From Pelagerythrobacter sp. (lineage in GTDB: Bacteria; Pseudomonadota; Alphaproteobacteria; Sphingomonadales; Sphingomonadaceae), in assembly GCF_041912895.1 (NCBI RefSeq), contig NZ_JAYSGI010000002.1, positions 521,339 to 585,338 of the forward strand: a stretch of DNA of 64,000 bases, given 5' to 3'. The notes under the pieces were generated by a model, which saw only the letters and a list, made by a program, of their open reading frames with translations, did no database searches and was not told where the DNA came from. The position numbers were made by a program, and so were the translations under genes. Positions within the stretch are counted from its first letter, which is position 1; each line of letters opens with the position of its first letter. Positions 1 to 64,000 of this stretch are shown piece after piece.

Positions 1-74
1 AGAATCCTTTCACCGCGCAATGTAGGCGCGGGCGGGTGAATGGCAAGATAACGCGAGGCGGAGCGCGCCGCCCG

Positions 75-527
75 TCAGCCCGGCGTTCGCTTGAGCAGCG
101 CGGAGCGTTCGCAGCGGCAGACCACCTCGCCGCGCTGGTTGAGCATCTCGTGCGCGAAGGTGACGATCCCCGCTTCGGGCCGCGACTTCGATTCGCGCAG
201 GGCGATGACCTCGCTGGTGGCGCGCAGCGTGTCGCCGATCGCCACGGGCTTGGGCATCGCGACCTTGTCGTAGCCGAGATTGGCGACGAGCGTGCCCAGC
301 GTCGTCTCGCCCACGCTCACGCCCACCATCAGCGCGAAGGTGAAGGTGCCGTTGACGAGGATCTGCCCGAACTCGCTCTCGCGCGCGGCCTCGGCATCGA
401 GGTGCAGCGGCTGCGGGTTGTGCGTCATCGTGGTGAACAGCAGGTTGTCGGTCTCGGTCACCGTGCGGCGGATCTCGTGCTCGATCCGGTCGCCCACCTG
501 CCATTGATCGAAATAGCGGCCTGCCAT
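75..527 (-). CDS. MaoC family (hot-dog) dehydratase
   Basis: MaoC motif TETDNLLFTTMTHNPQPLHLD...FGQILVNG; start moved to ATG 527 behind GGGAG RBS. Confidence 0.85.
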   Translation of the reverse strand: MAGRYFDQWQVGDRIEHEIRRTVTETDNLLFTTMTHNPQPLHLDAEAARESEFGQILVNGTFTFALMVGVSVGETTLGTLVANLGYDKVAMPKPVAIGDTLRATSEVIALRESKSRPEAGIVTFAHEMLNQRGEVVCRCERSALLKRTPG

Positions 528-624
528 TCGTTGCACTCCCTAGGTTTCGCCTTGGCCATAGCGGGGGCACGGCCTGCTGCAAATGGCTCGCCACCCGGCC
601 CGCGAACCGATAGGGCGCACGAGA

Positions 625-2118
625 ATGCTGGACCTTCTCGTCATCGGCGGCGGCGTGAACGGCGCGGGGATCGCGCGCGATGCGGCGGGGCGCGGGATGA
701 AGGTCGCGCTGGTCGAGAAGGACGATCTCGCCAGCCACACCTCCTCGGCCAGTACCAAGCTGGTTCACGGCGGCTTGCGCTATCTCGAGCATTACGAGTT
801 CCGGCTGGTGCGCGAGGCGCTGCGCGAGCGCGAGGTGCTGCTGCGGATCGCGCCGCATCTGGTGCGCCCGATGCGCTTCGTCCTGCCGCACGACGCGGGG
901 CTGCGGCCCAAATGGATGCTGCGCGCCGGGCTGTTCCTCTACGATCGGCTGGGCGGACGCGGGTCGCTGCCGCGCAGCGCGGGCATCGACTTGCGCCAGC
1001 CGCCGCACGACGCGATCCTGCAGGACCGCTTCGTGAGCGGCTTCGAATATTCCGACTGCTGGGTCGACGACGCGCGGCTGGTGGTGCTGAACGCGATGGA
1101 CGCGCGCGAGCGCGGCGCGCAGGTGATGACGCGCACGCGCTGCACCGCGCTGGAGCGCGCGGGCGATCACTGGCGCGCCACGCTCGACAGCGGCGGCAGC
1201 GGCAAGACGGTGCGGGCGCGCGCGGTCGCCAACGCGGCGGGGCCGTGGGTCGACGACATCGCCGCGCTGGCGACCGGCGGGCGGGCCCAGGCGCACCTGC
1301 GGCTGGTCAAGGGCAGCCACATCGTCATCCGCCGCAAGTTCGCCGGGCCGCACGCCTATATCTTCCAGAACGGCGACGGGCGGATCGTCTTCGCGATTCC
1401 CTACGAGCGCGACTTCACCCTGATCGGCACGACCGACCGGCTGTTCGACGGCGACCGCGACGCGGTGGCAATCTCGGATGCCGAGCGCGACTACCTCTGC
1501 ACGGCGGCGAGCGAATACTTCCGGGAACCCGTTGCGGCGGCGGACGTCGTCTCGTCATATGCAGGGGTCAGGCCACTTTACGAGGACAACGCCGCGAGCA
1601 ACGCGACCGTGACGCGCGACTACGTCTTCGCGGTCGATGCGCCTGAGGGTAATCCGCCCTTGCTGAGCGTCTACGGCGGCAAGATCACCACCTATCGCAG
1701 GCTCGCCGAACACGCGCTCGAGCGGCTCGGCGGGCACATGCCGGTCCCCGGCGAACCGTGGACCGCCGACGCCGCGCTGCCGGGCGGCGACTTCGCGGAT
1801 ACCTTCGACGCCTTCCTCGGCGAAATCCGCGCGCTGTGGCCGTGGCTGCCCGAGGCGACCGCGCTGCGCATGGCGCGCGCCTACGGCACCCGGATCGAGC
1901 GGGTGATCGGGCGCGCCCGCTCGCTCGCCGAGCTGGGCCGCGATTGCGGCGGCGGGATGACCGAGGCCGAGGTCGATTACCTGCGCCGCGAGGAGTTCGC
2001 GCAGACGGCGGACGACGTGCTGTGGCGCCGGGGCAAGGTGGGCCTGCACCTGGGCGACCGCGAGCGCGCCTCCGCCCGCGAATCCGTAACGGCCGCGCTG
2101 GCAAGCGACTACGCTTGA
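625..2118 (+). CDS. glpD: FAD-dependent glycerol-3-phosphate dehydrogenase
   Basis: DLLVIGGGVNGAGIARDAAGRG, TSSASTKLVHGGLRYLE, GGKITTYRRLAE. Confidence 0.95.
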   Translation: MLDLLVIGGGVNGAGIARDAAGRGMKVALVEKDDLASHTSSASTKLVHGGLRYLEHYEFRLVREALREREVLLRIAPHLVRPMRFVLPHDAGLRPKWMLRAGLFLYDRLGGRGSLPRSAGIDLRQPPHDAILQDRFVSGFEYSDCWVDDARLVVLNAMDARERGAQVMTRTRCTALERAGDHWRATLDSGGSGKTVRARAVANAAGPWVDDIAALATGGRAQAHLRLVKGSHIVIRRKFAGPHAYIFQNGDGRIVFAIPYERDFTLIGTTDRLFDGDRDAVAISDAERDYLCTAASEYFREPVAAADVVSSYAGVRPLYEDNAASNATVTRDYVFAVDAPEGNPPLLSVYGGKITTYRRLAEHALERLGGHMPVPGEPWTADAALPGGDFADTFDAFLGEIRALWPWLPEATALRMARAYGTRIERVIGRARSLAELGRDCGGGMTEAEVDYLRREEFAQTADDVLWRRGKVGLHLGDRERASARESVTAALASDYA

Positions 2119-2180
2119 TCGCGGCTCGCGGCGCGTTCAAGGCGCCGCGCGAATACCTCCTCCCACCCGAGTCGCTCACC

Positions 2181-5100
2181 ATGCCCGCACCCAAGATTCT
2201 GAACCGCACCGCCGTCCGCCAGGCCTACCGCCAGGAAGAGGAGGCGTGCATCGCCGAACGGATGCGGCAGGCCGCGCCCGCCAGTGCCGTTCACGGCGAG
2301 AGCGCCGCGCTCGCCGGCAGGCTGATCGAGGGCGCGCGCGAGCGCAAGGCGAGCGGGATCGACGCCTTCATGCAGCAGTTCGGCCTCGCGACCGAGGAAG
2401 GCATCGCGCTGATGTGCCTCGCCGAAGCGCTGCTGCGCGTGCCCGACAGCAAGACGGCCGACGCGCTGATCCGCGACAAGATCGGCGATATCGACTGGTC
2501 GGAGCATCTCGGCGAAAGCTCCTCCACTTTCGTCAACGCGGCGACCTTCTCGCTGATGCTGACGGGCGAAGTGCTCGAACGTCCCGAGCAGCACCAGCGC
2601 GGCATGGGCCGCACCCTGCGCAACACCATCAACCGGCTGGGCGAGCCGGTGATCCGCAAGGCCACGTTCCAGGCGATGCGCATCCTCGGGGGCCAGTTCG
2701 TCTTCGGCCGCACGATCGAGGAAGCGCTGAAGCGCGCCGCACCCGAGCGCGCGAAAGGCCTCACGCACAGCTTCGACATGCTGGGCGAAGCGGCGATGAC
2801 CTTCGCCGACGCCGAGCGCTACCGCGTGGCCTACGGCAACGCGATCGCGCGGCTTGCGCGCGAGACGGGCGGCAGCATCGCCAGCTCGCCGGGCATTTCG
2901 GTGAAGCTGTCGGCGCTCTACCCGAAATACGATCACTTCCACGCCGAAGCCGCGATCAAGGCGCTGGTGCCGATCGTGCGCGAACTCGCGATCCAGGCGC
3001 GCGATGCCAACATGCACTTCACGATCGACGCCGAGGAAGCCGAACGGCTGGAACCCTCGCTCGACGTGTTCGAGGCGCTGGTGGCCGACGACGAAATCTT
3101 CGCGCGGCCCGACGGCAGCCAGTGGGAAGGCTTCGGCCTCGCGATCCAGGCCTACCAGAAGCGCGGCGTGCCGCTGTGCGAATGGACCGCCAAGCTGGCG
3201 CGCCAGCACAACCGCCGGCTGATGGTGCGGCTGGTGAAGGGCGCCTACTGGGATACCGAGATCAAGCTGAGTCAGGTCCACGGGCTCACCGATTTTCCCG
3301 TGTTCACCCGCAAGGTCGCGACCGACGTGTCGTATCTCGCCTGCGCGGCCAAGATGCTGGAAGCGCGCGACGTGCTCTACCCCGCCTTCGCCACGCACAA
3401 CGCCTACACCATCGGCGCGATCAAGACGCTGGCGAGCAAGAGCGATACGGGCAGCCGGACCCAGCCCGATTTCGAATTCCAGCGGCTGCACGGCATGGGC
3501 GAGGACGTCTATGGCGCGCTCGCCGAGGTCGAGGGCAACCGCAGGACGCCGGTGCGCATCTACGCGCCGGTCGGCACACACAAGGATCTGCTCGCCTATC
3601 TCGTGCGCCGCCTGCTCGAGAACGGGGCGAACAGCTCGTTCGTCAATCGCATGGCCGATGCGGACGTGCCGGTGAGCGAGTTGACGACCGACCCGACCGC
3701 CGATCTCGCCGCGCTGGAGCCAAAGCGCAATCCGGCGATCCCGCTGCCCGCCGATATCTTCCCCGGCCGCCGCAACAGCGCCGGGATCGACATCTCCGAT
3801 CCGCTGGTGATCGAGCCGCTGCTCGAACGCCTGCACGTGCTCGACGCGCGCCGCTGGCATGCCGAGCCGACGCTGCGCTCGCCCGAACAGGGCGAGGTCG
3901 CGCCGATCACCCAGCCGCAGGATCTGACGCACGAGGTCGGCACCCGGCGCGATGCGCTGCCCGAAGAGGTCGACGTCGCGATCACCCGCGCCGCGGCGAT
4001 CCAGCCCGGCTGGGATTCGCTCGGCGGCGAAAAGCGCGCTGTCCTGCTCGAAGCCGCCGCCGACATGTTCGAGGCGCACACCGACGAGATCCTCAGCCTG
4101 TGCCAGCGCGAAGCGGGCAAGACGCTGATGGATGCGATCCTCGAACTGCGCGAGGCGGTCGATTTCCTGCGCTATTACGCGAACGAGGCGCGCCGCCTGT
4201 TCACCGCGCCGCACCCGCTGCCCGGCCCGACGGGGGAGGAAAACCGGCTGAGCCTGCACGGGCGCGGCGTGTTCGCCACGATTTCCCCGTGGAACTTCCC
4301 GCTGGCGATCTTCATCGGCCCCGCCGCCGCCGCGCTCGCCGCGGGCAACGCGGTGCTCGCCAAGCCCGCCGAGCAGACCCCGCTGATCGCCGCGCTGGCA
4401 GTGAAGCTGTGCCACGACGCGGGCATTCCCGAAGACGTATTCCAGATCCTGCCCGGTTCGGGCGAGGTCGGCCAGCTCATCACCTCCGATCCGCGCGTCG
4501 CGGGCGTCTCGTTCACCGGATCGACGCAAACCGCCCATGCGATCAACCGCAGCCTCGCCGCGCGCGATGGGCCGATCGCCACGCTGATCGCCGAGACGGG
4601 CGGGCAGAACGCGATGATCGTCGACAGCTCGGCGCTGCCCGAGCAGGTGACGCGCGACGTGGTCAACAGCGCGTTCCAGAGCGCGGGCCAGCGGTGCAGC
4701 GCGCTGCGCGTGCTCTATCTGCAGGACGACGTGGCCGACGAGATGCTGACGATGATCAAGGGTGCGTTCGAGGCGCTGACCATCGGCGATCCCGAAGACC
4801 TCGCAACCGATGTCGGCCCGGTGATCGACCCCGATGCGAAGGCCGCGCTCGAACGGCACGTCGCGCGGCGCAAGAAGAACGGGCGCACCGTGTGGCGGCG
4901 CAAGCTGCCGCGCGGCACGGGCGACGGCTGCTTCGTCGCGCCGACGATCATCGAGATGGATTCGATTCTCGACCTCAGGCGCGAGAACTTCGGCCCGATT
5001 CTGCACGTGGTGCGCTACAAGGCGCGCGATCTGGAGCGGGTGGTGGAGGATATCAACGCCGCCGGTTACGGCCTGACGCTGGGCTTGCACAGCCGGATCG

Positions 5101-5327
5101 ACGCCACCCGCCGCTTCGTCGAGGCGCGGGCGCGGGTCGGCAATTTCTACGTCAACCGCAACCAGATCGGCGCGGTCGTGGAAAGCCAGCCGTTCGGCGG
5201 CGAAGGTCTGTCGGGCACCGGCCCGAAGGCGGGCGGACCGAACTACGTCGCGCGCTTCGCGACCGAGCGGGTGGTCTGCATCGACACCACGGCGGCGGGC
5301 GGCAACGCCACGCTGCTGGCGAGCTGA
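2181..5327 (+). CDS. putA: Bifunctional proline dehydrogenase / P5C dehydrogenase
   Basis: VRLVKGAYWDTEIK, FATHN, FEFQRLHGMG, ISPWNFPLAIF, AETGGQNAMIVD, FQSAGQRCSALR. Confidence 0.97.
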   Translation: MPAPKILNRTAVRQAYRQEEEACIAERMRQAAPASAVHGESAALAGRLIEGARERKASGIDAFMQQFGLATEEGIALMCLAEALLRVPDSKTADALIRDKIGDIDWSEHLGESSSTFVNAATFSLMLTGEVLERPEQHQRGMGRTLRNTINRLGEPVIRKATFQAMRILGGQFVFGRTIEEALKRAAPERAKGLTHSFDMLGEAAMTFADAERYRVAYGNAIARLARETGGSIASSPGISVKLSALYPKYDHFHAEAAIKALVPIVRELAIQARDANMHFTIDAEEAERLEPSLDVFEALVADDEIFARPDGSQWEGFGLAIQAYQKRGVPLCEWTAKLARQHNRRLMVRLVKGAYWDTEIKLSQVHGLTDFPVFTRKVATDVSYLACAAKMLEARDVLYPAFATHNAYTIGAIKTLASKSDTGSRTQPDFEFQRLHGMGEDVYGALAEVEGNRRTPVRIYAPVGTHKDLLAYLVRRLLENGANSSFVNRMADADVPVSELTTDPTADLAALEPKRNPAIPLPADIFPGRRNSAGIDISDPLVIEPLLERLHVLDARRWHAEPTLRSPEQGEVAPITQPQDLTHEVGTRRDALPEEVDVAITRAAAIQPGWDSLGGEKRAVLLEAAADMFEAHTDEILSLCQREAGKTLMDAILELREAVDFLRYYANEARRLFTAPHPLPGPTGEENRLSLHGRGVFATISPWNFPLAIFIGPAAAALAAGNAVLAKPAEQTPLIAALAVKLCHDAGIPEDVFQILPGSGEVGQLITSDPRVAGVSFTGSTQTAHAINRSLAARDGPIATLIAETGGQNAMIVDSSALPEQVTRDVVNSAFQSAGQRCSALRVLYLQDDVADEMLTMIKGAFEALTIGDPEDLATDVGPVIDPDAKAALERHVARRKKNGRTVWRRKLPRGTGDGCFVAPTIIEMDSILDLRRENFGPILHVVRYKARDLERVVEDINAAGYGLTLGLHSRIDATRRFVEARARVGNFYVNRNQIGAVVESQPFGGEGLSGTGPKAGGPNYVARFATERVVCIDTTAAGGNATLLAS

Positions 5328-5352
5328 TCGCGGATTTGCTAGTCGGGCGGCG

Positions 5353-5883
5353 ATGCCACGCTTCCTCACGCTGATCCTCGCTGTCGTCGCGCTCGTCTGG
5401 TCGGCGGGGGCGGCGGCCGAGGTTCGCATGAGCTTCCACAGCTTCAACGGATCGCTGTTCTTCGGCCGCTATCCGCATACCTTCGTGGTGCTCGAAGGCA
5501 CGCTGGAGGAAACCGGCGCGCCGATCCACGAGAACTACGGCTTCACCGCGAAGAGCGCCTCCCCCGCGGTGCTGCGCGGCCCGGTCGAGCACGCGATCCT
5601 GATCGAGGAGGAGAAATACCTGCGCAGCACCAACCGGCACTTCACCGTGCCGCTCAGCGATGCGCAGTACTGGCAGGTGCGGGCCGAGATGGAAAAATGG
5701 CGGGATGCGCCCGGCAAGTACTACGACCTCGATACGCGCAACTGCATCCACTTCGTCGGCGCGATGGCGCAGATCGCGGGCTTGCGGGTCGATTATCCCA
5801 AGCAGCTGCTGCGCAAGCCCAAGGCGTGGCTCAACCGCGTGGCGCTGATGAACCCGCAACTGGGCGCGAAGCAGATCGACTAG
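5353..5883 (+). CDS. Secreted hypothetical protein, possible permuted papain-like (His...NC) fold
   Basis: Signal peptide ending AAA-E; GRYPHTF and YYDLDTRNCIHF motifs. Confidence 0.7.
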   Translation: MPRFLTLILAVVALVWSAGAAAEVRMSFHSFNGSLFFGRYPHTFVVLEGTLEETGAPIHENYGFTAKSASPAVLRGPVEHAILIEEEKYLRSTNRHFTVPLSDAQYWQVRAEMEKWRDAPGKYYDLDTRNCIHFVGAMAQIAGLRVDYPKQLLRKPKAWLNRVALMNPQLGAKQID

Positions 5884-5943
5884 AGGGGGATAACGGCGGC
5901 CCTCGGCTTGCCCGGCCCGCCGCGCTGGGGAATCACCTCCGGC

Positions 5944-6498
5944 ATGGCGATTCTCTCCGACCGTTGGATCCGCACGCAGGCGACCGAGACAGGCATGATC
6001 GAGCCGTTCGTCGAGGCGCAGCGGCGCGAGGGGTGCATTTCCTACGGCTTGTCGAGCTACGGCTACGACGCGCGGGTGGCGGACGAGTTCAAGATCTTCA
6101 CCAACGTCGACAGCGCGGTGGTCGATCCGAAGGATTTCGCTTCCAACTCGTTCGTCGATCGCAAGACCGATGTCTGCGTGATCCCGCCCAATTCCTTCGC
6201 CCTGGCGCGCACCGTGGAGTATTTCCGCGTGCCGGAAGACGTGCTGGTGATCTGCCTCGGCAAGAGCACCTATGCGCGCTGCGGGATCATCGTGAACGTC
6301 ACTCCGCTGGAGCCGGGGTGGGAGGGGCACGTCACCCTCGAATTCTCCAACACCACCCCGCTCCCGGCGAAAATCTACGCCAACGAAGGCGCCTGCCAGT
6401 TCCTGTTCCTGCAGGGCAACGAGCGGTGCGAGACGAGCTATCGCGACCGCGCGGGCAAGTACATGGGCCAGCGCGGAGTCACGCTGCCGCGGCTGTAA
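5944..6498 (+). CDS. dcd: dCTP deaminase
   Basis: [40 protein letters not shown]. Confidence 0.96.
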
Positions 6499-6571
6499 CG
6501 GGCGGCGCGATAGCCTTTTTCCCGCTTCGAACGTATTGTTCGCACAGGAATCGGGGAAGAGGAGCAAGCGC

Positions 6572-7030
6572 ATGTCCACCATCGCCGCGATCATCGGCCG
6601 CATAATGCTGGCGGTAATCTTCATTTCGGCGGGTATCGGCAAGATCATGGATCCGGCCGGAACCGCAGCCTATATCGACAGCGCCACGTCGTTGCCGGGC
6701 TCGCTCGCGCTGCCGACCGGCATTTTCGAACTGGTGCTCGGCCTGATGCTCGCGATCGGGTTCATGACCCGGCTGGTCTCGATCCTGCTGGCCGGTTTCT
6801 GCCTGCTGACGATCTTCTTCTTCCACAACCAGTTCGGCGATTCGACGCAGCTCACCGCCGCGCTCAAGAACCTCGCGATGGCCGGCGGGCTGCTGGTGGT
6901 GTTCGCCTACGGCCAGATGCGCGGCAGCTTCGACCACATGCGCGAGCGCAACCGCGCGCGTAAGGCGGAGCTGCGCGCCGCGCATGCGGAAGGCAAGGCC
7001 GAAGGACTGGCCGACCGCACCGTAGTGTAA
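6572..7030 (+). CDS. DoxX family membrane protein
   Basis: GRIMLAVIFISAGIGK, KNLAMAGGLL; four hydrophobic segments; GAGGAG RBS. Confidence 0.88.
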   Translation: MSTIAAIIGRIMLAVIFISAGIGKIMDPAGTAAYIDSATSLPGSLALPTGIFELVLGLMLAIGFMTRLVSILLAGFCLLTIFFFHNQFGDSTQLTAALKNLAMAGGLLVVFAYGQMRGSFDHMRERNRARKAELRAAHAEGKAEGLADRTVV

Positions 7031-7052
7031 CCGGAGCGGCGGTGCGAACGGG

Positions 7053-9236
7053 TCAGAAGCTCGTCCGCACGCTCAGCTTGAAGTTGCGGCCCGCGAGCGG
7101 GACGAAATCCTTGGTGAAGCTCGCGTGGCGGCGGCCCTCGGCGTCGAAGATGTTGTCCGCCTGGAGCATCACGGTGACGTTGTCGTTGCCGCGCACCGGC
7201 TTCCACGCGATCGAGGCGTTGACGTGGGTGAAGCCATCGGTCGCGGTCTCGAACGGGGCGAGGCGATCCTGATCGTCGAACCACTGCACCTCGCCGCGCA
7301 CGTCGAACGGCCCGGTCTGCGCTTCGAGCGCGCCGAGCAGCCGTAGCGGCGGAATGCGCGGCAGCGGCGTGCCGTCGTCGAGCTCGGCGCGGATGTAGTC
7401 GCCGCGCACATCGGCGAGCAGCGTAAAGCCGTCGCTCTCCACGATCGGATAGGTCAGCTGGCCTTCGATGCCCGAATAGGTCGCGTCGCCCTGGAGATAC
7501 TGGAACACCGGCAGTTCGTCCTGCTCCAGCCCGGTTTCGGCCAGGAAGATGTAGTCGTCGAACCAGTTGCGATAGACCGCGAGGCTCACCGTGCCGGCCC
7601 CGATGGAGCCGCGCGCGAAGGCCTCGACGCCCCAGGCGCCCTCGACCTCGAGATCGGGGTCGCCGATCTCGAACGCCTGCGTCGCGATATGCGGGCCGTT
7701 CGACAGCAGCTCCTCCGCGCTCGGCGCGCGCTCGGCGCGGCTGCCGTTGACGCCGAGGCGCAATCCGCCGGCGGTCTCGTAAACCAACCCGACCGCGCCC
7801 GAGAAAGTGTCGAACGAGCGGCGGAAGCCGATCGGTTGCGATTCGACGTCGGTCGTCTCGTAGCGGCCCGCGAGCTCGAGCTGGAACGGATCGAACGCGA
7901 TCTCCTGCATGCTGAACAGCGCAAACTGGTCGGTGCGGTTCTTCGGCACGTAGGCCTCTGCGCCGAACGCGTCGAAGTCGCGGAAGTAATACTGCACGCC
8001 GCTCGACCCGGTCCAGGCGCCGCGTGCGCTCTGTTCGAGCACGGCGCGCGCCTCGATCCCCTTCACGTCGAACACGGTGCCGACCTCGTCGCCCTCGAAT
8101 TCGGTGTGGGTGTAGTCGCTGAAGCCGACGCGGGTGTTGAGCGCGGAGAAGAAGCCGTCGCCCAGTGCCAGCCGCCCGCGCATGTCGGCGCGATACTGCC
8201 TGAGGCCGATCGAGACCGATTCCTCGCCGTGCTCGTGGCCCTCCTCGCCTTCGTGGTCGTGATCGTGATCTTCACCCTCTTCGCCGTGGTGATGGCCCGT
8301 GCCGGGGCGCAGCGGCACGCCGTAGAAGGTATCGTAGATGCCGACCGACGCGCCCAGGTTGCTGTCGCCCTCGAAGAAGGCGAACCCTGCGTTCGCGCTC
8401 CAGGTCTCGGTCGCGCTGTCGGGCAGCGTGCCGCGCCGGTTGGCAGCCTCGCGCAGCTCGCTGGCTTCGTCGAGATGGCCCTCGCCTTCTTCCTCGGCCG
8501 CGTCGGCAAGCAGGTCGGCGCGCAGTTCGGGGGCGGCGACGTAGCCGGCGATGTCGAGGTCGTCGGTCTTGCGGTAGGAGCCGTCGACGTGCGCCACGAA
8601 GCCGCCGCCGAGCGGAACGTCGAGCGAGGCGCCGCCTTCGCGCAGGTCGGCGGCGGTGTTCGCCCCCGCGAGCGCGTCGATATGGAACGCCTCGTTCAGC
8701 CGCCGCAGCGGGATGCGCTTGTCGATCACGTTGACCGCGCCGCCGATCGCCTGGCTGCCGTAGAGCAGCACTGCGGGGCCGCGCAGCACCTCGATCCGCT
8801 CGGCGGTGAGCGGGTCGATCGAGGTCGCGTGATCGGCCGAGGTATTGGAGACGTCGATCGCGCCGATCCCGTCGATCAGCACCTTGACCCGCTCGCCCTG
8901 GAAGCCGCGCAGCACGGGGCGCGACGCGCCGGGCGAGAAGCTGGTGGCCGAGACCCCGGGCACCTTCAGCAGCACTTCGCCGATCTGGCCGTCGAGATTG
9001 CGCTGCAATTCGTCCCCTTCGACGACCGAAGTGCCCGCGAGCACGTCGAGCTGCTCGAGCCCCTGTGCGGTGACGAGGATCTCGCCGCTGGTAGAGACGC
9101 GCCGGTCGTGGAAGTCGTCCGAATCGCTCGTGGGCGCCTGGCTGTCTTGGGCCTGGGCGGGAGCGGCGATGGCGCAGAGCGCGAGGCCGAGCGGGAGGGT
9201 GAGCGGCCGAGCCGCGATAGCATAACGATACAACAT
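7053..9236 (-). CDS. TonB-dependent receptor, ZnuD-like (His/acidic loop; probable zinc uptake)
   Basis: Plug motif SRPVLRG...RIEVLRGPAVLLYGSQAIGGAVNV; loop GTGHHHGEEGEDHDHDHEGEEGHEHGEE; C-terminal Phe; start uncertain. Confidence 0.88.
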   Translation of the reverse strand: MLYRYAIAARPLTLPLGLALCAIAAPAQAQDSQAPTSDSDDFHDRRVSTSGEILVTAQGLEQLDVLAGTSVVEGDELQRNLDGQIGEVLLKVPGVSATSFSPGASRPVLRGFQGERVKVLIDGIGAIDVSNTSADHATSIDPLTAERIEVLRGPAVLLYGSQAIGGAVNVIDKRIPLRRLNEAFHIDALAGANTAADLREGGASLDVPLGGGFVAHVDGSYRKTDDLDIAGYVAAPELRADLLADAAEEEGEGHLDEASELREAANRRGTLPDSATETWSANAGFAFFEGDSNLGASVGIYDTFYGVPLRPGTGHHHGEEGEDHDHDHEGEEGHEHGEESVSIGLRQYRADMRGRLALGDGFFSALNTRVGFSDYTHTEFEGDEVGTVFDVKGIEARAVLEQSARGAWTGSSGVQYYFRDFDAFGAEAYVPKNRTDQFALFSMQEIAFDPFQLELAGRYETTDVESQPIGFRRSFDTFSGAVGLVYETAGGLRLGVNGSRAERAPSAEELLSNGPHIATQAFEIGDPDLEVEGAWGVEAFARGSIGAGTVSLAVYRNWFDDYIFLAETGLEQDELPVFQYLQGDATYSGIEGQLTYPIVESDGFTLLADVRGDYIRAELDDGTPLPRIPPLRLLGALEAQTGPFDVRGEVQWFDDQDRLAPFETATDGFTHVNASIAWKPVRGNDNVTVMLQADNIFDAEGRRHASFTKDFVPLAGRNFKLSVRTSF

Positions 9237-9239
9237 ATC
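9219..9239 (-). promoter_or_regulatory. Possible Zur box overlapping the receptor start codon
   Basis: GATATGTTGTATCGTTAT matches 12/18 of the recalled Rhodobacter-group Zur consensus GATATGTTATAACATATC. Confidence 0.35.
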
Positions 9240-9381
9240 GCGGCCTGATAGCGATTCGTTCGCCCATGTCCACAGCGAATCCGACAAACGGCGATTTCGG
9301 GCTGGCTCAGCGGCGCGCGCGCCATGCGCCCCGCCGGGCGGCGCCGAGCCCGCATGCGCGAATACCGTTCTGCTGGATCGA

Positions 9382-9456
9382 TGGAGCGGGCGAAGAGATT
9401 CGAACTCTCGACCCCAACCTTGGCAAGGTTGTGCTCTACCCCTGAGCTACGCCCGC
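9382..9456 (-). tRNA. tRNA-Gly (GCC)
   Basis: GCGGGCGTAGCTCAGGGGTAGAGCACAACCTTGCCAAGGTTGGGGTCGAGAGTTCGAATCTCTTCGCCCGCTCCA; cloverleaf, GCC anticodon, encoded CCA. Confidence 0.98.
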
Positions 9457-9641
9457 TCACTGGCGTTGCCGGAAATGCTGTGGTTCCGGCGGGAGGCGGC
9501 GCGAGTAGCAGCGGGTCGGCGAGGCCGCAAGGGGAAAATGCGCGGCGGGCGAGCGCGCGGTTTTCGCTTCACAATTGGCGGCGAAGGCCCACATTGGCGG
9601 CTTATCGAAACGCGCGACAATGGGAGCTGCACTTGGCTAGC

Positions 9642-10556
9642 ATGGGCCTCAATATCGACGAACAGAAAGCGGTCGACCGCTTTCGCAAGGACGTGGTCGA
9701 ACCGTCGATGTCGAACCTCGTCATCCTCGATTTCTGGGCCGAATGGTGCGGGCCGTGCAAGGCGCTGACCCCGGTGCTGGAGAAAGTCGCCGCCGACTAT
9801 GCCGACAAGGGCGTGGTGCTGGCCAAGGTGAACGTGGACGAGGAACAGTTCATCGCCAGCCAGTTCCAGGTCCGCTCGATCCCCACGGTCTATGCGATGT
9901 TTCAGGGCCAGCCGGTCGCCGACCTGACCAATGCGCGCAGCGAATCGCAGCTCAAGCAGATGCTCGACCAGCTGCTCGAGAAGCTGCCGCTCGATGGCGC
10001 GGGCGGCGGTGCGGGCGGCCAGCAGGCGCAGGACGTCGAGCAGTTCGTGACCATGGGCGAGCAGGTGCTGGCCGAAGGCGACGGCGAACGCGCCGCGGGC
10101 ATCTTCGCGCAAGTGATCGACATGGCGCCCGACAACGCCGCCGCCCATGCCGGGTTGATCCGCGCGCTGGTCGCCGCGGGCCGGGCGGACGAGGCGCGCG
10201 CGCTGGCCGATGCGCTCGATCCGGCACTGGCCGAAGACCCCGCGATCAAGACTGCGCGCAGTGCACTCGAACTCGCGGGCACGAAAGTCGACGACGGCGA
10301 GCTCCAGGCGCTGCGCGCCGGCGCGGCGGAAGATCCGGCCGACATGGACAAGCAGCTCGCCTTCGCCGAAGCGGCCTTCGCCGCCGACAGCCGCGGCGAG
10401 GCCGCCGACACGCTGCTGGCGATGGTCGAGCGCGACCGCGAGTGGAACGAAGGTGCGGCGCGCGCCAAGCTGCTCCAGATCTTCGAGGCGGTCGGGCTGG
10501 AAGACCCGTGGGTGGTCGCCACGCGGCGGCGGTTGTCGAAGATCCTGTTCGGCTGA
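9642..10556 (+). CDS. Thioredoxin-TPR chaperedoxin (YbbN/CnoX family)
   Basis: LDFWAEWCGPCK thioredoxin site followed by TPR helices, ends RRRLSKILFG. Confidence 0.92.
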   Translation: MGLNIDEQKAVDRFRKDVVEPSMSNLVILDFWAEWCGPCKALTPVLEKVAADYADKGVVLAKVNVDEEQFIASQFQVRSIPTVYAMFQGQPVADLTNARSESQLKQMLDQLLEKLPLDGAGGGAGGQQAQDVEQFVTMGEQVLAEGDGERAAGIFAQVIDMAPDNAAAHAGLIRALVAAGRADEARALADALDPALAEDPAIKTARSALELAGTKVDDGELQALRAGAAEDPADMDKQLAFAEAAFAADSRGEAADTLLAMVERDREWNEGAARAKLLQIFEAVGLEDPWVVATRRRLSKILFG

Positions 10557-10562
10557 TCCCCG

Positions 10563-11174
10563 TTGTCCACCCGCCTCGCCATCTTCCCGCTGCCCGGCGC
10601 GATCCTGTTTCCCGGCCTGCAACTGCCGCTGCACGTGTTCGAGCCGCGTTACCGCGCACTGGTGGGCGAGGCGCTGGTGCGCGACCGGCGGATCGCGATG
10701 ATCCAGCCGCAAAGCCCGGCCGAGGGCTCCGCGCTGTTCGCGATCGGCTGCGTCGGGCGGATCGGCGAGGTCGAGGCGCTCGAAGACGGGCGCTACAACA
10801 TCGTGCTCGAAGGCGAATCGCGCTTCCGCGTGCTGCGCGAACTCGACGTGACCACCCCGTTCCGCCGGATCGAGGCCGAGCTGATCGCGGACGACCAGGA
10901 CGAAGTGCTGAGCAGCGTCGAGCGCGCCGGGTTCGAGCACGAGGCGCGCCGCTTCGCCGATGCGCAGGGCTACAGCGTGGACTGGGATTCGGTCGAGCGG
11001 CTCGACGACATGGCGCTGATCAACGGCGTATCGCAGATCGCGCCGTTCGACCCGGCGGCGAAGCAGGCGCTGCTGGAGGCCGGGACACTGGGCGAACGAT
11101 GCGAGCTGCTGATCCAGCTCATGCAGTTCTTCGGCCACCGCGACGGCGACGGTGACAGAGTGACGTTGCAGTAG
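10563..11174 (+). CDS. LON peptidase substrate-binding domain protein
   Basis: RLAIFPLPGAILFPGLQLPLHVFEPRYRALV; TTG start 6 nt after the ybbN-like gene. Confidence 0.9.
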   Translation: MSTRLAIFPLPGAILFPGLQLPLHVFEPRYRALVGEALVRDRRIAMIQPQSPAEGSALFAIGCVGRIGEVEALEDGRYNIVLEGESRFRVLRELDVTTPFRRIEAELIADDQDEVLSSVERAGFEHEARRFADAQGYSVDWDSVERLDDMALINGVSQIAPFDPAAKQALLEAGTLGERCELLIQLMQFFGHRDGDGDRVTLQ

Positions 11175-11184
11175 CTTGTTTCGC

Positions 11185-11462
11185 CTCAAGCGCCGGCGGC
11201 CGCATCCGCGGCCTTGGCTATCCTCGCTCACACGCCCTTCGGGCGCGTCGCTGCGGGCGCGCGTTCGCGCTTGCGGTCGGCTGGTCGCCGACCGATCCCT
11301 TCCAAGCCATGGCTGTCAGGCACCGAAACATTCCCGGACTAAGCTGTCGGGCGAAAGTCCGGTCCGCGACCAGCGGATCGCAAGGCCGAACGGCCGCCCG
11401 CAGGCGCCCCGTAGCGTAGCGGAGGGAACAGCGCCGAGGATGTCCGCCCGGATGGGCGGGCG
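11185..11462. repeat. Composite palindromic (REP/BIME-like) element with two diverged inverted units
   Basis: 11220-11282 and reverse complement of 11372-11441 share ATCCTCG...CTGCGGGCG..GTTCG..CTTGCG.TC.GCT; several internal hairpins; lies between convergent genes. Confidence 0.7.
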
Positions 11463-11466
11463 TAAC

Positions 11467-12087
11467 TCAAAAGAACGCCCCCCGCAGCCCGTCGATCACG
11501 TACTGTGCCGCCAGCGCTGCGAGCAGGACGCCCAGCAGGCGCGTTATCACCGCTTCCACGCGGTCGCCGAGCAGGCGGATCAGCGGGGCGGCGGCGAGGA
11601 AGGCGGCCAGCGTGATCGCCAGCACCAGCAGCAGCGCGCCGAGCACGACCAGCATCTGGTTGGTGCTGTCGGCCTCGTTCATCAGCAGCATGATCGCGGC
11701 GATCGCGCCCGGCCCGGCGAGCATCGGCATCGCCATCGGGAAGACCGACACGTCCTCGATCTCCGGCGTGGCGGCGACTTTCTCTGCGCGTTCCTCGCGC
11801 CGCTGGGTGCGCTTCTCGAACACCATCTCGAACGCGATCCAGAACAGCATCAGCCCGCCCGCGATGCGGAAGCTGTCGAGCTCGATATGGAGCGCGGCGA
11901 GCAGTTGCTGCCCAAACAGCGCGAAGACCAGCAGGATGGCGAGCGCGATCAGGCACGCGCGGATCGCCATCGAGCGCGACTGCGCGGCGCTCGCCCCCTT
12001 GGTCAGCCCGGCATAGATCGGCGCGCAGCCGGGCGGATCGATCACCACGAACAACGTGATGAAGGCGGAAATGAAGATCTCGGTCAT
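11467..12087 (-). CDS. marC: MarC family membrane protein
   Basis: FITLFVVIDPPG, SFRIAGGLMLF, VFPMAMPMLAGPGAI, ITRLLGVLLAALAAQY. Confidence 0.93.
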   Translation of the reverse strand: MTEIFISAFITLFVVIDPPGCAPIYAGLTKGASAAQSRSMAIRACLIALAILLVFALFGQQLLAALHIELDSFRIAGGLMLFWIAFEMVFEKRTQRREERAEKVAATPEIEDVSVFPMAMPMLAGPGAIAAIMLLMNEADSTNQMLVVLGALLLVLAITLAAFLAAAPLIRLLGDRVEAVITRLLGVLLAALAAQYVIDGLRGAFF

Positions 12088-12791
12088 CAGCCGCCGGTGG
12101 GCGCGGCGACCGAAACGGTCAAGACCTCTTCCGCCGCGCCGCCGATCAGCATCGTGACCGCCAGCGTGCGCGAGAGATCGGGGGCGACCGTCCAGGCATA
12201 GGCGAGCGTGCGATCGCGCGACATGCCGCCACCCTGCGTCGCCGTGTTCGCGCCGGGTGCGGCAGTGGCGGGCAAGCCGTCGCCGCCGCAATCGGCGACT
12301 TGCGTCTGAATGATGTCGGGCCTGGCCAGCGGCTCGGCCAGCGCGTCGCCCTGGTCGAGCACCCAGCGGTATTTCTCGTTGTCGCCCGCGCGGCCCTGCC
12401 GCTCCCACACGGTGGTGAAATAGCCCGTGCTGCCGTCGGGCCGCTGCCATGCGCCGCGCGTGACCGAAAGCGAGCCGTCGCAGCTCGCCCAGACCTCATG
12501 CGGCTGCCACTGGACTGGCTGCGGCGGATCGGCGCGGCCGGACAGCCATTCGCGCGCGTTGACCGCCTCGGGCACGAACATCACCGCATCGCCGGTCGAA
12601 AATTCGCGGAAGGCGGTCCACTGCCCTTCCTCGCGCGCCTCGCGGGCGAAGGCGAGTTCGGCGGCCACCACCGCGCTCGGGTTGGCCTGCTCGGACAGCG
12701 AGCGATAGAAGCGCGTGCGCGGATCGTTGCTCCCGCTCGCGCAGCCGGCGAGCAGCGCGGCGATGCAGCCCAGCGCGAGCAGGTTCCTCAT
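12087..12791 (-). CDS. Lipoprotein with NTF2/SnoaL-like (DUF4440-type) domain
   Basis: Lipobox LLAGC; AELAFA...WQP...[11 protein letters not shown]...GYFTTVW; TGATG coupling to marC. Confidence 0.75.
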
Positions 12792-13684
12792 ATCGCATCC
12801 TCCGCCAGCGCGATTCCGGCGTTGCGGTGCGCGGCGACGAGCGTGTTCCTGAGCAGCACGGCGATCGTCATCGGGCCGACCCCGCCCGGCACCGGGGTGA
12901 TCGCGCCCGCGACCGCGCGCGCCTCGGCAAAGGCGACGTCGCCCACCAGCCGCCCCTTGGCCGTGCCGGGTTCGGGCGCCAGGCGGTTGATGCCCACGTC
13001 GATCACCGTCGCGCCGGGCTTCAGCCAGTCGCCCTTCACCATTTCCGCACGCCCGACCGCCGCGACGACGATGTCCGCGCGCCGCACCACGCCGGGCAGA
13101 TCCTTCGTCCGGCTGTGCGCGATGGTGACGGTGGCGTTGGCATCGGTGAGAAGCTGCGCCATCGGCTTGCCGACGATGTTCGAACGGCCGATGACGACCG
13201 CGTCCAGCCCCGAAAGATCGCCCAGCCGGTCGGCCAGCAGCATCATGCAGCCCAGCGGTGTGCACGGGACGAAGCCGCGCCGGCCCACGGCGAGCCGCCC
13301 GGCGTTGATGACGTGGAACCCGTCCACGTCCTTGTCCGGGTCGATCGCGGCGATCACCGCCTGTTCGTCGATATGTTTCGGCAGCGGGAGCTGCACGAGG
13401 ATGCCGTCGACCGCCGGATCGGCATTGAGCCGTTCGACCAGCGCGAGCAGGTCGGCTTCGGACGTATCGTCAGCCAGCCGGTGCTCGAAACTTTCCATGT
13501 TGGCGGCGAGCGTGGCCTTGCCCTTGCTGCCGACATAGACCTGGCTCGCCGGATCTTCGCCCACCAGCACCACCGCGAGGCCCGCCTTGCGCCCCGCCGC
13601 AGCGGCGAAATCGGCCGCCAGCGCGCCGACCTTCTCGCGCAGGGCGGCGGCGAACGCCTTTCCGTCGATAATGTCGGCCGCCAT
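12788..13684 (-). CDS. folD: Methylenetetrahydrofolate dehydrogenase/cyclohydrolase
   Basis: [44 protein letters not shown]. Confidence 0.97.
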
Positions 13685-13968
13685 CAATAGCCCACGGCGA
13701 CGTAGATCAGCACGCGCATGAAGATCTGCAGCGCGATGATGAGCACCAGCGGCGAGAAGTCGATCGCGCCCGTTTGCGGCAGGATGCGCCGGATTGGGGC
13801 GAGCACCGGCTCGAGCAGCGAATTGATCGAGGTGTAGATCTGCGCGAGGAATTCGTTGCGCTGGTTGATGACGTTGAACGCGAACAGCAGCCCGATGATG
13901 AACTGGATGATGACGAGCATCACCACCACGTTGATCAGCATGCCGAGGATGTCGATGATGAGACCCAC
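13684..13968 (-). CDS. yggT: YggT family membrane protein
   Basis: [24 protein letters not shown]; GTG start. Confidence 0.92.
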
Positions 13969-14053
13969 GTAATTCCCTTTCCTGCCCGGTCGGCGTTTCG
14001 GGCGCCTTCCTACCCGTATCGGGGCCGCCGTAGCAACCGCCCGAGGCGCCTTA

Positions 14054-14947
14054 TCAGCCGGCGCGGATCAGCGTGCCCGCCCCGCGCGCGGTGAAGAATT
14101 CCAGCAGCATCGCGTGCGGCACCCGCCCGTCGAGCACCACCGCGGCCTCGCACCCCGCCTCGACCGCGTGGACGCAGGTTTCCAGCTTGGGGATCATGCC
14201 GCCGCCGATCGTGCCGTCTTCGCGCAGGCGGGCGATATCGGCGGGGGTGAGATCGCTGAGCAGCTCGCCGCCCTTGTCGAGCACGCCGGGAACGTCGGTC
14301 AGCAGGAACAGCCGCGCCGCGCCCAGCGCAGCGGCGATCGCGCCCGCCATGGTGTCGGCGTTGATGTTGTAGGTGTGGCCGTCCTCGCCAGCGCCGATCG
14401 GGGCGACGATCGGGATCATTCCGGCGCCGACAGCGGTATCGATCACCCGCGTATCGACCGCCGAGGGCTCGCCCACGAAGCCGAGATCGACCGCCTGCTC
14501 GATATTGCTGTCTGGGTCCTTCGCGGTGCGCTGGACTTTCGTCGCGGTGACGAGCCCGCCGTCCTTGCCCGAGATGCCCAGTGCCTTGCCTCCGGCCTGG
14601 TTGACCCAGCCGACGAGTTCCTTGTTGATCGCGCCCGACAGGACCATCTCGGCCACTTCGGCGGTCGCCTTGTCGGTCACGCGCAAGCCGTCGACGAACG
14701 TGCTCTCCACCCCCAGCTTCTTCAGCATCGCGCCGATCTGCGGCCCGCCGCCGTGGACCACCACGGGGTTGATGCCGACCGCCTTCAGCAGCACGATATC
14801 GTTGGCGAACTCGCGCGCGGCTTTTGGATCGCCCATCGCATGGCCGCCGTATTTCACCACGAAGGTGCGCCCGGCATAGCGCTGGAAATAGGGCAGCGCC
14901 TCGATCAGCACCTGGGCCTTGGCGATCGTCGCCGTCTCGTCGCTCAT
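14054..14947 (-). CDS. argB: Acetylglutamate kinase
   Basis: [42 protein letters not shown]. Confidence 0.97.
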
Positions 14948-15034
14948 ATTCGCAAAAACCTTCCCTGCCTGCCGCGCCCTAGCGACTGCGCGGGGGCGAG
15001 GAAAGCGATGATCTGCCGCGTGCCGGACAGGTCT

Positions 15035-15051
15035 TTAACGCCATCTAAACC
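15035..15051 (+). promoter_or_regulatory. CtrA-like box upstream of the Arg-rich mini-gene
   Basis: TTAA-CGCCATC-TAAA(CC): TTAA-N7-TTAA with one mismatch. Confidence 0.5.
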
Positions 15052-15132
15052 GTGCCGCGCATAGCCTGCTGCGCGGTTCGTCCCGAGCCTGCGCGATGCG
15101 GGCCGCGGACCGTTTGGAAAGGCGACGATCCA

Positions 15133-15285
15133 ATGACCGAGACCGGACGCGATTCGCATGCAAAGGCGGCCGATCGCCGCAAGGGCGACCGCCGCACGAA
15201 GCAGGAGCCATTCGCCGGGCCGGACCGGCGCGTCGGTGCCCGCCGCTCGGGCAAGGATCGCCGCGGCGCCGAGCGGATCGGTTAA
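15133..15285 (+). CDS. 50-aa arginine-rich peptide with FxGPDRR and four DRR motifs (candidate c-di-GMP binder)
   Basis: MTETGRDSHAKAADRRKGDRRTKQEPFAGPDRRVGARRSGKDRRGAERIG; AAAGG RBS 10 nt upstream. Confidence 0.7.
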   Translation: MTETGRDSHAKAADRRKGDRRTKQEPFAGPDRRVGARRSGKDRRGAERIG

Positions 15286-15298
15286 ACCTGCGATTAAC
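15283..15298 (+). promoter_or_regulatory. CtrA-like box
   Basis: TAAA-CCTGCGA-TTAAC overlapping the mini-gene stop, upstream of the 15401 gene. Confidence 0.35.
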
Positions 15299-15400
15299 GC
15301 GCTCCGTCCGGCGACGGCGCGGGGCAAACCGCCGCAACCGCGGGAGCTTTGCCGCACCTAGCCCGTCCTATCCATCTCGCCATTGAGAAGGATGGATACG

Positions 15401-15784
15401 ATGAACAGGATTCTCACGCTTTCGATCGCCCTCGCGCTCGGCGCCGGCGGCACGGCGGCGCACGCGCAGATCGTCGGCGGCACGACCGGTTCGGTCGAAG
15501 GCGCCGTCGGCCCCGTCACCGGCAATGTCGATACGACCGTGAATGCCGAAGCGGACGACCTCACCGGTCCGGTCAACGATACCACCACGCGGGTGCGCGA
15601 CACCGCCGACGAGACCGTCGACCGCACACGCGACACGACCGAAGAGGTGGTGGATCATGCCGATCACACCGTCGACGAAGCCGACGCCAGCGCCGATGTC
15701 GATGCGACGGTGGAAGCCGATGCCGACGACACGAGCGTCTCGGCCGACACCGAAGCCGAAGTGGATGCCGATCCCGAGGTCTGA
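15401..15784 (+). CDS. Secreted acidic low-complexity protein
   Basis: Signal peptide ending AHA-Q; mature part rich in D/T/A/V/E. Confidence 0.8.
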   Translation: MNRILTLSIALALGAGGTAAHAQIVGGTTGSVEGAVGPVTGNVDTTVNAEADDLTGPVNDTTTRVRDTADETVDRTRDTTEEVVDHADHTVDEADASADVDATVEADADDTSVSADTEAEVDADPEV

Positions 15785-15805
15785 CGTCGCATAGTGCGAA
15801 CCTGG

Positions 15806-15834
15806 AAAGGGCGGCGGGCGACTGCCGCCCTTTT
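15806..15834. terminator. Bidirectional intrinsic terminator
   Basis: AAAGGGCGGC...GCCGCCCTTTT between convergent genes. Confidence 0.8.
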
Positions 15835-16689
15835 CTATGCGCGCGCGGTCGCCTGCATCGCCTGTCGCCCGTCGCGCGCGAATGCCGCCAGTTCGATTGC
15901 GCCGTCCTTGCGCTTCATCGCGAGATGCAGCGGCTCCCCCGCGATCGCCGGGCTCATCCCGCGAAAGGCGAAGCTCGCGAGCGCGTTGTCGCCCAGTTCT
16001 TGCGCCGCCAGTTGCAGCAGCAGGCTGGCGGTCAGCGGCCCGTGGACGACGAGCCCGCGATAGCGCTCCACTTCCTCCGCATAGGGCGTGTCGTAATGGA
16101 TACGGTGAGTGTTGAAGGTCAGCGCCGAATAGCGGAACAGCACGCGCGGATCGGGCTGGACCACGCGGTGCGCATCCCATCCGGCGGGATCGAAGGCGCC
16201 TTCGTCCGACGGCGGGGGCGACAGCGGCGCGTTGGGCGCGGCGGCCTCGCGATAGACCAGCGTCTGCACCTCGCGCACCGCCGACACGCCGTCGGCGGCG
16301 GTTTCGTGCGCCACTTCGACGAAGACCATCGGGCCGCTGCGCCCCTCCTTCGCGGCGATCGAGGCGACGCGGGAAACGCGCTCGATCGCGGCGCCGACCG
16401 CGATGGGAGCGTGGAATTCGATCGCGCTGGAAGCCCACATCCGGCGCGCCAGCGGCACCGGTGGGAGGAAGCTGTCGGGGCTGTCGTCGCGCGCCGGATG
16501 CCCGTCCTCGCCCAGCGTGGCGGTCGGCGCGTCGGGGGTGCAGAGGCAGAAGTGGCTGCCCTGCGGCATCGCGGCGCCGGGTGCGGGCGGCGGCAGATCG
16601 AACGCGGCGCACCACCGCGCCGCGAGCGCAGGGTCGAGCCGATCCGCGCGGCGCTCCTCGCGCCCGATCCATGCCTGCCAGTCGCTCAT
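15835..16689 (-). CDS. Double hot-dog hydratase, mesaconyl-C4-CoA / itaconyl-CoA hydratase (Meh/Ich/HTD2)-like
   Basis: WQAWIGRE, LGEDGHP, LPPVPLARRMWA, LFRYSALTFNTHRIHYD..Y....E.Y.GLVVHGPL. Confidence 0.85.
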   Translation of the reverse strand: MSDWQAWIGREERRADRLDPALAARWCAAFDLPPPAPGAAMPQGSHFCLCTPDAPTATLGEDGHPARDDSPDSFLPPVPLARRMWASSAIEFHAPIAVGAAIERVSRVASIAAKEGRSGPMVFVEVAHETAADGVSAVREVQTLVYREAAAPNAPLSPPPSDEGAFDPAGWDAHRVVQPDPRVLFRYSALTFNTHRIHYDTPYAEEVERYRGLVVHGPLTASLLLQLAAQELGDNALASFAFRGMSPAIAGEPLHLAMKRKDGAIELAAFARDGRQAMQATARA

Positions 16690-16693
16690 TCCA

Positions 16694-16834
16694 TCCTCCC
16701 CCACCGGGGGAGGGGAACCACCCGCAGGGTGGTGGAGGGGCACGGCGATGTGATCCGGGCAGCAGATGTTCGGAGCAGCGGCCTGTGCCCCTCCACCATG
16801 CTATGCATGGTCCCCCTCCCCGTGCCGGGGAGGA
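16694..16834. repeat. ~141-bp palindromic element with two inverted CCTCCCC-hairpin arms
   Basis: Arms 16694-16743 and 16785-16834 are inverted; homologous copy at 53323-53464. Confidence 0.85.
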
Positions 16835-18052
16835 TCATGCCGCCCGCTCGAACAGTGCGGCGATGCCCTGGCCGCCGCCGATGCACATCGTCTCAAGCCC
16901 GTAGCGTACTTCGCGCCGGTGCATCTCGTGCGCCATGTCGGCGAGGATGCGCCCGCCCGTCGCGCCGATCGGGTGGCCGAGCGAGATGCCCGAGCCGTTG
17001 ACGTTGAGGATGTCGCGGCGGCTGTCGTCCGCGCTCCAGCCCCAGCCTTTCAGCACCGCGAGCACCTGCGGCGCGAACGCTTCGTTCAGTTCGACCAGGC
17101 CCACATCGTCCCAGCCCATGCCGGTGCGCGCGAGCAGCCGCTCCACCGCGGGCACGGGGCCGATGCCCATCCGGCTCGGGTCGCAGCCCGCCGCCGCGTA
17201 GCCGGTGAACCACAGCGAGGGAGCGAGGTCGAGTTCCTCCAGCTTGTCCTCCGCCACCACCAGGCACGCGGCAGCGGCGTCGTTCTGCTGGCTGGCGTTG
17301 CCCGCGGTGACGATGCCATTCTCCAGCGGGCGCAGCGCGCCGAGGCTCTCCATGCTCGCGTCCGGCCGGAAGCCCTCGTCGCGGTCGAACACCAGCGGGT
17401 CGCCGCGCCGCTGCGGCACCTCGAGCGGGACGAGCTGCGCGTCGAACCGCCCCGCCTCCCACGCGGCGGCGGCATTGCGGTGGCTGCGCACGGCGTATTC
17501 GTCGGCCTCCTCGCGCGTGATCCCGTAATCCTTCGCGAGGTTTTCGGCCGTCTCGATCATCCCGGTGATGACGCCGAACCGCTCGATCGGCTGGCTCATC
17601 AGCCGCCCGCGCGTCAGCCGGTCCCACAACTCGACGTCGCCCATCTTGGTGCCGCCGCGCAGGCTGGTGGTGTAATGCTCGACGTTGGACATGCTATCGC
17701 AGCCGCCCGCCACGACCACATCGGCATGGCCCGCCTCGATCATCATCGCCGCGTTGACGACCGATTGCAGCCCCGATCCGCAGCGCCGGTCGAGCTGGTA
17801 GCCGGGGACTTCCAGCGGCAGGCCCGCCGCGAGCCAGGCCCAGTGGCCGATCGCGGGCGCTTCCCCGCTGCCGTAGCCCTGGCTGAACACCACGTCGTCG
17901 ACGCGTTCGGGGTCGATCCCGCTGCGCTCGATCAGCGCCTTCAGGATCGCCGCGCCCAGATCGCCCGCGGTGAGCGGCGCGAGCGTGCCGAGGAAGCGCC
18001 CGACGGGCGTGCGCAAGGGGCTGACGATGGCAGCGCGGCGTTTGGCGGTCAT
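16835..18052 (-). CDS. Thiolase (acetyl-CoA C-acyltransferase)
   Basis: LDRRCGSGLQ, NEAFA, GSGISLGHPIGATG, ETMCIGGGQG. Confidence 0.95.
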   Translation of the reverse strand: MTAKRRAAIVSPLRTPVGRFLGTLAPLTAGDLGAAILKALIERSGIDPERVDDVVFSQGYGSGEAPAIGHWAWLAAGLPLEVPGYQLDRRCGSGLQSVVNAAMMIEAGHADVVVAGGCDSMSNVEHYTTSLRGGTKMGDVELWDRLTRGRLMSQPIERFGVITGMIETAENLAKDYGITREEADEYAVRSHRNAAAAWEAGRFDAQLVPLEVPQRRGDPLVFDRDEGFRPDASMESLGALRPLENGIVTAGNASQQNDAAAACLVVAEDKLEELDLAPSLWFTGYAAAGCDPSRMGIGPVPAVERLLARTGMGWDDVGLVELNEAFAPQVLAVLKGWGWSADDSRRDILNVNGSGISLGHPIGATGGRILADMAHEMHRREVRYGLETMCIGGGQGIAALFERAA

Positions 18053-19293
18053 GCTGGTCTCCTGAAACTGTCCTTGTCGCTCGCAGCGACCACGCCGCGA
18101 TCGATCAGTGCGGCAATTGCGCCCGACGCCAGCCCCAGTCGCTCGGCGAGCACTTCTTCGCTGTGCTGGCCGAGATAGGGCGCGGGCGCGGGATCGCCCG
18201 CCACGCGGCCGGGCAGGTTGGCGAAGCTGCGCGGGGCGGGGTATTCGAAGCCGCTCGGGTTGGCGGGCGAGGGGCCGAACAGCGGGTTGCCTGTCACCAG
18301 CGCCGGGTCGCCCGCCGCCTCGTGCATCGTGCGGTAGCGCTCGAACGTCGCGCCCGCCGCCGCCAGCCGCTCGGCCAGCACTGCGTAGTCCTCGCGTGCG
18401 GCTGCTTCCTGCACGATCGCGAACAGCGCCTCGCGATGGACGAAGCGGTGGTGATCGGACTGCGCGAATTCGACCCCGGCTTCGGCCTCCAGCGCGGCGA
18501 TCGGCTGCGCAATGTCGAGCGCGCCGACCATCGCGCGCCACTGCTTGCTGGTCAGCACCGCGATCATGAAGCGCTTGCCGTCGCGGCTGGTGAAATCGCG
18601 GCCCAGCGCACCCCAGATCGCGTTGCCGAGCCGTTCGCGGTCGTCCCCGCGATAGAGCATCTCGGCCATCGCGCCCGAGTTGGCCACCGTGCCCAGCATG
18701 ACGTCGCCCAGCGGCACGCGCACCTCGCTGCCCTCGCCGGTCGCGGCGCGGTGGTGCAGCGCGGCCAACAGCGCGAAGGCGCCATAGGCGCCGGTGATGA
18801 AATCCCACGCGGGCAGCACCTGGTTGACTGGCGGCGCGGTGTCCGCCGCCCATTCGTCAGGGCCGGTCATCAGCGGATAGCCGCTGGCCGCGTTGACGGT
18901 GAAGTCCATCGCCTGGCGCCCGTCGTGCCAGCCCATGATCCGCACCGAGACCATGTCGGGCCGCCCTTCGCTCACCGCCGCATGGGAGAGGAAGCTCTTC
19001 TCCGGCAGGTTGGTGACGAGCTGGCCGGTCGCGCGCGCCAGCTCGACGCACAGCTCGCGCCCCTCGCCGCCGCGCAGGTCGAGCGCGACCGATTTCTTCG
19101 CGCGGTTGAGATTCTCCCACGCAAGGCTGCGCCCTTCGGCGGTCTGCATGTAGCGGTCGTAATCCAACCCGCCGCCGATCTGGTCGACGCGAATGACCTC
19201 CGCGCCCATCTGCGCGCAATACAGCCCGGCGGTCGGCGAGGCGACGAAGCTCGACACCTCGACGAGCGAAAGGCCGCGGAGGAGATCGTACAT
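18049..19293 (-). CDS. Family III (CaiB/BaiF) CoA-transferase, Mct (2-methylfumaryl-CoA isomerase)-like
   Basis: VIRVDQIGGGLDY, VNQVLPAWDFITG, GALGRDFTSRDGKRFM; closely parallels Chloroflexus Mct as recalled. Confidence 0.85.
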   Translation of the reverse strand: MYDLLRGLSLVEVSSFVASPTAGLYCAQMGAEVIRVDQIGGGLDYDRYMQTAEGRSLAWENLNRAKKSVALDLRGGEGRELCVELARATGQLVTNLPEKSFLSHAAVSEGRPDMVSVRIMGWHDGRQAMDFTVNAASGYPLMTGPDEWAADTAPPVNQVLPAWDFITGAYGAFALLAALHHRAATGEGSEVRVPLGDVMLGTVANSGAMAEMLYRGDDRERLGNAIWGALGRDFTSRDGKRFMIAVLTSKQWRAMVGALDIAQPIAALEAEAGVEFAQSDHHRFVHREALFAIVQEAAAREDYAVLAERLAAAGATFERYRTMHEAAGDPALVTGNPLFGPSPANPSGFEYPAPRSFANLPGRVAGDPAPAPYLGQHSEEVLAERLGLASGAIAALIDRGVVAASDKDSFRRPA

Positions 19294-20469
19294 TCAGGCC
19301 TGCGCCGCGAAATCGCGCAGCATGTGCTTGGCGATCTGCAGCTGGAGGATCTGCGTCGTGCCTTCGTAGATGCGGTAGATGCGCGCATCGCGGAAAAAGC
19401 GCTCGGCATCGTATTCGGCGAGGTAGCCCGCGCCGCCGTAGATCTGCACCACGCGGTCGACCACGCGGCCGCACATCTCGGATGCGAAGACCTTGAACGC
19501 GGCGGCCTGCCGGATCGTGCTTTCGCCGCGATCGACCCGCGCGGCGACGTCGGCCATCATGCATTCGGCGGCGTAGATCTCGGTCTCGCTCTCGGCCAGC
19601 ATCTGCTGGATCAGCTGGAAGTTGGCGATCGGCTCGCCGAACGCCTTGCGCTCGGTGGCGTAGCGCAGTGCTGAATCGAGCGCGCGACGCGCATAGCCGG
19701 TCGATGCCGCGCCGACCGAGATGCGCCCGTTGTCGAGGCTCTTCATCGCGAACACGAAGCCCTTGCCGGTCTCGCCGCCCAGCAGCGCCTCGCCCGGCAC
19801 GTGGACGTCTTCCAGGATCACGTCGGCGATATGGCTGCCCGACTGGCCCATCTTCTCGTCCGGCGAACCCACGGTGACGCCCGGCGCGTCCATCGGCACG
19901 ATGAAGGCGGAGACGTGCGCGTTCTTGGGCAGGTTGTCCTTCTCGGTGCGCGCCATGATCAGCCCGACCCGCGCGTGCGGCGCGTTGGTGATGTAGCGTT
20001 TGGTGCCGTTGAGTATCCAGCCGTTCCCGCTGGGGTCGCGCCGCGCGGTGGTCGCCATCGCGGCGCTGTCACTGCCCGATCCCGGCTCGGTCAGGCCGAA
20101 ACAGGCGATCTCGCCCGCCGCGATCCGCGGCCACCATTCGGCCTTCTGCGCCTCGGTGCCGCCGTTCTTGATCGCCGAGTTGAACATGCCGACGTTGATC
20201 GAGAAGATCGAGCGATAGGCGGGCGCGGCGTAGGCCATCGTCTTGACCACGCGCGCATACTGGCTCGTGCTCAGCCCCGCGCCGTCGTAGTCCTCGGGTA
20301 CGGTCAGGCCGAACAGCCCCATGTCCTTCATCTCGGCCACGATCGCGTCGGGAATGCGGTCGGTCTCGATCACCTCGCGCTCGGCGGGGATCAGCCGTTC
20401 GCGCACGTAGCGTTCGAGCTGGTCGAGAAACTGTTCGAAAAGTTCGGGGTCCATGCCGGGTTCGGCCAT
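19294..20469 (-). CDS. Acyl-CoA dehydrogenase
   Basis: CFGLTEPGSGSD, LNGTKRYITNAP, GEPIANFQLIQ, RIYRIYEGTTQI; start 20469 or 20454. Confidence 0.95.
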   Translation of the reverse strand: MAEPGMDPELFEQFLDQLERYVRERLIPAEREVIETDRIPDAIVAEMKDMGLFGLTVPEDYDGAGLSTSQYARVVKTMAYAAPAYRSIFSINVGMFNSAIKNGGTEAQKAEWWPRIAAGEIACFGLTEPGSGSDSAAMATTARRDPSGNGWILNGTKRYITNAPHARVGLIMARTEKDNLPKNAHVSAFIVPMDAPGVTVGSPDEKMGQSGSHIADVILEDVHVPGEALLGGETGKGFVFAMKSLDNGRISVGAASTGYARRALDSALRYATERKAFGEPIANFQLIQQMLAESETEIYAAECMMADVAARVDRGESTIRQAAAFKVFASEMCGRVVDRVVQIYGGAGYLAEYDAERFFRDARIYRIYEGTTQILQLQIAKHMLRDFAAQA

Positions 20470-20496
20470 GCCTGTCGGTCCTCTCGTCGGGTCGGA

Positions 20497-20721
20497 TTAT
20501 GAGGCGGGAGGAGGGGCGTCGGGCGCTGTAGCCGGCTCGTCCTCCGCGGTGGTATCGCGGCCCATCGCTTCGGGCGGCAGGCGCCGCTGTTCGAGCATTT
20601 CGGCCGCTTCGTCGAGCGCCTTCGCCTCGCCTACCGTCACCCCGCCGGGGCCGGGTTCGTTGTCGGCAGGCTCGCACGCGGCGAGCAGGACAAGGGGGGC
20701 GAGCAGGGCGATACGGGTCAT
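20497..20721 (-). CDS. Small lipoprotein
   Basis: Lipobox LLAAC; GPGGVTVGEAKALDEAAEML. Confidence 0.8.
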   Translation of the reverse strand: MTRIALLAPLVLLAACEPADNEPGPGGVTVGEAKALDEAAEMLEQRRLPPEAMGRDTTAEDEPATAPDAPPPAS

Positions 20722-20753
20722 GGCGGGGCACCATAGCGCCGCGCGCACAAAGG

Positions 20754-20791
20754 AAAAGCGGGCGAATCGCCGTGCGACCGCCCGCTTCCCA
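20754..20791 (-). terminator. Intrinsic terminator of the 20832-21128 gene
   Basis: AAGCGGGCG...CGCCCGCTTTT on the minus strand. Confidence 0.7.
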
Positions 20792-20831
20792 AGCGTTTCT
20801 TTCGGCCCGCGAAGGGCCGGCGGACGATCGC

Positions 20832-21128
20832 CTACTCGGTCTCTTCCGAAGCGGTCGAGGCTTCGGCGGCGACATCGGCCGCGGCCGCGGCGGCGGCTTC
20901 ACCCGCGGCATCGGCGTCGGCGGCCGCGTTGTCGGCGGCGGTCGTGTCTTCGGCGGTCGGCGTGGTCACCGGCGCGGCGACCGGCTCGTCGGTGATCGGC
21001 GTCAGCGCCTCGTCGGCGGGCATTTCGACGGTGTCGGCCTCGGCATCGACCGAAGCGTCGTCGCTGCTGCCGCAGGCGGCGAGCGCCAGCGCGGCGACGG
21101 GAGCGAGAGCGAAAGCGAACTTCTTCAT
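20832..21128 (-). CDS. Acidic, disordered lipoprotein
   Basis: MKKFAFALAPVAALALAACG lipobox; A/D/E/T-rich tail; GGAG RBS. Confidence 0.85.
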   Translation of the reverse strand: MKKFAFALAPVAALALAACGSSDDASVDAEADTVEMPADEALTPITDEPVAAPVTTPTAEDTTAADNAAADADAAGEAAAAAAADVAAEASTASEETE

Positions 21129-21256
21129 CGGGGGTTCTCCGTGATTCGGGCGCCACATGGCGTGCGGCTCACTTAGCTCTGCCACATTTCAACCGCAATC
21201 TGCAAAAATGGCCCCGCCCCGTTCACCCCGCGTCCCGGCTATGCCATGGCCGTGGC

Positions 21257-23047
21257 ATGGCGACGATTTCGGAAGGCGACGAACGACTGGGCGCGGCGCG
21301 CGGCGAACTGCGCCGCCTGTTCGGGTTCGACGATTTTCGCGGGGTGCAGCCGCAAGTGGTGGCGCGGGTGTTGGCAGGCGAATCGACGCTGGCGGTGATG
21401 CCCACCGGCGCGGGCAAGTCGCTCACCTACCAGCTGCCCGCCGCGATGCTACCGGGCACCTGCGTGGTCGTCAGCCCGCTGATCGCGCTGATGCACGACC
21501 AGCTGCGCGCTGCGCGCGCCAACGGGATCGAGGCGGCGACGCTGACCAGCGTCGATGCCGACTGGCGCGAGACGCTCGACCGGTTCCGGTCCGGAACGCT
21601 CGACCTGCTCTACGTCGCGCCCGAACGCGCCAGCCAGCCGGGTTTCCGCGAACTGCTCGGCTCCGCGCCGCTCGCGCTGTTCGCGGTGGACGAGGCGCAT
21701 TGCGTGTCCGAATGGGGCCACGATTTCCGGCCAGACTACCGCCTGCTGCGCGGCCTGCTCGACGCGTTTCCGCAAGTGCCGCGCCTCGCGCTTACCGCCA
21801 CCGCCGACGCGCACACCCGCGCCGACATCCTGGAGCAGCTCGGCATTCCCGCGGACGGGCTGGTGCTCGCCGGGTTCGACCGGCCCAATATCCGCTACGC
21901 CATGCGCCACCGCGACAACCCGGTGCGCCAGATCGCCGCGCTGATGGACGAAGTGCCGGGGCCGGGCATCGTCTATGCCCCCACGCGCCGCAAGGTAGAG
22001 GATCTGGCGGACAAGCTGGGCGCGGCCACCGGGCGCGAGGTGCGGCCCTATCACGCCGGGCTGGACCCGGCGGTGCGCGGGGGCAACCAGGCGGCGTTCG
22101 TCAGCAGCGAGGACATGGTGATCGTCGCCACGGTCGCCTTCGGCATGGGGATCGACAAACCCGACGTGCGCTTCGTCGCCCATGCGGGCATCCCGAAGTC
22201 GATCGAGGGATATTACCAGGAAACCGGCCGCGCGGGGCGCGACGGCGATCCGGCGCGGGCGGTGATGCTGTGGGGCGCGGGCGATTTCGCCACGGCGCGC
22301 CAGCGATTGTCCGAAGTGCCGGAGAATCGCCGCACGGGCGAGCGCGCGCGGCTCGATGCGCTCGCCGGGCTGGTCGAGACCGCCGGCTGCCGCCGCGCCG
22401 TGCTGCTGCGCCATTTCGGCGAAGACCCGCCCGCGCAGTGCGGCAATTGCGACAACTGCCTGTCCCCGCCCGGCGTCACCGACGCGACCGAACTCGCGCG
22501 CAAGCTGCTCTCTGCCGCGTACCGCACCGGGCAGAGCTTCGGCTTCGGGCACTTGCAGAAGGTGCTGACCGGGGCGGAGGATGATCGCGTGCGCCAGCGC
22601 GGGCACGACCGGCTGTCGGTGTTCGGCATCGTCGAGGGTGACGAGGCGCGCCTGCTCCAGCCGCTGAGCCGGGCGTTGCAGGCGCGCGGCGCGCTGGTCG
22701 CGAACGAGCACGGCGGGCTCGCGCTCGGCGGCGATGCCCGCGCGATCCTCAAGGGCGAGCAGGCGGTGGCGATCGTGGTCCCGCCCCGTTCCGAGCGCAG
22801 GCGGCGGCGCGATGCCAGCCCCAACCCGGTCGGCGATCCGCTGTTCGAGGCGCTGCGCGACCTGCGGCGCGAACTGGCGAGCGAGGCCGGCCTGCCGCCC
22901 TACGTGATCTTCCACGACGCCACGCTGCGGGAGATGGCCGCGCGCCGTCCCGCCTCGCTCGCCGAACTGGGCGCGATCGGCGGTGTCGGCGCGAAGAAGC
23001 TGGACGCCTACGGCGACCGGTTCCTTTCGGTTATTCGGGCGGCTTGA
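21257..23047 (+). CDS. recQ: DNA helicase RecQ
   Basis: MPTGAGKS, VDEAHCVSEWGHDFRPDY, YYQETGRAGRDG, Zn-binding Cys, HRDC domain PPYVIFHDATL. Confidence 0.96.
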   Translation: MATISEGDERLGAARGELRRLFGFDDFRGVQPQVVARVLAGESTLAVMPTGAGKSLTYQLPAAMLPGTCVVVSPLIALMHDQLRAARANGIEAATLTSVDADWRETLDRFRSGTLDLLYVAPERASQPGFRELLGSAPLALFAVDEAHCVSEWGHDFRPDYRLLRGLLDAFPQVPRLALTATADAHTRADILEQLGIPADGLVLAGFDRPNIRYAMRHRDNPVRQIAALMDEVPGPGIVYAPTRRKVEDLADKLGAATGREVRPYHAGLDPAVRGGNQAAFVSSEDMVIVATVAFGMGIDKPDVRFVAHAGIPKSIEGYYQETGRAGRDGDPARAVMLWGAGDFATARQRLSEVPENRRTGERARLDALAGLVETAGCRRAVLLRHFGEDPPAQCGNCDNCLSPPGVTDATELARKLLSAAYRTGQSFGFGHLQKVLTGAEDDRVRQRGHDRLSVFGIVEGDEARLLQPLSRALQARGALVANEHGGLALGGDARAILKGEQAVAIVVPPRSERRRRRDASPNPVGDPLFEALRDLRRELASEAGLPPYVIFHDATLREMAARRPASLAELGAIGGVGAKKLDAYGDRFLSVIRAA

Positions 23048-24026
23048 CCATCTCTTCCCCGCGCGTCTTCCACAGCGAATAGCCGATCCCCGCGCCGATC
23101 AGCGCCAGCGTGACACCCAGGCTCAGCACGGGCGGGAACTTCGCCCCGCCGAGAATGAAGTCGGACACGAGGATTTTCGAGCCGATGAACACCAGCACCG
23201 CGGCCAGCGCGTACTTCAGGTATTCGAAGCGGTGGACCATCGCCGCGAGCGCGAAATAGAGCGCGCGCAGGCCGAGGATCGCCATGATGTTGCTGGTATA
23301 GACGATGAAGGTGTCGGTCGTGATCGCGAAGATCGCGGGCACCGAATCGATCGCGAACACCAGGTCGGCGATGTTGATGACGACCAGCGCCAGCAGCAGC
23401 GGCGTCGCCGCCAGCACCATGCGCCCGCCGCGCTTCTCGCTCGGTGTGCGGACCAGGAACTTGTGGCCGTGCAGCTCGCGCGTCACGCGCATGTGGCGCG
23501 AAATCCAGCGGATCGCGGGGTTGTTGCCGATGTCGGGATCGTGGTCGGAGGTGAAGAACATCCGGATGCCGGTCACGATCAGGAACGCGGCGAAGAGATA
23601 GAGCACCCAGTAGGCTTCGGCGACCAGCGCCGCGCCGCCGGCAATCATCAGCCCGCGCAGCACGATCACCGCCATGATGCCCCACAGCAGCGCGCGATAC
23701 TGGTATTTCGCCGGGATCGAGAAATAGGTGAAGATCAGCGAGATCACGAAGACGTTGTCGATCGAGAGCGCCTTCTCGATGAAGTAGCCGGTGAAATACT
23801 GCATCCCCGGCTCCGGCCCGCGCTCGAACCAGATCCAACCGCCGAAGAGCATCGCGATGCCGATGTAGAACGCGCTGAGCTTGAGCGATTCGGCCACGCC
23901 CATCTCGCGGTCTTCCTTGTTCAGCACGCCTAGATCGAACGCGGTCAGCGCGATCACGATCACGAGGAAGACGAGCCAGAACCAGGCGGGTGTGCCGAGC
24001 CAATCGGCGGAAAGGAAATCGGTCAT
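23031..24026 (-). CDS. TerC/Alx family membrane protein
   Basis: YFTGYFIEKALSIDNVFV, DLVFAIDSVPAIFAIT, TSNIMAILGLRALYF. Confidence 0.94.
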   Translation of the reverse strand: MTDFLSADWLGTPAWFWLVFLVIVIALTAFDLGVLNKEDREMGVAESLKLSAFYIGIAMLFGGWIWFERGPEPGMQYFTGYFIEKALSIDNVFVISLIFTYFSIPAKYQYRALLWGIMAVIVLRGLMIAGGAALVAEAYWVLYLFAAFLIVTGIRMFFTSDHDPDIGNNPAIRWISRHMRVTRELHGHKFLVRTPSEKRGGRMVLAATPLLLALVVINIADLVFAIDSVPAIFAITTDTFIVYTSNIMAILGLRALYFALAAMVHRFEYLKYALAAVLVFIGSKILVSDFILGGAKFPPVLSLGVTLALIGAGIGYSLWKTRGEEMVKPPE

Positions 24027-24048
24027 CGCGGGCGCTCCGGGCAGATAC

Positions 24049-24150
24049 GGTGTCGGGTTCGAATCGGATGTGCCGAGCCGCGCGCGAGGTGTGGGGGAGG
24101 GGGGAAGACCCCGGGCCCGGCATCGGCAACATCCGATGCGGTCCGACATC
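24049..24150 (-). ncRNA. Structured cis-regulatory leader of terC (possibly the terC RNA motif)
   Basis: Long stem AUCGGAUG(U)UGCCGA(U)GCCG / CGGCUCGGCACAUCCGAU, outer GUCGG/CCGAC, inner GGGG-UCUU-CCCC and C-rich loop; ends 22 nt before the terC ATG. Confidence 0.55.
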
Positions 24151-24275
24151 ACGCAGCGCGGGGCCAAGGGCCGCAGCGCCGCGCCAGAGGGGCCCGGTCC
24201 GCACGCGCCAGATGATGGCTAACGGCCGCGGTTTCAACCCCCCTGAGCGAAACGGCTTGCGCGAATCGGTGAGTC

Positions 24276-24303
24276 GATATATATATGATATCATAATTAT
24301 ATC
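24276..24303. promoter_or_regulatory. 28-bp AT-rich palindrome, candidate operator
   Basis: GATATATATATGATATCATAATTATATC is 24/28 self-complementary; 17 nt before the SPFH ATG. Confidence 0.7.
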
Positions 24304-24320
24304 GGAAGGGAATTCGTGTC

Positions 24321-25235
24321 ATGTCCGACATGCTCAAGGGAATGAAGACCAGCCGCGAAAGCGCGGCGCATTCGCACAACGGCTACCTGATGCTCGTGCT
24401 GCTGCTGATCCTGCTGGTGGCGACGGTGTGGGTGATCTTCGCCGCAATGCCCGCCGAAGGGGCGAGCGACGGCACGATCGCGGCTTATGCCGGGGCCATC
24501 GCGGGTGGATCGGTCGCGTTCCTGTTCGTGCTGTGCGGCTTCTTCATGATCCAGCCGAACCAGGCCGCGGTCATCACGCTGTTCGGCGAATATCGCGGGA
24601 CCGAGCGGACCGAGGGGCTGCGCTGGGTCTGGCCGTGGATGGGGCGCAAGAAGATCTCCGCCCGCGCGCGCAACGTCCATTCGGACAAGGTCAAGATCAA
24701 CGACCTGAAGGGCAATCCGATCGAGATCGCGTGCAACGTGGTGTGGCGCGTGGCCGACACCGCGCAGGCCAGCTTCGACGTCGACGATTTCCAGGAATTC
24801 GCCAATATCCAGATCGAGGCGGGCCTGCGCACGGTCGGCTCGCGCCATCCCTACGACGATCTGGAAGGCGAGGAACTCACGCTGCGCGGCAGCGCCGAGG
24901 TGGTCAATCGCGAGCTGCTGGAAGAATTGAACGACCGGCTCAAGGTGGCGGGGATCGTGGTCGACGAGGCAGGCCTCACCCACCTCGCCTATGCCTCCGA
25001 GATCGCCGGGGCGATGCTGCGCCGCCAGCAGGCCGAAGCGGTGATCGCCGCCCGGTCGAAGCTGGTGATGGGCGCGGTCGGTATGGTCGAGGACGCACTA
25101 ACCAAGCTCAGCCAGGACAACATCGTCGAGCTCGACGACGAGCGGCGCGCGACGATGGTGTCGAACCTGATGGTCGTGCTGTGCGGCGAGCGCGAGGCGC
25201 AGCCAGTGGTCAACGCGGGCACGCTGTACCAGTAA
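24321..25235 (+). CDS. SPFH/band 7 domain membrane protein
   Basis: Two N-terminal TM segments; [51 protein letters not shown]. Confidence 0.92.
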
Positions 25236-25244
25236 GCCGCTCCG

Positions 25245-25439
25245 ATGCCTGCGAAGAAAGCCTTTGCCCTCCGCCTCGACCCGGCCGTCCACGCCGCGGT
25301 CGAGCGGCTGGCCGCGGCCGAACTGCGCAGCGCCAACGCCGAGATCGAGATGCTGCTGCGCGAGGCGCTGAAGGCGCGCGGCATTCCCGTGAAAACCGCC
25401 AGCCCGCCGCGCCGGGGCAGGCCGCCGAAAGCCAACTGA
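25245..25439 (+). CDS. Arc-like ribbon-helix-helix DNA-binding protein
   Basis: [39 protein letters not shown]. Confidence 0.88.
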
Positions 25440-25450
25440 GGGAGGTTGCG

Positions 25451-25768
25451 ATGCGCGACGAGGACAAGCCATTCGTCTGTTACCGGCATGGCTGGAATTT
25501 CAAGGTCTATCCCCGCAATGCCGAGGGCTGGCGCGGCATGGCGCTGTGGCTGCTCGCCCTCGCGCCCGTCTGCGCCATCTTCATATGGGCGGTGTCGCGC
25601 GATCCTGCCCCCGCCGTCACCGCCATCATGGTGATCGGCTTCCTGCTTGCGGTGGCGGTGTGGACGATCGCCCTGATCGTGTGGGTCAAACCACGCAGTG
25701 AGGTGATCGACCTCGCCGAACTGCGACGCCTCAAGCGCGAACGCGACCGGGCCGGGCGCAAGCGGTGA
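25451..25768 (+). CDS. Small two-TM hypothetical protein
   Basis: GGAGG RBS; PRNAEGW motif followed by two hydrophobic helices. Confidence 0.75.
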
Positions 25769-26502
25769 AGGCATCGCCGCCCCGCCGCGATGTTCGCGTG
25801 CTGGCCGCGCTTTGGCTACTCGGGATGGCGGGCGTCGCCTCGCTTCTGGCGGTGCCGCTTGAGCTCGCCCTGCCTGCGGGCATGGACGTTCCGCGCTGGG
25901 CGCTGCTGATCAACCCGGCACTTTTCGTGGCGGTCGCGGTTCCGCTCGGCTGGTGGGCCGCGCCCAGGGCCGGGTTATCCACCCCCATATTGGCGGCAAT
26001 GGTGCACGGAAAATTGCCAGCGTTCGCCTGGCGCGCCGCATTGCCGCCGATCCTCGCGGTGGTTGCCGCCACGGCCGCGATCCTGCTCGCATATGGTCAT
26101 GCCACCCGCGCGGTATTCTCGGCGGCCCCCGACATAGCGATGCCGCTAATCGCCCGGGTGCTCTATGGCGGCATCGCCGAGGAAATCATTGTGCGCTGGG
26201 GAGTGCTGAGCACGGCGATAATCGCACTGCTTTCGCTGCGCACGACCCGCGCGGTGGCATTCTGGAGCGCCAATGCGACAGCCGCGCTGCTGTTCGCCAT
26301 CGGCCATTTCGGGATGCTCTTCATGCTCGTGCCCGATCCGCCGATGTGGCTGATCGCGGCAGTCCTCGCGGGCAATGTCCTGCCCGGGCTCGGCTTCGGC
26401 TGGCTGTTCGCCCGCCACGGGCTCGAAGCAGCCATGCTCGCCCATGCCGGCAGCCATGTGCTGTTCGTGCTCGTCGCACCTCTGGTCGCGCTTTCGCCGT
26501 AG
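25765..26502 (+). CDS. CPBP (CAAX/Abi) family intramembrane metalloprotease
   Basis: [31 protein letters not shown]; GTGA overlap with the preceding gene. Confidence 0.85.
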
Positions 26503-26510
26503 CGGCGGGT

Positions 26511-26542
26511 TTAGCCGCCGGTTAACCCTTTTGCGCTAGTGC
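26511..26542 (+). promoter_or_regulatory. CtrA-like box with a -10-like element (probably leaderless)
   Basis: TTAG-CCGCCGG-TTAACC-N9-TAGTGC-N7-ATG. Confidence 0.55.
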
Positions 26543-26549
26543 GGACTAC

Positions 26550-27515
26550 ATGGAAAGCCGCGCCCGCATCACGCCCGCCCGCCTCACTCTCGCCGCGCTG
26601 GCCGCGTGCGCGATCCCCGCAACCGCGCTGCTTGCGCAAGGCGGCGCCGCGCCGTTCACGGTGGTCGAGACCGGGCAGGGTTACGCCTCGCTCCAGCAGG
26701 CGGTCGATGCGATCGGCGCGGGCGAGGGGACGATCGCAATCGCCGACGGCACCTATCGCCAGTGCGCGGTGCAGGAAGCGGGCTCTGTCTCCTACCTCGC
26801 GGCGCAGCCCGGCAAGGCGGTGTTCGACGGCGAGACGTGCGAAGGCAAGGCCGCGCTGGTGCTGCGCGGGCGCTCGGCGAAGGTTTCCGGCCTCGTGTTC
26901 CGCGGCATGGCCGTGCCCGACTACAACGGCGCGGGCATCCGGCTCGAACAGGGCGATCTCACCGTGGCGCAATCGTGGTTCGCCGACAGCCAGCAGGGCA
27001 TCCTGACGGCGGACGATCCCTCGAGCACGATCGTGATCGACAAGTCGACCTTCTCCGGCCTCGGCACCTGCGAAGGCTCGGGCGGCTGCGCGCATTCGAT
27101 CTACATCGGCGATTACGGCCACTTGCGCGTGACCCGCAGCCGCTTCGAGCGCGGCACCGGCGGCCATTACGTCAAGGCGCGCGCGGCGCGGGTGGACGTC
27201 GCGGCATCGAGCTTCGACGATTCGGCGGGGCGTGGCACCAACTACATGATCGACCTGCCCGCCGGCGCGACCGGCCAGATCACCAACAACTGGTTCGTGC
27301 AGGGCCGCGACAAGGAGAATTACTCCGCCTTCATCGCGGTCGGCGCGGAAGACGTGAACCACAGCTCCGATGGGCTGCGAATCGAAGGCAACGACGCGCG
27401 CTTCGCCCCCTCGGTCAGCCGCAGTTCGACCTTCGTCGCGGACTGGAGCGGCGACAGCCTCAATATCGGGCCCAACGCATTGGGCGCGCGCATCCAGCGC
27501 TTCGAGGAACGCTGA
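26550..27515 (+). CDS. Secreted right-handed parallel beta-helix protein
   Basis: Signal peptide; repeats GAGIRLEQGDLTV, QQGILT, HSIYIG, GHYVKARA. Confidence 0.82.
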   Translation: MESRARITPARLTLAALAACAIPATALLAQGGAAPFTVVETGQGYASLQQAVDAIGAGEGTIAIADGTYRQCAVQEAGSVSYLAAQPGKAVFDGETCEGKAALVLRGRSAKVSGLVFRGMAVPDYNGAGIRLEQGDLTVAQSWFADSQQGILTADDPSSTIVIDKSTFSGLGTCEGSGGCAHSIYIGDYGHLRVTRSRFERGTGGHYVKARAARVDVAASSFDDSAGRGTNYMIDLPAGATGQITNNWFVQGRDKENYSAFIAVGAEDVNHSSDGLRIEGNDARFAPSVSRSSTFVADWSGDSLNIGPNALGARIQRFEER

Positions 27516-27520
27516 CGCGC

Positions 27521-27546
27521 GGAACCGCGCTCCGCCCCCGCCGGTT
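27521..27546 (+). promoter_or_regulatory. EcfG (general stress sigma)-type promoter
   Basis: GGAAC-N17-GGTT, 23 nt before the ATG of the DksA/TraR gene. Confidence 0.5.
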
Positions 27547-27569
27547 GAACGGATAAGGAGGCGCGCACG

Positions 27570-27833
27570 ATGGCAGGCGGCTGGGCCCGCGACGGGGCCG
27601 TTCAGGACCAGATCGACGATACGGTGAGCGACGCGGTGCGCGCCGCGCGCAACCGTATGCCGCACGGCGAGAGCGCCGAATACTGCGACGAATGCGGCGA
27701 GGAAATCCCCGAGAAGCGCCGCGCCGCGCTGCCCGGCGTGCGCACTTGCGTCGCCTGCCAGTCGCAGCGCGACACTGCCACTCGCCACTCAACGATCAAC
27801 CGGCGTGGCAGCAAGGACAGCCAGCTCCGCTAG
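27570..27833 (+). CDS. DksA/TraR family C4 zinc-finger protein (YbiI-like)
   Basis: CDECGEEIPEKRRAALPGVRTCVAC; AAGGAGG RBS. Confidence 0.92.
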   Translation: MAGGWARDGAVQDQIDDTVSDAVRAARNRMPHGESAEYCDECGEEIPEKRRAALPGVRTCVACQSQRDTATRHSTINRRGSKDSQLR

Positions 27834-28900
27834 ATCAGCAAATGCCCCGAACGGTCGCGCTTGGTCGCGAGGTAGCGGGTGTTGTGCGGATTGTCGGGTA
27901 GCTGGTGCGGTACGCGCTCGGCGACCGCGATCCCGCTTGTCTCGAGCGCGGCGACCTTGGCCGGGTTGTTGGTCATCAGACGGATCGCCCTCACGCCGAG
28001 CAGTTCGAGCATCCGCGCCGCCACCGGGAAATCCCGCGCTTCGTCGGGCAGGCCGAGGCGGCGGTTGGCGTCCACGGTGTCGAAGCCCTGATCCTGCAGG
28101 CGGTAGGCGCGCAGCTTGTTGACCAGCCCGATCCCGCGCCCTTCCTGCCGCAGATAGAGCAGCACGCCCCAACTGCCGCGCCCGGCCTCGTGCGCCATCG
28201 CGTGGAGCGCGGCGTCGAGCTGCGGGCCGCAATCGCATTTCAGGCTGCCGAGGATGTCGCCGGTCAGGCATTCGGAGTGGAGCCGCACCAGCGGGGCCAC
28301 GTCGCTGCGTTGTTCGCCGATCACCAGCGCGACATGTTCGCGCAAGTCGTCGGCGCTGCGGAACGCGACGATCTGCGCATCCTCGCTCGCCGAGACAGGC
28401 AGGCGCGCGCGGGTGGCGATGCGCAGCGCCGCGCTGTCGGCCCATGCCGCGAGGTCTGTGGCGACGACCGGCTGCGCTTCGCCCGCGTCGGCCGGATCGA
28501 CCAGGAACGCGGGCAGGATTCCCGCGATGCGCGCGAACTCGAGCGCTGCTCGCGCCTGCTCGGGCCAGTCGATATCCTCGGCGCGAAACGGCCCCTTCAG
28601 CGGGGTGCGCAGGTCGAGCGCGGGATCGGCGACGGGCAGCGCGGCGACAAGATCGAACAGCTCGGCCCCGCGGATCAGCACCGGCGCGTGCGGCTCGGCA
28701 GCGGTGCGCTGGTTGGCGAGCTTCAATGTTTCCGCGCGCGCCGCCGAAATCAGCATCCGCTCCGCCACCGCCTCGCGCGCCACAGCGGTTTCCACCGGCA
28801 GCAGCACCGGCCCGCCGTCCATCGCCAGCGGCCAGCCGTGGCGCAGCGCGTCGATCGCCTGCGCGGCGCGGCGGGCCGGGGATGGCCCGGGAGCGGTCAG
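27830..28900 (-). CDS. ribA: GTP cyclohydrolase II with degenerate N-terminal domain
   Basis: VRLHSECLTGDILGSLKCDCG, YLRQEGRGIGL, MTNNPAKV; start uncertain (CTG at 28900 or ATG at 28822). Confidence 0.92.
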   Translation of the reverse strand: MTAPGPSPARRAAQAIDALRHGWPLAMDGGPVLLPVETAVAREAVAERMLISAARAETLKLANQRTAAEPHAPVLIRGAELFDLVAALPVADPALDLRTPLKGPFRAEDIDWPEQARAALEFARIAGILPAFLVDPADAGEAQPVVATDLAAWADSAALRIATRARLPVSASEDAQIVAFRSADDLREHVALVIGEQRSDVAPLVRLHSECLTGDILGSLKCDCGPQLDAALHAMAHEAGRGSWGVLLYLRQEGRGIGLVNKLRAYRLQDQGFDTVDANRRLGLPDEARDFPVAARMLELLGVRAIRLMTNNPAKVAALETSGIAVAERVPHQLPDNPHNTRYLATKRDRSGHLLI

Positions 28901-29700
28901 AGGTCGAACTCGGTGATCAGCGGCACGTGGTCGCTCGGGCTTTCCCAGCGCCGCGTCTCTTCCACGAAGCGGTGGCTCTTCGCCTGCGCGGCGAGGTCGG
29001 GGCTGGCCCACATGTGGTCGAGCCGCCGGCCCTGGTCCTTCTGCCGCCAGAAGCTGCGATAAGACCACCACGAATAGTTGCGCTCCGGCTCGGGGATGAA
29101 CCGGCGGCCCAGATCGACCCAGCCGTGCGCGTCGCGGAACCGCGCGAGCGTCTCGACCTCCACGGGCGTGTGGCTGACGACCTTGAGCAGCGCCTTGTGA
29201 TCGTAGACGTCGCTTTCGAGCGGGGCGATGTTGAAATCGCCGACGATCAGCGTGGGCCGGTCGAGCGCGTCGGCCCAGCGCGTCATCCGTTCGAGGAAAT
29301 CGAGCTTCTGGCCGAATTTCAGGTTCACTTCGCGATCGGGAATGTCGCCGCCCGCCGGGATATAGACGTTCTCCAGCACCATGCCCTTGCCCGAACCGGC
29401 TTTGGGCCCGAGCAACTCCACCCCGACATGACGGGCCTCGCCGTTGTCCTGCCAGTCATGCCGGGAAAACTCGCGCATGGGCACGCGGCTGACGGTGGCG
29501 ACGCCGTGATAGCCCTTCTGCCCGTGCACCGCCTGGTGGACGTAGCCGAGATCGGCCAGCGCCTTGGCCGGAAACTGCGCTTCCTGGCACTTGATCTCCT
29601 GCAGGCACAGCACATCGGGCGAATGCTCGATCAGCACGCGCTTGACCTGCTCGATACGCAGGCGGACCGAATTGATGTTCCAGGTGGCTATCGAGATCAT
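28897..29700 (-). CDS. xth: Exodeoxyribonuclease III
   Basis: IATWNINSVR, LCLQEIK, GDFNIAP, RRLDH, PSDHVP. Confidence 0.95.
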   Translation of the reverse strand: MISIATWNINSVRLRIEQVKRVLIEHSPDVLCLQEIKCQEAQFPAKALADLGYVHQAVHGQKGYHGVATVSRVPMREFSRHDWQDNGEARHVGVELLGPKAGSGKGMVLENVYIPAGGDIPDREVNLKFGQKLDFLERMTRWADALDRPTLIVGDFNIAPLESDVYDHKALLKVVSHTPVEVETLARFRDAHGWVDLGRRFIPEPERNYSWWSYRSFWRQKDQGRRLDHMWASPDLAAQAKSHRFVEETRRWESPSDHVPLITEFDL

Positions 29701-29706
29701 GCAGGC

Positions 29707-29735
29707 GGGATAGGCAGCGCGTCATGGCGCCGCAA
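29707..29735 (-). promoter_or_regulatory. Sigma70-like leaderless promoter of xth
   Basis: TTGCGG-N17-TATCCC-N6-ATG; no SD. Confidence 0.45.
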
Positions 29736-29748
29736 GCAGGGCGACAAC

Positions 29749-29785
29749 AAAAAACCCTCGTGCCGGGGGCATTGGCACGAGGGTT
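29749..29785 (-). terminator. Intrinsic terminator
   Basis: AACCCTCGTGCC-N9-GGCACGAGGGTT-TTTT. Confidence 0.88.
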
Positions 29786-29876
29786 CCATGTTAGCGTTCG
29801 TCACGCTTTGTACAAAGCGACCTTTCTTGCGAGGTCAGGGCAACAGGGGGGAAACCCGCCTCGAGCCGCCTTGTGG
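29749..29876 (-). ncRNA. Candidate small RNA (~125 nt)
   Basis: Own promoter TTGGCT-N17-TATTTT (29910-29882), internal hairpins, C-rich loop, 12-bp-stem terminator with U6. Confidence 0.55.
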
Positions 29877-29964
29877 ATTACAAAATAGGCGCGCTGTGCT
29901 TTCTAGCCAATGAACAATCGACCGCGTCTCGTCGCAAGCTGCGAACCGCATGTCGCCGATGCGT

Positions 29965-30627
29965 TCACCGGGGGCGACGGGTGGAACGGCGCGGATCCTG
30001 ATAAGTGAACGCGCTGTCCGCCACCTGCACGCCGTACTTATGATTCCGCAGGCGCACCGTGGTGCGATTGTTCTGCGCATCGAGCGCGACCCAGTTGGTC
30101 AGTTGCAGCCCGCCGGGCGCGGAGGCATTGCGGCTGAAGATCAGCGTGATTACGCCGAACTGCGGCTTACTGGTGTCGCGCACTTCGACGCTGACGACAT
30201 CGGGATGGTCGGTGGACACGAGCTTGCCGTACCGCTTCACGTCGCGGCTGGGATCGAGCAGCGCGCCGAGCGGCGAATCGGAAATCGGCCAGCGCTCGAC
30301 CTGGTTCACCTCGTAATCGATCATCGTGAACGACTTGCCGTTGGACACCAGCAGCAGCGGCACGCCGTCTTCGTACTGGAAGCGGATCTTGCCGGGGCGC
30401 TTGAGCGTCATCTCGCCCGAGACGGTCTGGCCCTTGCGGTCGGTCTGCGTGAAATCGGCCTTCATCGTGCTGATCCCGCGCAGCGCGGCCACCGCGCGGT
30501 CGAGATCGCCTTCGGCAGCGGCCACCGGGGCGGCAGGGGCGAGCAGCGCCGCAGGTGCGGCAATGGCCAGCGCGCCGGCGATTGCCAGGCGCGCGGGAGT
30601 GAGGGCGAATTTGTGCACTGTGTTCAT
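29965..30627 (-). CDS. lolA: Outer-membrane lipoprotein carrier protein
   Basis: Signal peptide; MKADFTQ, LKRPGKIRFQY; adjacent to xth. Confidence 0.88.
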   Translation of the reverse strand: MNTVHKFALTPARLAIAGALAIAAPAALLAPAAPVAAAEGDLDRAVAALRGISTMKADFTQTDRKGQTVSGEMTLKRPGKIRFQYEDGVPLLLVSNGKSFTMIDYEVNQVERWPISDSPLGALLDPSRDVKRYGKLVSTDHPDVVSVEVRDTSKPQFGVITLIFSRNASAPGGLQLTNWVALDAQNNRTTVRLRNHKYGVQVADSAFTYQDPRRSTRRPR

Positions 30628-30690
30628 GCTCCGTGGCTATGTCCGGAGCGTTGAACCGATCCTGAATTCATCCGGTTCCGGAAATTCAGC

Positions 30691-30858
30691 TTACTTGATC
30701 TTCGCTTCCTTGAACTCGACGTGCTTGCGCGCGACGGGATCGTACTTGCGGAAGGTCATCTTCTCGGTGATGTTCCGGGGGTTCTTCTTGGTCACGTAGT
30801 AGAAGCCCGTGTCGGCGGTCGAGACGAGCTTGATCTTGACGGTGGTGGGCTTCGCCAT
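30691..30858 (-). CDS. rpmG: 50S ribosomal protein L33 (zinc-free form); absent from the ORF track
   Basis: [55 protein letters not shown]. Confidence 0.98.
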
Positions 30859-30976
30859 GGCGTGTTCCTAAAGATCGATCTGTGGGCTGCTGTGGCCCGA
30901 AAAAATACGGGCGGCGCACACGGCACCGCCATTCCGGCGCGGCCATTGGGCGATTCACCGGCGAAAGTCAAGCTGG

Positions 30977-31381
30977 CTACCAGTCGACCTTGCCGCGATT
31001 GGCCTTGACCGCGCCGCGCGTCTTCTTGGCCTTGAGCCGCTTGACCTTGCCCACCCGGTTGACCCGGCTCTTGGCCCGCTTTGCCGGCGGGGTCAGCGCT
31101 TCGTTCAGCAGCGCGGCGAGCCGTTCGCGCGCGGCCTCCCGGTTCGCTTCCTGCGTGCGGTATTCGCGCGCGGTCAGCACGATCTCTCCGCCCTGCGTCA
31201 TTCGGCTGCCGGCGATTTCCTTGAGCCGGTTGAACGCATCGGGCGGCATGCCGAGAGCGAACACGTCGACCCGCAACTGCACGGCGGTGGCGACCTTGTT
31301 GACGTTCTGGCCGCCCGGCCCGCTCGCGGCGATGAACTTCTCTTCCGCGATTTCCAGCGCGCGATCGAGGATTCTACCCAT
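30977..31381 (-). CDS. arfB: Alternative ribosome rescue peptidyl-tRNA hydrolase
   Basis: SGPGGQNVNKVATAVQLR (GGQ motif), RTQEANR, basic C-terminal tail. Confidence 0.93.
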   Translation of the reverse strand: MGRILDRALEIAEEKFIAASGPGGQNVNKVATAVQLRVDVFALGMPPDAFNRLKEIAGSRMTQGGEIVLTAREYRTQEANREAARERLAALLNEALTPPAKRAKSRVNRVGKVKRLKAKKTRGAVKANRGKVDW

Positions 31382-32039
31382 CCGGAAACCCCAGCGCCGC
31401 GAAATCGGCAGGCAGGGGCGCGGCGGCTTCGATCGGGGGCTTGCCTTCGCGCTGCACCGTCAGCCCGGCGGCGTGGAGCATCGTGCGCGGCGCGCCCTTG
31501 CCCGTGCCGTAGACCGGATCGCCGAGCAGCGGCAGGCCGAGCCCGCTCGCCGCGTGGACGCGAATCTGGTGCGTGCGCCCCGTCTCGGGCCGGAACTCGA
31601 CCAGCGTGCGCCCACCGTTCGCATCCTCTTGCCGCGCGAGCACGCGCCAGTGTGTGACCGAGGGCTTGCCCTTCTTCGCCGGGATCATCCGCCAGCCCTT
31701 CTCGGCGGAGGAAATCTTGCTGAGCGACAGTTCGATCGTGCCCTCGTCCTCCGTCGGAACGCCGTCGAGAATGCCGAGATAGCGCTTACCGACCTGCCGC
31801 TCCTCGAACGCCCTGGCGAATCGCTTCAGCGCCTTCGGATTGCGCGCCAGCAGCAGGCAGCCCGAGGTATCGGTGTCGAGCCGATGCACCGCCACAGGCG
31901 CGCGCTGGAAGCCGAGCTTGAGCGTGTCGAGGTGATCCTCCAGCGAAACGCCGCCCTTGCGCGGGCGCTCGATCGGTAGCCCGCCGGGCTTGTCGATCAC
32001 CAGCGCTTCGCCGTCTTCGAACAGGATATCGATCGTCAT
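31374..32039 (-). CDS. RluA family pseudouridine synthase
   Basis: VIDKPGG, VHRLDTDTSG, TGRTHQIRVH, GDPVYG. Confidence 0.93.
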   Translation of the reverse strand: MTIDILFEDGEALVIDKPGGLPIERPRKGGVSLEDHLDTLKLGFQRAPVAVHRLDTDTSGCLLLARNPKALKRFARAFEERQVGKRYLGILDGVPTEDEGTIELSLSKISSAEKGWRMIPAKKGKPSVTHWRVLARQEDANGGRTLVEFRPETGRTHQIRVHAASGLGLPLLGDPVYGTGKGAPRTMLHAAGLTVQREGKPPIEAAAPLPADFAALGFPDG

Positions 32040-33859
32040 ACAAGTATCGCCCGCATCAGCCCGCGCAGGGCGTTGCCTGTGAAAAATCCGCCGTCGAGGT
32101 CGGCCAGCGTCAGCTCCGCCTCGCGCGCCTTGCCCTGCTCGATCAGCGCGCCGCGCCGCACGCCGGGCAGCAGGCCCAGTCGCGTAGGCGGGGTCAGCAA
32201 CACGCCGTCGCGTTCCATGAACACGTTGGTGAAGCTGCCTTCGGTCACCAGCCCGTCGTCGCGCACGAACAGCGCCTCGTCGGCGCCTGCGTCGTGCGCA
32301 ACCGCCAGCGCATCGGCGTAGAACCCGCGATCGGTGGTCTTGTGCCGCAGCCGCCAGTCCCCCGGATCGACCGGCAGCGGCAGCGCGATGCAGCGTACCG
32401 GCTCGCCCGGCGGTTCGGGGATGTCGCTCGCCTCCAGCGCGATCGCGCCGCTGCGCGAGGTGAGCAGCCGCACGCGCGATTCGCGCTCCAGCTCGAAGCA
32501 CAGCGCCTGGATGCGGTTGCGCGCCGCGTGACGGTCGAACGCGAAGCCGAGCGCGGCGGCGCTGGCCTTCATGCGCTCGAGGTGCCCTTCGATCAGCGCG
32601 ATCCCTTCGTCGGGCGTGAAGCGCATCGTCTCGATCAGGTCGAAGCCGGGCGCGCGGTGATCGGGCGAACTGCGCCGCGCGAAGCCGCCTTTCAGCAGCG
32701 CCTCGCGCCATTCGGCCAGCGGTTCGCTGTCGGCCACGATCGCCGAGCCGACGCCGAGCACCGCGCTGCCTTGCCCGTTCTCGATCGGTGTCAGCCGCAG
32801 CGTGCGGATCGCGACGTTGAACGCCGCGTCGCCATCAGGGGCGATCCGCCCGAGTGCGCCGCAGTAGGGTCCGCGCGCATCGCGCTCGACCTCGGCGATC
32901 AGCTCCATCGCGCGAATCTTGGGCGCGCCGGTGATCGAGCCGCAGGGGAAGACCGCGCGCAGCAGGTCCGCCGCGCTGCGCCCTTCGGTCAGCCGCGCGC
33001 GCACCGTGGTGACCATCTGGTGCACCGTGGGATAGCTCTCGACCGCGAACGGCGCCTCGACCCGCACGCTCCCCGCTTCGGCGACGCGCGACAGGTCGTT
33101 GCGCATCAGGTCGACGATCATCAGGTTTTCGGCGCGGTCCTTGTCCGAACCCGCAAGTTCCTCCGCCAGCGCGCAGTCCTCGGCCGGATCGTCGGCGCGC
33201 GGGCGGGTGCCCTTCATCGGCTTGGCCTTGGCCTCGCGCCCCATCAGCGACACGAACAGCTCGGGCGACAGCGACAGCAGCCAGTGCTGCCCGTCGAACA
33301 CCATGCCGCCATAGCCCGCCTGCGCCGCCGGGCGCAGCGCGGCGTAGAGCGCCAGCGGATCGCCGCGATAGGAACCGGCGAGCGGGAAGGTGAGGTTCGC
33401 CTGGTAGATGTCGCCCGCGCGGATCGCTTCCTGCAACCGCGCGAACGCCTCCTCGTAGGCGCCGGGCGAGACTTGGGGATCGAGCGGACCGAGCGACGCC
33501 TCGTCCCCCTCGTCGTCTTCGGCAGCACGCGCGGCCAGCCATTTCTCGACCTCGCCCGCCGGGATCACGATCTCGTGCTCGAAGCGGCCGAGCCACACGA
33601 GCGGCCCCGCCGCCCCGGTGCGCGCTTCGGCCAGCGCGAGCAGCTTCGGCTCCAGCGCCAGCCCCGCCTCGTAGGCGGCGAAACCCGCGAGCCACCCGCC
33701 ATGCTCCGCCCGCGCGGCATCGGCCGCGGCGAGCGCCGCCGCGACCTCGCCCGCCCGCCGCGCCACGAAGACTTCGGCCGGGTTCTCGTAGAGATGCGCG
33801 TCGACCGCGCCCTCGGCCCGCGCGTCGTCGAGCAGCACGAAGGGTTTGCGGTCGGCCAT
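32036..33859 (-). CDS. pabB: Aminodeoxychorismate synthase component I fused to a class IV aminotransferase/ADC-lyase-like domain
   Basis: GDIYQANLT, SPELF, KDRAENLMIVDLMRNDL, SITGAPKIRAMELI; C-terminal HKTTDR, TEGSFTN, GLLPGV. Confidence 0.92.
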   Translation of the reverse strand: MADRKPFVLLDDARAEGAVDAHLYENPAEVFVARRAGEVAAALAAADAARAEHGGWLAGFAAYEAGLALEPKLLALAEARTGAAGPLVWLGRFEHEIVIPAGEVEKWLAARAAEDDEGDEASLGPLDPQVSPGAYEEAFARLQEAIRAGDIYQANLTFPLAGSYRGDPLALYAALRPAAQAGYGGMVFDGQHWLLSLSPELFVSLMGREAKAKPMKGTRPRADDPAEDCALAEELAGSDKDRAENLMIVDLMRNDLSRVAEAGSVRVEAPFAVESYPTVHQMVTTVRARLTEGRSAADLLRAVFPCGSITGAPKIRAMELIAEVERDARGPYCGALGRIAPDGDAAFNVAIRTLRLTPIENGQGSAVLGVGSAIVADSEPLAEWREALLKGGFARRSSPDHRAPGFDLIETMRFTPDEGIALIEGHLERMKASAAALGFAFDRHAARNRIQALCFELERESRVRLLTSRSGAIALEASDIPEPPGEPVRCIALPLPVDPGDWRLRHKTTDRGFYADALAVAHDAGADEALFVRDDGLVTEGSFTNVFMERDGVLLTPPTRLGLLPGVRRGALIEQGKAREAELTLADLDGGFFTGNALRGLMRAILV

Positions 33860-33961
33860 CGCGCCCTGCCTTAGTGACTTCGCCGCGCAAGTCGAGAACT
33901 TGACCGCGTGCGCGCCGCTGCGCCATGCGGGATGCGGACCTGACGGCGGGAGCAACAGCAC

Positions 33962-35536
33962 ATGGGCGAAATTTTCCTCGGGCTTGGCGCGAACGGCGAG
34001 CGGCAGGTGCTCGATCTCGCCCGCGCCAACCGCCACGGGCTGATCGCGGGCGCGACCGGCACCGGCAAGACAGTGACGCTGCAGGGCCTCGCCGAAAGCT
34101 TCTCGGCAGAAGGCGTGCCGGTGTTCGTCGCCGATGTGAAGGGCGACCTGTCGGGTATCGCCATGCCCGGATCGCCGACCTTCAAGAACGCCGCCGCGCT
34201 CGAAAGCCGCGCCGCCGAGCTGGGCATGGCGGACTACGCCTATGCCGACAATCCGGCAGTGTTCTGGGATCTCTACGGCGAACAGGGCCACCCGATCCGC
34301 ACCACCATCTCCGAAATGGGGCCGCTGCTGCTGGCGCGCCTGCTCGATCTCAACGACACGCAGGAAGGGGTATTGCAGATCGTCTTCCGCCATGCCGACG
34401 AGAACGGGCTGCTGCTGCTTGACCTCGGCGATCTGCAGGCGATGCTCGCGCATTGCGCGGAAAACTCGAAGGAACTGAGCGCGAAGTACGGCAACGTCAC
34501 CAAGGCGAGTGTCGGCACGATCCAGCGCCAGTTGCTCAGTTTCGAGAGTCAGGGCGCGGATCGCTTCTTCGGCGAGCCTGCGCTGGAGATCGACGATTTC
34601 CTCAAGTGCGACGACCAGGGGCGCGGGATCGTCAATGTGCTCGCCGCCGACAAACTGATGCGCAGCCCCAAGCTCTACGCCACCTTCCTGCTGTGGCTGC
34701 TGGCCGAACTGTTCGAGAGCCTGCCCGAGGTCGGCGACCCGGAGAAGCCGAAGCTGGTGTTCTTCTTCGACGAGGCGCACCTGCTGTTCGACGATGCGCC
34801 CGATGCCCTGCAGGACAAGATCGAGCAGGTGGTGCGCCTGATCCGGTCGAAGGGCGTGGGCGTGTTCTTCGTGACGCAGAACCCGATCGACATCCCGGAG
34901 AAGGTCGCGGGCCAGCTTGGCAACCGGGTGCAGCACGCGCTGCGCGCCTTCACCCCGCGCGACCAGCGCGCGATCAGGGCTGCGGCGGAAACCTTCCGCA
35001 TCAATCCCGATCTCGACGTCGAGACCGCGATCACCGAGCTGAAGGTGGGCGAGGCGCTGGTGTCCACGCTGATGGCCGACGGCGCGCCCTCTGTCGTCCA
35101 GCGCACGCTGATCAAGCCGCCGTGCAGCCGGTTGGGCCCGGTGACGGCGAAGGAACGCGCGATCATTCAGTCGGTCAGCCCGTTCGCGGGCAAATACGAC
35201 ACCGCGATCGACCGCGAGAGCGCGGAGGAGGTACTCGCGCAAAAGGCCGCCGATGCCGCCGCGACCGCCGGAGAGGTCGAGGAGAAGGGGCGTGCCGCAG
35301 TGGCGAAGGAGCCGCGCAAGTCGACCTCGATCTGGGGCAAGGCTATGAAACGCGCGGTCGGCGCAGCGACCGGATCGGGCGCAACGATCGCGGCAAGTGC
35401 GATCACCGGGCGCAAGTCGCGCGCCAATCCGATGAAGACCGCCGCGTCGTCCGGCATCGGCTCGCTCGCGACCGACCTCGCCGGGCCGCTTGCGGGCCGT
35501 TTCGTGCGCAATCTGATCGGCGGGCTGATGCGTTAG
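33962..35536 (+). CDS. HerA-like P-loop ATPase (DUF853/YjgR family)
   Basis: [40 protein letters not shown]. Confidence 0.9.
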
Positions 35537-36933
35537 GGGAGCGGTAGCCGGATTTCGGCGCGCAAACCGCCCTCGGGCCGATTCGCCAGCGCGAGTTCGC
35601 CGCCGTGCTGCTCGGCGATCGCGCGGGCGAGCGTGAGGCCGAGGCCGGCGCCGCCCGTCTCGCGGTTGCGCGAGGCTTCGCCGCGGGTGAACGGCTCCAT
35701 CATGTCGGCGATCCGGCCCTCGGGAATACCCGGCCCTTCGTCGTCGACGCGCAGCACCACGTGTGCGCCCTTGCGCAGCAGCGTCACCTCGGCCCGCCCC
35801 GCGTAGCGGAGCGCGTTGCCGATCAGGTTGCGCAAGGCCCGGCGCAGCCAGGTGATGTGGACCGGCAGCACCGTGCGCGCGGTATCGCCCAGCACCACGG
35901 GCTCGCCCATGTCCTCGAATTCCTCGACCACCGCGGCGGTCAGCGCGGCGAGGTCGACGCGCTCGGGCGGCTCGCTCGCCCGGCCGACGCGCGCGAGCGA
36001 GAGGATGTCGTCGAGCGAGCGGGTGATGTCCTCGATGCCCGCCGCCATCTTGGCGCGCTCGCCTTCGTCCTCGACCGATTCGATGCGCACACGCAGCGCG
36101 GCGAGCGGGGTTTTCAGATCATGCCCGATCGCGCCGAGCATCACGTCCTTCTCGTCGAGCAGCGCGGCGATCCGCGCTTCCATCGCGTTGTGCGCGGCGA
36201 TCAGGCGGCGCACGTCGTGCGGCCCCTGCGGCGCGAGCTGGCCGTCCGCGCTCTGGGTGCGCGCGAAGCTCTCCGTGCGGCCGGTCAGCGCGGCGAGCGG
36301 GCGGGTGATGCGGCGCAGCAGCAGGAAATGCAGGCCCACCAGCAGCACGTAGATCACCAGCGTCTGGAGCAGGATGGACCCGATCACCCCGCGCGGGGTG
36401 GGTGGGATCGGCACGCGCGCCACACTCCATTCGCTGCTGCCGCTGCGCTGGAGCGCGGCGACGAGCAGCCGCCGTTCGCCCGCGTCGCGCCGTTCGTAGC
36501 GCGCCTGCCAGCGGGGCCGCGCGGTGACGAAGGGATCGTCGAGCGCGTCGCGTTCGGTCACCACGATCCGGCCTACCGCCACCTCGCGGTCCTCGACCAG
36601 TGCGCGCAACTCGCTCGCCAGTCCGGCGTCGGCGGTCTCGCCTGGCAGCAGGGCGAAGCTCCCGGTGTGCTCGATTCGCAGCGATCGCGGATAGCGCCGG
36701 CGTTCGAAGCGGCGGCGCTCGCCCGCATCCTCGGCCCGCTCGCGCGGTTCGCGCGCCCGTTCGTCGCGCACCACGAGCGCGAAGGCGGCGGCGTTGAGCA
36801 CCGCGCCTTCGCGCCGCGTATCGGCCGCGCGCCACAGCAGCGCGGCGGAAATCGCCTGCGCGATCAGCAGCACCGCCGCGACCGCGAGCAGCATCTGGCC
36901 GAGCAGGCTGCGGGGCCAGAGCCGGGTTGTCAC
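35533..36933 (-). CDS. Sensor histidine kinase (HAMP-HisKA-HATPase)
   Basis: Two TM segments; [30 protein letters not shown]; GTG start. Confidence 0.93.
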
Positions 36934-37664
36934 GACCGCTCCGGCATCGCGCGGCGGACATCGGCCGCGAAGCGGTAGCCGCCGCCGCGCACGGTGAGGA
37001 TGAGCTGCGGATTGCGGCTGTCCGCCTCGATTTTGCGCCGCAGCCGGCTGACCTGGTTGTCCACCGCCCGGTCGAACAGGTGCGCCTCGCGCCCCTGTAC
37101 CATATCGAGCAGCCGGTCGCGGTCGAGCACCTGCCGGGCATGGTCGAGGAAGGCGCGCAGCAGACGGAACTCGGCGGTCGAGATCGGCACCACCGCGCCT
37201 TCCGGGTCGGTCAGCTTGCGCTTCATCGGGTCGAGCCGCCAGCCTTCGAACAGGTAATGCGCGTCGTCTTCCGGCGCCGCCGCGCCGCGGCCCGCGCGGC
37301 GCAGGACGGAGCGGATGCGCGCGACCAGCTCGCGCGGCTCGAACGGCTTGACCACGTAGTCGTCGGCGCCGATCTCCAGCCCGACGATGCGGTCGGTCGC
37401 CTCGCCCCGTGCGGTCAAGAAGATCACCGGGATCTCGCGCGATTCGACGAGGTGGCGGCACAGCGAAAGGCCGTCTTCCCCCGGCATCATCACATCGAGC
37501 AGGACGAGATCTGGCGCGCCTTCCATCAGCAGGCTGCGCGCCGCCGCCGCGCTCTCGGCCTGCTGCACGGCGAACCCCTGGCGGACGAGATAGTCGGCCA
37601 GGGGTTCGCGCAGGCTGGCCTCGTCGTCGACCAGCAGCAATCGGGTGGGGGCGGGAGCGTCCAT
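36930..37664 (-). CDS. OmpR-family response regulator
   Basis: LLVDDE, DVMMPGEDG, ADDYVVKPF, DRAVDNQVSRLRRKIE, TVRGGGY. Confidence 0.95.
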   Translation of the reverse strand: MDAPAPTRLLLVDDEASLREPLADYLVRQGFAVQQAESAAAARSLLMEGAPDLVLLDVMMPGEDGLSLCRHLVESREIPVIFLTARGEATDRIVGLEIGADDYVVKPFEPRELVARIRSVLRRAGRGAAAPEDDAHYLFEGWRLDPMKRKLTDPEGAVVPISTAEFRLLRAFLDHARQVLDRDRLLDMVQGREAHLFDRAVDNQVSRLRRKIEADSRNPQLILTVRGGGYRFAADVRRAMPERS

Positions 37665-37729
37665 CGCGGTAGCTAGCCCCGCCGCCGCGCGCCGATCAAG
37701 CGGCACGGGCGGCGGGGCCGCGTTTCGGG

Positions 37730-38497
37730 TCAGTCGGCCTGGCGCGCGGCGCGGCGTTCCTTCCATTCGGCGCGCATCGCCTCGCGCACGGCCTTGCCTT
37801 CGGCCGCCGTCACGGTGCCGTCGCCATCGGCGTCGGCACGCTCGAAGTTCTGCGCGAAGGCGGTGTCGAACTCGGCGCGGGTGATCGCCTTGTCGCCATC
37901 GGCATCGGCCATGCGCATCATGCCCATCGCCATCATGTTGTCGCCGCGATGGTGGCCGCGCATCTTGCCGCCGCGCTTGCCTTCGCGGTCGCCGCGCGCC
38001 GCGCGCGCTTCGCCCGAGCGTTCGCCGCGCGCCGCGCGCGCTTCGCCCGAGCGTTCGCCGCGCGCCTCGCGGGCAGCCGCCATCTCGGCCGCGGAGACGC
38101 CGCCGCTGCCGTCGGTGTCGAGCGCGGCGAAGCGTTCGGCCCCGCGCTGCTGCATGCGTTCGGCGCGCGCGGCGCGGCGTTCGGCGGACTTCTCACGCAT
38201 CGTCGCGCCGGCGGCCTGCATCTCGGTCTGCGTGACCTCGCCGTCGCCGTCCGCGTCGAGCTTCGCGAACCGCTCGGCCTTGCGTGCTTCGCGATCGGCG
38301 GCGTCGATCACGCCGTCGGAGTTGGCATCCATCCGCGCGAACAGCGCGGCGGAATGCGCGGTCATCTCGGCGCGGGTCACGTTGCCGTCGCGGTCGGCAT
38401 CGGGGCCGTGGCGGCCACCGCCTTGCTGGGCGAGCGCGACAGTGCCGGCGCTCAGGGCGAGCGCAGCGGCGGACAGGGAAAGGGTGATCGTTTTCAT
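37730..38497 (-). CDS. Periplasmic EF-hand protein with six DxDxDG loops
   Basis: Signal peptide; DADRDG, DANSDG, DADGDG, DTDGSG, DADGDK, DADGDG. Confidence 0.88.
   Translation of the reverse strand: MKTITLSLSAAALALSAGTVALAQQGGGRHGPDADRDGNVTRAEMTAHSAALFARMDANSDGVIDAADREARKAERFAKLDADGDGEVTQTEMQAAGATMREKSAERRAARAERMQQRGAERFAALDTDGSGGVSAAEMAAAREARGERSGEARAARGERSGEARAARGDREGKRGGKMRGHHRGDNMMAMGMMRMADADGDKAITRAEFDTAFAQNFERADADGDGTVTAAEGKAVREAMRAEWKERRAARQAD
37991..38066 (-). repeat. 33-bp in-frame tandem repeat (2.3 copies)
   Basis: Perfect repeat encoding ARGERSGEARA in the EF-hand linker. Confidence 0.9.
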
Positions 38498-38608
38498 CGT
38501 GAACGCTCCATCGGATTGGAGGGAAGAGGGTCTGAACTGCGGGGCCGCCCGGAAGGGGAGGTCGATAAAGCGGCCCACGCAGCTCACGGTGCCTTCAATA
38601 GCGCCCGA

Positions 38609-38660
38609 TTGTCGCAGCATTATCCCGCTGCGCGGCCAGTTTGTCGCGCTTTGTCGCGCT
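38609..38660 (-). promoter_or_regulatory. GCGACAA direct repeats plus -10 GATAAT; candidate OmpR/CpxR-type sites
   Basis: TTGTCGC at 38609, 38641 and 38651 (10-bp period); ATTATC at 38619-38624. Confidence 0.55.
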
Positions 38661-38691
38661 GCGGGCGCGCCGTTCAAGCGCGCGCAAGATT

Positions 38692-39090
38692 TCAGCGCGG
38701 GCGGTGCTCGGTACCTTCGCCCGCGGTGATGAAGATCGCGGTGGCGTGATCTTTCACGTCGGCCACGTGCCAGACACCCGGCGGATTGATCGCATAGTCG
38801 CCCGCACCCAGCGTCGTGCGGTCGATGCGGCCATCGGGGAATTCCTGCGTCAGCACCATCTCGCCCGCGGTGCAGATCACGACTTCGGCACCGTGCGGGT
38901 GCATCTCCCAGCTCGGCCAGCCCTCGGTGAAGCTGTGCTCGGCCACCAGCCGGCCCTCGCGGCCATCGTCTGCATGGCGCGCGCCATAGGCCTCGTACCA
39001 TTCCATTCCATCGAACGGCGGCTGCGGCACCGCGCTCGCGCCAAGCCCCAGGTGGATGAAGGAATCGGCGAGGCGGCGCGCCTGCCCCAT
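38692..39090 (-). CDS. Cupin domain protein
   Basis: WEMHPHGAEVVICTAG...NPPGVWH cupin motifs. Confidence 0.88.
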   Translation of the reverse strand: MGQARRLADSFIHLGLGASAVPQPPFDGMEWYEAYGARHADDGREGRLVAEHSFTEGWPSWEMHPHGAEVVICTAGEMVLTQEFPDGRIDRTTLGAGDYAINPPGVWHVADVKDHATAIFITAGEGTEHRPR

Positions 39091-39482
39091 CAGTCCTTCA
39101 CCATGCAGAAGGCGTTCAATTTATTGCCGTCGCAGTCGCGGAAATAGGCGGCGTAAAAGGTGTTGCCGCCCTGGTCCGGTTCGCCCCGCGGGCCGGGTGC
39201 GCCCTCGTCGCTCCCGCCGTTGGCGAGCGCGATTTCGTAGAGCCGGCCGACCTGATCGCGGTCTTTCGCCTCGAGCGCGACCATCGTGCCATTGCCCACG
39301 CTCGCCGCATTGCCGTCGAACGGCTTGGTAAGCGCGATTCCGGCGCCCCCGTCCCACTGTCCCCAAGCGATGAAGCTGTCGAAATCCATCATCCGACCGA
39401 CGCCCATCTCTTTCGCGATCGCGTCGTAGAATGGAGCGCTGCCCCGCAGATCGTTGGTCCCCAGCGTAACGTAACCGATCAT
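39090..39482 (-). CDS. VOC/glyoxalase family protein (MmcA-like candidate)
   Basis: MIGYVTLGTND, FYAAYFRDCDGNKL; TGATG coupling to the cupin gene. Confidence 0.9.
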   Translation of the reverse strand: MIGYVTLGTNDLRGSAPFYDAIAKEMGVGRMMDFDSFIAWGQWDGGAGIALTKPFDGNAASVGNGTMVALEAKDRDQVGRLYEIALANGGSDEGAPGPRGEPDQGGNTFYAAYFRDCDGNKLNAFCMVKD

Positions 39483-39517
39483 CGTTCCTCTCCTCGGCCT
39501 CGATTCGCGACCGATAA

Positions 39518-39532
39518 GAACATTAGTGGAAC
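39518..39532 (-). promoter_or_regulatory. Alphaproteobacterial LexA (SOS) box
   Basis: GTTC-CACTAAT-GTTC, 35 nt upstream of the VOC ATG. Confidence 0.7.
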
Positions 39533-39557
39533 ATTGTGCCGCAGGGAAGGCCGAGAT

Positions 39558-41375
39558 CTACAGCGGCTGGCACGCCGCCTCGAGCCAGGCCAGCGCCTCG
39601 CCCTCGAGCTGCGGGGCGAGCAGATCGCGCGTCTTGGCGTGGTAATCGTTCCACCAGGCGATCTCGTCCTGGGTCAGCAGCGAGCGGTCGACCAGCGTGG
39701 CGTCGATCGGCACGAAGGTCAGCGCCTCGAACCCGAGCGAAGTGCCCTCGCCGCCTACGATTTCGCGTTCGACCGTGAGGATCAGGTTCTCGATGCGGAT
39801 GCCGTATTCGCCGCCTTTGTAGTAGCCGGGCTCGTTCGAAAGGATCATCCCCGCGAACAGTTCCTGCCCGGTGCCGGGATAGGCTCCGCCCGGCTTGGCG
39901 ATGCGTTGCGGCCCCTCGTGCACGCCGAGGTAGCTGCCGACGCCGTGGCCGGTGCCGTGGCCGTAATCGACCCCGGCCTGCCACAGGAACTGCCGCGCGA
40001 AGGAATCAAGCTGGCTGCCGTTGGTGCCCTGCGGAAAGACCGCGCGGTCGATCGCGATGTGGCCCTTGAGCACGCGGGTGAAGCGGTCCTTCTGTTCGGC
40101 GCTCGGCTCACCCGGCCCGATCCACACGGTGCGCGTGATGTCGGTCGTGCCGTCGAGGTACTGCCCGCCCGAATCGCACAGGAACACGCTGCCCGGCTGG
40201 ATCGGCAGGTTCGATTCCTCGTCCACCCGGTAATGCGGGATCGCGGCATGCGGCCCGGCGGCGGAGATCGTGTCGAAGCTGTTGTCCTTCAGCACGCCGG
40301 TGGCTTTGCGGAATTCCTGCAGTTTCGCCGCTGCCGAAAGCTCGGTCTCGCCGCCCTTGGGCGCGGCGACCGAAAGCCAGTGGAGGAACTGCGTAACCGC
40401 CGCGCCGTCGCGTTCCTGCGCCTTGCGATGGCCCTGCTGTTCGGCGGTATTCTTGATCGCCTTGGGCAGGATCACCGGATCGCGCTCGGCCACCGGCGTC
40501 GCGCCCGCATCTTCCAGCAGGCGGAAGATCGCCGCCACGCCGTAGTCAGGATCGACCGAGACGGTCTTGCCCTTCATCGTGCCCAGCGCGCCGTCGAACT
40601 CGCTGCGCGGGCGGATCGTCACCGCGTTGCCGAGGTGCTTTTCCAGTTCGGGCGTGACCTTCTCGGGCGCGATGAACAGGTCGGCGGTGCCGTCGGCATG
40701 CGCGATCAGATACGACAGCGCGACGGGCGTGCGGTCCACGTCCGCCCCACGGATGTTGAGCAGCCAGGCGATCGAATCGAGCGCGGACACCACCGCCGCG
40801 TCGTAGCCTTCGTCCTTCAGCCAGTCTGCCACCTCGGCGCGCTTTTCCGCGCTGGAACGGCCCGCGTGCTCGTCGGCGTGGACCTGCGCGGCGGCAGCGG
40901 AGGGTTCGGGCCGGTCGCTCCACACCGCATCGACCGGGTTGGTATCGACCGCGACGAGCTCGCTGCCCTTCTTGGCCAGCGCCTTGCCGACCTGATCGGC
41001 CCAGCCTTTGGTGTGCAGCCACGGATCGAAGCCGATCTTCGCGCCCGCGGGCGCGTTGTCGGCGATCCACTTGCCCATCGAGACATCGGGCACGAGGCAA
41101 TAGTCGTAGAGCTTTTCGTCCACCTGCTCGCGCACCTGGATCGTGTAGCGGCCGTCGACGAACATCGCGGCATGATCCTTGAGCACCACCGCGCTGCCCG
41201 CCGAGCCGCCGAAGCCGGTCAGCCAGGCGAGGCGCTGGGCATAGCCGCCGATGTACTCGCTCATATGTTCGTCGGAGATGGGAATGACGAAACCGTCGAG
41301 GCCGCGGCGCTTCAGTTCCTCGCGCAGCGCGGAAAGACGGGCTGAGCCGGAGTCCTTTGTGGTTTGCATAAGCAT
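39558..41375 (-). CDS. Aminopeptidase P family (M24) Xaa-Pro peptidase
   Basis: DEHMSEY, WLTGFGGSAG, DSGGQYLDGTTDITRT, HGTGHGVG, SNEPGYY, GIRIEN. Confidence 0.94.
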   Translation of the reverse strand: MLMQTTKDSGSARLSALREELKRRGLDGFVIPISDEHMSEYIGGYAQRLAWLTGFGGSAGSAVVLKDHAAMFVDGRYTIQVREQVDEKLYDYCLVPDVSMGKWIADNAPAGAKIGFDPWLHTKGWADQVGKALAKKGSELVAVDTNPVDAVWSDRPEPSAAAAQVHADEHAGRSSAEKRAEVADWLKDEGYDAAVVSALDSIAWLLNIRGADVDRTPVALSYLIAHADGTADLFIAPEKVTPELEKHLGNAVTIRPRSEFDGALGTMKGKTVSVDPDYGVAAIFRLLEDAGATPVAERDPVILPKAIKNTAEQQGHRKAQERDGAAVTQFLHWLSVAAPKGGETELSAAAKLQEFRKATGVLKDNSFDTISAAGPHAAIPHYRVDEESNLPIQPGSVFLCDSGGQYLDGTTDITRTVWIGPGEPSAEQKDRFTRVLKGHIAIDRAVFPQGTNGSQLDSFARQFLWQAGVDYGHGTGHGVGSYLGVHEGPQRIAKPGGAYPGTGQELFAGMILSNEPGYYKGGEYGIRIENLILTVEREIVGGEGTSLGFEALTFVPIDATLVDRSLLTQDEIAWWNDYHAKTRDLLAPQLEGEALAWLEAACQPL

Positions 41376-41412
41376 GGTTGCGGTCCTTTCACGGTCCACA
41401 TAGAGGCGCGGG

Positions 41413-43497
41413 ATGGATGATGCCACCGAACATTCGGTTTCTAGGCCACCCGTAGCGGTGAAGCGCCCTGTGAAAGCAACGCACCACGGGCTGGAGATTT
41501 CCGACGATTACGCATGGCTGCGCGATCCCGGCTATCCCACCGTGGACGACAAGGAGGTGCTCGACCACCTCGACGCGGAGAACGCCTGGTTCGAGGCGCG
41601 GATGGAGCCGCACCGCCCGCTGGTCGATACGCTGTTCCAGGAAATGCGCGCGCGCATCAAGGAAGCGGACACGTCGGTGCCGCGCAAGGATGGTGACTGG
41701 CTCTACTGGATCGAATTCGAGGACGGCGCCGAATACAAGAAATGGTGGCGCAGGCCCGTCGCCGGGCCCGATGACGGGAGCGCGGACGAACTGATCCTCG
41801 ACGAACCCGCGCTGGCCGAAGGCAAGGACTATTTCCGCCTCGGCGCGCTGTCGGTCAGCCAGGACGGAACCAGGCTCGCCTATGCGGTGGACGACAACGG
41901 CTCGGAGCGGTTCACCGTCCGCATCAAGGACCTGACGACGGGCGAGATGCTGCCCGACGAGATTCCCGGCACGCTGTCCTCACTCGTCTGGGTCGCGGGC
42001 GATACCGCGCTGATCTATTCGCTGGCCAACGAACAATGGCGGACCGACAACGCGCGGCTCCATCGCCTCGGCACGCCGCTGTCCGACGACGCCGAACTCT
42101 ATCACGAGGACGACGAGGGCTTCCGCGTCGGATCTTCGCTGTCGGCCGACGACAAGTGGGTGCTGATCGGCGCGAGCGACCACGAGACGAGCGAAGTGCG
42201 GCTCGTCCCCGCCGACGATCCGCTGGCGACGCCGCTGCTGGTGCGAGAGCGGCAGACCGGGGTCGAATACGATGTCGACGTGAACGGCGCGACGCTGTTC
42301 GTCCACGCCAACGACGAGCACGAGAACTTCCGCCTCGCCACCGCGCCGCTCGCCGATCCGTCCGAATGGACCACGCTGATCGCCGGATCGGACGAATTCT
42401 ATCTCACCGGGTTCGAACTGCACCGCGATTTCTACGTCGTCGAAGGGCGGCAGGCCGGGCTCGATACGATCGAGCTGCGGTATTACGACGATCCGCAGCG
42501 GATCGAGCCGATCGCCTTCCCCGAGGAAAGCTATTCCGCGGGCCTGGGCAACAACCCCGAATTCGCGACCGAAACGCTGCGCCTGTCGTACGAAAGCATG
42601 GTCAGCCCCTCGACCGTCTACGACTACCATGTCGGCGAGCGTCGGCTCGAAACGCGCAAGGTGCAGGAAATACCCTCGGGCTACGACGCCTCGCTCTACC
42701 GCACCGAGCGGCTGGAGATCGCCGCGCGCGACGGCACCGCGATTCCCGTCTCGATCGTCTACCGCGCCGATCGGTCGAACCCTGGCCCGCTCCACCTCTA
42801 CGGCTACGGCGCCTACGGCATCGCGATCCCGCCCGGCTTCTCGACCGCGCGCCTCAGCCTTGTCGACCGCGGCTTCGCCTACGCCATCGCGCACATCCGC
42901 GGCGGCGACGATCTCGGGCGCGCGTGGTACAAGGCGGGCAAGCTCGAACGGCGGACCAACGCCTTCACCGATTTCGTCGACGCGGCGAAGGGCCTGATCG
43001 CGGCGGGCTATACCGAAGCGGGCCGGATCAGCATCTCGGGCGGCTCGGCGGGCGGCGAGCTGATGGGCGCGGTGATCAATTCGGACCCCGAGCTGTGGGG
43101 CGCGGTGGTGGCGCACGTGCCGTTCGTCGACGTGCTCAACACCATGCTCGACGCCTCGCTGCCGCTGACGCCCGGCGAATGGCCCGAATGGGGCAACCCG
43201 ATCGAGGATCGCGCCGCGTTCGAGCTGATCGCCAGCTACAGCCCCTACGACAACGTGCGCGCGCAAGGCTATCCGCCGATGCTGGTGACCGCCGGGCTCA
43301 ACGATCCGCGCGTGACATACTGGGAACCGGCCAAGTGGGTCGCGCGCCTGCGCGACGTGAAGACCGACGGCAACGAACTGCTGCTCAAGACCAACATGGG
43401 CGCAGGCCACGGCGGCAAGTCGGGGCGTTTCCAGAGCCTCGAGGAAACCGCCGAGGAATTCGCCTTCATCCTGTGGCAGATGGGCTGCGCGCGCTGA
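41413..43497 (+). CDS. ptrB: Oligopeptidase B (S9 family)
   Basis: DDYAWLRD, HIRGG, GGSAGG nucleophile motif, NDPRV, AGHGGKSGR. Confidence 0.92.
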   Translation: MDDATEHSVSRPPVAVKRPVKATHHGLEISDDYAWLRDPGYPTVDDKEVLDHLDAENAWFEARMEPHRPLVDTLFQEMRARIKEADTSVPRKDGDWLYWIEFEDGAEYKKWWRRPVAGPDDGSADELILDEPALAEGKDYFRLGALSVSQDGTRLAYAVDDNGSERFTVRIKDLTTGEMLPDEIPGTLSSLVWVAGDTALIYSLANEQWRTDNARLHRLGTPLSDDAELYHEDDEGFRVGSSLSADDKWVLIGASDHETSEVRLVPADDPLATPLLVRERQTGVEYDVDVNGATLFVHANDEHENFRLATAPLADPSEWTTLIAGSDEFYLTGFELHRDFYVVEGRQAGLDTIELRYYDDPQRIEPIAFPEESYSAGLGNNPEFATETLRLSYESMVSPSTVYDYHVGERRLETRKVQEIPSGYDASLYRTERLEIAARDGTAIPVSIVYRADRSNPGPLHLYGYGAYGIAIPPGFSTARLSLVDRGFAYAIAHIRGGDDLGRAWYKAGKLERRTNAFTDFVDAAKGLIAAGYTEAGRISISGGSAGGELMGAVINSDPELWGAVVAHVPFVDVLNTMLDASLPLTPGEWPEWGNPIEDRAAFELIASYSPYDNVRAQGYPPMLVTAGLNDPRVTYWEPAKWVARLRDVKTDGNELLLKTNMGAGHGGKSGRFQSLEETAEEFAFILWQMGCAR

Positions 43498-43883
43498 TGT
43501 TCACCCGCAGCTTCACCGCGCGGCCCGAACACATCGACGTGATGGGCCACGTCAACAACACGGTGTGGCTGCAATGGGTGCAGGACATGGCGGGCGCGCA
43601 CTGGGAAGCGGCGGCGCGGCCCGAACACGCCGCCGCCTACGTCTGGCTCGTGACGCGGCACGAGATCGACTATCGCGGGAACGTGGCCGAAGGCGAGAGC
43701 GTGACCGCCGAGACCTGGATCGAGGGAGAGCCGCGCGGCGCGACCTCGGTGCGCCGGGTCGATTTCCGCGACGCGCGCGGCAAGGTCATCGTCTCCGCCG
43801 CGACGACCTGGGCGATGCTCGACCGAGCGAGCGGCCGTCCGGCGCGGGTGCGGGCCGAGGTGCTGGAGCCGTTCAGGCGCTAG
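43497..43883 (+). CDS. Acyl-CoA thioesterase (4HBT/YbgC-like)
   Basis: HIDVMGHVNN motif; TGATG coupling. Confidence 0.9.
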   Translation: MFTRSFTARPEHIDVMGHVNNTVWLQWVQDMAGAHWEAAARPEHAAAYVWLVTRHEIDYRGNVAEGESVTAETWIEGEPRGATSVRRVDFRDARGKVIVSAATTWAMLDRASGRPARVRAEVLEPFRR

Positions 43884-45598
43884 GCCGCCGCATTCTGCCG
43901 TAATTGCATTCCATCGGGCCGGAACAGCGTGAGCCGTTCGTGCAGCGTGCGATCGCGGCCCGCCGCCTTCGCTTCGTAGAGCAACCGGTCGGCGCGCGCG
44001 TAGAGGTCGGCGAAGCTCGCCGGTTCCAGCCCGCCGCGGGGCATCTCGATCACCCCCATGCTCGCCGTCACCGGCGTGCCGAGCGCGGCGATCCGCTCGG
44101 CGACGCATTGCGTTATCGCGCGGCGCAGTTCCTCCGCGCGCCGCCGCGCGTGCGGTCCGCGCAGCAACAGCATGAACTCCTCGCCGCCCAGCCGCAGCGC
44201 GATCGAATCGCGGTCGCCGTCGGCTTGCAGCGCACCGGCGCAGACGCGTAGCACCTCGTCGCCGAGCTGATGGCCGTGGGTGTCGTTGACCGCCTTGAAA
44301 TGGTCGAGGTCGAGCAGCGCCATGGTGTCGAAGCCCTGCCGCTGGAGATCGGCGAAGCGCGCCTCGATCGCGCGGCGGTTGAGCAGGCCGGTGAGCGGAT
44401 CGCGCTCGGCCATCGCCTCCATCGCGGCGGAGCGCGCGCGCGCGTTGTCGCGCTCGTGCTTGAGGATCATGAACCGGTCCGCCGCGCCGAGCGAGGTGAC
44501 GATCAGTTCGAACGCGATCGCCGCGCTGAACGCCAGCACCTGGTCCTGCGGTGCGGCACCCCAGCCCAGATTGCTGAGGATGCGCACCAGCGCGACGATC
44601 CAGATCGGCATGCAGGCGACGAACTGATAGCGCGCCGCGCGGCTGCCGCGCAGCATCGCCTGGATCAGCGCGTAGAAGAACAGCGCGATCAGCGGCAGGA
44701 AGGCGAGGTAGTAGACCTCGATCCCATGCTCGCGCAGCGCGGGGAACTTGCAAGCGTAGACGAGCGAGGATGCGGCGGTGATCGCCGCCGCGATACGTAG
44801 CATTCGCCGGGTTCGTTCGGGCAGGCAGCCTTCCTCGAACAGATCGGCGGCGAACATCGCCGCACCGCACACGCCGACGAGCGAGCCGAGCGGGAACAGC
44901 AGCGAGAGCTGCCACAGCTCGAGTTCGACCAGTTCGAGGATCAGGCCCGAGGTGGCCAGCGTCAGCCCGAGCATTCCGAACACCGACAGCCAGTGCCACA
45001 GCAGGAAGCGTGCGCGCAGCACCCGGTAGAACGCGAGATCGAACAGCAGCGGCATCACCAGCAGGCCGCAGATGGCGGCGATCGCAAGCAGCGAATCGTA
45101 GGGCCAGCGAACTTCGTCGGCCGAAGCGACGAGCCGCGCGTCGCCCACCAGCGGAGCGACCCATCCCTGGTCGATCGCCACCACCACCGCACGCGACTGG
45201 TCGGTCACATCGGGGAGCGGCAGCGCGAACTTGATCCCCCGGCCCAGCAACTGCGCATCGTCCATCGTATAGCTGGCGGTGCGCACCGCGCCGCCCTCGT
45301 CGATCACCGAGATCGCGATGCGCGAGAAATCGCCGACGCGGGTAGTGAACCACGCGGGCGCTTCGGCCGAATTCGCGAGATCGAAGCGCAGCATCGCCCG
45401 CGGGGCGCGGTAGTCGGCCAGGCTGCCGTCGCAGCGCCATTGGGGCGCTTGGGCGCCGGTCTTCGTGGGAGGGGTGGAAAGCGCGCCTTCGGCCTGGCAG
45501 GCCGCGGCCAGCGGTTCGGCTTGCGCGGCGGGAACGGCGAACAGCGCGGCCACGAGGACCGCGAGCGTCATCACCCCCCTGATCGCACGCCCGATCAT
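43880..45598 (-). CDS. Membrane-bound diguanylate cyclase (periplasmic sensor, 7TM, GGEEF)
   Basis: Signal peptide, about 7 TM segments, DPLTGLLNRR, DLDHFKAVNDTHGH, RLGGEEF. Confidence 0.92.
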   Translation of the reverse strand: MIGRAIRGVMTLAVLVAALFAVPAAQAEPLAAACQAEGALSTPPTKTGAQAPQWRCDGSLADYRAPRAMLRFDLANSAEAPAWFTTRVGDFSRIAISVIDEGGAVRTASYTMDDAQLLGRGIKFALPLPDVTDQSRAVVVAIDQGWVAPLVGDARLVASADEVRWPYDSLLAIAAICGLLVMPLLFDLAFYRVLRARFLLWHWLSVFGMLGLTLATSGLILELVELELWQLSLLFPLGSLVGVCGAAMFAADLFEEGCLPERTRRMLRIAAAITAASSLVYACKFPALREHGIEVYYLAFLPLIALFFYALIQAMLRGSRAARYQFVACMPIWIVALVRILSNLGWGAAPQDQVLAFSAAIAFELIVTSLGAADRFMILKHERDNARARSAAMEAMAERDPLTGLLNRRAIEARFADLQRQGFDTMALLDLDHFKAVNDTHGHQLGDEVLRVCAGALQADGDRDSIALRLGGEEFMLLLRGPHARRRAEELRRAITQCVAERIAALGTPVTASMGVIEMPRGGLEPASFADLYARADRLLYEAKAAGRDRTLHERLTLFRPDGMQLRQNAAA

Positions 45599-45619
45599 GC
45601 CGGAGGTCTAGCGGGGAAT

Positions 45620-45636
45620 GGTTATGGTCCGCTTAA
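45620..45636 (-). promoter_or_regulatory. CtrA-like box of the first cyclase
   Basis: TTAA-GCGGACC-ATAACC-N9-TAGACC-N6-ATG. Confidence 0.6.
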
Positions 45637-45655
45637 GCAGGGGCGCCGCCGCGCT

Positions 45656-47365
45656 TCACGCAACCGCGCGCGGCCCTCTCGCACCATGCGATGGAAACAG
45701 CGTCAAACGTTCGTGCATCGTCCGGTTGCGCCCGGACTCCTTGGCTTCGTAGAGCAGCTTGTCGGCGCGCGCGTAAAGCTCGTCGAAGCCCAAGGTGTCC
45801 GCAAGCCCCTGTGGCGACTCGATCACCCCCATGCTGGCGGTGACGAGCCGGTCGATCTCGGCGATCTCGCGTGCCACGCGCAGGCTGATGGCGCGGCGCA
45901 TGCGTTCGGCGCGGCCGGCCTGATCGTCCCCGCGCAGCAGGATCAGGAATTCCTCGCCGCCCATCCTCACTGCGATCGAGTTGCGCCCGCCCTCTCCCGA
46001 AAGCGCTGCCGCGACCGACCGCAGCACGTCGTCGCCCACGCCGTGTCCGAAGGTGTCGTTGATGTCCTTGAAGCGGTCGAGGTCGAGCAGCGCGAAGGTC
46101 GCGAAGCCTTGCGCCTGGAGCTGCGGGAAACGCCGTTCGAGCCCGCGGCGGTTGATGAGGTCGGTCAGCGGGTCGCGCTCGACCAGCGAGCCCAGCTCGA
46201 GCGCCATCTTGCGCGCGCTGTCGCGTTCGCGGCGCAGCGTCAGGAACCGGTCCGCCACGCCCAGTGCGGTAATCATCGCCTCGCACAGCATGCCGAGGTA
46301 GAACAGCTCGAGCGCCTCCACGGCCGGGACACCCGGCAGCAGCTCGCTGACGAGCTGGATCGCCAGCGCGGCGGTCAGCGGAATCCACCCGACCAGCTGG
46401 AACACGGCCGCGCGGCTGCCGCGCGCCAGCGCCTTGCCGTTCGCGACCAGCCACAGCGCGAGCACCGGGCTCAGCGCGAGCGCGTGCAGCGGCAGGCCGC
46501 CCGCCAGCAGCCCCTCGGGCCAGACCGCCTGGACCGCCGACACCAGCAGCACCCAGGGCACCGCCCAAGCCATCGCGCGGTCGAGCCGCGGATCACGCTT
46601 GTCCGCCTCGATGAAATGGCGTGTGAACATCAGGCAAGCGGCGATCGCGGTGCCGAACGTACCGATGATCGCGTAACGCCAAAGCGCGATGTCGAGCGCG
46701 ACCACTTCGTTGGCAATCCCGCTGCGGAACACGATCAGCAGAATGAAGCACGCGGTCATCGCCGCGTGCCAGGCGATGAAGCGGTCGCGCAGCACGCGCC
46801 AGAACAGCCCGTCGAACACGATCGGCATCGCCAGCATGCCGATCAGCAACGCGATCATCAGCAGATGCGCAATATGGCCCGGCGCCCGGTCGGGCCGCTC
46901 TGCGGCGAGGTGCAGGCTCTCGAGACTGGCGGTGTGTGCCATACCGTCGAAGCGCACGAGCACGTGCTCGGGCGCGCCGGTGATGGCGGGCAGCGGCAGG
47001 GCGATCGTCGGCCCGTCGCTGGTGGGGATCGCCGCGGCCATCGGCACCCGCGCCGTGGCGTACCTGCCCGCGCCGTCGACGACCGCGATCGCCGCCGCCT
47101 CGAACCGCCCCAGCCGCATGACAAGGTAGCGCGGCGCCGGCTGCGCCGGATCAACATCGAAGCAGAGCGTCACCGTCTGCCCGGGCCGCGCGGGGCCCGG
47201 CTCGCCGCAGGTCCAGGCGGTGTCGGCGGGCAGCGTGGTCAGCGGGGCAGCGGGATGGTCGTGCGTCGTGCAGGGCGGGGCGGCGGAGGCCGCACCGGCG
47301 CAGAGCGCTGCGAAAAACGCCAGCAGCGCCGCCACGACCGCGCGTATGGGAGTACCCCCCGCCAT
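45656..47365 (-). CDS. Membrane-bound diguanylate cyclase, tandem paralog
   Basis: Same architecture; DPLTDLINRR, DLDRFKDINDTFGH, RMGGEEF. Confidence 0.92.
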   Translation of the reverse strand: MAGGTPIRAVVAALLAFFAALCAGAASAAPPCTTHDHPAAPLTTLPADTAWTCGEPGPARPGQTVTLCFDVDPAQPAPRYLVMRLGRFEAAAIAVVDGAGRYATARVPMAAAIPTSDGPTIALPLPAITGAPEHVLVRFDGMAHTASLESLHLAAERPDRAPGHIAHLLMIALLIGMLAMPIVFDGLFWRVLRDRFIAWHAAMTACFILLIVFRSGIANEVVALDIALWRYAIIGTFGTAIAACLMFTRHFIEADKRDPRLDRAMAWAVPWVLLVSAVQAVWPEGLLAGGLPLHALALSPVLALWLVANGKALARGSRAAVFQLVGWIPLTAALAIQLVSELLPGVPAVEALELFYLGMLCEAMITALGVADRFLTLRRERDSARKMALELGSLVERDPLTDLINRRGLERRFPQLQAQGFATFALLDLDRFKDINDTFGHGVGDDVLRSVAAALSGEGGRNSIAVRMGGEEFLILLRGDDQAGRAERMRRAISLRVAREIAEIDRLVTASMGVIESPQGLADTLGFDELYARADKLLYEAKESGRNRTMHERLTLFPSHGARGPRAVA

Positions 47366-47386
47366 GGGGGGGCGGTAGAGCCCCGA

Positions 47387-47403
47387 GGTTATCTCCGGGT
47401 TAA
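47387..47403 (-). promoter_or_regulatory. CtrA-like box of the second cyclase
   Basis: TTAA-CCCGGAG-ATAACC at the same distance from the ATG as for the paralog. Confidence 0.6.
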
Positions 47404-47419
47404 GCCGCCGCGCGCGCCG

Positions 47420-48535
47420 CTATCCGAGCACCTCGGCGATGGGGGTGTAGGCGTAGCCGAGTTCCTCGGCGACGGCGCGGTAGGTCACCTTGCCGTCGTG
47501 GACGTTGAGCCCCTCGGCGAGATGCGGATCGCGGCGCATCGCTTCCTGCCAGCCCAGCTCGGCGATCTTCAGCGCGTGCGGCAGGGTGACGTTGTTGAGC
47601 GCGTAGGTGCTCGTGCGCGCCACCGCGCCGGGCATGTTGGCGACGCAATAGTGCACCACCTCGTCGACCACGTACGTCGGTTCGGCGTGAGTGGTGGCGT
47701 GGCTCGTCTCGAAGCAACCGCCCTGGTCGATCGCGACGTCGACCAGCACTGCGCCGGGCTGCATGCACTTGAGCATGTCGCGGCTGACCAGCTTGGGCGC
47801 CGCCGCGCCGGGGATCAGCACCGCGCCGATCACCAGATCGGCTTCGCACACCGCTTCCTCGAGGTTCGCCTTGTTGGAAAAGCGCGTCTTGGCGCGGCTT
47901 TCGAAATGGATGCCGACCTTCTCGAGCACCGCCGGATCGCGGTCGAGGATGGTGGTGTCGGCGCCGAGGCCGACCGCCATCTGCGCGGCGTTGAAGCCGA
48001 CCACGCCGCCGCCGATCACCAGCACCTTGCCCGGCAGCACGCCCGGCACGCCGCCCAGCAGCACGCCGCGTCCGCCGTGCGCCTTTTCCAGCGCGGTGGC
48101 GCCCGCCTGCACGCTCATCCGCCCGGCCACCTGGCTCATCGGCTTGAGCAACGGCAGCGAGCCGCCGGGGCCGGTCACCGTCTCGTAAGCGATCGCGGTG
48201 ACGCCGCTCTTGACCAAATCGGCAGTCTGCGGCGCGTCGGGCGCGAGGTGGAGGTAGGTATAGAGTACCTGGCCGGGGCGCAGCTTGGCGCGCTCTTCGG
48301 CCTGGGGTTCCTTGACCTTCACCACCATCTCGCATTCGGCGAAGATATCGTCCGGCCCGTCCTTGATGATCGCCCCGGCCTGGCGATATTCGCTATCGCC
48401 CGCGCCGATGCCGTTGCCCGCGCCGCTCTGGATCCAGACCTCGTGGCCGTGGGTGATCAGTTCGCGGGCGCTTTCCGGCGTCAGGCCGACGCGGTATTCG
48501 TGATTCTTAATTTCCGTTGGGCAACCGATGCGCAT
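47420..48535 (-). CDS. ald: Alanine dehydrogenase
   Basis: [46 protein letters not shown]. Confidence 0.97.
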
Positions 48536-48561
48536 GGCTGAGTCTCCTCGTTGCGAGCGCC

Positions 48562-48575
48562 GTTACATTTGTAAC
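48562..48575. promoter_or_regulatory. Inverted repeat GTTACA-TT-TGTAAC
   Basis: AT-rich dyad 26 nt upstream of the ald ATG. Confidence 0.4.
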
Positions 48576-48641
48576 TATCGCGCGGCAACCTGTCTGCGAC
48601 CAGGCAACGCGCGCCGCGCCGCGATGGAGGACTTCGCGTGT

Positions 48642-48714
48642 TCGTCACCATAGTGTCACAAAACGGGCATAGCCGCGCAATCAATCGGTCACGAACCGGT
48701 CATCGACAGGTAAC
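48642..48714 (+). promoter_or_regulatory. PhoB-box array of seven 11-bp-spaced units
   Basis: GTCAC 48644, GTCAC 48655, GGCAT 48666, GCAAT 48677, GTCAC 48688, GTCAT 48699, GTAAC 48710. Confidence 0.8.
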
Positions 48715-48718
48715 GAAA

Positions 48719-50074
48719 ATGAACCGCACTCGCCGTCTCTCGGTGCTCGCCACCGCCGCCGTTTCGGCTTGGTCGGTTCCCGCCATGGCGCAGGACGCCG
48801 GGTCCGCCATAGCGGAGGAGCTGGCCGCGATGCGCGCGGAGATGGCGCGCATGGCCGCGCGGATCGATACGCTCGAAGCCGAACTGGCCGCCGCCGAAGC
48901 GCAGGCCGACGCCGCGCCTGCGCAAGCTGCGGCCGAACCCGAACCCGAAGGCGATGCGACCACGATCTCGTGGAGCGGCGCGCCGGTGATCGAGAGCGAG
49001 AGCGGCTGGAGCTTCAAGCCGCGCGGGCGGCTGCAGATCGACGCCGGGGCGATCGACGCGCCCAACGGCACCGGCGCCGCCGACGGCTTCGGCAGCGAAG
49101 TCCGCCGCGCGCGGCTCGGCGTCGAAGGCGATGTCCTGGGCGGCTTCGGCTACAAGTTCGAGGTCGATTTCGCGGCCAACGAAGTCGAGGTCGTCGACGC
49201 CATCGCCATCTGGGGCAGCGGTGGGCTGACGATCTCCGCCGGGCAGCACAACACCTTCCAGGGGCTGGAGGAACTGACCAGCAGCCGTTTCATCTCGACG
49301 ATGGAGCGCGCCGCCTTCACCGACGCCTTCGGGTTCGAGCGGCGGGTCGGCCTCTCGGCGCAATACGCGGCGACGAGCTTGCTGGTGCAGGGCGGGCTGT
49401 TCAGCGACAATCTCGGCGATCTTTCGAACCGGAACTGGAGCGCCGACGGGCGCGCGGTGTTCATGCCCAAGCTCGGCGACACGCAGCTCCATCTCGGCGG
49501 TTCGCTCCACTATGCCGACTACGAAGCGGGCCACGAAGTGCGCTATCGCCAGCGCCCGTTCGTCCACTTCACCGACGATCGCTTCATCGACACCGGCGAT
49601 TTCGCCGCCGCCAGCGAGTTCGGCGCGGGGCTCGAGGCGGCGGCGATCGCCGGTCCGTTTCACGTCGTGGCGGAAGGCTTCTGGCAGACCGCCGACCGTT
49701 CCGGCGCGCTCGCCGATCCGACGTTCTTCGGCGGTTATGCCGAGCTGGGCATGTTCCTGACTCGCGGCGACACGCGCGGCTACAAGGCGGGGGTGTTCGA
49801 CCGGGTGAAGCCCGCCGAGCCGGTTGGCGAGGGCGGCTTTGGCGCGGTGCAGGTCAACCTGCGCTATGACTATCTCGACCTCGTCGATGCCGGGGTGATC
49901 GGCGGCAAGCAGGACGGCTATGCCGTCTCGCTGGTGTGGACGCCGACCGATTACACGCGCATCGTCGCGAACTATGCCCGCATGCAATACCGCGACGCCG
50001 CCGTCCCGGCCGCGGGGGGCGACACGTCCTACGGCGTCGACGCGTTCGGCGTGCGCGCGCAGATCGATTTCTGA
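48719..50074 (+). CDS. Phosphate-selective porin (OprO/OprP family)
   Basis: Signal peptide and coiled coil; KPRGRLQID, RRARLGVEG, MERA, YRQRP; C-terminal Phe; Pho boxes upstream. Confidence 0.9.
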   Translation: MNRTRRLSVLATAAVSAWSVPAMAQDAGSAIAEELAAMRAEMARMAARIDTLEAELAAAEAQADAAPAQAAAEPEPEGDATTISWSGAPVIESESGWSFKPRGRLQIDAGAIDAPNGTGAADGFGSEVRRARLGVEGDVLGGFGYKFEVDFAANEVEVVDAIAIWGSGGLTISAGQHNTFQGLEELTSSRFISTMERAAFTDAFGFERRVGLSAQYAATSLLVQGGLFSDNLGDLSNRNWSADGRAVFMPKLGDTQLHLGGSLHYADYEAGHEVRYRQRPFVHFTDDRFIDTGDFAAASEFGAGLEAAAIAGPFHVVAEGFWQTADRSGALADPTFFGGYAELGMFLTRGDTRGYKAGVFDRVKPAEPVGEGGFGAVQVNLRYDYLDLVDAGVIGGKQDGYAVSLVWTPTDYTRIVANYARMQYRDAAVPAAGGDTSYGVDAFGVRAQIDF

Positions 50075-50086
50075 CCATGCCGGGCG

Positions 50087-50115
50087 ATGTCATGCGCTTG
50101 TCACAGACAGGCAAT
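50087..50115 (+). promoter_or_regulatory. PhoB box upstream of pstS
   Basis: GTCAT 50089, GTCAC 50100, GCAAT 50111 (11-bp period). Confidence 0.7.
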
Positions 50116-50151
50116 ATCGGCCGCAGCCATCCAACCTCGAGGGGTAAGACA

Positions 50152-51195
50152 ATGCGTTTCACCACATCCATCTGCCTCGCCGCCGCCGCGGCGCTCTCGC
50201 TTTCCGCATGCGATGCACCGGGGGCGGGCGGCACGCGCGATTCGATCCGCGCGGTCGGCTCGTCCACCGTCTATCCGTTCGCCAAGGTGGTCGCGGAAAA
50301 CTTCGCCCGCTCGCACCCCGACTTCAAGTCGCCGCTGATCGAATCGACCGGGACCGGCGGCGGGGTCGCGCTGTTCTGCGGCGGCGTCGGCCCGAACACG
50401 CCCGACATCGTCAACGCCTCCCGCCGTATGAAGGCCAGCGAGTTCGCCACCTGCCAGGCGAACGGCGTGGAAGACGTGATCGAGATCCAGGTCGGGCTCG
50501 ACGGCATCGCCTTCGCTTCGGCGCAGGGCGGAATCATGATGAACCTGACGCCGCAGATCGTCTACGAAGCGATCGCCGCGCGGCCCTATGGCGAGGAGCA
50601 GACCAACCGCACCTGGGCCGACGTCGACCCCTCGCTGCCCGACGAGCCGATCCTCGTCTACGGCCCGCCCTCCACCTCGGGCACGCGCGACGCGCTGAAG
50701 GAGCTGGTTCTGGAAATCGGTTGCGACAGCAATCCCGAAATGGAAGCGCTGAAGGAAACCGACGAGGACCGCCACGCGCAGCTCTGCACCGAAGTCCGTT
50801 CGGACGGCGCCTATGTCGACCAGGGCGAGCAGGACAACCTGATCGTGCAGAAGATCGGCAACAATCCGCGCGCGGTCGGCATCTTCGGCTATTCCTACCT
50901 GGAGGAGAACATGGGCAAGGTGCAGGGCCTGCCGATGAACGGGGTCGAGCCGACTTACGAGAACATCTCCAGCTTCCAGTATCCGGGCGCCCGCCCGCTC
51001 TACATCTACGTCAAGAAGGCCCACCTCGAGGCGATCCCGGGCCTCAAGGAATTCCTGACCCAGTGGACGCAGAGCTGGGGCCGCGACGGACCGCTCGCGG
51101 CGATCGGCCTCGTCCCCTCGCCCGACGACGCGCTGGCGGCAAACACCGCGAAGGCGACCCAGTACACCGCCTTGACGGCCGACGAGCTGAACTGA
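50152..51195 (+). CDS. pstS: Phosphate-binding lipoprotein
   Basis: Lipobox LSAC; VGSSTVYPF, GTGGG, NASRRMK, PPSTSGTRD, YPGARPLYIYVK. Confidence 0.92.
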   Translation: MRFTTSICLAAAAALSLSACDAPGAGGTRDSIRAVGSSTVYPFAKVVAENFARSHPDFKSPLIESTGTGGGVALFCGGVGPNTPDIVNASRRMKASEFATCQANGVEDVIEIQVGLDGIAFASAQGGIMMNLTPQIVYEAIAARPYGEEQTNRTWADVDPSLPDEPILVYGPPSTSGTRDALKELVLEIGCDSNPEMEALKETDEDRHAQLCTEVRSDGAYVDQGEQDNLIVQKIGNNPRAVGIFGYSYLEENMGKVQGLPMNGVEPTYENISSFQYPGARPLYIYVKKAHLEAIPGLKEFLTQWTQSWGRDGPLAAIGLVPSPDDALAANTAKATQYTALTADELN

Positions 51196-51220
51196 ACCTT
51201 CGCGTTTCGCGAACACCGGC

Positions 51221-51256
51221 AAGGGCGCCGCCTCGACACGAGGCCGGCGTCCTTTT
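51221..51256 (+). terminator. Intrinsic terminator after pstS
   Basis: GC-rich stem followed by TTTT. Confidence 0.7.
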
Positions 51257-51318
51257 CGCATCGGCGGAAACGAATCCCCGCGCCAAGCGCTGACTCGGCG
51301 CGAAAGAGGATGCGAACG

Positions 51319-52173
51319 ATGGCGGCACGGGCCTATTGGCAGGGGCAGATCAGGCTGGCGCTGGTCTCGATTCCGGTCGAGATCTACGCCGCGACCAAGA
51401 GCGGCGCGTCGATCTCCTTCCGCCAGATCCACGAGCCGAGCGGCAGGCCGATCAACTACGAGAAGGTCGTGCAGGGCATCGGCCCGGTCGATCGCGACGA
51501 GATCGTCAAGGGCTACGAGGTGTCGAAGGGCAACTACGTGCTGCTGGAAGACGACGAGATCGAAGCGGTGAAGATCGAGAGCCGCAAGACGCTCGAACTG
51601 GTCCAGTTCGTCGATGCGCACGAGATCGACGTGTTCTATTTCGAGAAGCCTTACTACGTCGTGCCGCAGGACGAACTGGCGGAGGAAGCCTTCGTCGTGC
51701 TGCGCGAGGCGCTGCGGCAGAAGAAGAAAGTCGCGCTCGGCCAGCTTTCGGTGCGCGGGCGCGAGATGCTCGTCAGCCTGAAGCCGTGCGGCAAGGGGAT
51801 CGTGCTCGAAACGCTGCGCTACGAGGACGAGGTCCGCAAGGCGAAGACCTATTTCAAGGACATCCCCGAGGTGAAACCGGACAAGGAGATGCTCGACCTC
51901 GCCGGCAGCCTGATCGACAAGAAGAGCGCGCCGTTCGATGCCGGCGAGTTCGGGGACCGCTACGTCGATGCGCTCAAGAAGCTGGTCGAGAAGAAGGCCA
52001 AGGCGAAGGGCAAGAAGGTGCTGGAGGATGTCGACGAGCCCGCGCCTTCGGGCAAGTCGAACGTGATCGACCTGATGGCCGCGCTGAAGAAATCGGTGAA
52101 GGACGAAAAGCCGGCGAGGAAGAAGGCCCCCGCGAAGAAATCCACGGCCGCCAAGGCGAAGAAGCGCGCCTGA
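51319..52173 (+). CDS. ku: NHEJ protein Ku
   Basis: RAYWQGQIRLALVSIPV, YFEKPYYVVP, NVIDLMAALKKS, basic tail. Confidence 0.96.
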   Translation: MAARAYWQGQIRLALVSIPVEIYAATKSGASISFRQIHEPSGRPINYEKVVQGIGPVDRDEIVKGYEVSKGNYVLLEDDEIEAVKIESRKTLELVQFVDAHEIDVFYFEKPYYVVPQDELAEEAFVVLREALRQKKKVALGQLSVRGREMLVSLKPCGKGIVLETLRYEDEVRKAKTYFKDIPEVKPDKEMLDLAGSLIDKKSAPFDAGEFGDRYVDALKKLVEKKAKAKGKKVLEDVDEPAPSGKSNVIDLMAALKKSVKDEKPARKKAPAKKSTAAKAKKRA

Positions 52174-52646
52174 TGGACCTCAACGCGCCGGTCCTGATCC
52201 ACTTCATCGATTGGGACCTGTTCTCGCGCCTCGCCGTGGCGGCGCTGCTGGGGCTCGTCCTCGGCCTCGACCGCGAGGTGCGCGGTCATGCCGCGGGCCT
52301 CCGCACGCACGGGCTGATCTGCTTCTCCGCCGCTTCGATGACCGTTTCGATCATCGCGCTTTACAACCAGCTGGAAGGTGAGCGGATGGACCCGCTGCGC
52401 GTGTTCGAGGCGACCGGCGCGTTCATCGGCATCATCGGCGCGGGCCTGATCGTGTTCTCGAAGGGCGAGGTAAAGAACCTGACGACCGCGGCGCACCTGT
52501 GGCTGGTCGCGGTGGTCGGGATCGCCTGCGGCGCGGGCCAATGGCCGCTGGTGGCGATCGCCATGGGCGTTTCGCTGGTCCTCCTCACCGTGTTGTGGTT
52601 CGTCGAGAAGCGCTATTTCCCCGATACCGAAGGCAAGGTCGAATGA
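52173..52646 (+). CDS. MgtC/SapB family membrane protein
   Basis: GLDREVRGHAAGLRTHGL, IGIIGAGLI, NLTTAAHLW; coupled to ku and ligD. Confidence 0.9.
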   Translation: MDLNAPVLIHFIDWDLFSRLAVAALLGLVLGLDREVRGHAAGLRTHGLICFSAASMTVSIIALYNQLEGERMDPLRVFEATGAFIGIIGAGLIVFSKGEVKNLTTAAHLWLVAVVGIACGAGQWPLVAIAMGVSLVLLTVLWFVEKRYFPDTEGKVE

Positions 52647-55294
52647 CAGCGGAGGATCCACTCGCCGAATACAATCGCAAGCGCGATTTCAAGACGACCC
52701 CCGAACCATCCGGCTCGCCTGCGGGCAAGCGCCGCCCGAAATCCGGGACGGGGCGGGGCGACTTGTTCATCGTCCAGAAGCACGATGCGAGCCGGCTGCA
52801 CTGGGACTTGCGGCTGGAGGCCGACGGCGTGCTCAAGTCGTGGGCCGTCACGAAGGGCCCCTCGGCCGATCCCGAAGTGAAGCGGCTCGCGGTGCGGACC
52901 GAGGATCACCCCATGTCCTACGCCGAGTTCGAGGGCACGATCCCCGCAAAGGAATACGGCGGCGGCACGGTGATGCTGTGGGATCGCGGAACGTGGGCGC
53001 CGGTCGAAGGCAAGAGCTGGAAGGATATCGAAAAGGGACATCTGCACTTTACGCTCGATGGCGAGCGGATGAAGGGCGAATGGCTGCTGGTGCGGATGAA
53101 GCCGCGCAAGGGCGAAAAGCGCGAGAACTGGCTGCTGCGCAAGGTCGGCGACGACCACGCCGAGGAAGGCGACGCGCTGGTCGAACGCGAACTGACCAGC
53201 GTGCTGACCGGCCGTGCGATGGCCGAGATCGCGGCCGACAAGCGCGGCGAACATTCACTCGAAGGCAAGAAGGGTACGGCCTTCGCGAAGGAGATGGCGA
53301 AGGCGGGCGTGCACAACGCCAGCCTCCCCGGTACGGGGAGGGGGACCAGCGAAGCTGGTGGAGGGGCACGTGCAGGGATCGAGACTTCGGCTGGCCGGAG
53401 CAAGGCCGGCGCCCCTCCACCCCGCCGCTCCGCGGCGCGGTCCCCCTCCCCGAAGCGGGGAGGATCAAAGCCACCCAAATTCCGCAAGCTGCAGCTCGCC
53501 ACGCTGGTCGACGCCGTGCCCACCGGCAACCGCTGGATGCACGAGATCAAGTTCGACGGCTATCGCGCGCTCGTCGCCGCCGCGGGGGCCGAGGTGCGCG
53601 TCTACACCCGCAGCGGCAAGGACTGGTCGGATAAGTTCGCCCCGCTCGCCCGCGCCGTGGCCGCGCTCGACCTGCCGCCGTGCCTGATCGACGGCGAAAT
53701 CGTCGCTTACGATGCCAAGGGCAATCCCGATTTCTCCAGCCTGCAACAGGTGCTGAAGCGCGGCCACGGCGCGCAGGGCGAGGACGATGCCTTCGCTTTC
53801 CACGCCTTCGACCTGCTCGAAGTGGATGGGAAGAGCCTCGCCAGGCTGCCCAATATCGAGCGCAAGGAACGGCTCGAGGCTTTGCTGGCCGATGCCGAGC
53901 CGCCGATCCATGTCGCCGACCACGTGATCGGCGCGGGCGAGAAGCTCTACCGCGCGATGTGCGATGCGGGGCAGGAAGGGATCATCGCCAAGGCGATCGA
54001 CGCGCCCTATCACGGCAGCCGCACGAAGAGCTGGGTGAAGGTCAAGTGCACCCGGCGGCAGGAGTTCGTGGTGATCGGGTGGAAGGCTTCGAAAGCGAAG
54101 GGCCGCCCGTTCGCCTCGCTCCTGCTGGCGCAGCACGAGGATGGCGCGCTCGCCTACAAGGGCAATGTCGGCACCGGGTTCAATCACGACACGATGGCCG
54201 ATCTCTCCGAGAGGATGGCGAAGCTCGAGCGCAAGACGCCGCCCGCCGAGGTCGACAAGGCTTCGTCGCGCGGCGTCACTTGGCTCACGCCCAAGCTGGT
54301 CGCCGAGATCGCCTTCGCCGAGTTCACGGCGGACGGCAACGTGCGCCACGCCAGCTTCCTCGGCCTGCGCGGCGACAAGGAGGCGAGCGCCGTGACCCCC
54401 GAAAAGCCCGCAGCCGCGCCCGAGAGCGATGGCGACGACGTGGCGATCTCCAGCCGCGATCGGGTCATCTTCCCCGAAAGCGGCCAGACCAAGGGGGAAC
54501 TGGCCGATTATTACGCAGCCGTCGCGCCGCTGATGCTCCCCTTCGCCGCGCAGCGCCCGATCAGCCTTGTGCGCTGTCCGCAGGGCCGGGCGAAGAAATG
54601 CTTCTTCCAGAAGCACGACAGCGGCTCGTTCGGGCCGCACGTCCACCACGTGCCGATCACGGAGAAGGGCGGCGGGACCGAGGACTACCTCTATGTCGAG
54701 GATGCCGCGGGCCTGCTCGCCTGCGTCCAGATGGGCACGATCGAGTTCCACGGCTGGGCCGCTCGCAGCGGCGACGTGGAAAAGCCCGACCGCATGATCT
54801 TCGATCTCGACCCCGACGAAGGCCTCGACTTCGGCGACGTGAAGCGAGCGGCGAGCGACATCCGCCGCAAGCTCGCCGATCTCGGCCTCGCCAGCTTCGC
54901 GATGCTGTCGGGCGGCAAGGGCGTCCATGTCGTCGTGCCGCTGGCGCCGGGGCACTCATGGGACGCGCACAAGGATTTTGCCAAGCGCTTCGCCGAGGCG
55001 CTGAGCATGGCCGAACCCGATCGCTTCGTCGCGACGATGAGCAAGGCCAAGCGCAAGGGGAAGATCTTCGTCGACTGGCTCCGCAACCAGCGCGGCAGCA
55101 CCGCCGTGGTGCCCTATTCGGCGCGTGCCCGCGAAGGCGCGCCGGTCGCGGTGCCGATCGCCTGGGCCGAGCTGAAAGGCTTCGCCGACGCGCACCCGTT
55201 CTCGATCTCGGATGCCAAGAAGCTCCTCACGCGCGCCGAGGGCAAGGCGCTCGCCGGATGGGGTTTCGCCGAACAGCGCTTGCCCGACCTCTGA
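52643..55294 (+). CDS. ligD: NHEJ DNA ligase D (phosphoesterase-ligase-polymerase)
   Basis: VQKHDASRLHWDLRLE, HEIKFDGYR, WVKVKC, DRMIFDLDP, SGGKGVHV. Confidence 0.96.
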   Translation: MTAEDPLAEYNRKRDFKTTPEPSGSPAGKRRPKSGTGRGDLFIVQKHDASRLHWDLRLEADGVLKSWAVTKGPSADPEVKRLAVRTEDHPMSYAEFEGTIPAKEYGGGTVMLWDRGTWAPVEGKSWKDIEKGHLHFTLDGERMKGEWLLVRMKPRKGEKRENWLLRKVGDDHAEEGDALVERELTSVLTGRAMAEIAADKRGEHSLEGKKGTAFAKEMAKAGVHNASLPGTGRGTSEAGGGARAGIETSAGRSKAGAPPPRRSAARSPSPKRGGSKPPKFRKLQLATLVDAVPTGNRWMHEIKFDGYRALVAAAGAEVRVYTRSGKDWSDKFAPLARAVAALDLPPCLIDGEIVAYDAKGNPDFSSLQQVLKRGHGAQGEDDAFAFHAFDLLEVDGKSLARLPNIERKERLEALLADAEPPIHVADHVIGAGEKLYRAMCDAGQEGIIAKAIDAPYHGSRTKSWVKVKCTRRQEFVVIGWKASKAKGRPFASLLLAQHEDGALAYKGNVGTGFNHDTMADLSERMAKLERKTPPAEVDKASSRGVTWLTPKLVAEIAFAEFTADGNVRHASFLGLRGDKEASAVTPEKPAAAPESDGDDVAISSRDRVIFPESGQTKGELADYYAAVAPLMLPFAAQRPISLVRCPQGRAKKCFFQKHDSGSFGPHVHHVPITEKGGGTEDYLYVEDAAGLLACVQMGTIEFHGWAARSGDVEKPDRMIFDLDPDEGLDFGDVKRAASDIRRKLADLGLASFAMLSGGKGVHVVVPLAPGHSWDAHKDFAKRFAEALSMAEPDRFVATMSKAKRKGKIFVDWLRNQRGSTAVVPYSARAREGAPVAVPIAWAELKGFADAHPFSISDAKKLLTRAEGKALAGWGFAEQRLPDL
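53323..53464. repeat. ~142-bp palindromic element inserted in frame in ligD
   Basis: Homolog of 16694-16834; read as SLPGTGRGTSEAGGGA...PPPRRSAARSPSPKRGGS. Confidence 0.85.
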
Positions 55295-55315
55295 CCACGG
55301 CATAGATTCCCCTCC

Positions 55316-56470
55316 GTGATCGACCGCAAACTCGCCGCCTGGCAGAGCGCCGGACTGATCGACGCGCCGACGGCCGCGGCGATCCGGTCGTGGGAAGACG
55401 CCAACGCCCGGCCGCTCGCGCTGTGGGCGGTGATCGGGATCGGCGCGCTCGCGGTCGGCCTCGGGGTGATCTCGGTCGTCGCCGCGAACTGGGAGGATAT
55501 TCCCGGCCTCGCCCGCCTCGCGGTGCATTTCGCGCTGATGGCGGCGCTCGCGGCGGCGCTGTGGCTGCGCGGCGACACGCTGATGGCGCGCAGCCCGTGG
55601 CTCCACGAGGCGCTGCTGTTCGTACTCGCGATACTCGGCCTCGGCTTCCTCGGCCATCTCGGGCAGGTGTACCAGACGAGCGCGCCATTGTGGCAGCCGA
55701 TGGCGCTGTGGCTGGCGCTGATGGGGCCGCTGCTGCTGCTGCGCGGCAACAGCTGGATCACCGCGCTGCTGCTGACCGGCGTGCTGATCTTCGCCTGCTG
55801 GGACTTCGCCAACCCGACCCGCCCGTTGTTCGGGTTCGAGGCCGAGCAGCGTTCGCGCTTCCTGATGGGGCTGGCGAGTGCGCTGCCCGTCCTGCTCGTG
55901 CCGCTCGGCTCGTGGCGGCTGGAAAGGAGCGCGCGGCCCGCCTTCTGGCGCCGGTTGGAGCAGCTCGGGTTCCTCTATGTGCTCGTATGTGCCTCGCTGA
56001 TGGTGGTGGCGAGCGGGTTCGGCGATTTCGCAAGTGACGGCGACGGGCGCTTCCTCGCACTCGGCACGCAAGGGGCGCAGGCGGGCGTCGGCCTGTTCGC
56101 CGCCGGGCTCACCTTCGCCGCGCGGCGCGGCCCGTCCGAAACCGCCACCGCCGCCACCCTCGCCGCCGCCGCGCTCGCGCTGGTTATGGCGCATGCCGTC
56201 GATGGCAACGCGCTCGGCGCCGCGCTGCTGTTCATGGCGCTGTGGGTCGCGATCGGGCTGGCGGCGTTCCACGGCGGCTGGCGCGACGTGTTCCAGCTCG
56301 CAGTCGGCATGGTCGCATTGCGGCTGGTGATCCTCAGCTTCGAGCTTGCGAGCAACCTGCTCACCAGCGGCTTCGGGCTGATCGTCGCGGGGCTGCTGAT
56401 CCTCGGCGTCGCGTGGGGCGCGGTGCATGTCTCGCGCCGCCTCGCCCCGCCGCGGGAGAGTGCGGAATGA
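55316..56470 (+). CDS. DUF2157 family multi-TM protein
   Basis: W...GLID...A, IGALAVGLGVISVVAANWEDIP, LGQVYQ; GTG start. Confidence 0.85.
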   Translation: MIDRKLAAWQSAGLIDAPTAAAIRSWEDANARPLALWAVIGIGALAVGLGVISVVAANWEDIPGLARLAVHFALMAALAAALWLRGDTLMARSPWLHEALLFVLAILGLGFLGHLGQVYQTSAPLWQPMALWLALMGPLLLLRGNSWITALLLTGVLIFACWDFANPTRPLFGFEAEQRSRFLMGLASALPVLLVPLGSWRLERSARPAFWRRLEQLGFLYVLVCASLMVVASGFGDFASDGDGRFLALGTQGAQAGVGLFAAGLTFAARRGPSETATAATLAAAALALVMAHAVDGNALGAALLFMALWVAIGLAAFHGGWRDVFQLAVGMVALRLVILSFELASNLLTSGFGLIVAGLLILGVAWGAVHVSRRLAPPRESAE

Positions 56471-56976
56471 TCCGCCGTCTAGCCTCGCGCCTTGACCCGC
56501 GCACTGTGCTCGCCCTCGCTCTCGCGCTGCCGATCGCGGGGCTGGGGCTGAGCTGGGCGAGTTCGCACGCGGCGGCGCAGCGCGGTACCGAGTGGCATGT
56601 GCCGATCGCCGGCTACGACCCGCGCGACCTGCTGCGCGGCCACTACGTGATCTACCGCTACGAGTGGCCGGGGCTGGAGGGGCGCCGGACCAACCTCGCG
56701 CTCGAACCGGTGCTGTGCATCGAGGGGCAAGCTCCGCGCATCGAGCGCGTCCACCGGCCCGCGGGCAGGGACTGCGACACCTTCGTGCGTGCACGCAGCG
56801 GGTGGAACGATCCCGAAGGCGGGCTCGACCGGGGCAGGCTCTATGTCTCGCAGGCCCGCGCCGCTGAACTCCAGCGGCGCCTCGCCGACCCCGCGCTGCA
56901 GGGCGTGGTCCGCATCCGCGTGCGCGGCGACGGGCACATCACTCCGCTCGATATCGAATTCCGCCCGCGCCGCTAG
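56467..56976 (+). CDS. GDYXXLXY domain protein
   Basis: IAGYDPRDLLRGHYVIYRY; ATGA overlap with the DUF2157 gene. Confidence 0.88.
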   Translation: MIRRLASRLDPRTVLALALALPIAGLGLSWASSHAAAQRGTEWHVPIAGYDPRDLLRGHYVIYRYEWPGLEGRRTNLALEPVLCIEGQAPRIERVHRPAGRDCDTFVRARSGWNDPEGGLDRGRLYVSQARAAELQRRLADPALQGVVRIRVRGDGHITPLDIEFRPRR

Positions 56977-56984
56977 GGCCGGGT

Positions 56985-59327
56985 CTAGAGCGGGTTGCCG
57001 TCCCGGTCGCGATAGATGTCGCGGCGGCCGACGTGGTTGGCGGGGCCGACGAGACCCTCTTCCTCCATCTTCTCGATCCACTTGGCGGCGGTGTTGTAGC
57101 CCACGCCCATCTGGCGCTGGAGCCACGAGCCGCTCGCCTTCTGGTTCTCGAACACGATCTGGCAGGCCTGGCGGTACTTGCGCTCTTCCGGATTGTCGCT
57201 CGCGGTCAGTTCGTCGTCGAAGCTGAAGCCGCCGTCCTCGGGCTCCTCGGTCACGGCGTCGATGTATTCGGGCTTGCCCTGCCCGCGCCAGTGATCGGCC
57301 ACCGCCTCGACTTCCTCGTCGCTCACGAACGGGCCGTGGACGCGCACCATCGCGCCGCTGCTCGGCTTGTAGAGCATGTCGCCCTTGCCCAGCAGCTGCT
57401 CGGCGCCCTGTTCGCCCAGGATCGTGCGGCTGTCGATGCGGCTGGTGACGTGGAAGCTGATGCGGGTGGGCAGGTTCGCCTTGATGACGCCGGTGATGAC
57501 GTCGACCGAGGGGCGCTGCGTCGCCATGATCAGGTGGATACCGGCGGCGCGGCTCTTCTGGCTGAGGCGCTGGATCAGCACCTCGATCTCCTTGCCGACG
57601 GTGACCATGAGGTCGGCGAGCTCGTCGACGATCAGCACGATCTGCGGCAGCGGGGCGTAGTCGAGCTGTTCCTCCTCGAACAGCTCCTCGCCCGTCTCGG
57701 GATCGAACCCGGTCTGCACCCGGCGGCCCAGCGGCTTGCCCTTGGCGATGGCGGCCTTCACGCGCTCGTTGAACGAGTTGATGTTGCGCGAATTGATGGA
57801 GCTCATCATCCGGTAGCGCCGCTCCATCTCCTCGACCGCCCATTTCAGCGCACGGACCGACTTGTGCGGCTCGGTCACCACGGGGCTGAGCAGGTGGGGG
57901 ATATCGTCGTAGCTCTTGAGTTCCAGCACCTTGGGATCGATCAGGATCAGGCGGCATTCCTCGGGCGTGAAGCGGTAGAGCAGGCTCAGCAGGATGCAGT
58001 TGAGGCCCACCGACTTGCCCGATCCGGTGGTGCCCGCGACCAGCAGGTGCGGCATCGCGGCGAGATCGGCGACGATCGGTTCGCCCGCGATATCCTTGCC
58101 CAGGATCATCGGCAGGTTGCCCTTCGCGCCCGCGAAGGCCTCGCATGCGGCGAGTTCCTTGAACGCCACCGTCTGGCGGTGCGCGTTGGGCAGTTCGATG
58201 CCCATCACCGTCTTGCCCGGAATGGGCGAGACGCGGGCGCTGATCGCGCTCATGTTGCGGGCGATATCCTCGGCCAGGCCGACCACGCGGCTCGCCTTGA
58301 TGCCCGGCGCTGGCTCCAGCTCGTACATCGTCACCACCGGGCCGGTGCGCACGGCGGTGATCTCGCCCTTGACGTTGAAATCGTCGAGCACGGTTTCGAG
58401 CAGGCGCGCGTTGCGCTCGAGCGCTAGCTTGTCGAGCTTCGGCCCCTTGTCGACGGCCGGCTCGGCGAGGATATCGAGGCTCGGCAGCTCGTAGGCGGCG
58501 AACATGTCGCGCTGCTTGGCCGTGGCGGGTTCGGCGCGCTTGGGCGGGGCGGAGCGCTCGGCGATTTCGGGGCTGCGACGCGCGGGCGAAGGCGTCTCGT
58601 CCGTGTCCCCGTCATCCTCGGCGCGCGGCTTGCTCGCCTGCCGCCGCTGCTTGGGCAGGAAGGGGATATCGCGCTGCGGCAGCGAAGGCGCGCGTTTCAG
58701 GAACGCGGGCAACGTCAGCAGCATGCGCCAGTCGATCGCGAACACGCGGGTGACGAGCGCGACCCCGGCAGCGAGGCACGCGAGCGCGAGGCCGAGGATC
58801 GCCCAGCCCGAGATACCTTCGGGCAGACGCCCCGCCACCGCCTCGATCGCACCGGCACCGAGCAGGCCGACGATCCCGCCGAGCGAGGCCGGAACGCTCC
58901 ACCCCGGCCCGTCGAACGCCAGCGCGAGCACGGTCGAGAGGAGCACCATCGCCAGCAGCAGCAGGCCGACCGGCCGCAGCCAGTGGGTGTCGGTGTCGCG
59001 ATCCTCCTCCTCCACGTCGCGCCACAGCTTGCGCGCGCCGACGTAGAGCAGCGGCAGCAGCAGCACCGCGGTGAGGCCGAACACGAACAGCACGCGCTCC
59101 GCCGTCCACGCGCCGGTCGCGCCCATCCAGTTGCCGATGTCGCTGCCCGCCGCGGCGGTGGAGAGGCTCGGGTCGGTCTGGGTGTAGCTCGCCAGCGACA
59201 GGCCGAGGAACACCATCGCAGCGATCAGCACGCCCGCGCCCGCCATCTGCACGGCACGTCGCAGGCTGCGCCGCAGGGCGGCGCGCCAGTCTGTCGTCGG
59301 CGATTTTCCCGCCGCGCGGGTGGCCAT
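56985..59327 (-). CDS. ftsK: DNA translocase FtsK
   Basis: N-terminal TM domain; MPHLLVAGTTGSGKS, IVDELADLM, ATQRPSVDVITG, gamma domain LQRQMGVGYN. Confidence 0.97.
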   Translation of the reverse strand: MATRAAGKSPTTDWRAALRRSLRRAVQMAGAGVLIAAMVFLGLSLASYTQTDPSLSTAAAGSDIGNWMGATGAWTAERVLFVFGLTAVLLLPLLYVGARKLWRDVEEEDRDTDTHWLRPVGLLLLAMVLLSTVLALAFDGPGWSVPASLGGIVGLLGAGAIEAVAGRLPEGISGWAILGLALACLAAGVALVTRVFAIDWRMLLTLPAFLKRAPSLPQRDIPFLPKQRRQASKPRAEDDGDTDETPSPARRSPEIAERSAPPKRAEPATAKQRDMFAAYELPSLDILAEPAVDKGPKLDKLALERNARLLETVLDDFNVKGEITAVRTGPVVTMYELEPAPGIKASRVVGLAEDIARNMSAISARVSPIPGKTVMGIELPNAHRQTVAFKELAACEAFAGAKGNLPMILGKDIAGEPIVADLAAMPHLLVAGTTGSGKSVGLNCILLSLLYRFTPEECRLILIDPKVLELKSYDDIPHLLSPVVTEPHKSVRALKWAVEEMERRYRMMSSINSRNINSFNERVKAAIAKGKPLGRRVQTGFDPETGEELFEEEQLDYAPLPQIVLIVDELADLMVTVGKEIEVLIQRLSQKSRAAGIHLIMATQRPSVDVITGVIKANLPTRISFHVTSRIDSRTILGEQGAEQLLGKGDMLYKPSSGAMVRVHGPFVSDEEVEAVADHWRGQGKPEYIDAVTEEPEDGGFSFDDELTASDNPEERKYRQACQIVFENQKASGSWLQRQMGVGYNTAAKWIEKMEEEGLVGPANHVGRRDIYRDRDGNPL

Positions 59328-59331
59328 TGTT

Positions 59332-59346
59332 GTTCCCCTGCCGTTC
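59332..59346 (+). promoter_or_regulatory. LexA-type box overlapping the ftsK RBS
   Basis: GTTC-CCCTGCC-GTTC, 4 nt from the ATG. Confidence 0.5.
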
Positions 59347-59358
59347 CGTATCGCGCCA

Positions 59359-59409
59359 CCATGCGCCCGGCGGGACTCCCGCGTCAAGAATCCTGCGGCG
59401 GGGCGAGTC
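59359..59409 (-). promoter_or_regulatory. ftsK sigma70-like promoter with three GANTC sites
   Basis: TTGACG-N17-GCATGG; GACTC 59374, GAATC 59388, GAGTC 59405. Confidence 0.5.
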
Positions 59410-59423
59410 GAGGCGACAGGTTT

Positions 59424-59630
59424 TTTCGTGCCAAAGTGCCAAGGCGCGAAGGGCACCATTCGTGACGGTGCGCCGGTAATTTGTTCACCCGAAGACACGA
59501 AGATGTCCTGCTTGCGGCGCAGCCGCGTTCAGGTTTCCAGCGTCGCAATTCCTGGTGCGTCACTTCGTGACGCGAAACATCTTCGTGTCTTCGTGTGAGC
59601 CCCTTCGCGCCTTGGCGCCTTGGCGCGAAA
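59424..59630. repeat. Nested inverted-repeat (MITE-like) element
   Basis: Outer IR 59424-59453/59601-59630 (27/30); inner IR 59485-59506/59577-59598 (21/22); internal hairpin GCGTCAC-TTC-GTGACGC. Confidence 0.85.
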
Positions 59631-59632
59631 CT

Positions 59633-60169
59633 TTACGAAAGCCCGTCGATTGCGGCCCAGCGCGGCCAGTCCAGTTCCGCCGCCCGCTCCGCGGTCATGC
59701 CGCCGAGCGCGATTACTGGCATTAGCGCGCGGGAGGCGAGCGCGCGAAATCGCATCGCGCCGAGCGTCGGCGCATCGGGGTGCGAACGGGTGGGGAAGAC
59801 CGGCGAGAGCGCCACCGCATCGGCACCGATCGCGTTCGCCGCGTCGATCTCGCGCGCGTCGTGTGCGGTGGCGATCCGCCAGCGCCCCGCGCCGCCCGGC
59901 CCGATCCGCCGCGCCGGGCCGTAGAGCCCGTCCGCGCCCCACACGCGTGCCTCGCCCGCGCTGCCCGACAGCACCACGCGGTGTCCGCAGTCGCGCGCGA
60001 CAGCCGCCAGATCCTCGAACCGCGCGCGGCGCGCCTTGGGGTCGAGATGGTAGTGGCGAAAGACGAAGGCCGATCCGCGCGGCAGTGCGCGCAAGACGCG
60101 ATCGAGCGCGGCGTCGTTGCGCGCATCGGACAGCAGCCACAGTTGCGGGAGAGACTGACTTCGCGGCAT
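59633..60169 (-). CDS. Thiamine phosphate synthase (ThiE/TenI)-like protein
   Basis: LWLLSDAR, FVFRHYHL, ATAHD, LSPVFPTRSH, VIALGGM. Confidence 0.85.
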   Translation of the reverse strand: MPRSQSLPQLWLLSDARNDAALDRVLRALPRGSAFVFRHYHLDPKARRARFEDLAAVARDCGHRVVLSGSAGEARVWGADGLYGPARRIGPGGAGRWRIATAHDAREIDAANAIGADAVALSPVFPTRSHPDAPTLGAMRFRALASRALMPVIALGGMTAERAAELDWPRWAAIDGLS

Positions 60170-60191
60170 CGGGGCGCTATAGCGCGCCGCG

Positions 60192-60866
60192 ATGGAAAAC
60201 CCAGACACTCCGCTCGAACACGTCCAGATGATGATCGCGAAAGCGTGCAAGGTGGCGCGGCGCAATCCCGGCGAGCTCACGCTGATCGCGATCAGCAAGA
60301 TGCATCCCGCCGCGGCGATCGAACCGCTGCTGGCGGCGGGCCACCGCGTGTTCGGCGAGAACCGGGTGCAGGAGGCGCAGGAGAAATGGCCGCCGCTGCG
60401 CGAGGAGCATCCGGCGGTGCAGCTCCACCTCGTCGGCCGGCTGCAATCGAACAAGGCGGCGGACGCGGTCGCGCTGTTCGACTGCATCCATTCGCTCGAC
60501 CGGCCGAGCCTCGTGTCGGCGCTGGGCAAGGCGATGGACAAGGCGGACAGGCGCGTGCCGTGCTTCGTGCAGGTCGACGTGGGGGAGGAGCCGCAGAAGG
60601 GCGGCTGCCCGGTGGGCGAACTGCCCGCGCTGCTCTCCGCCGCGCGCAAGGCCGACATTCCGGTCGCTGGCCTGATGTGTATCCCGCCGCTCGAGATCGA
60701 ACCCGCGCCGTTCTTCGCGCTGCTCGACAAGCTGGCGCGCGACAACGGGCCAGATGACGGATCCTGGGGCCTGAGCATGGGGATGAGCGGCGACTACGAA
60801 ACGGCGATCATGCTCGGCGCGACCCATGTACGCGTCGGCACGGCGCTGTTCGGGAAGCGGGATTGA
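60192..60866 (+). CDS. yggS: PLP homeostasis protein (YggS family)
   Basis: LIAISKMH, FGENRVQEA, GRLQSNK, LSMGMSGDY, VRVGTALFG. Confidence 0.95.
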   Translation: MENPDTPLEHVQMMIAKACKVARRNPGELTLIAISKMHPAAAIEPLLAAGHRVFGENRVQEAQEKWPPLREEHPAVQLHLVGRLQSNKAADAVALFDCIHSLDRPSLVSALGKAMDKADRRVPCFVQVDVGEEPQKGGCPVGELPALLSAARKADIPVAGLMCIPPLEIEPAPFFALLDKLARDNGPDDGSWGLSMGMSGDYETAIMLGATHVRVGTALFGKRD

Positions 60867-60869
60867 AAC

Positions 60870-60898
60870 AAAAAGGGGCGCCCGAAAGCGCCCCTTCT
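60870..60898. terminator. Bidirectional intrinsic terminator
   Basis: AAAAGGGGCGC-CCGAAA-GCGCCCCTTCT between convergent genes. Confidence 0.82.
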
Positions 60899-60920
60899 CT
60901 AGCCTATATTGTGCGGCGGT

Positions 60921-63659
60921 TCAGAACTCGCCGCGCACCGTGATGCCGTAGGTCCGCGGTTCGGCGAGGTAGGCGGAGAACGTCTGCTGCTCGGCCACGA
61001 AGGGCGTGTTGAACGCGACCTGCGTGTAGTTCTTGTTGAACAGGTTCTGCACCCAGCCTTCGATCGCGAAGCGGTCGGCGATGTTCGTCACGCCGATGCG
61101 GCCGTTGACGACGACGAAGCTGTCCTGCTCCTTGCCGTAGAGCAGGTCGGAGCCGGTGTTGTAGTCGTCGGACAGGCGCGCGTTGACGAACACCAGGCCA
61201 CGCATCCCGCCCGGGCTCAGCTCGGGCGTCCACGACAGCGACGAGGTCGCGACCCATTCGGGCGCATTCGACATGTTGTCGCCCGGCAGCAGGCGCAGCG
61301 CCGGGTCGAGCGGGGTGCCGTTCTCGTTGCCGATCAGGTCGTTCTCGAAGCTCGTATCCGAATAGGTGATCCCCATCGTAATCCCGAAATCGCGCGTCGG
61401 GTTGAGCGAAGCCTCGATTTCCACGCCCTGCGCGACCACGCCGGGGGTTATGTTGTCGGGCGAGCAGGCGCCGGTAGCGGCGCTCGCGTCCTGGTCCGCG
61501 CCGTTCAGGGCGTCGGCGCAGGCGTTGATGTTCTGCACTAGGAAGACCGAGCCGTTGAACGTGTTGAGCTGGAAGTTGGAGAACTCCTGCCGGAACGCGG
61601 CGACGCTGAGGCCGAATTCGCGCGTCTGGTACTTGGCGCCGATTTCGTAGGCGTCCACCGTCTCCTCGTCGAACTGGAGATTGCCGACATTGATGGCGGC
61701 GGCGTTGAACAGCAGCGGGTTGGACAGCGCCGAACGGTCGAGGTTGAAGCCGCCCGCCTTGTAGCCGCGCGAATACGAACCGTAGAGCAGCAGGTCGTCG
61801 ATCGGTTTCCAGCTCAGGATCGCGGTGCCGGTGAACTCGTCCTCGTCGCGCGAATCGCTGAGCGAGACGCCGTCGATCTCGGACGTCGAGTTGCCCTGGC
61901 ACGACAGCGCGATGATGCCGCCCGCGAGCGGAGCCAGCGCCGGCACGCCGAGCAGGCCGCCGAGCAGTGCGCGGTTCTGCGGGCAGATCACGTTGTCATT
62001 GCCGAAGGTCGCGTCGAAATCCTTGGTTTCGTTGGTGTAACGAAGGCCGAGGGTCAGATCGACCGTGTCGGTGACGTGGAAGATGTTGTGCGTGAAGAGC
62101 GCGTAGTTGTTGCTCTCCTGCCGGTAGATGTCGTTCGTGCTGCCGAGGTCGTTGACCTGCGCGAGGTTGTCGAGCCCGGCGAAGATCAGCGGCGTTGCGG
62201 GGCCGAACGCGCCGGCACCGCCGTTGGCAGCGGCGAGGACCGCGCGGCCGCCCGCGCCGATGCAGCCGCTCGCCGAAGGATCGGCCAGCGCGGGGTTGAT
62301 CGCGTTGACCACGCGGCACGGGGCGAAGGCGCCGTAATCGTTGCCGAACCGCAGGTTGTCGCGCACGGTCAGCTTCTCGTTGGCGTAGAAGCCGCCCACC
62401 AGCCAGTCGAGCCGGTCGTCGAACAGGCTGCCCTGCAGGCGCAGTTCCTGGGTGAAGGTCTTGAACGCGCGCGCGCCGGCGAAATCGCCCGGTTCGCGGT
62501 AGAGGATGTCGACCTGCGTGTAGTCGGTGTCGGAACCTTGCGTGTTGGAATACTCGCGATAGCCGGTGATCGAGGTCAGCCGCGCGCCGCCCAGATCCCA
62601 GTTGAGCTCGCCCGAGACGCCGTAATCCTCGGTCTCGCCTTCGTAGCTGCGGCCCGGCGACACGTAGATGTCGCGGTTGAAGGTACCCTGGTTGAGCGCG
62701 CGCGGATTCTGGCCGAGCGCGAGGATGATCGGGATGATCGGGTTCGCCGTGCTGGTCAGCCCCGGGGTGGGCGAGCCGGGATAGTCGAACTTCGCTTCTG
62801 CCGAGACCGGCGGAATGTCGTCGCTGAGGCGCGCCAGCGGCGCGAAATCGGTTTGCACGAAGGTCGCCGCGCAGCATGCCTCGTCTTTCTTCGAATAGTC
62901 GCCGACGAGCCGGAAGCTGAGCGTGTCGCTCGGTTCGAACAGCAGCTGCCCGCGCACCAGATAGCGGTCGCGATTGTTCACGTCGGTGTCGTTGACGACG
63001 TCGTTGTAGAAGCCGTCGCGCTTGAAATAGATGCCGTCGACGCGCGCGGCTACCGTCTCGCCGATCGGCGCGTTGATCCCGCCCTCGACGCGGATCGCGT
63101 CGTAGTTGCCGTAGGTGAACGCGCCGTAGCCGGAGAATTCGAACTCGGGCGGAGCGGTATAGATGTTGATCAGGCCGGCGGAGGAATTGCGCCCGCCCAG
63201 CGTGCCTTGCGGACCGCGCAGGATTTCGATCCGGTCGATCGGGCCGAGCTCGCTGAGCGCGTTGCCCGAGCGCGAGCGGTAGACGCCGTCGACGAACACC
63301 GCGACCGAGCTTTCCAGGCCGGGGTTGTCGCCCACGGTGCCGATCCCGCGGATGCGCGCCGATCCGTTCGCTTCGTTGCCGGTGGAGGACACGAGCAGCG
63401 AAGGTGCGACCTGATTCAGTTCGCGAATGTCGTTGGTGCCGGATTTCTCGAGCAGTTCGCCGGTGACCGCCGAGACCGCGACCGGCACGTCCGCCAGCGA
63501 CTGCTCGCGGCCCTGCGCGGTGACGACGATGACCGTGCCGGTGTCTTCCGCCTCCGTCACGCTCGCGTCGTCGACGTCCTGCGCGAAAGCCATCTGCGGG
63601 AACAGCGCGATCCCTGCGCCTGCCAGCGCGAGTGCGCGAACGGATGCCATGCGGGTCAT
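60921..63659 (-). CDS. TonB-dependent receptor
   Basis: Signal peptide; IVVTAQGREQSLADVPVAVSAV, RIEILRGPQGTLGGRN, EPRTYGITVRGEF; GGAG RBS. Confidence 0.93.
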   Translation of the reverse strand: MTRMASVRALALAGAGIALFPQMAFAQDVDDASVTEAEDTGTVIVVTAQGREQSLADVPVAVSAVTGELLEKSGTNDIRELNQVAPSLLVSSTGNEANGSARIRGIGTVGDNPGLESSVAVFVDGVYRSRSGNALSELGPIDRIEILRGPQGTLGGRNSSAGLINIYTAPPEFEFSGYGAFTYGNYDAIRVEGGINAPIGETVAARVDGIYFKRDGFYNDVVNDTDVNNRDRYLVRGQLLFEPSDTLSFRLVGDYSKKDEACCAATFVQTDFAPLARLSDDIPPVSAEAKFDYPGSPTPGLTSTANPIIPIILALGQNPRALNQGTFNRDIYVSPGRSYEGETEDYGVSGELNWDLGGARLTSITGYREYSNTQGSDTDYTQVDILYREPGDFAGARAFKTFTQELRLQGSLFDDRLDWLVGGFYANEKLTVRDNLRFGNDYGAFAPCRVVNAINPALADPSASGCIGAGGRAVLAAANGGAGAFGPATPLIFAGLDNLAQVNDLGSTNDIYRQESNNYALFTHNIFHVTDTVDLTLGLRYTNETKDFDATFGNDNVICPQNRALLGGLLGVPALAPLAGGIIALSCQGNSTSEIDGVSLSDSRDEDEFTGTAILSWKPIDDLLLYGSYSRGYKAGGFNLDRSALSNPLLFNAAAINVGNLQFDEETVDAYEIGAKYQTREFGLSVAAFRQEFSNFQLNTFNGSVFLVQNINACADALNGADQDASAATGACSPDNITPGVVAQGVEIEASLNPTRDFGITMGITYSDTSFENDLIGNENGTPLDPALRLLPGDNMSNAPEWVATSSLSWTPELSPGGMRGLVFVNARLSDDYNTGSDLLYGKEQDSFVVVNGRIGVTNIADRFAIEGWVQNLFNKNYTQVAFNTPFVAEQQTFSAYLAEPRTYGITVRGEF

Positions 63660-63786
63660 TTCTCTCTCCTCACCATGCCGCGACGTGTCGGATGCCGTCG
63701 TGCTTGACGCTTTCGTTAACGTGAAGTGGCGCGCGATGAAACATCGTTTTCCACCAACGGCCGAAAACGACCGTTATGTGTTGCAT

Positions 63787-64000
63787 TCAGGCGTCTTCGA
63801 GCTCCGCCTGCCGCCGGTCGCTCGCCGCGTCGAGCAGCGCCGCCTCGATCGCCGAGAGGCGTTCCGGCGTGTCGATCTTCTCGCTCAGGAGGTCGGTGAC
63901 GTAGAACGTGTCCGCCGCGCGTTCGCCGTAGGCGGTGATGTGGGCGGAGTGCACGATCAACTGGCATTCGAACAGCGCGCGCGCCAGCCGGTTGAGCAGC
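63787..64000 (-). CDS. glnD: C-terminal ACT domain of [protein-PII] uridylyltransferase (partial, runs off the window)
   Basis: LLNRLARALF...SAHITAYGERAADTFYVTDLLSEKI. Confidence 0.9.
   Translation of the reverse strand, partial: LLNRLARALFECQLIVHSAHITAYGERAADTFYVTDLLSEKIDTPERLSAIEAALLDAASDRRQAELEDA

Follow-up and report, generated by a model that had tools for sequence, protein, structure and literature searches.

An arginine-rich mini-protein family encoded in Sphingomonadaceae, often beside argB: a candidate stand-alone c-di-GMP-binding module

Does the short open reading frame that lies back to back with argB in this Pelagerythrobacter genome encode a genuine protein and, if so, could that protein bind c-di-GMP by itself? 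The question is raised by a stretch of 64,000 nucleotides (the window), in which an earlier note had pointed out a 50-codon frame with a ribosome-binding site, four DRR triplets, the sequence PFAGPDRR and an upstream TTAA-N7-TAAA element; re-reading of the sequence found all of these as described. The product had been proposed to be a free-standing c-di-GMP sponge or effector, by analogy with the arginine-rich region (ARR) of the Caulobacter Cle proteins. That interpretation, taken as a whole, is partly supported.

The frame lies on the forward strand; it opens with the ATG at 15133 and closes with a TAA codon at 15283-15285; the gene, including the stop, is thus 15133..15285, as placed from the list of open reading frames and from homologues found by phmmer and profile searches. 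A Shine-Dalgarno-like GGAAAGG (15116..15122, + strand) is situated 10 nt 5' of the ATG. The 50-residue product, MTETGRDSHAKAADRRKGDRRTKQEPFAGPDRRVGARRSGKDRRGAERIG, contains 14 arginines (28%) and has a net charge of about +7. There are four DRR triplets (residues 14-16, 19-21, 31-33 and 42-44), and residues 26-33 read PFAGPDRR. The Pfam and NCBIfam collections gave no domain match. An AlphaFold2 model is essentially all coil with one four-residue helical turn (pLDDT 72, pTM 0.21), a prediction in keeping with a peptide that takes up structure only once its ligand is bound.

Composition offers a modest signal for coding. The codon log-odds score of the small frame, 0.17 per codon, is the best among the six frames and corresponds to the 94th percentile among all ATG-initiated frames of 40-70 codons; real genes score 0.49-0.93. 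When all six frames of this 2.85-Mb genome (about 68% GC) are translated, the pattern [YFW]xGPxRR has 30 matches and GPDRR 63, almost all of them off-frame, and the expectation for [YFW]xGPxRR is about 0.7 per 64-kb window. The motif by itself is within chance; it is conservation that lifts this frame above it. On the opposite strand, a 137-aa frame with a GTG start (14944-15357) covers the conserved boxes described below, and its TGA overlaps the argB ATG (ATGA). Both this frame and a 100-aa frame on the same strand have poor codon scores (about 0 for the 137-aa frame) and are unconserved; they were judged spurious.

In an exhaustive phmmer search of 1.84 billion representative sequences, 22 proteins reached E<=1e-3; with few exceptions they are 48-64 aa long and 52-70% identical. 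A profile search of a 5.8-billion-protein collection extended this to 444 or more clusters, with lengths of about 47-93 aa. Where names are given, they read 'hypothetical protein', and the sources include Porphyrobacter, Erythrobacter, Aurantiacibacter and Sphingomonadaceae metagenome-assembled genomes. The expectation that annotation pipelines would miss such a gene has to be divided: the frame and at least 444 relatives are in fact called, but all carry the uninformative name. For one 49-aa DRR-repeat member (P0018) a single source gives the name 'TfoX/Sxy family transcriptional regulator of competence genes', which is almost certainly an annotation error. A word-index protein search had returned the window's own protein only; this was a false negative, overturned by phmmer and by blastn of the segment against 400 Sphingomonadaceae genomes, which gave short significant matches (best E=2.7e-8) whose in-frame translations are look-alike peptides. 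A protein search of 40 relatives gave weak matches only, none of them beside argB.

The distribution of the family was mapped with a six-frame profile search. At E<=1e-3, about 30-37 of 401 Sphingomonadaceae genomes, representing 23 of 112 genera, contain a match; these are ATG-initiated frames of 44-75 aa, each with a Shine-Dalgarno-like sequence. At E<=1e-5, 25 of 301 genomes of the same order have one, all of them Sphingomonadaceae, and none was found in 400 genomes of other Alphaproteobacteria. The window locus is the top match (72.9 bits, E=4.8e-20). The same search gave no match in congeners, and all seven lack the small frame. Because the gene is absent from 7/7 congeners and from about 90% of Sphingomonadaceae genomes, it must be dispensable.

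Alignment of the family (A1) gives the consensus M-x12-DRRxGDRRxAQxPFxGPDRRxGxRRSGxDRRxxPR, with about 12 invariant columns that include R15 R16, R20 R21, D31, R33, R37 R38, G40 and R43 R44. Membership of this DRR-repeat family was defined from the alignment by a length of 44-60 aa, an ATG start, five RR pairs at fixed spacing (15/16, 20/21, 32/33, 37/38 and 43/44) and G40; the window protein has all of these features, with every invariant column present. Each RR pair is mostly preceded by D or E. ATG is the start codon in 25 of 25 aligned genomic copies, and a GGAG or GAGG run lies 6-11 nt 5' of it in nearly all members. At the invariant arginine columns three to five different codons are used (drawn from CGC, CGG, CGT, CGA, AGG and AGA), and the aspartate columns have both GAC and GAT; pairwise dN/dS values within the family fall mostly between 0.2 and 0.7, and changes at third codon positions are in excess. 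This synonymous variation at invariant residues, together with these dN/dS values, shows that conservation acts at the amino-acid level. On such comparative grounds the small frame is evidently a translated gene, and we have very little doubt that it is a real member of a conserved, unannotated small-protein family. The claim of a stand-alone mini-protein is thereby borne out: the gene is genuine and conserved in many genomes. Two expanded members, L095 (75 aa) and L096 (67 aa), were also observed, one with up to nine consecutive xDRR units (…DRRDSDRRGGDRRSDDRRGDDRRDGDRRDGDRRK…) followed by YxGPERR; repeat number is therefore evolvable.

The position of the gene is a further shared property. 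In the window the order is folD (12788-13687), yggT (13684-13968) and argB (14054..14947, - strand; acetylglutamate kinase, PF00696, E=1.5e-47), with the small frame divergent from argB, which serves as the conserved syntenic anchor. Among 30 loci from the six-frame search, 13 (the window included) have argB divergent from the mini-protein gene, directly or with one gene between, and these belong to seven genera. Six further contexts of stand-alone members come from isolates and metagenomes; four of them repeat the complete folD-yggT-argB arrangement facing the small frame, with start codons that are 134-158 nt apart. Overall this distance is 134-185 nt. The remaining two stand-alone contexts, and that of a PilZ fusion discussed below, are not at argB. 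The earlier suggestion to look for conserved small frames beside argB thus met with a positive answer, in at least seven genera. Downstream, by comparison, the neighbours vary (PPK2, sulfotransferase, DUF465, SNase or, in the window, an acidic secreted protein) and are convergent in several loci. A recurrent argB-linked position combined with a variable downstream gene indicates that the argB-linked position is ancestral in the family.

Several individual arrangements deserve mention. L068 (G412:C11:237447-237782) has two tandem paralogues beside argB, a PFxGPDRR-type and an IAHPDRR-type copy, and a gene for PPK2 (polyphosphate kinase 2) lies downstream in both L068 and L069. In L070, L074, L077 and L082 a gene for a protein of 147-187 aa separates argB from the mini-protein gene. 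It has the same orientation as the mini-protein gene, whose open frame follows 3-50 nt after its end; the two may form a small operon in these loci. In the window, the gene 3' of the small frame (15401-15784, followed by a terminator at about 15810-15840) encodes a 127-aa acidic protein that has a signal peptide and then a body rich in D, E, T and A, and that is conserved in the genus.

In all seven congeners the spacer between argB and this downstream gene is about 230 nt shorter and has no small frame. TAAACC repeats, at 15048-53 and 15285-90, flank the extra 237 nt or so in the window. A lineage-specific insertion or mobile element was considered and rejected, as there is no second copy of the segment's DNA elsewhere in the genome and the argB-linked gene occurs in at least six other genera; either the congeners lost the mini-protein gene or this lineage regained a copy by recombination. 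Alignment with the congeners is ambiguous at this point because the argB-proximal element is apparently duplicated. Colinear repeats, TGCCGCGC(c/a)TAGC..CTGCGCGG and GGAAAG-CGA-GATC, each occur twice, in 14970-15016 and in 15053-15132; one copy of the duplicated element adjoins argB (14970-14993) and the other lies just 5' of the small frame (15053-15076). From their sequence, these twin elements suggest that part of the argB promoter region has been duplicated.

Alphaproteobacterial CtrA boxes have the form TTAA-N7-TTAAC. The element upstream of the small frame, TTAAC-N7-AAAC (TTAACGCCATCTAAAC; 15035-15050, + strand, 98 nt upstream of the ATG), resembles such a box with a weak second half overlapping a -35 position, and CtrA could bind here. 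It is the single match to TTAAC-N7-MAAC in the 64-kb window, where 0.06 would be expected. The feature is shared: 14 of 27 family loci have, at -80 to -104, a TTAAC followed 7 nt later by what is mostly a [C/A/G/T]AAC half-site, and a GCTAnnn-like element comes 10-14 nt after the family box. In the window, GCATAGCC (15059..15066, + strand), 8 nt after the box, is a possible -10 element as read from the sequence; a sigma-70 consensus scan of the intergenic region detected no promoter. An EcfG-type or sigma-54-type reading of the upstream box was rejected, with GGAAC present in two loci only and the spacing wrong. The cell-cycle-dependent behaviour proposed in the earlier note has this CtrA-like box as its one indication and is among the weaker points of that interpretation. 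A second box of the same kind, TAAA-N7-TTAAC (TAAACCTGCGATTAAC; 15283..15298, + strand), overlaps the stop codon of the small frame and lies about 100 nt upstream of the ATG at 15401. It is unique in the window (0.00 expected) and is kept as CTAAACCnnCGATTAAC in six of the seven congeners (L023 reads GATGAAC), all seven being devoid of the small frame. This second, better CtrA-like box is the putative box of the downstream gene (ATG 15401).

To what extent does the mini-protein resemble a known c-di-GMP binder? Nesper et al. (2017) defined the ARR by tandem copies of [Y/F]XGP[D/E][R/K]R; among the 302 hits that they obtained, 5% lacked a known domain. Hee et al. (2020) reduced binding to DRR-x11-(R/K)RxxD, as contained in the 19-mer DRRRFNSADYKGPRRRKAD, which has a Kd of 177 nM. 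In their full alanine and deletion scan, single deletions at S160, A161 or D162 keep Kd values of 338-439 nM; D172A raises the Kd of the 19-mer from 177 to 1,719 nM, a cost of about 10-fold, and Y163A and G165A, at 25-fold and 43-fold, are among the most damaging changes (Hee et al., 2020). The Cle motif as given in the earlier note agrees with both definitions. When the family is placed in register with the 19-mer, D19 R20 R21 correspond to D154 R155 R156, F27 to Y163, G29 P30 to G165 P166, R32 R33 to R168 R169, and residue 36 to D172, with a family linker that is one residue shorter.

In a census of 53 family sequences, [DE]RR-x10/11-[RK]R-xx-[DE] was found in 41; the exact x11 form accounts for 9 (7 strictly with D) and the x10 form with D or E for 32. 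At least one full aromatic-x-G-P unit is present in 26 of the 53, and about half have none, reading for example IAHPDRR or IDAEERR. One subfamily matches DRR-x11-[R/K]RxxD exactly (…DRRVAEDPGYKGPERRKAD…; a member with the exact motif is MAVDDEKRAPSDRRSADRRVAEDPGYKGPERRKADRRSGKDRRSFD). In a related comparison, L083 (of a subfamily exemplified by …SDRRSADRRVAEDPGYKGPERRKADRR…) has an ungapped identity of 11/19 to the 19-mer, including YKGP..RKAD, with a pairwise BLASTP E=6e-5. In composition-matched shuffles the family pattern arises about 1-2 times per million, and the partial pattern of the window protein 5.5 times per 10^6. Judged on these frequencies, the family shows a specific match to the minimal c-di-GMP-binding peptide.

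By sequence, the protein of the window itself is among the weaker family matches to the CSP motif. It has one full unit, F27-A-G-P-D-R-R33, and the others are degenerate (KGDRR, VGARR and SGKDRR), so that the tandem arrangement of Cle proteins is lacking. D19RR-x10-R32R33-VG-A36 is one residue short of DRR-x11-(R/K)RxxD and is missing the final acid; Thr occupies the position of R157, and Ala36 that of D172.

Statistical comparison at the level of homology is less favourable, and homology of the family to the Cle ARR is not established statistically by these sequence searches. Alignment of the family with the Cle ARR by hhalign covers 11 columns (P=0.0043, probability 8%), and BLASTP of the window protein against CleD gives E=0.004, a single comparison, as is the value for L083. 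The profile had no match among PDB sequences. A six-frame, genome-wide search with the CleD peptide in 10 sphingomonad genomes recovered the small frames at E of about 1.4, among noise; matches in two genomes (G173 and G200) were noise inside ordinary genes. These 10 genomes yielded no significant CleD-ARR-like sequence, and a Cle-type protein combining CheY and ARR seems to be absent from these sphingomonads.

A further association with c-di-GMP comes from domain fusions. In three protein clusters, 63-76% identical to one another and from independent assemblies, the module is N-terminal to a PilZ domain whose RxxxR and DxSxxG motifs are intact; a PilZ match is recorded for two of them (P0008 and P0027), and the motifs of the third (P0028) were read by eye. 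The window protein (P0001) has no match to PF07238. Its genome encodes 14 GGDEF proteins.

Taken together, these features lead to a reading to which we give about even chances: the mini-protein may be a stand-alone, ARR-like c-di-GMP-binding module that acts as a sponge or as a ligand-induced adaptor. It would be transcribed from its own promoter region, carrying the CtrA-like TTAAC-N7-nAAC box and placed back to back with argB. The strongly basic, 50-residue chain would be intrinsically disordered and would fold only upon binding c-di-GMP, probably as an intercalated dimer of the ligand. Its DRR units would act as in the Caulobacter Cle arginine-rich region and in the engineered CSP peptides, with arginine side chains directed to the Hoogsteen edges of the guanines, aspartates to base edges, and the phenylalanine of FxGP stacked on a guanine. 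As a sponge, the module would buffer free c-di-GMP; as an adaptor, it would engage a partner protein once the ligand is bound. The ligand, its stoichiometry, the role as sponge or effector and CtrA control are all points that we infer. A bolder version, which we hold only tentatively and consider somewhat doubtful, regards the protein as a natural counterpart, in marine-type sphingomonads, of the engineered sequestering peptides: a chain of about 50 residues without a domain, composed almost wholly of DRR units that grip guanine, which would be expressed from a CtrA-type promoter and would soak up c-di-GMP or hand it over. Equally tentative are the corollaries that one chain might accommodate more than one dimer and that no smaller natural receptor or buffer of c-di-GMP would be known. 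The conserved divergent pairing with argB may point to a connection of c-di-GMP with arginine metabolism.

Other explanations differ in how much of the locus they accept. That there is no gene at all, the frame being a chance product of GC-rich intergenic DNA or the remnant of the lineage-specific insertion of about 237 bp, is very improbable. The seven congeners without the segment, the TAAACC repeats at both bounds, the solitary hit of the word-index search, the abundance of the motif in six-frame noise and the modest codon score could all be read this way, but a protein whose conservation extends over many genera, and whose invariant residues are encoded by differing synonymous codons, could not, nor could an argB-linked position shared with other genera and the lack of a second DNA copy in the genome. 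A role tied to argB, in which translation of the frame would sense the supply of arginine or Arg-tRNA, or the peptide would modulate acetylglutamate kinase or the divergent promoter, would make good sense of ten invariant arginine codons arranged in doublets and of the divergent arrangement with 134-185 nt between starts (13/30 loci and 4/6 contexts, in at least seven genera). Classical attenuation is impossible, because the frame is transcribed away from argB. Leader-peptide attenuation was accordingly discarded as a candidate: there is no terminator in 15285-15401, Rfam has no family in the intergenic region, and the downstream genes differ or are convergent. Nor is there an antiterminator or a conserved gene 3' of the frame, Asp, Gly, Phe and Pro are conserved besides Arg, more than half of the loci are away from argB, and the PilZ fusions would be left unexplained; an argB-tied role is therefore improbable.

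The more serious competitor accepts a real, basic and disordered mini-protein but gives it a different polyanionic partner, for example RNA, the ribosome, DNA, polyphosphate or another guanine nucleotide like (p)ppGpp, the likeness to the Cle ARR being convergent or coincidental. Binding in the CSP mode needs fewer RR pairs than the five that are invariant, so another polyanionic ligand is possible. The net charge of about +7, the predicted coil, the loss of the aromatic-x-G-P unit in about half of the members, the absence of significant homology to the Cle ARR and a PPK2 gene adjoining the frame in two genomes all agree with this explanation. It accounts less well for the acidic residue before almost every RR and the fixed Gly and Pro, which are untypical of plain nucleic-acid-binding arginine-rich motifs, for an ordered DRR-x10/11-[RK]RxxD match with a frequency of about 1e-6 by composition, and for the three clusters with a PilZ fusion. 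A different polyanion is, in our judgement, a real but rather unlikely answer, and likewise the idea that the resemblance arose by convergence or coincidence.

If c-di-GMP binding by the stand-alone module is correct, bacteria would possess natural mini-proteins for buffering or relaying a second messenger, and there would exist a receptor class that is invisible to domain-based annotation. To our knowledge, the well-studied c-di-GMP receptors are all folded domains or tails of such domains. That 19 residues suffice for binding was established by protein engineering (Hee et al., 2020), and the literature searched contained no paper on natural stand-alone ARR proteins. The family would also be a source of ready sequence variants, of use in sensors and in sequestering peptides directed against biofilms. 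Should the ligand prove to be another, these small proteins still form a well-defined and strongly conserved family, whose promoter box is conserved as well and whose linkage to argB calls for an explanation.

Comparison with known systems helps to place the family. With the trpL, hisL and pheL leader peptides it has in common a small frame rich in one amino acid that adjoins a biosynthesis gene for that amino acid; it differs in being divergent, in having no attenuator hairpins, in its conserved non-Arg sequence, in its length (50 aa against 14-30) and in the many copies that lie away from arg genes. The RxxD I-site of GGDEF proteins and the RGD-x8-RQDD motif of BldD are bipartite Arg/Asp motifs that bind c-di-GMP as intercalated oligomers and are carried on folded domains. 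Recognition by a pair of Arg and Asp would be shared with these, whereas in the mini-protein the motif would constitute the whole protein. PilZ receptors (PF07238) are connected to the family through the three fused relatives and, presumably, through the use of flexible Arg-rich segments to grip c-di-GMP; unlike them, the window protein has no PilZ β-barrel.

The closest parallel is that with the Cle proteins and the CSP peptides, a module that is unfolded when free of ligand and takes up an intercalated c-di-GMP dimer with nM-uM affinity. Cle proteins carry their ARR as a C-terminal extension of a CheY-like receiver domain, whereas the mini-proteins stand alone. The Cle units are in tandem with two or three RR pairs, whereas in the window protein a single aromatic unit is complete and there are five RR pairs; the family linker is usually one residue shorter, Ala replaces D172 in the window protein, and the family was found in Sphingomonadaceae only. 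What both share is a short, linear, disordered stretch rich in Arg and Asp, the [Y/F]xGP[D/E][R/K]R unit, an occurrence in Alphaproteobacteria and, in most members of the family, the DRR-x10/11-[RK]R-xx-[DE] pattern, which in one subfamily reaches 11 identities over the 19 residues of the minimal binder.

Follow-up and report, generated by a model that had tools for sequence, protein, structure and literature searches.

In a 64,000-nt stretch of the genome of Pelagerythrobacter sp. (hereafter the window), four minus-strand open reading frames encode an acyl-CoA dehydrogenase (ACAD1), a CoA-transferase, a thiolase and a hydratase. We give about an even chance to the reading that this operon encodes the final steps of a beta-oxidation-type route, one for short, methyl-branched dicarboxylyl-CoA esters, which would feed methylsuccinyl-, mesaconyl- and citramalyl-CoA. 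The methyl branching of these substrates is probable. The operon is an undescribed catabolic variant assembled from known enzyme families. An earlier note on this DNA knew of no described pathway that pairs a thiolase with Mct and Meh in a heterotroph, and our search of the literature likewise found no published description of one. The features of the locus are the following:

20832..21128, minus strand: second small acidic lipoprotein gene, with the sequence MKKFAFALAPVAALALAAC, syntenic and upstream of the operon
20497..20721, minus strand: small conserved lipoprotein gene, with the lipobox LLAAC and the motif PGPGGVTVGEAKALDEAAEMLE
19294..20469, minus strand: ACAD1, acyl-CoA dehydrogenase, 391 aa, with the Pfam Acyl-CoA_dh N, M and C domains
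18049..19293, minus strand: Mct-family (family III) CoA-transferase, 414 aa, PF02515 at 175 bits
16835..18052, minus strand: thiolase of the degradative type, 405 aa, Thiolase_N and Thiolase_C
16693..16835, no strand assigned: palindromic dispersed repeat of 143 bp, MITE/REP-like, in the thiolase-hydratase spacer
15835..16689, minus strand: double hot-dog hydratase of the Ich/Meh/HTD2 family, 284 aa from the ATG at 16689, FAS1_DH_region and MaoC

The four co-oriented genes of the earlier note were all recovered, and so were the junctions by which the first three abut or overlap: the TGA of ACAD1 is followed without any gap by the ATG of the transferase, and the transferase and thiolase genes share an ATGA. 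These three genes are translationally coupled. The 145-nt gap between thiolase and hydratase, a spacing of 0-20 nt in relatives, is occupied by the 143-bp repeat, whose 51-nt inverted arms are 78% complementary and of which the genome holds about ten or more copies, including one at about 53323-53465 of the window. This repeat is an insertion into the spacer. The reading frame of the hydratase is open up to a GTG at 16743, and the alignments of its homologues begin at the ATG at 16689. The 20497..20721 lipoprotein gene lies 27 nt upstream of ACAD1 and may be co-transcribed with the operon; both small lipoprotein genes have syntenic homologues at two related loci (L057 and L058), and at the second of these the stop of the 20497..20721 homologue overlaps the ACAD start. 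The motifs that had been quoted are found in the translations (IGGGLDY, VNQVLPAWD, GRDFTSRDGKR and LFRYSALTFNTHRIHYD).

The order ACAD1-CoAT-THL(-HYD), for dehydrogenase, transferase, thiolase and hydratase, recurs in the 80 closest loci of a genome-contig search, so chance does not account for it, and the operon is conserved in Erythrobacteraceae and Novosphingobium. Many Erythrobacteraceae carry the four-gene core only, and some Tsuneonella are missing the adjacent Ich-like hydratase. In sister genera, the operon also encodes an MFE-2-type dehydrogenase, an MFE-2 hydratase, a true Mcd and/or an enzyme of the PA0879 type, which is a (RS)-methylsuccinyl-C4-CoA dehydrogenase (PMC12290011). Their operons read SDR-ACAD1-CoAT-THL-Mcd-HYD or LysR<>SDR-ACAD1-CoAT-THL-PA0879-type, and the fullest, from one sampled genome (G715), reads SDR-ACAD1-CoAT-THL-Mcd-HYD-MFE-2 hydratase-PA0879-type. 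The SDR is of the MFE-2 type in Novosphingobium and other genera, as it is in G715; the window operon has its ACAD, hydratase and thiolase, with no SDR and no second hydratase. What follows the thiolase gene in sister sphingomonads is a gene for a PA0879-type enzyme and/or for a genuine Mcd, which scores 588 bits to 6es9, the Mcd of the ethylmalonyl-CoA pathway (PMC5798300), and keeps all three of its carboxylate-binding Arg. In other Alphaproteobacteria, Mct-like genes adjoin Mcd or Meh-like genes. Among 121 genomes of the family, Mcd or a PA0879-type enzyme (called at E<=1e-120) is present in 25/36 transferase-positive genomes vs 13/85 transferase-negative ones, an odds ratio of 12.6 (p 1e-8) that is uncorrected for phylogeny. 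The other 11 of the 36 have neither at this threshold, so that either the C5 module is not universal or ACAD1 can substitute. These sister-genus operons support the idea, already put forward in the earlier note, of a thiolysis that yields methylsuccinyl-CoA, followed by mesaconyl- and citramalyl-CoA.

The transferase had been matched by its motifs to Chloroflexus Mct; the family is supported, strict membership in Mct is not. The protein is about 45% identical to Chloroflexus Mct over its full length, and in a PDB search the Mct structures 8apq/7xkg come out at E 8e-82, far ahead of the nearest other family III enzyme at 2e-20; against TIGR04253, it reaches 293 bits, below the equivalog cut-off of 725 (runner-up family, 90 bits). 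In Mct, Asp165 is catalytic, Arg47 binds the carboxylate, Leu43 constricts the mouth of the site, and Tyr136 is one of two residues that co-ordinate the free carboxylate of mesaconyl-CoA (PMC9813914). Alignment to 8apq gives D164 for the catalytic Asp, with R47 and L43 retained; all three are invariant among 81 close orthologues, and there is no GGGG sequence, i.e. no Gly-rich loop. The window protein has Phe131 at the position of Tyr136, and 81/81 close orthologues share this Phe, vs a Tyr in Chloroflexus Mct and in 18/19 other alphaproteobacterial homologues; the distant sphingomonad homologues that were checked have Tyr in 10/12 cases and Phe in 2/12. In the tree, the phylogenetic check that had been proposed, the transferase is nested within the Mct clade, apart from other family III transferases, and the Phe131 clade is monophyletic with a support of 100/99. 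By alignment and tree, then, the transferase is an Mct-family enzyme of a derived sphingomonad Phe131 subclade, whose substrate or binding mode may differ from that of Mct. The genomic setting differs as well, since the window gene belongs to a catabolic operon of a heterotroph and has a thiolase and an ACAD as partners, whereas Mct accompanies mcl, mch and meh of the autotrophic 3-hydroxypropionate bi-cycle.

The two other partners are more readily placed. The thiolase reaches 659 bits against NCBIfam NF004853 PRK06205 (cut-off 551), and among PDB entries 4zrc/5byv match it best, at 397 bits; 4-methyl-3-oxoadipyl-CoA is a plausible substrate. The hydratase carries the motif LFRYSALTFNxHRIHYD that had suggested an itaconyl-CoA hydratase, and this likeness holds: residues 22-275 match the P. 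aeruginosa enzyme (8khg/8huc) at E 1.5e-53, and identity to Pseudomonas itaconyl-CoA hydratases is 42-45% (42% for P. citronellolis Ich). From these matches, we class it as Ich/Meh-like.

ACAD1 was the enzyme proposed to turn methylsuccinyl-CoA into mesaconyl-C1-CoA, and it is here that we depart from the earlier note. ACAD1 is SCAD-like overall, with a catalytic Glu369, and short-chain ACADs are its closest solved structures (SCAD, 272 bits; Mcd 6es9, 198 bits). It has neither the N-terminal extension of Mcd (about 170 aa) nor the Ala285/Phe287 pocket, and Arg252, Arg376 and Arg421 of Mcd align with N92, S210 and A255. The missing extension and three Arg led us to reject Mcd as its identity, and an identity of only 30% to the PA0879 type (P. 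citronellolis orthologue) led us to reject a methylsuccinyl-C4-CoA dehydrogenase of that type. What ACAD1 does carry is Arg86, in the motif [YF]RS..SIN.GM, which is invariant in 70/70 orthologues and missing from the other ACAD paralogues aligned. It aligns with the helix-E Arg of GcdH, in the 'GYRS' motif of the genome's own GcdH, and this Arg (human Arg94, Desulfococcus Arg87) binds the distal carboxylate of the glutaryl group (PMC5798300). The overall identity between ACAD1 and GcdH is low, and Arg86 is, judging from the alignment, a feature common to both and not a sign of orthology. An Arg at this carboxylate-binding position makes a longer dicarboxylyl-CoA the probable substrate of ACAD1.

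A linear pathway, in which ACAD1 would make mesaconyl-C1-CoA, the transferase mesaconyl-C4-CoA and the hydratase citramalyl-CoA, still draws on the carboxylate-type Arg of ACAD1 and on the four-gene core that stands alone in many Erythrobacteraceae, the 11 of 36 genomes above being without another recognisable methylsuccinyl-CoA dehydrogenase. We find it quite unlikely given the residues and domains that ACAD1 lacks and its distance from the PA0879 type; moreover, it leaves the substrate of the thiolase without a producing enzyme. In the fuller operons, ACAD1 stands alongside Mcd and/or PA0879-type enzymes, that is, dedicated methylsuccinyl-CoA dehydrogenases, which argues for a different role of ACAD1.

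The nearness of ACAD1 to short-chain ACADs, like the MFE-2-type SDR and hydratase of relatives, would also suit an (R)-specific beta-oxidation, resembling the peroxisomal MFE-2/AMACR type, of monocarboxylic acyl-CoAs that are short or carry a 2-methyl branch. This reading would make the family III protein an activating transferase or a racemase, and the family does include alpha-methylacyl-CoA racemase. It is very unlikely: the transferase branches within the Mct clade, no racemase structure matched it in the PDB search at E<=1e-3, its Arg47 and the Arg86 of ACAD1 indicate a free carboxylate, and Mcd or PA0879-type enzymes are co-localised with the operon in relatives.

The remaining partners of a dicarboxylate route were searched for in the genome. 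A PA0879-type ACAD, 64% identical to the characterised type, is encoded at C1:1326463-1327605, unlinked to the operon. The lyase, which had been expected away from the operon, is a single CitE-like gene at C1:171512-172384, on a contig other than that of the operon; such a lyase occurs in 92/121 family genomes with or without the operon, and so lends no specific support to the pathway. The known Pseudomonas/Cupriavidus itaconate-methylsuccinate cluster comprises Ich (PA0878), the methylsuccinyl-C4-CoA dehydrogenase PA0879, an MmgE/PrpD isomerase, Ict and Ccl (PMC12290011). Our genome shares with it the homologous hydratase, the PA0879-type ACAD, a lyase 34% identical to that of the cluster and the proposed ending, from mesaconyl-C4-CoA through citramalyl-CoA to pyruvate and acetyl-CoA. 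It differs in having no Ict orthologue (best match 27-32% identity) and no counterpart of the PrpD-type isomerase, in an operon ACAD that is not of the PA0879 type, in the thiolase and Mct-type transferase that stand instead, and in its unlinked lyase and PA0879-type genes. The Novosphingobium-type operons, which unite thiolase, SDR, Mcd, Mct-like transferase and Meh-like hydratase, could evoke the ethylmalonyl-CoA pathway. However, crotonyl-CoA carboxylase/reductase (Ccr) was not found in this genome (best score 63 bits, cut-off 379), nor in 12 sphingomonad genomes in which the operon is accompanied by Mcd or a PA0879-type enzyme, and neither the window nor the rest of this genome has an Mcd. 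The absence of Ccr effectively refutes such a role, and it gives the Mcd of relatives, with its conserved substrate residues, a catabolic role there.

From the families assigned, the residue patterns, the conservation of the operon and the co-localisations, we infer the substrates, the order of steps and the intramolecular transfer of the methyl-branched dicarboxylate route as follows. ACAD1 would dehydrogenate a C6-C7 dicarboxylyl-CoA, e.g. 3-methyladipyl-C6-CoA, with Arg86 holding the distal carboxylate. Hydration and oxidation of the 3-hydroxyacyl-CoA would follow, through enzymes encoded outside the operon in this genome. The thiolase would then release acetyl-CoA and methylsuccinyl-CoA, with CoA on the carboxyl adjacent to the methyl group (the C1 ester), and the Mct-family transferase would shift CoA intramolecularly to the other carboxyl, acting on methylsuccinyl-CoA here and on mesaconyl-CoA where Mcd is present. 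The unlinked PA0879-type dehydrogenase would form mesaconyl-C4-CoA, the Ich/Meh-like hydratase (S)-citramalyl-CoA, and the lone CitE-like lyase pyruvate and acetyl-CoA.

Such a turning of the molecule has a precedent in anaerobic naphthalene degradation, where thiolysis leaves CoA on the wrong carboxyl and the intramolecular ThnP moves it before an ACAD acts (PMC11659651). ThnP/ThnO, and IaaL of auxin degradation, share the logic of thiolase, intramolecular CoA shift and ACAD, but ThnP, from anaerobes, belongs to family I (Cat1-type), has an alicyclic substrate, and shows no sequence relationship to the window transferase. The benzylsuccinate (bbs) operon and peroxisomal MFE-2 beta-oxidation are alike in acting on a substituted dicarboxylate with a family III transferase, ACAD, hydratase, SDR and thiolase, the SDR and hydratase of relatives being (R)-specific MFE-2 types. 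The enzyme subfamilies differ, the C5 module (Mcd or PA0879-type plus Ich-like hydratase) is extra here, and the window is without an SDR. This same bbs/dca logic would accommodate an unbranched dicarboxylate beta-oxidation (adipate, glutarate, pimelate), in which an intermolecular transferase, e.g. succinyl-CoA:dicarboxylate, would recycle the thiolase product. The set of transferase, ACAD, hydratase and thiolase (with the SDR of relatives) fits it, as does the GcdH-like Arg of ACAD1, and the change of Tyr136 to Phe could mean a different acid. We nevertheless consider it unlikely, since the transferase retains Arg47 (instead of the Gly loop) and Leu43, by which Mct presumably closes off its site, the operons of relatives recruited two independent kinds of methylsuccinyl-CoA dehydrogenase, and the hydratase belongs with Ich/Meh, not with plain crotonases.

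Returning to methyl-branched dicarboxylates, we put forward tentatively that the operon forms the last part of an aerobic pathway, so far undescribed, for those derived from isoprenoids, in which thiolysis would be followed by a turning round of the molecule through the intramolecular Mct-family transferase, and that the autotrophic Mct was recruited from such enzymes. A candidate source would be the 3-methyladipate that remains once phytanate or phytol has undergone omega- and beta-oxidation, the turned methylsuccinyl- or mesaconyl-CoA then being completed to pyruvate and acetyl-CoA. If this is true, the Mct of the 3-hydroxypropionate bi-cycle would have been recruited from widespread catabolic enzymes, and metagenomic matches to Mct (KEGG/JGI '2-methylfumaryl-CoA isomerase') would mostly signal heterotrophic catabolism and not CO2 fixation. 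In this marine-type sphingomonad, a relative of the CO2-fixation enzyme Mct is likely used for catabolism.

The four genes under study, encoding an acyl-CoA dehydrogenase (ACAD1), a family III CoA-transferase (CoAT), a thiolase (THL) and a double hot-dog hydratase (HYD), are open reading frames at exactly the positions claimed in the earlier note; their families were confirmed by Pfam and NCBIfam, and every motif cited there was found in the translations. They belong to a 2.85 Mb genome (67% G+C) of the Erythrobacteraceae lineage, in which the operon lies between housekeeping genes, argB, yggT and marC at one end and recQ at the other.

Features of the operon and its surroundings (window positions)
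15835-16689, minus strand: HYD, double hot-dog hydratase (ORF and Pfam/NCBIfam)
16693-16835: palindromic repeat of 143 bp with 51-nt arms, filling the 145-nt spacer between THL and HYD
16835-18052, minus strand: THL, thiolase (ORF and Pfam/NCBIfam)
18049-19293, minus strand: CoAT, family III CoA-transferase (ORF and Pfam/NCBIfam)
19294-20469, minus strand: ACAD1, acyl-CoA dehydrogenase (ORF and Pfam/NCBIfam)
20497-20721, minus strand: small lipoprotein gene just upstream of the operon, with lipobox LLAAC and conserved motif PGPGGVTVGEAKALDEAAEMLE
20832-21128, minus strand: small lipoprotein gene upstream of the operon, with an acidic Ala/Asp-rich product

CoAT starts directly after the ACAD1 stop (TGAATG), and CoAT and THL overlap by 4 nt (ATGA). 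The repeat that follows THL recurs across the genome, with about ten or more copies, including one at about 53323-53465 of the window. Because THL and HYD are nearly contiguous in relatives (0-20 nt), it is an insertion, and it may affect coupling or mRNA stability. Neither of the upstream lipoproteins has a Pfam match, and the synteny of both genes is kept in Tsuneonella and Novosphingobium; in T. dongtanensis, the homologue of the first one overlaps the ACAD start. A scan of positions 15300-21300 for sigma-70-like promoters returned no site, such a scan being uninformative for an alphaproteobacterium of 69% G+C.

CoAT matches the solved structures of Mct, the mesaconyl-CoA C1-C4 transferase of the Chloroflexus 3-hydroxypropionate bi-cycle (8apq and 7xkg), at E 8e-82, and the next family III enzyme follows at E 2e-20. 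Among NCBIfam models, the Mct equivalog scores highest, with 293 bits, far under the cut-off of 725 bits. In the Mct structure, Asp165 is catalytic, Arg47 and Tyr136 grip the free carboxylate, Arg47 also fills the position of the Gly-rich loop of intermolecular transferases, and Leu43 constricts the mouth of the site (PMC9813914). In our alignment, Leu43, Arg47 and Asp164 are retained in CoAT, and Tyr136 is replaced by Phe131. The closest homologues come from Pelagerythrobacter and Tsuneonella (85-89% identity). The tree places the sphingomonad transferases and one sister sequence, from a different alphaproteobacterial family, in a single clade (100/100). Here the Phe131 proteins make up a derived, monophyletic subclade (100/99) that lies nested within transferases with Tyr131/Pro43; in other sphingomonad genera, the majority of these Tyr131/Pro43 transferases hold the corresponding slot of the operon. 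The Chloroflexus Mct is itself nested among Tyr-type proteins of other Alphaproteobacteria. Two genomes of the window's GTDB genus (G680 and G784) carry a lone Tyr-type Mct-like gene (loci L146 and L147, 52-53% identity). Since the ACAD1-THL operon is absent from both and the Phe-type operon of the window is nearest to that of Pelagerythrobacter (88%), the data suggest that the operon was gained, lost or replaced within the genus.

Among the partners, HYD matches the itaconyl-CoA hydratase of P. aeruginosa at E 1.5e-53, and THL passes the cut-off of the PRK06205 subfamily, its nearest structure being 4zrc/5byv. ACAD1 is best matched by the structures of short-chain acyl-CoA dehydrogenases (272 bits), while the (2S)-methylsuccinyl-CoA dehydrogenase Mcd (6es9) reaches 198 bits. 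The three carboxylate-binding arginines of Mcd are Asn92, Ser210 and Ala255 in ACAD1, and identity to the P. citronellolis enzyme of the PA0879 type, the Pseudomonas methylsuccinyl-C4-CoA dehydrogenase, is 30%. By its sequence, ACAD1 thus falls into neither known type of methylsuccinyl-CoA dehydrogenase. This disfavours the exact scheme of the earlier note, in which the operon's own ACAD fulfilled that role, and which may still apply to the minimal four-gene operons. ACAD1 has an Arg86, located in a [YF]RS..SIN.GM motif. The glutaryl-CoA dehydrogenase encoded in the same genome has its GYRS-motif Arg at the aligned position, and Arg86 has no counterpart in the other ACAD paralogues of the alignment. 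This glutaryl-CoA dehydrogenase aligns without gaps to human GCDH, the Arg falling at SEQRES position 93 (1siq) or 95 (1sir), which corresponds to Arg94. The helix-E Arg of glutaryl-CoA dehydrogenase makes a salt bridge with glutaryl-CoA's distal carboxylate (PMC5798300). Because Arg86 aligns with this carboxylate-binding residue and is invariant in 70/70 ACAD1 orthologues, we infer that ACAD1 would oxidise a dicarboxylyl-CoA longer than C4, as the entry substrate of a beta-oxidation round.

The operons of relatives were compared through the 80 closest loci of a species-representative genome collection. All 80 belong to Erythrobacteraceae or Novosphingobium and have operon partners adjoining the transferase; the order ACAD1-CoAT-THL-HYD is found in 31 of them, and further loci are broken off at contig ends. 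Some Tsuneonella have no hydratase adjoining the operon. In Novosphingobium, the order is SDR-ACAD1-CoAT-THL-ACAD2-HYD, where the SDR, whose profile matches are to generic SDR models only, is presumably an MFE-2-type (3R)-hydroxyacyl-CoA dehydrogenase. ACAD2 is a genuine Mcd (588 bits to 6es9, N-terminal extension present), which retains Arg252, Arg376, Arg421, Ala285, Phe287 and Glu535 (residue roles in PMC5798300). In another Novosphingobium set, a PA0879-like gene overlaps the thiolase stop, and a LysR regulator is divergently oriented; a 2025 study showed that PA0879 is an (RS)-methylsuccinyl-C4-CoA dehydrogenase (PMC12290011). The idea that the Tyr-to-Phe change in the transferase tracks the type of dehydrogenase was rejected, as the F-type and the Y-type both co-occur with Mcd and with PA0879-type genes. 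The fullest operon, that of family genome G715, reads SDR-ACAD1-CoAT-THL-Mcd-HYD-MFE-2 hydratase 2-PA0879-type. This layout splits into a beta-oxidation round (ACAD1, MFE-2 hydratase, SDR and THL) and a C5 module (Mcd and/or PA0879-type enzyme, CoAT and the Ich-like HYD, related to itaconyl-CoA hydratase). A possible alternative is the beta-oxidation of unbranched dicarboxylates with an intermolecular transferase, with which the enzyme set and Arg86 are compatible, but which fits neither the recruited methylsuccinyl-CoA dehydrogenases, of which there are two kinds, nor the retained "sealed site" residues of CoAT. A monocarboxylate or racemase reading is the least likely of all. As to a variant of the ethylmalonyl-CoA pathway, it is excluded because the crotonyl-CoA carboxylase/reductase Ccr is absent from this genome and from 12 operon-bearing relatives.

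In the preferred reading, a beta-oxidation round that feeds a C5 module, the rest of the route would be encoded elsewhere in the genome. We found no Mcd there (best match 32% identity), and a PA0879-type ACAD at 1326463-1327605 of contig C1 shares 64% identity with its P. citronellolis counterpart. The canonical itaconate cluster used as reference was found via a PaIch fragment from a PDB alignment, then in P. citronellolis. The CitE/Mcl lyase that the earlier note had placed outside the operon has a candidate in a single HpcH/CitE-type lyase, whose best model is RipC/Ccl, below cut-off, with 34% identity to P. citronellolis Ccl; an orthologue of Ict, another gene of the itaconate cluster, is absent from this genome. 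A search with NCBIfam RipC_Ccl at E<=1e-80 in 401 genomes of the phylum gave zero matches, controls included, so that the threshold or model was ill-chosen and the result uninformative. With the PA0879-type ACAD and the lyase, the steps that lead from methylsuccinyl-CoA to pyruvate and acetyl-CoA can therefore be put together in full. Their completion would need CoA on the C4 carboxyl, whereas thiolytic cleavage of an ester of the 4-methyl-3-oxoadipyl type would place it on C1, beside the methyl branch; a transferase of the Mct type would solve this placement by moving CoA from C1 to C4. From this chemistry and from what is known of phytanate omega-oxidation, the substrates are perhaps 3-methyladipate-type acids, which may come from isoprenoid breakdown. 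A PhyH gene (phytanoyl-CoA dioxygenase family) lies at 1295-2140 of locus L152 (genome G679), about 3 kb upstream of the six-gene operon of one sphingomonad; its presence fits an isoprenoid-acid link, though it may be a coincidence. Two other CoA-ester loci lie on contig C1, outside the window. At 1201380-1203556, a family III CoA-transferase adjoins an HMG-CoA-lyase-family gene (NF004283, 275 bits), a pair that resembles the succinyl-CoA:D-citramalate CoA-transferase and (R)-citramalyl-CoA lyase of Chloroflexus, and that might give C5/C6 hydroxy-dicarboxylates a different exit. At 1309749-1314232, an ACAD, a family III protein, a putative crotonase-type hydratase and a 436-aa thiolase form a second cluster, sequence-unrelated to the studied operon.

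An Mct-like gene (E<=1e-60) is present in 36/301 alphaproteobacterial genomes (~12%). Outside the sphingomonads, these genes adjoin Mcd (2 loci) or hydratases resembling the mesaconyl-C4-CoA hydratase Meh (3 loci), and none has a thiolase beside it. In a sphingomonad family sample of 121 genomes from 112 genera, 36 (~30%) have the transferase gene, which marks the operon; 29 have a PA0879-type enzyme and 18 have Mcd. Mcd and/or the PA0879 type occur in 25/36 transferase-positive versus 13/85 transferase-negative genomes (odds ratio 12.6, Fisher p 1e-8 over the 121 genomes, uncorrected for shared ancestry); the main caveat is that 11 of the 36 positives have neither dehydrogenase. A CitE-like lyase is present in 92/121 genomes, so its co-occurrence is uninformative on the operon.

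No account of this operon turned up in the searchable literature on 2-methylfumaryl-CoA isomerase, on Mct with thiolase, or on 3-methyladipate with methylsuccinate; each protein is of a known family, and the combination is, as far as can be told, new. Anaerobic naphthalene degradation is, to our knowledge, the only described case in which thiolysis is followed by intramolecular CoA transfer and this in turn by dehydrogenation, and the operon would be the second. In the former, this logic was shown biochemically for ThnP/ThnO; ThnP is a family I transferase whereas CoAT belongs to family III, the pathway logic being alike (PMC11659651). The operon enzymes may also serve engineered routes among C5-C7 dicarboxylates. 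Sphingomonad transferases are labelled "2-methylfumaryl-CoA isomerase" by JGI, and genes with this label are tallied in metagenome carbon-fixation surveys, an annotation problem through which heterotrophic homologues would inflate the signals of the 3-hydroxypropionate bi-cycle. Mct has hitherto been treated as a marker of an autotrophic cycle of CO2 fixation; its family appears here as an enzyme of catabolism that is common among heterotrophic Alphaproteobacteria. The operon would fill a gap in the metabolism of branched C5 dicarboxylates: for methylsuccinyl-CoA dehydrogenases in organisms lacking the ethylmalonyl-CoA pathway, it would provide both a source and a role in catabolism.
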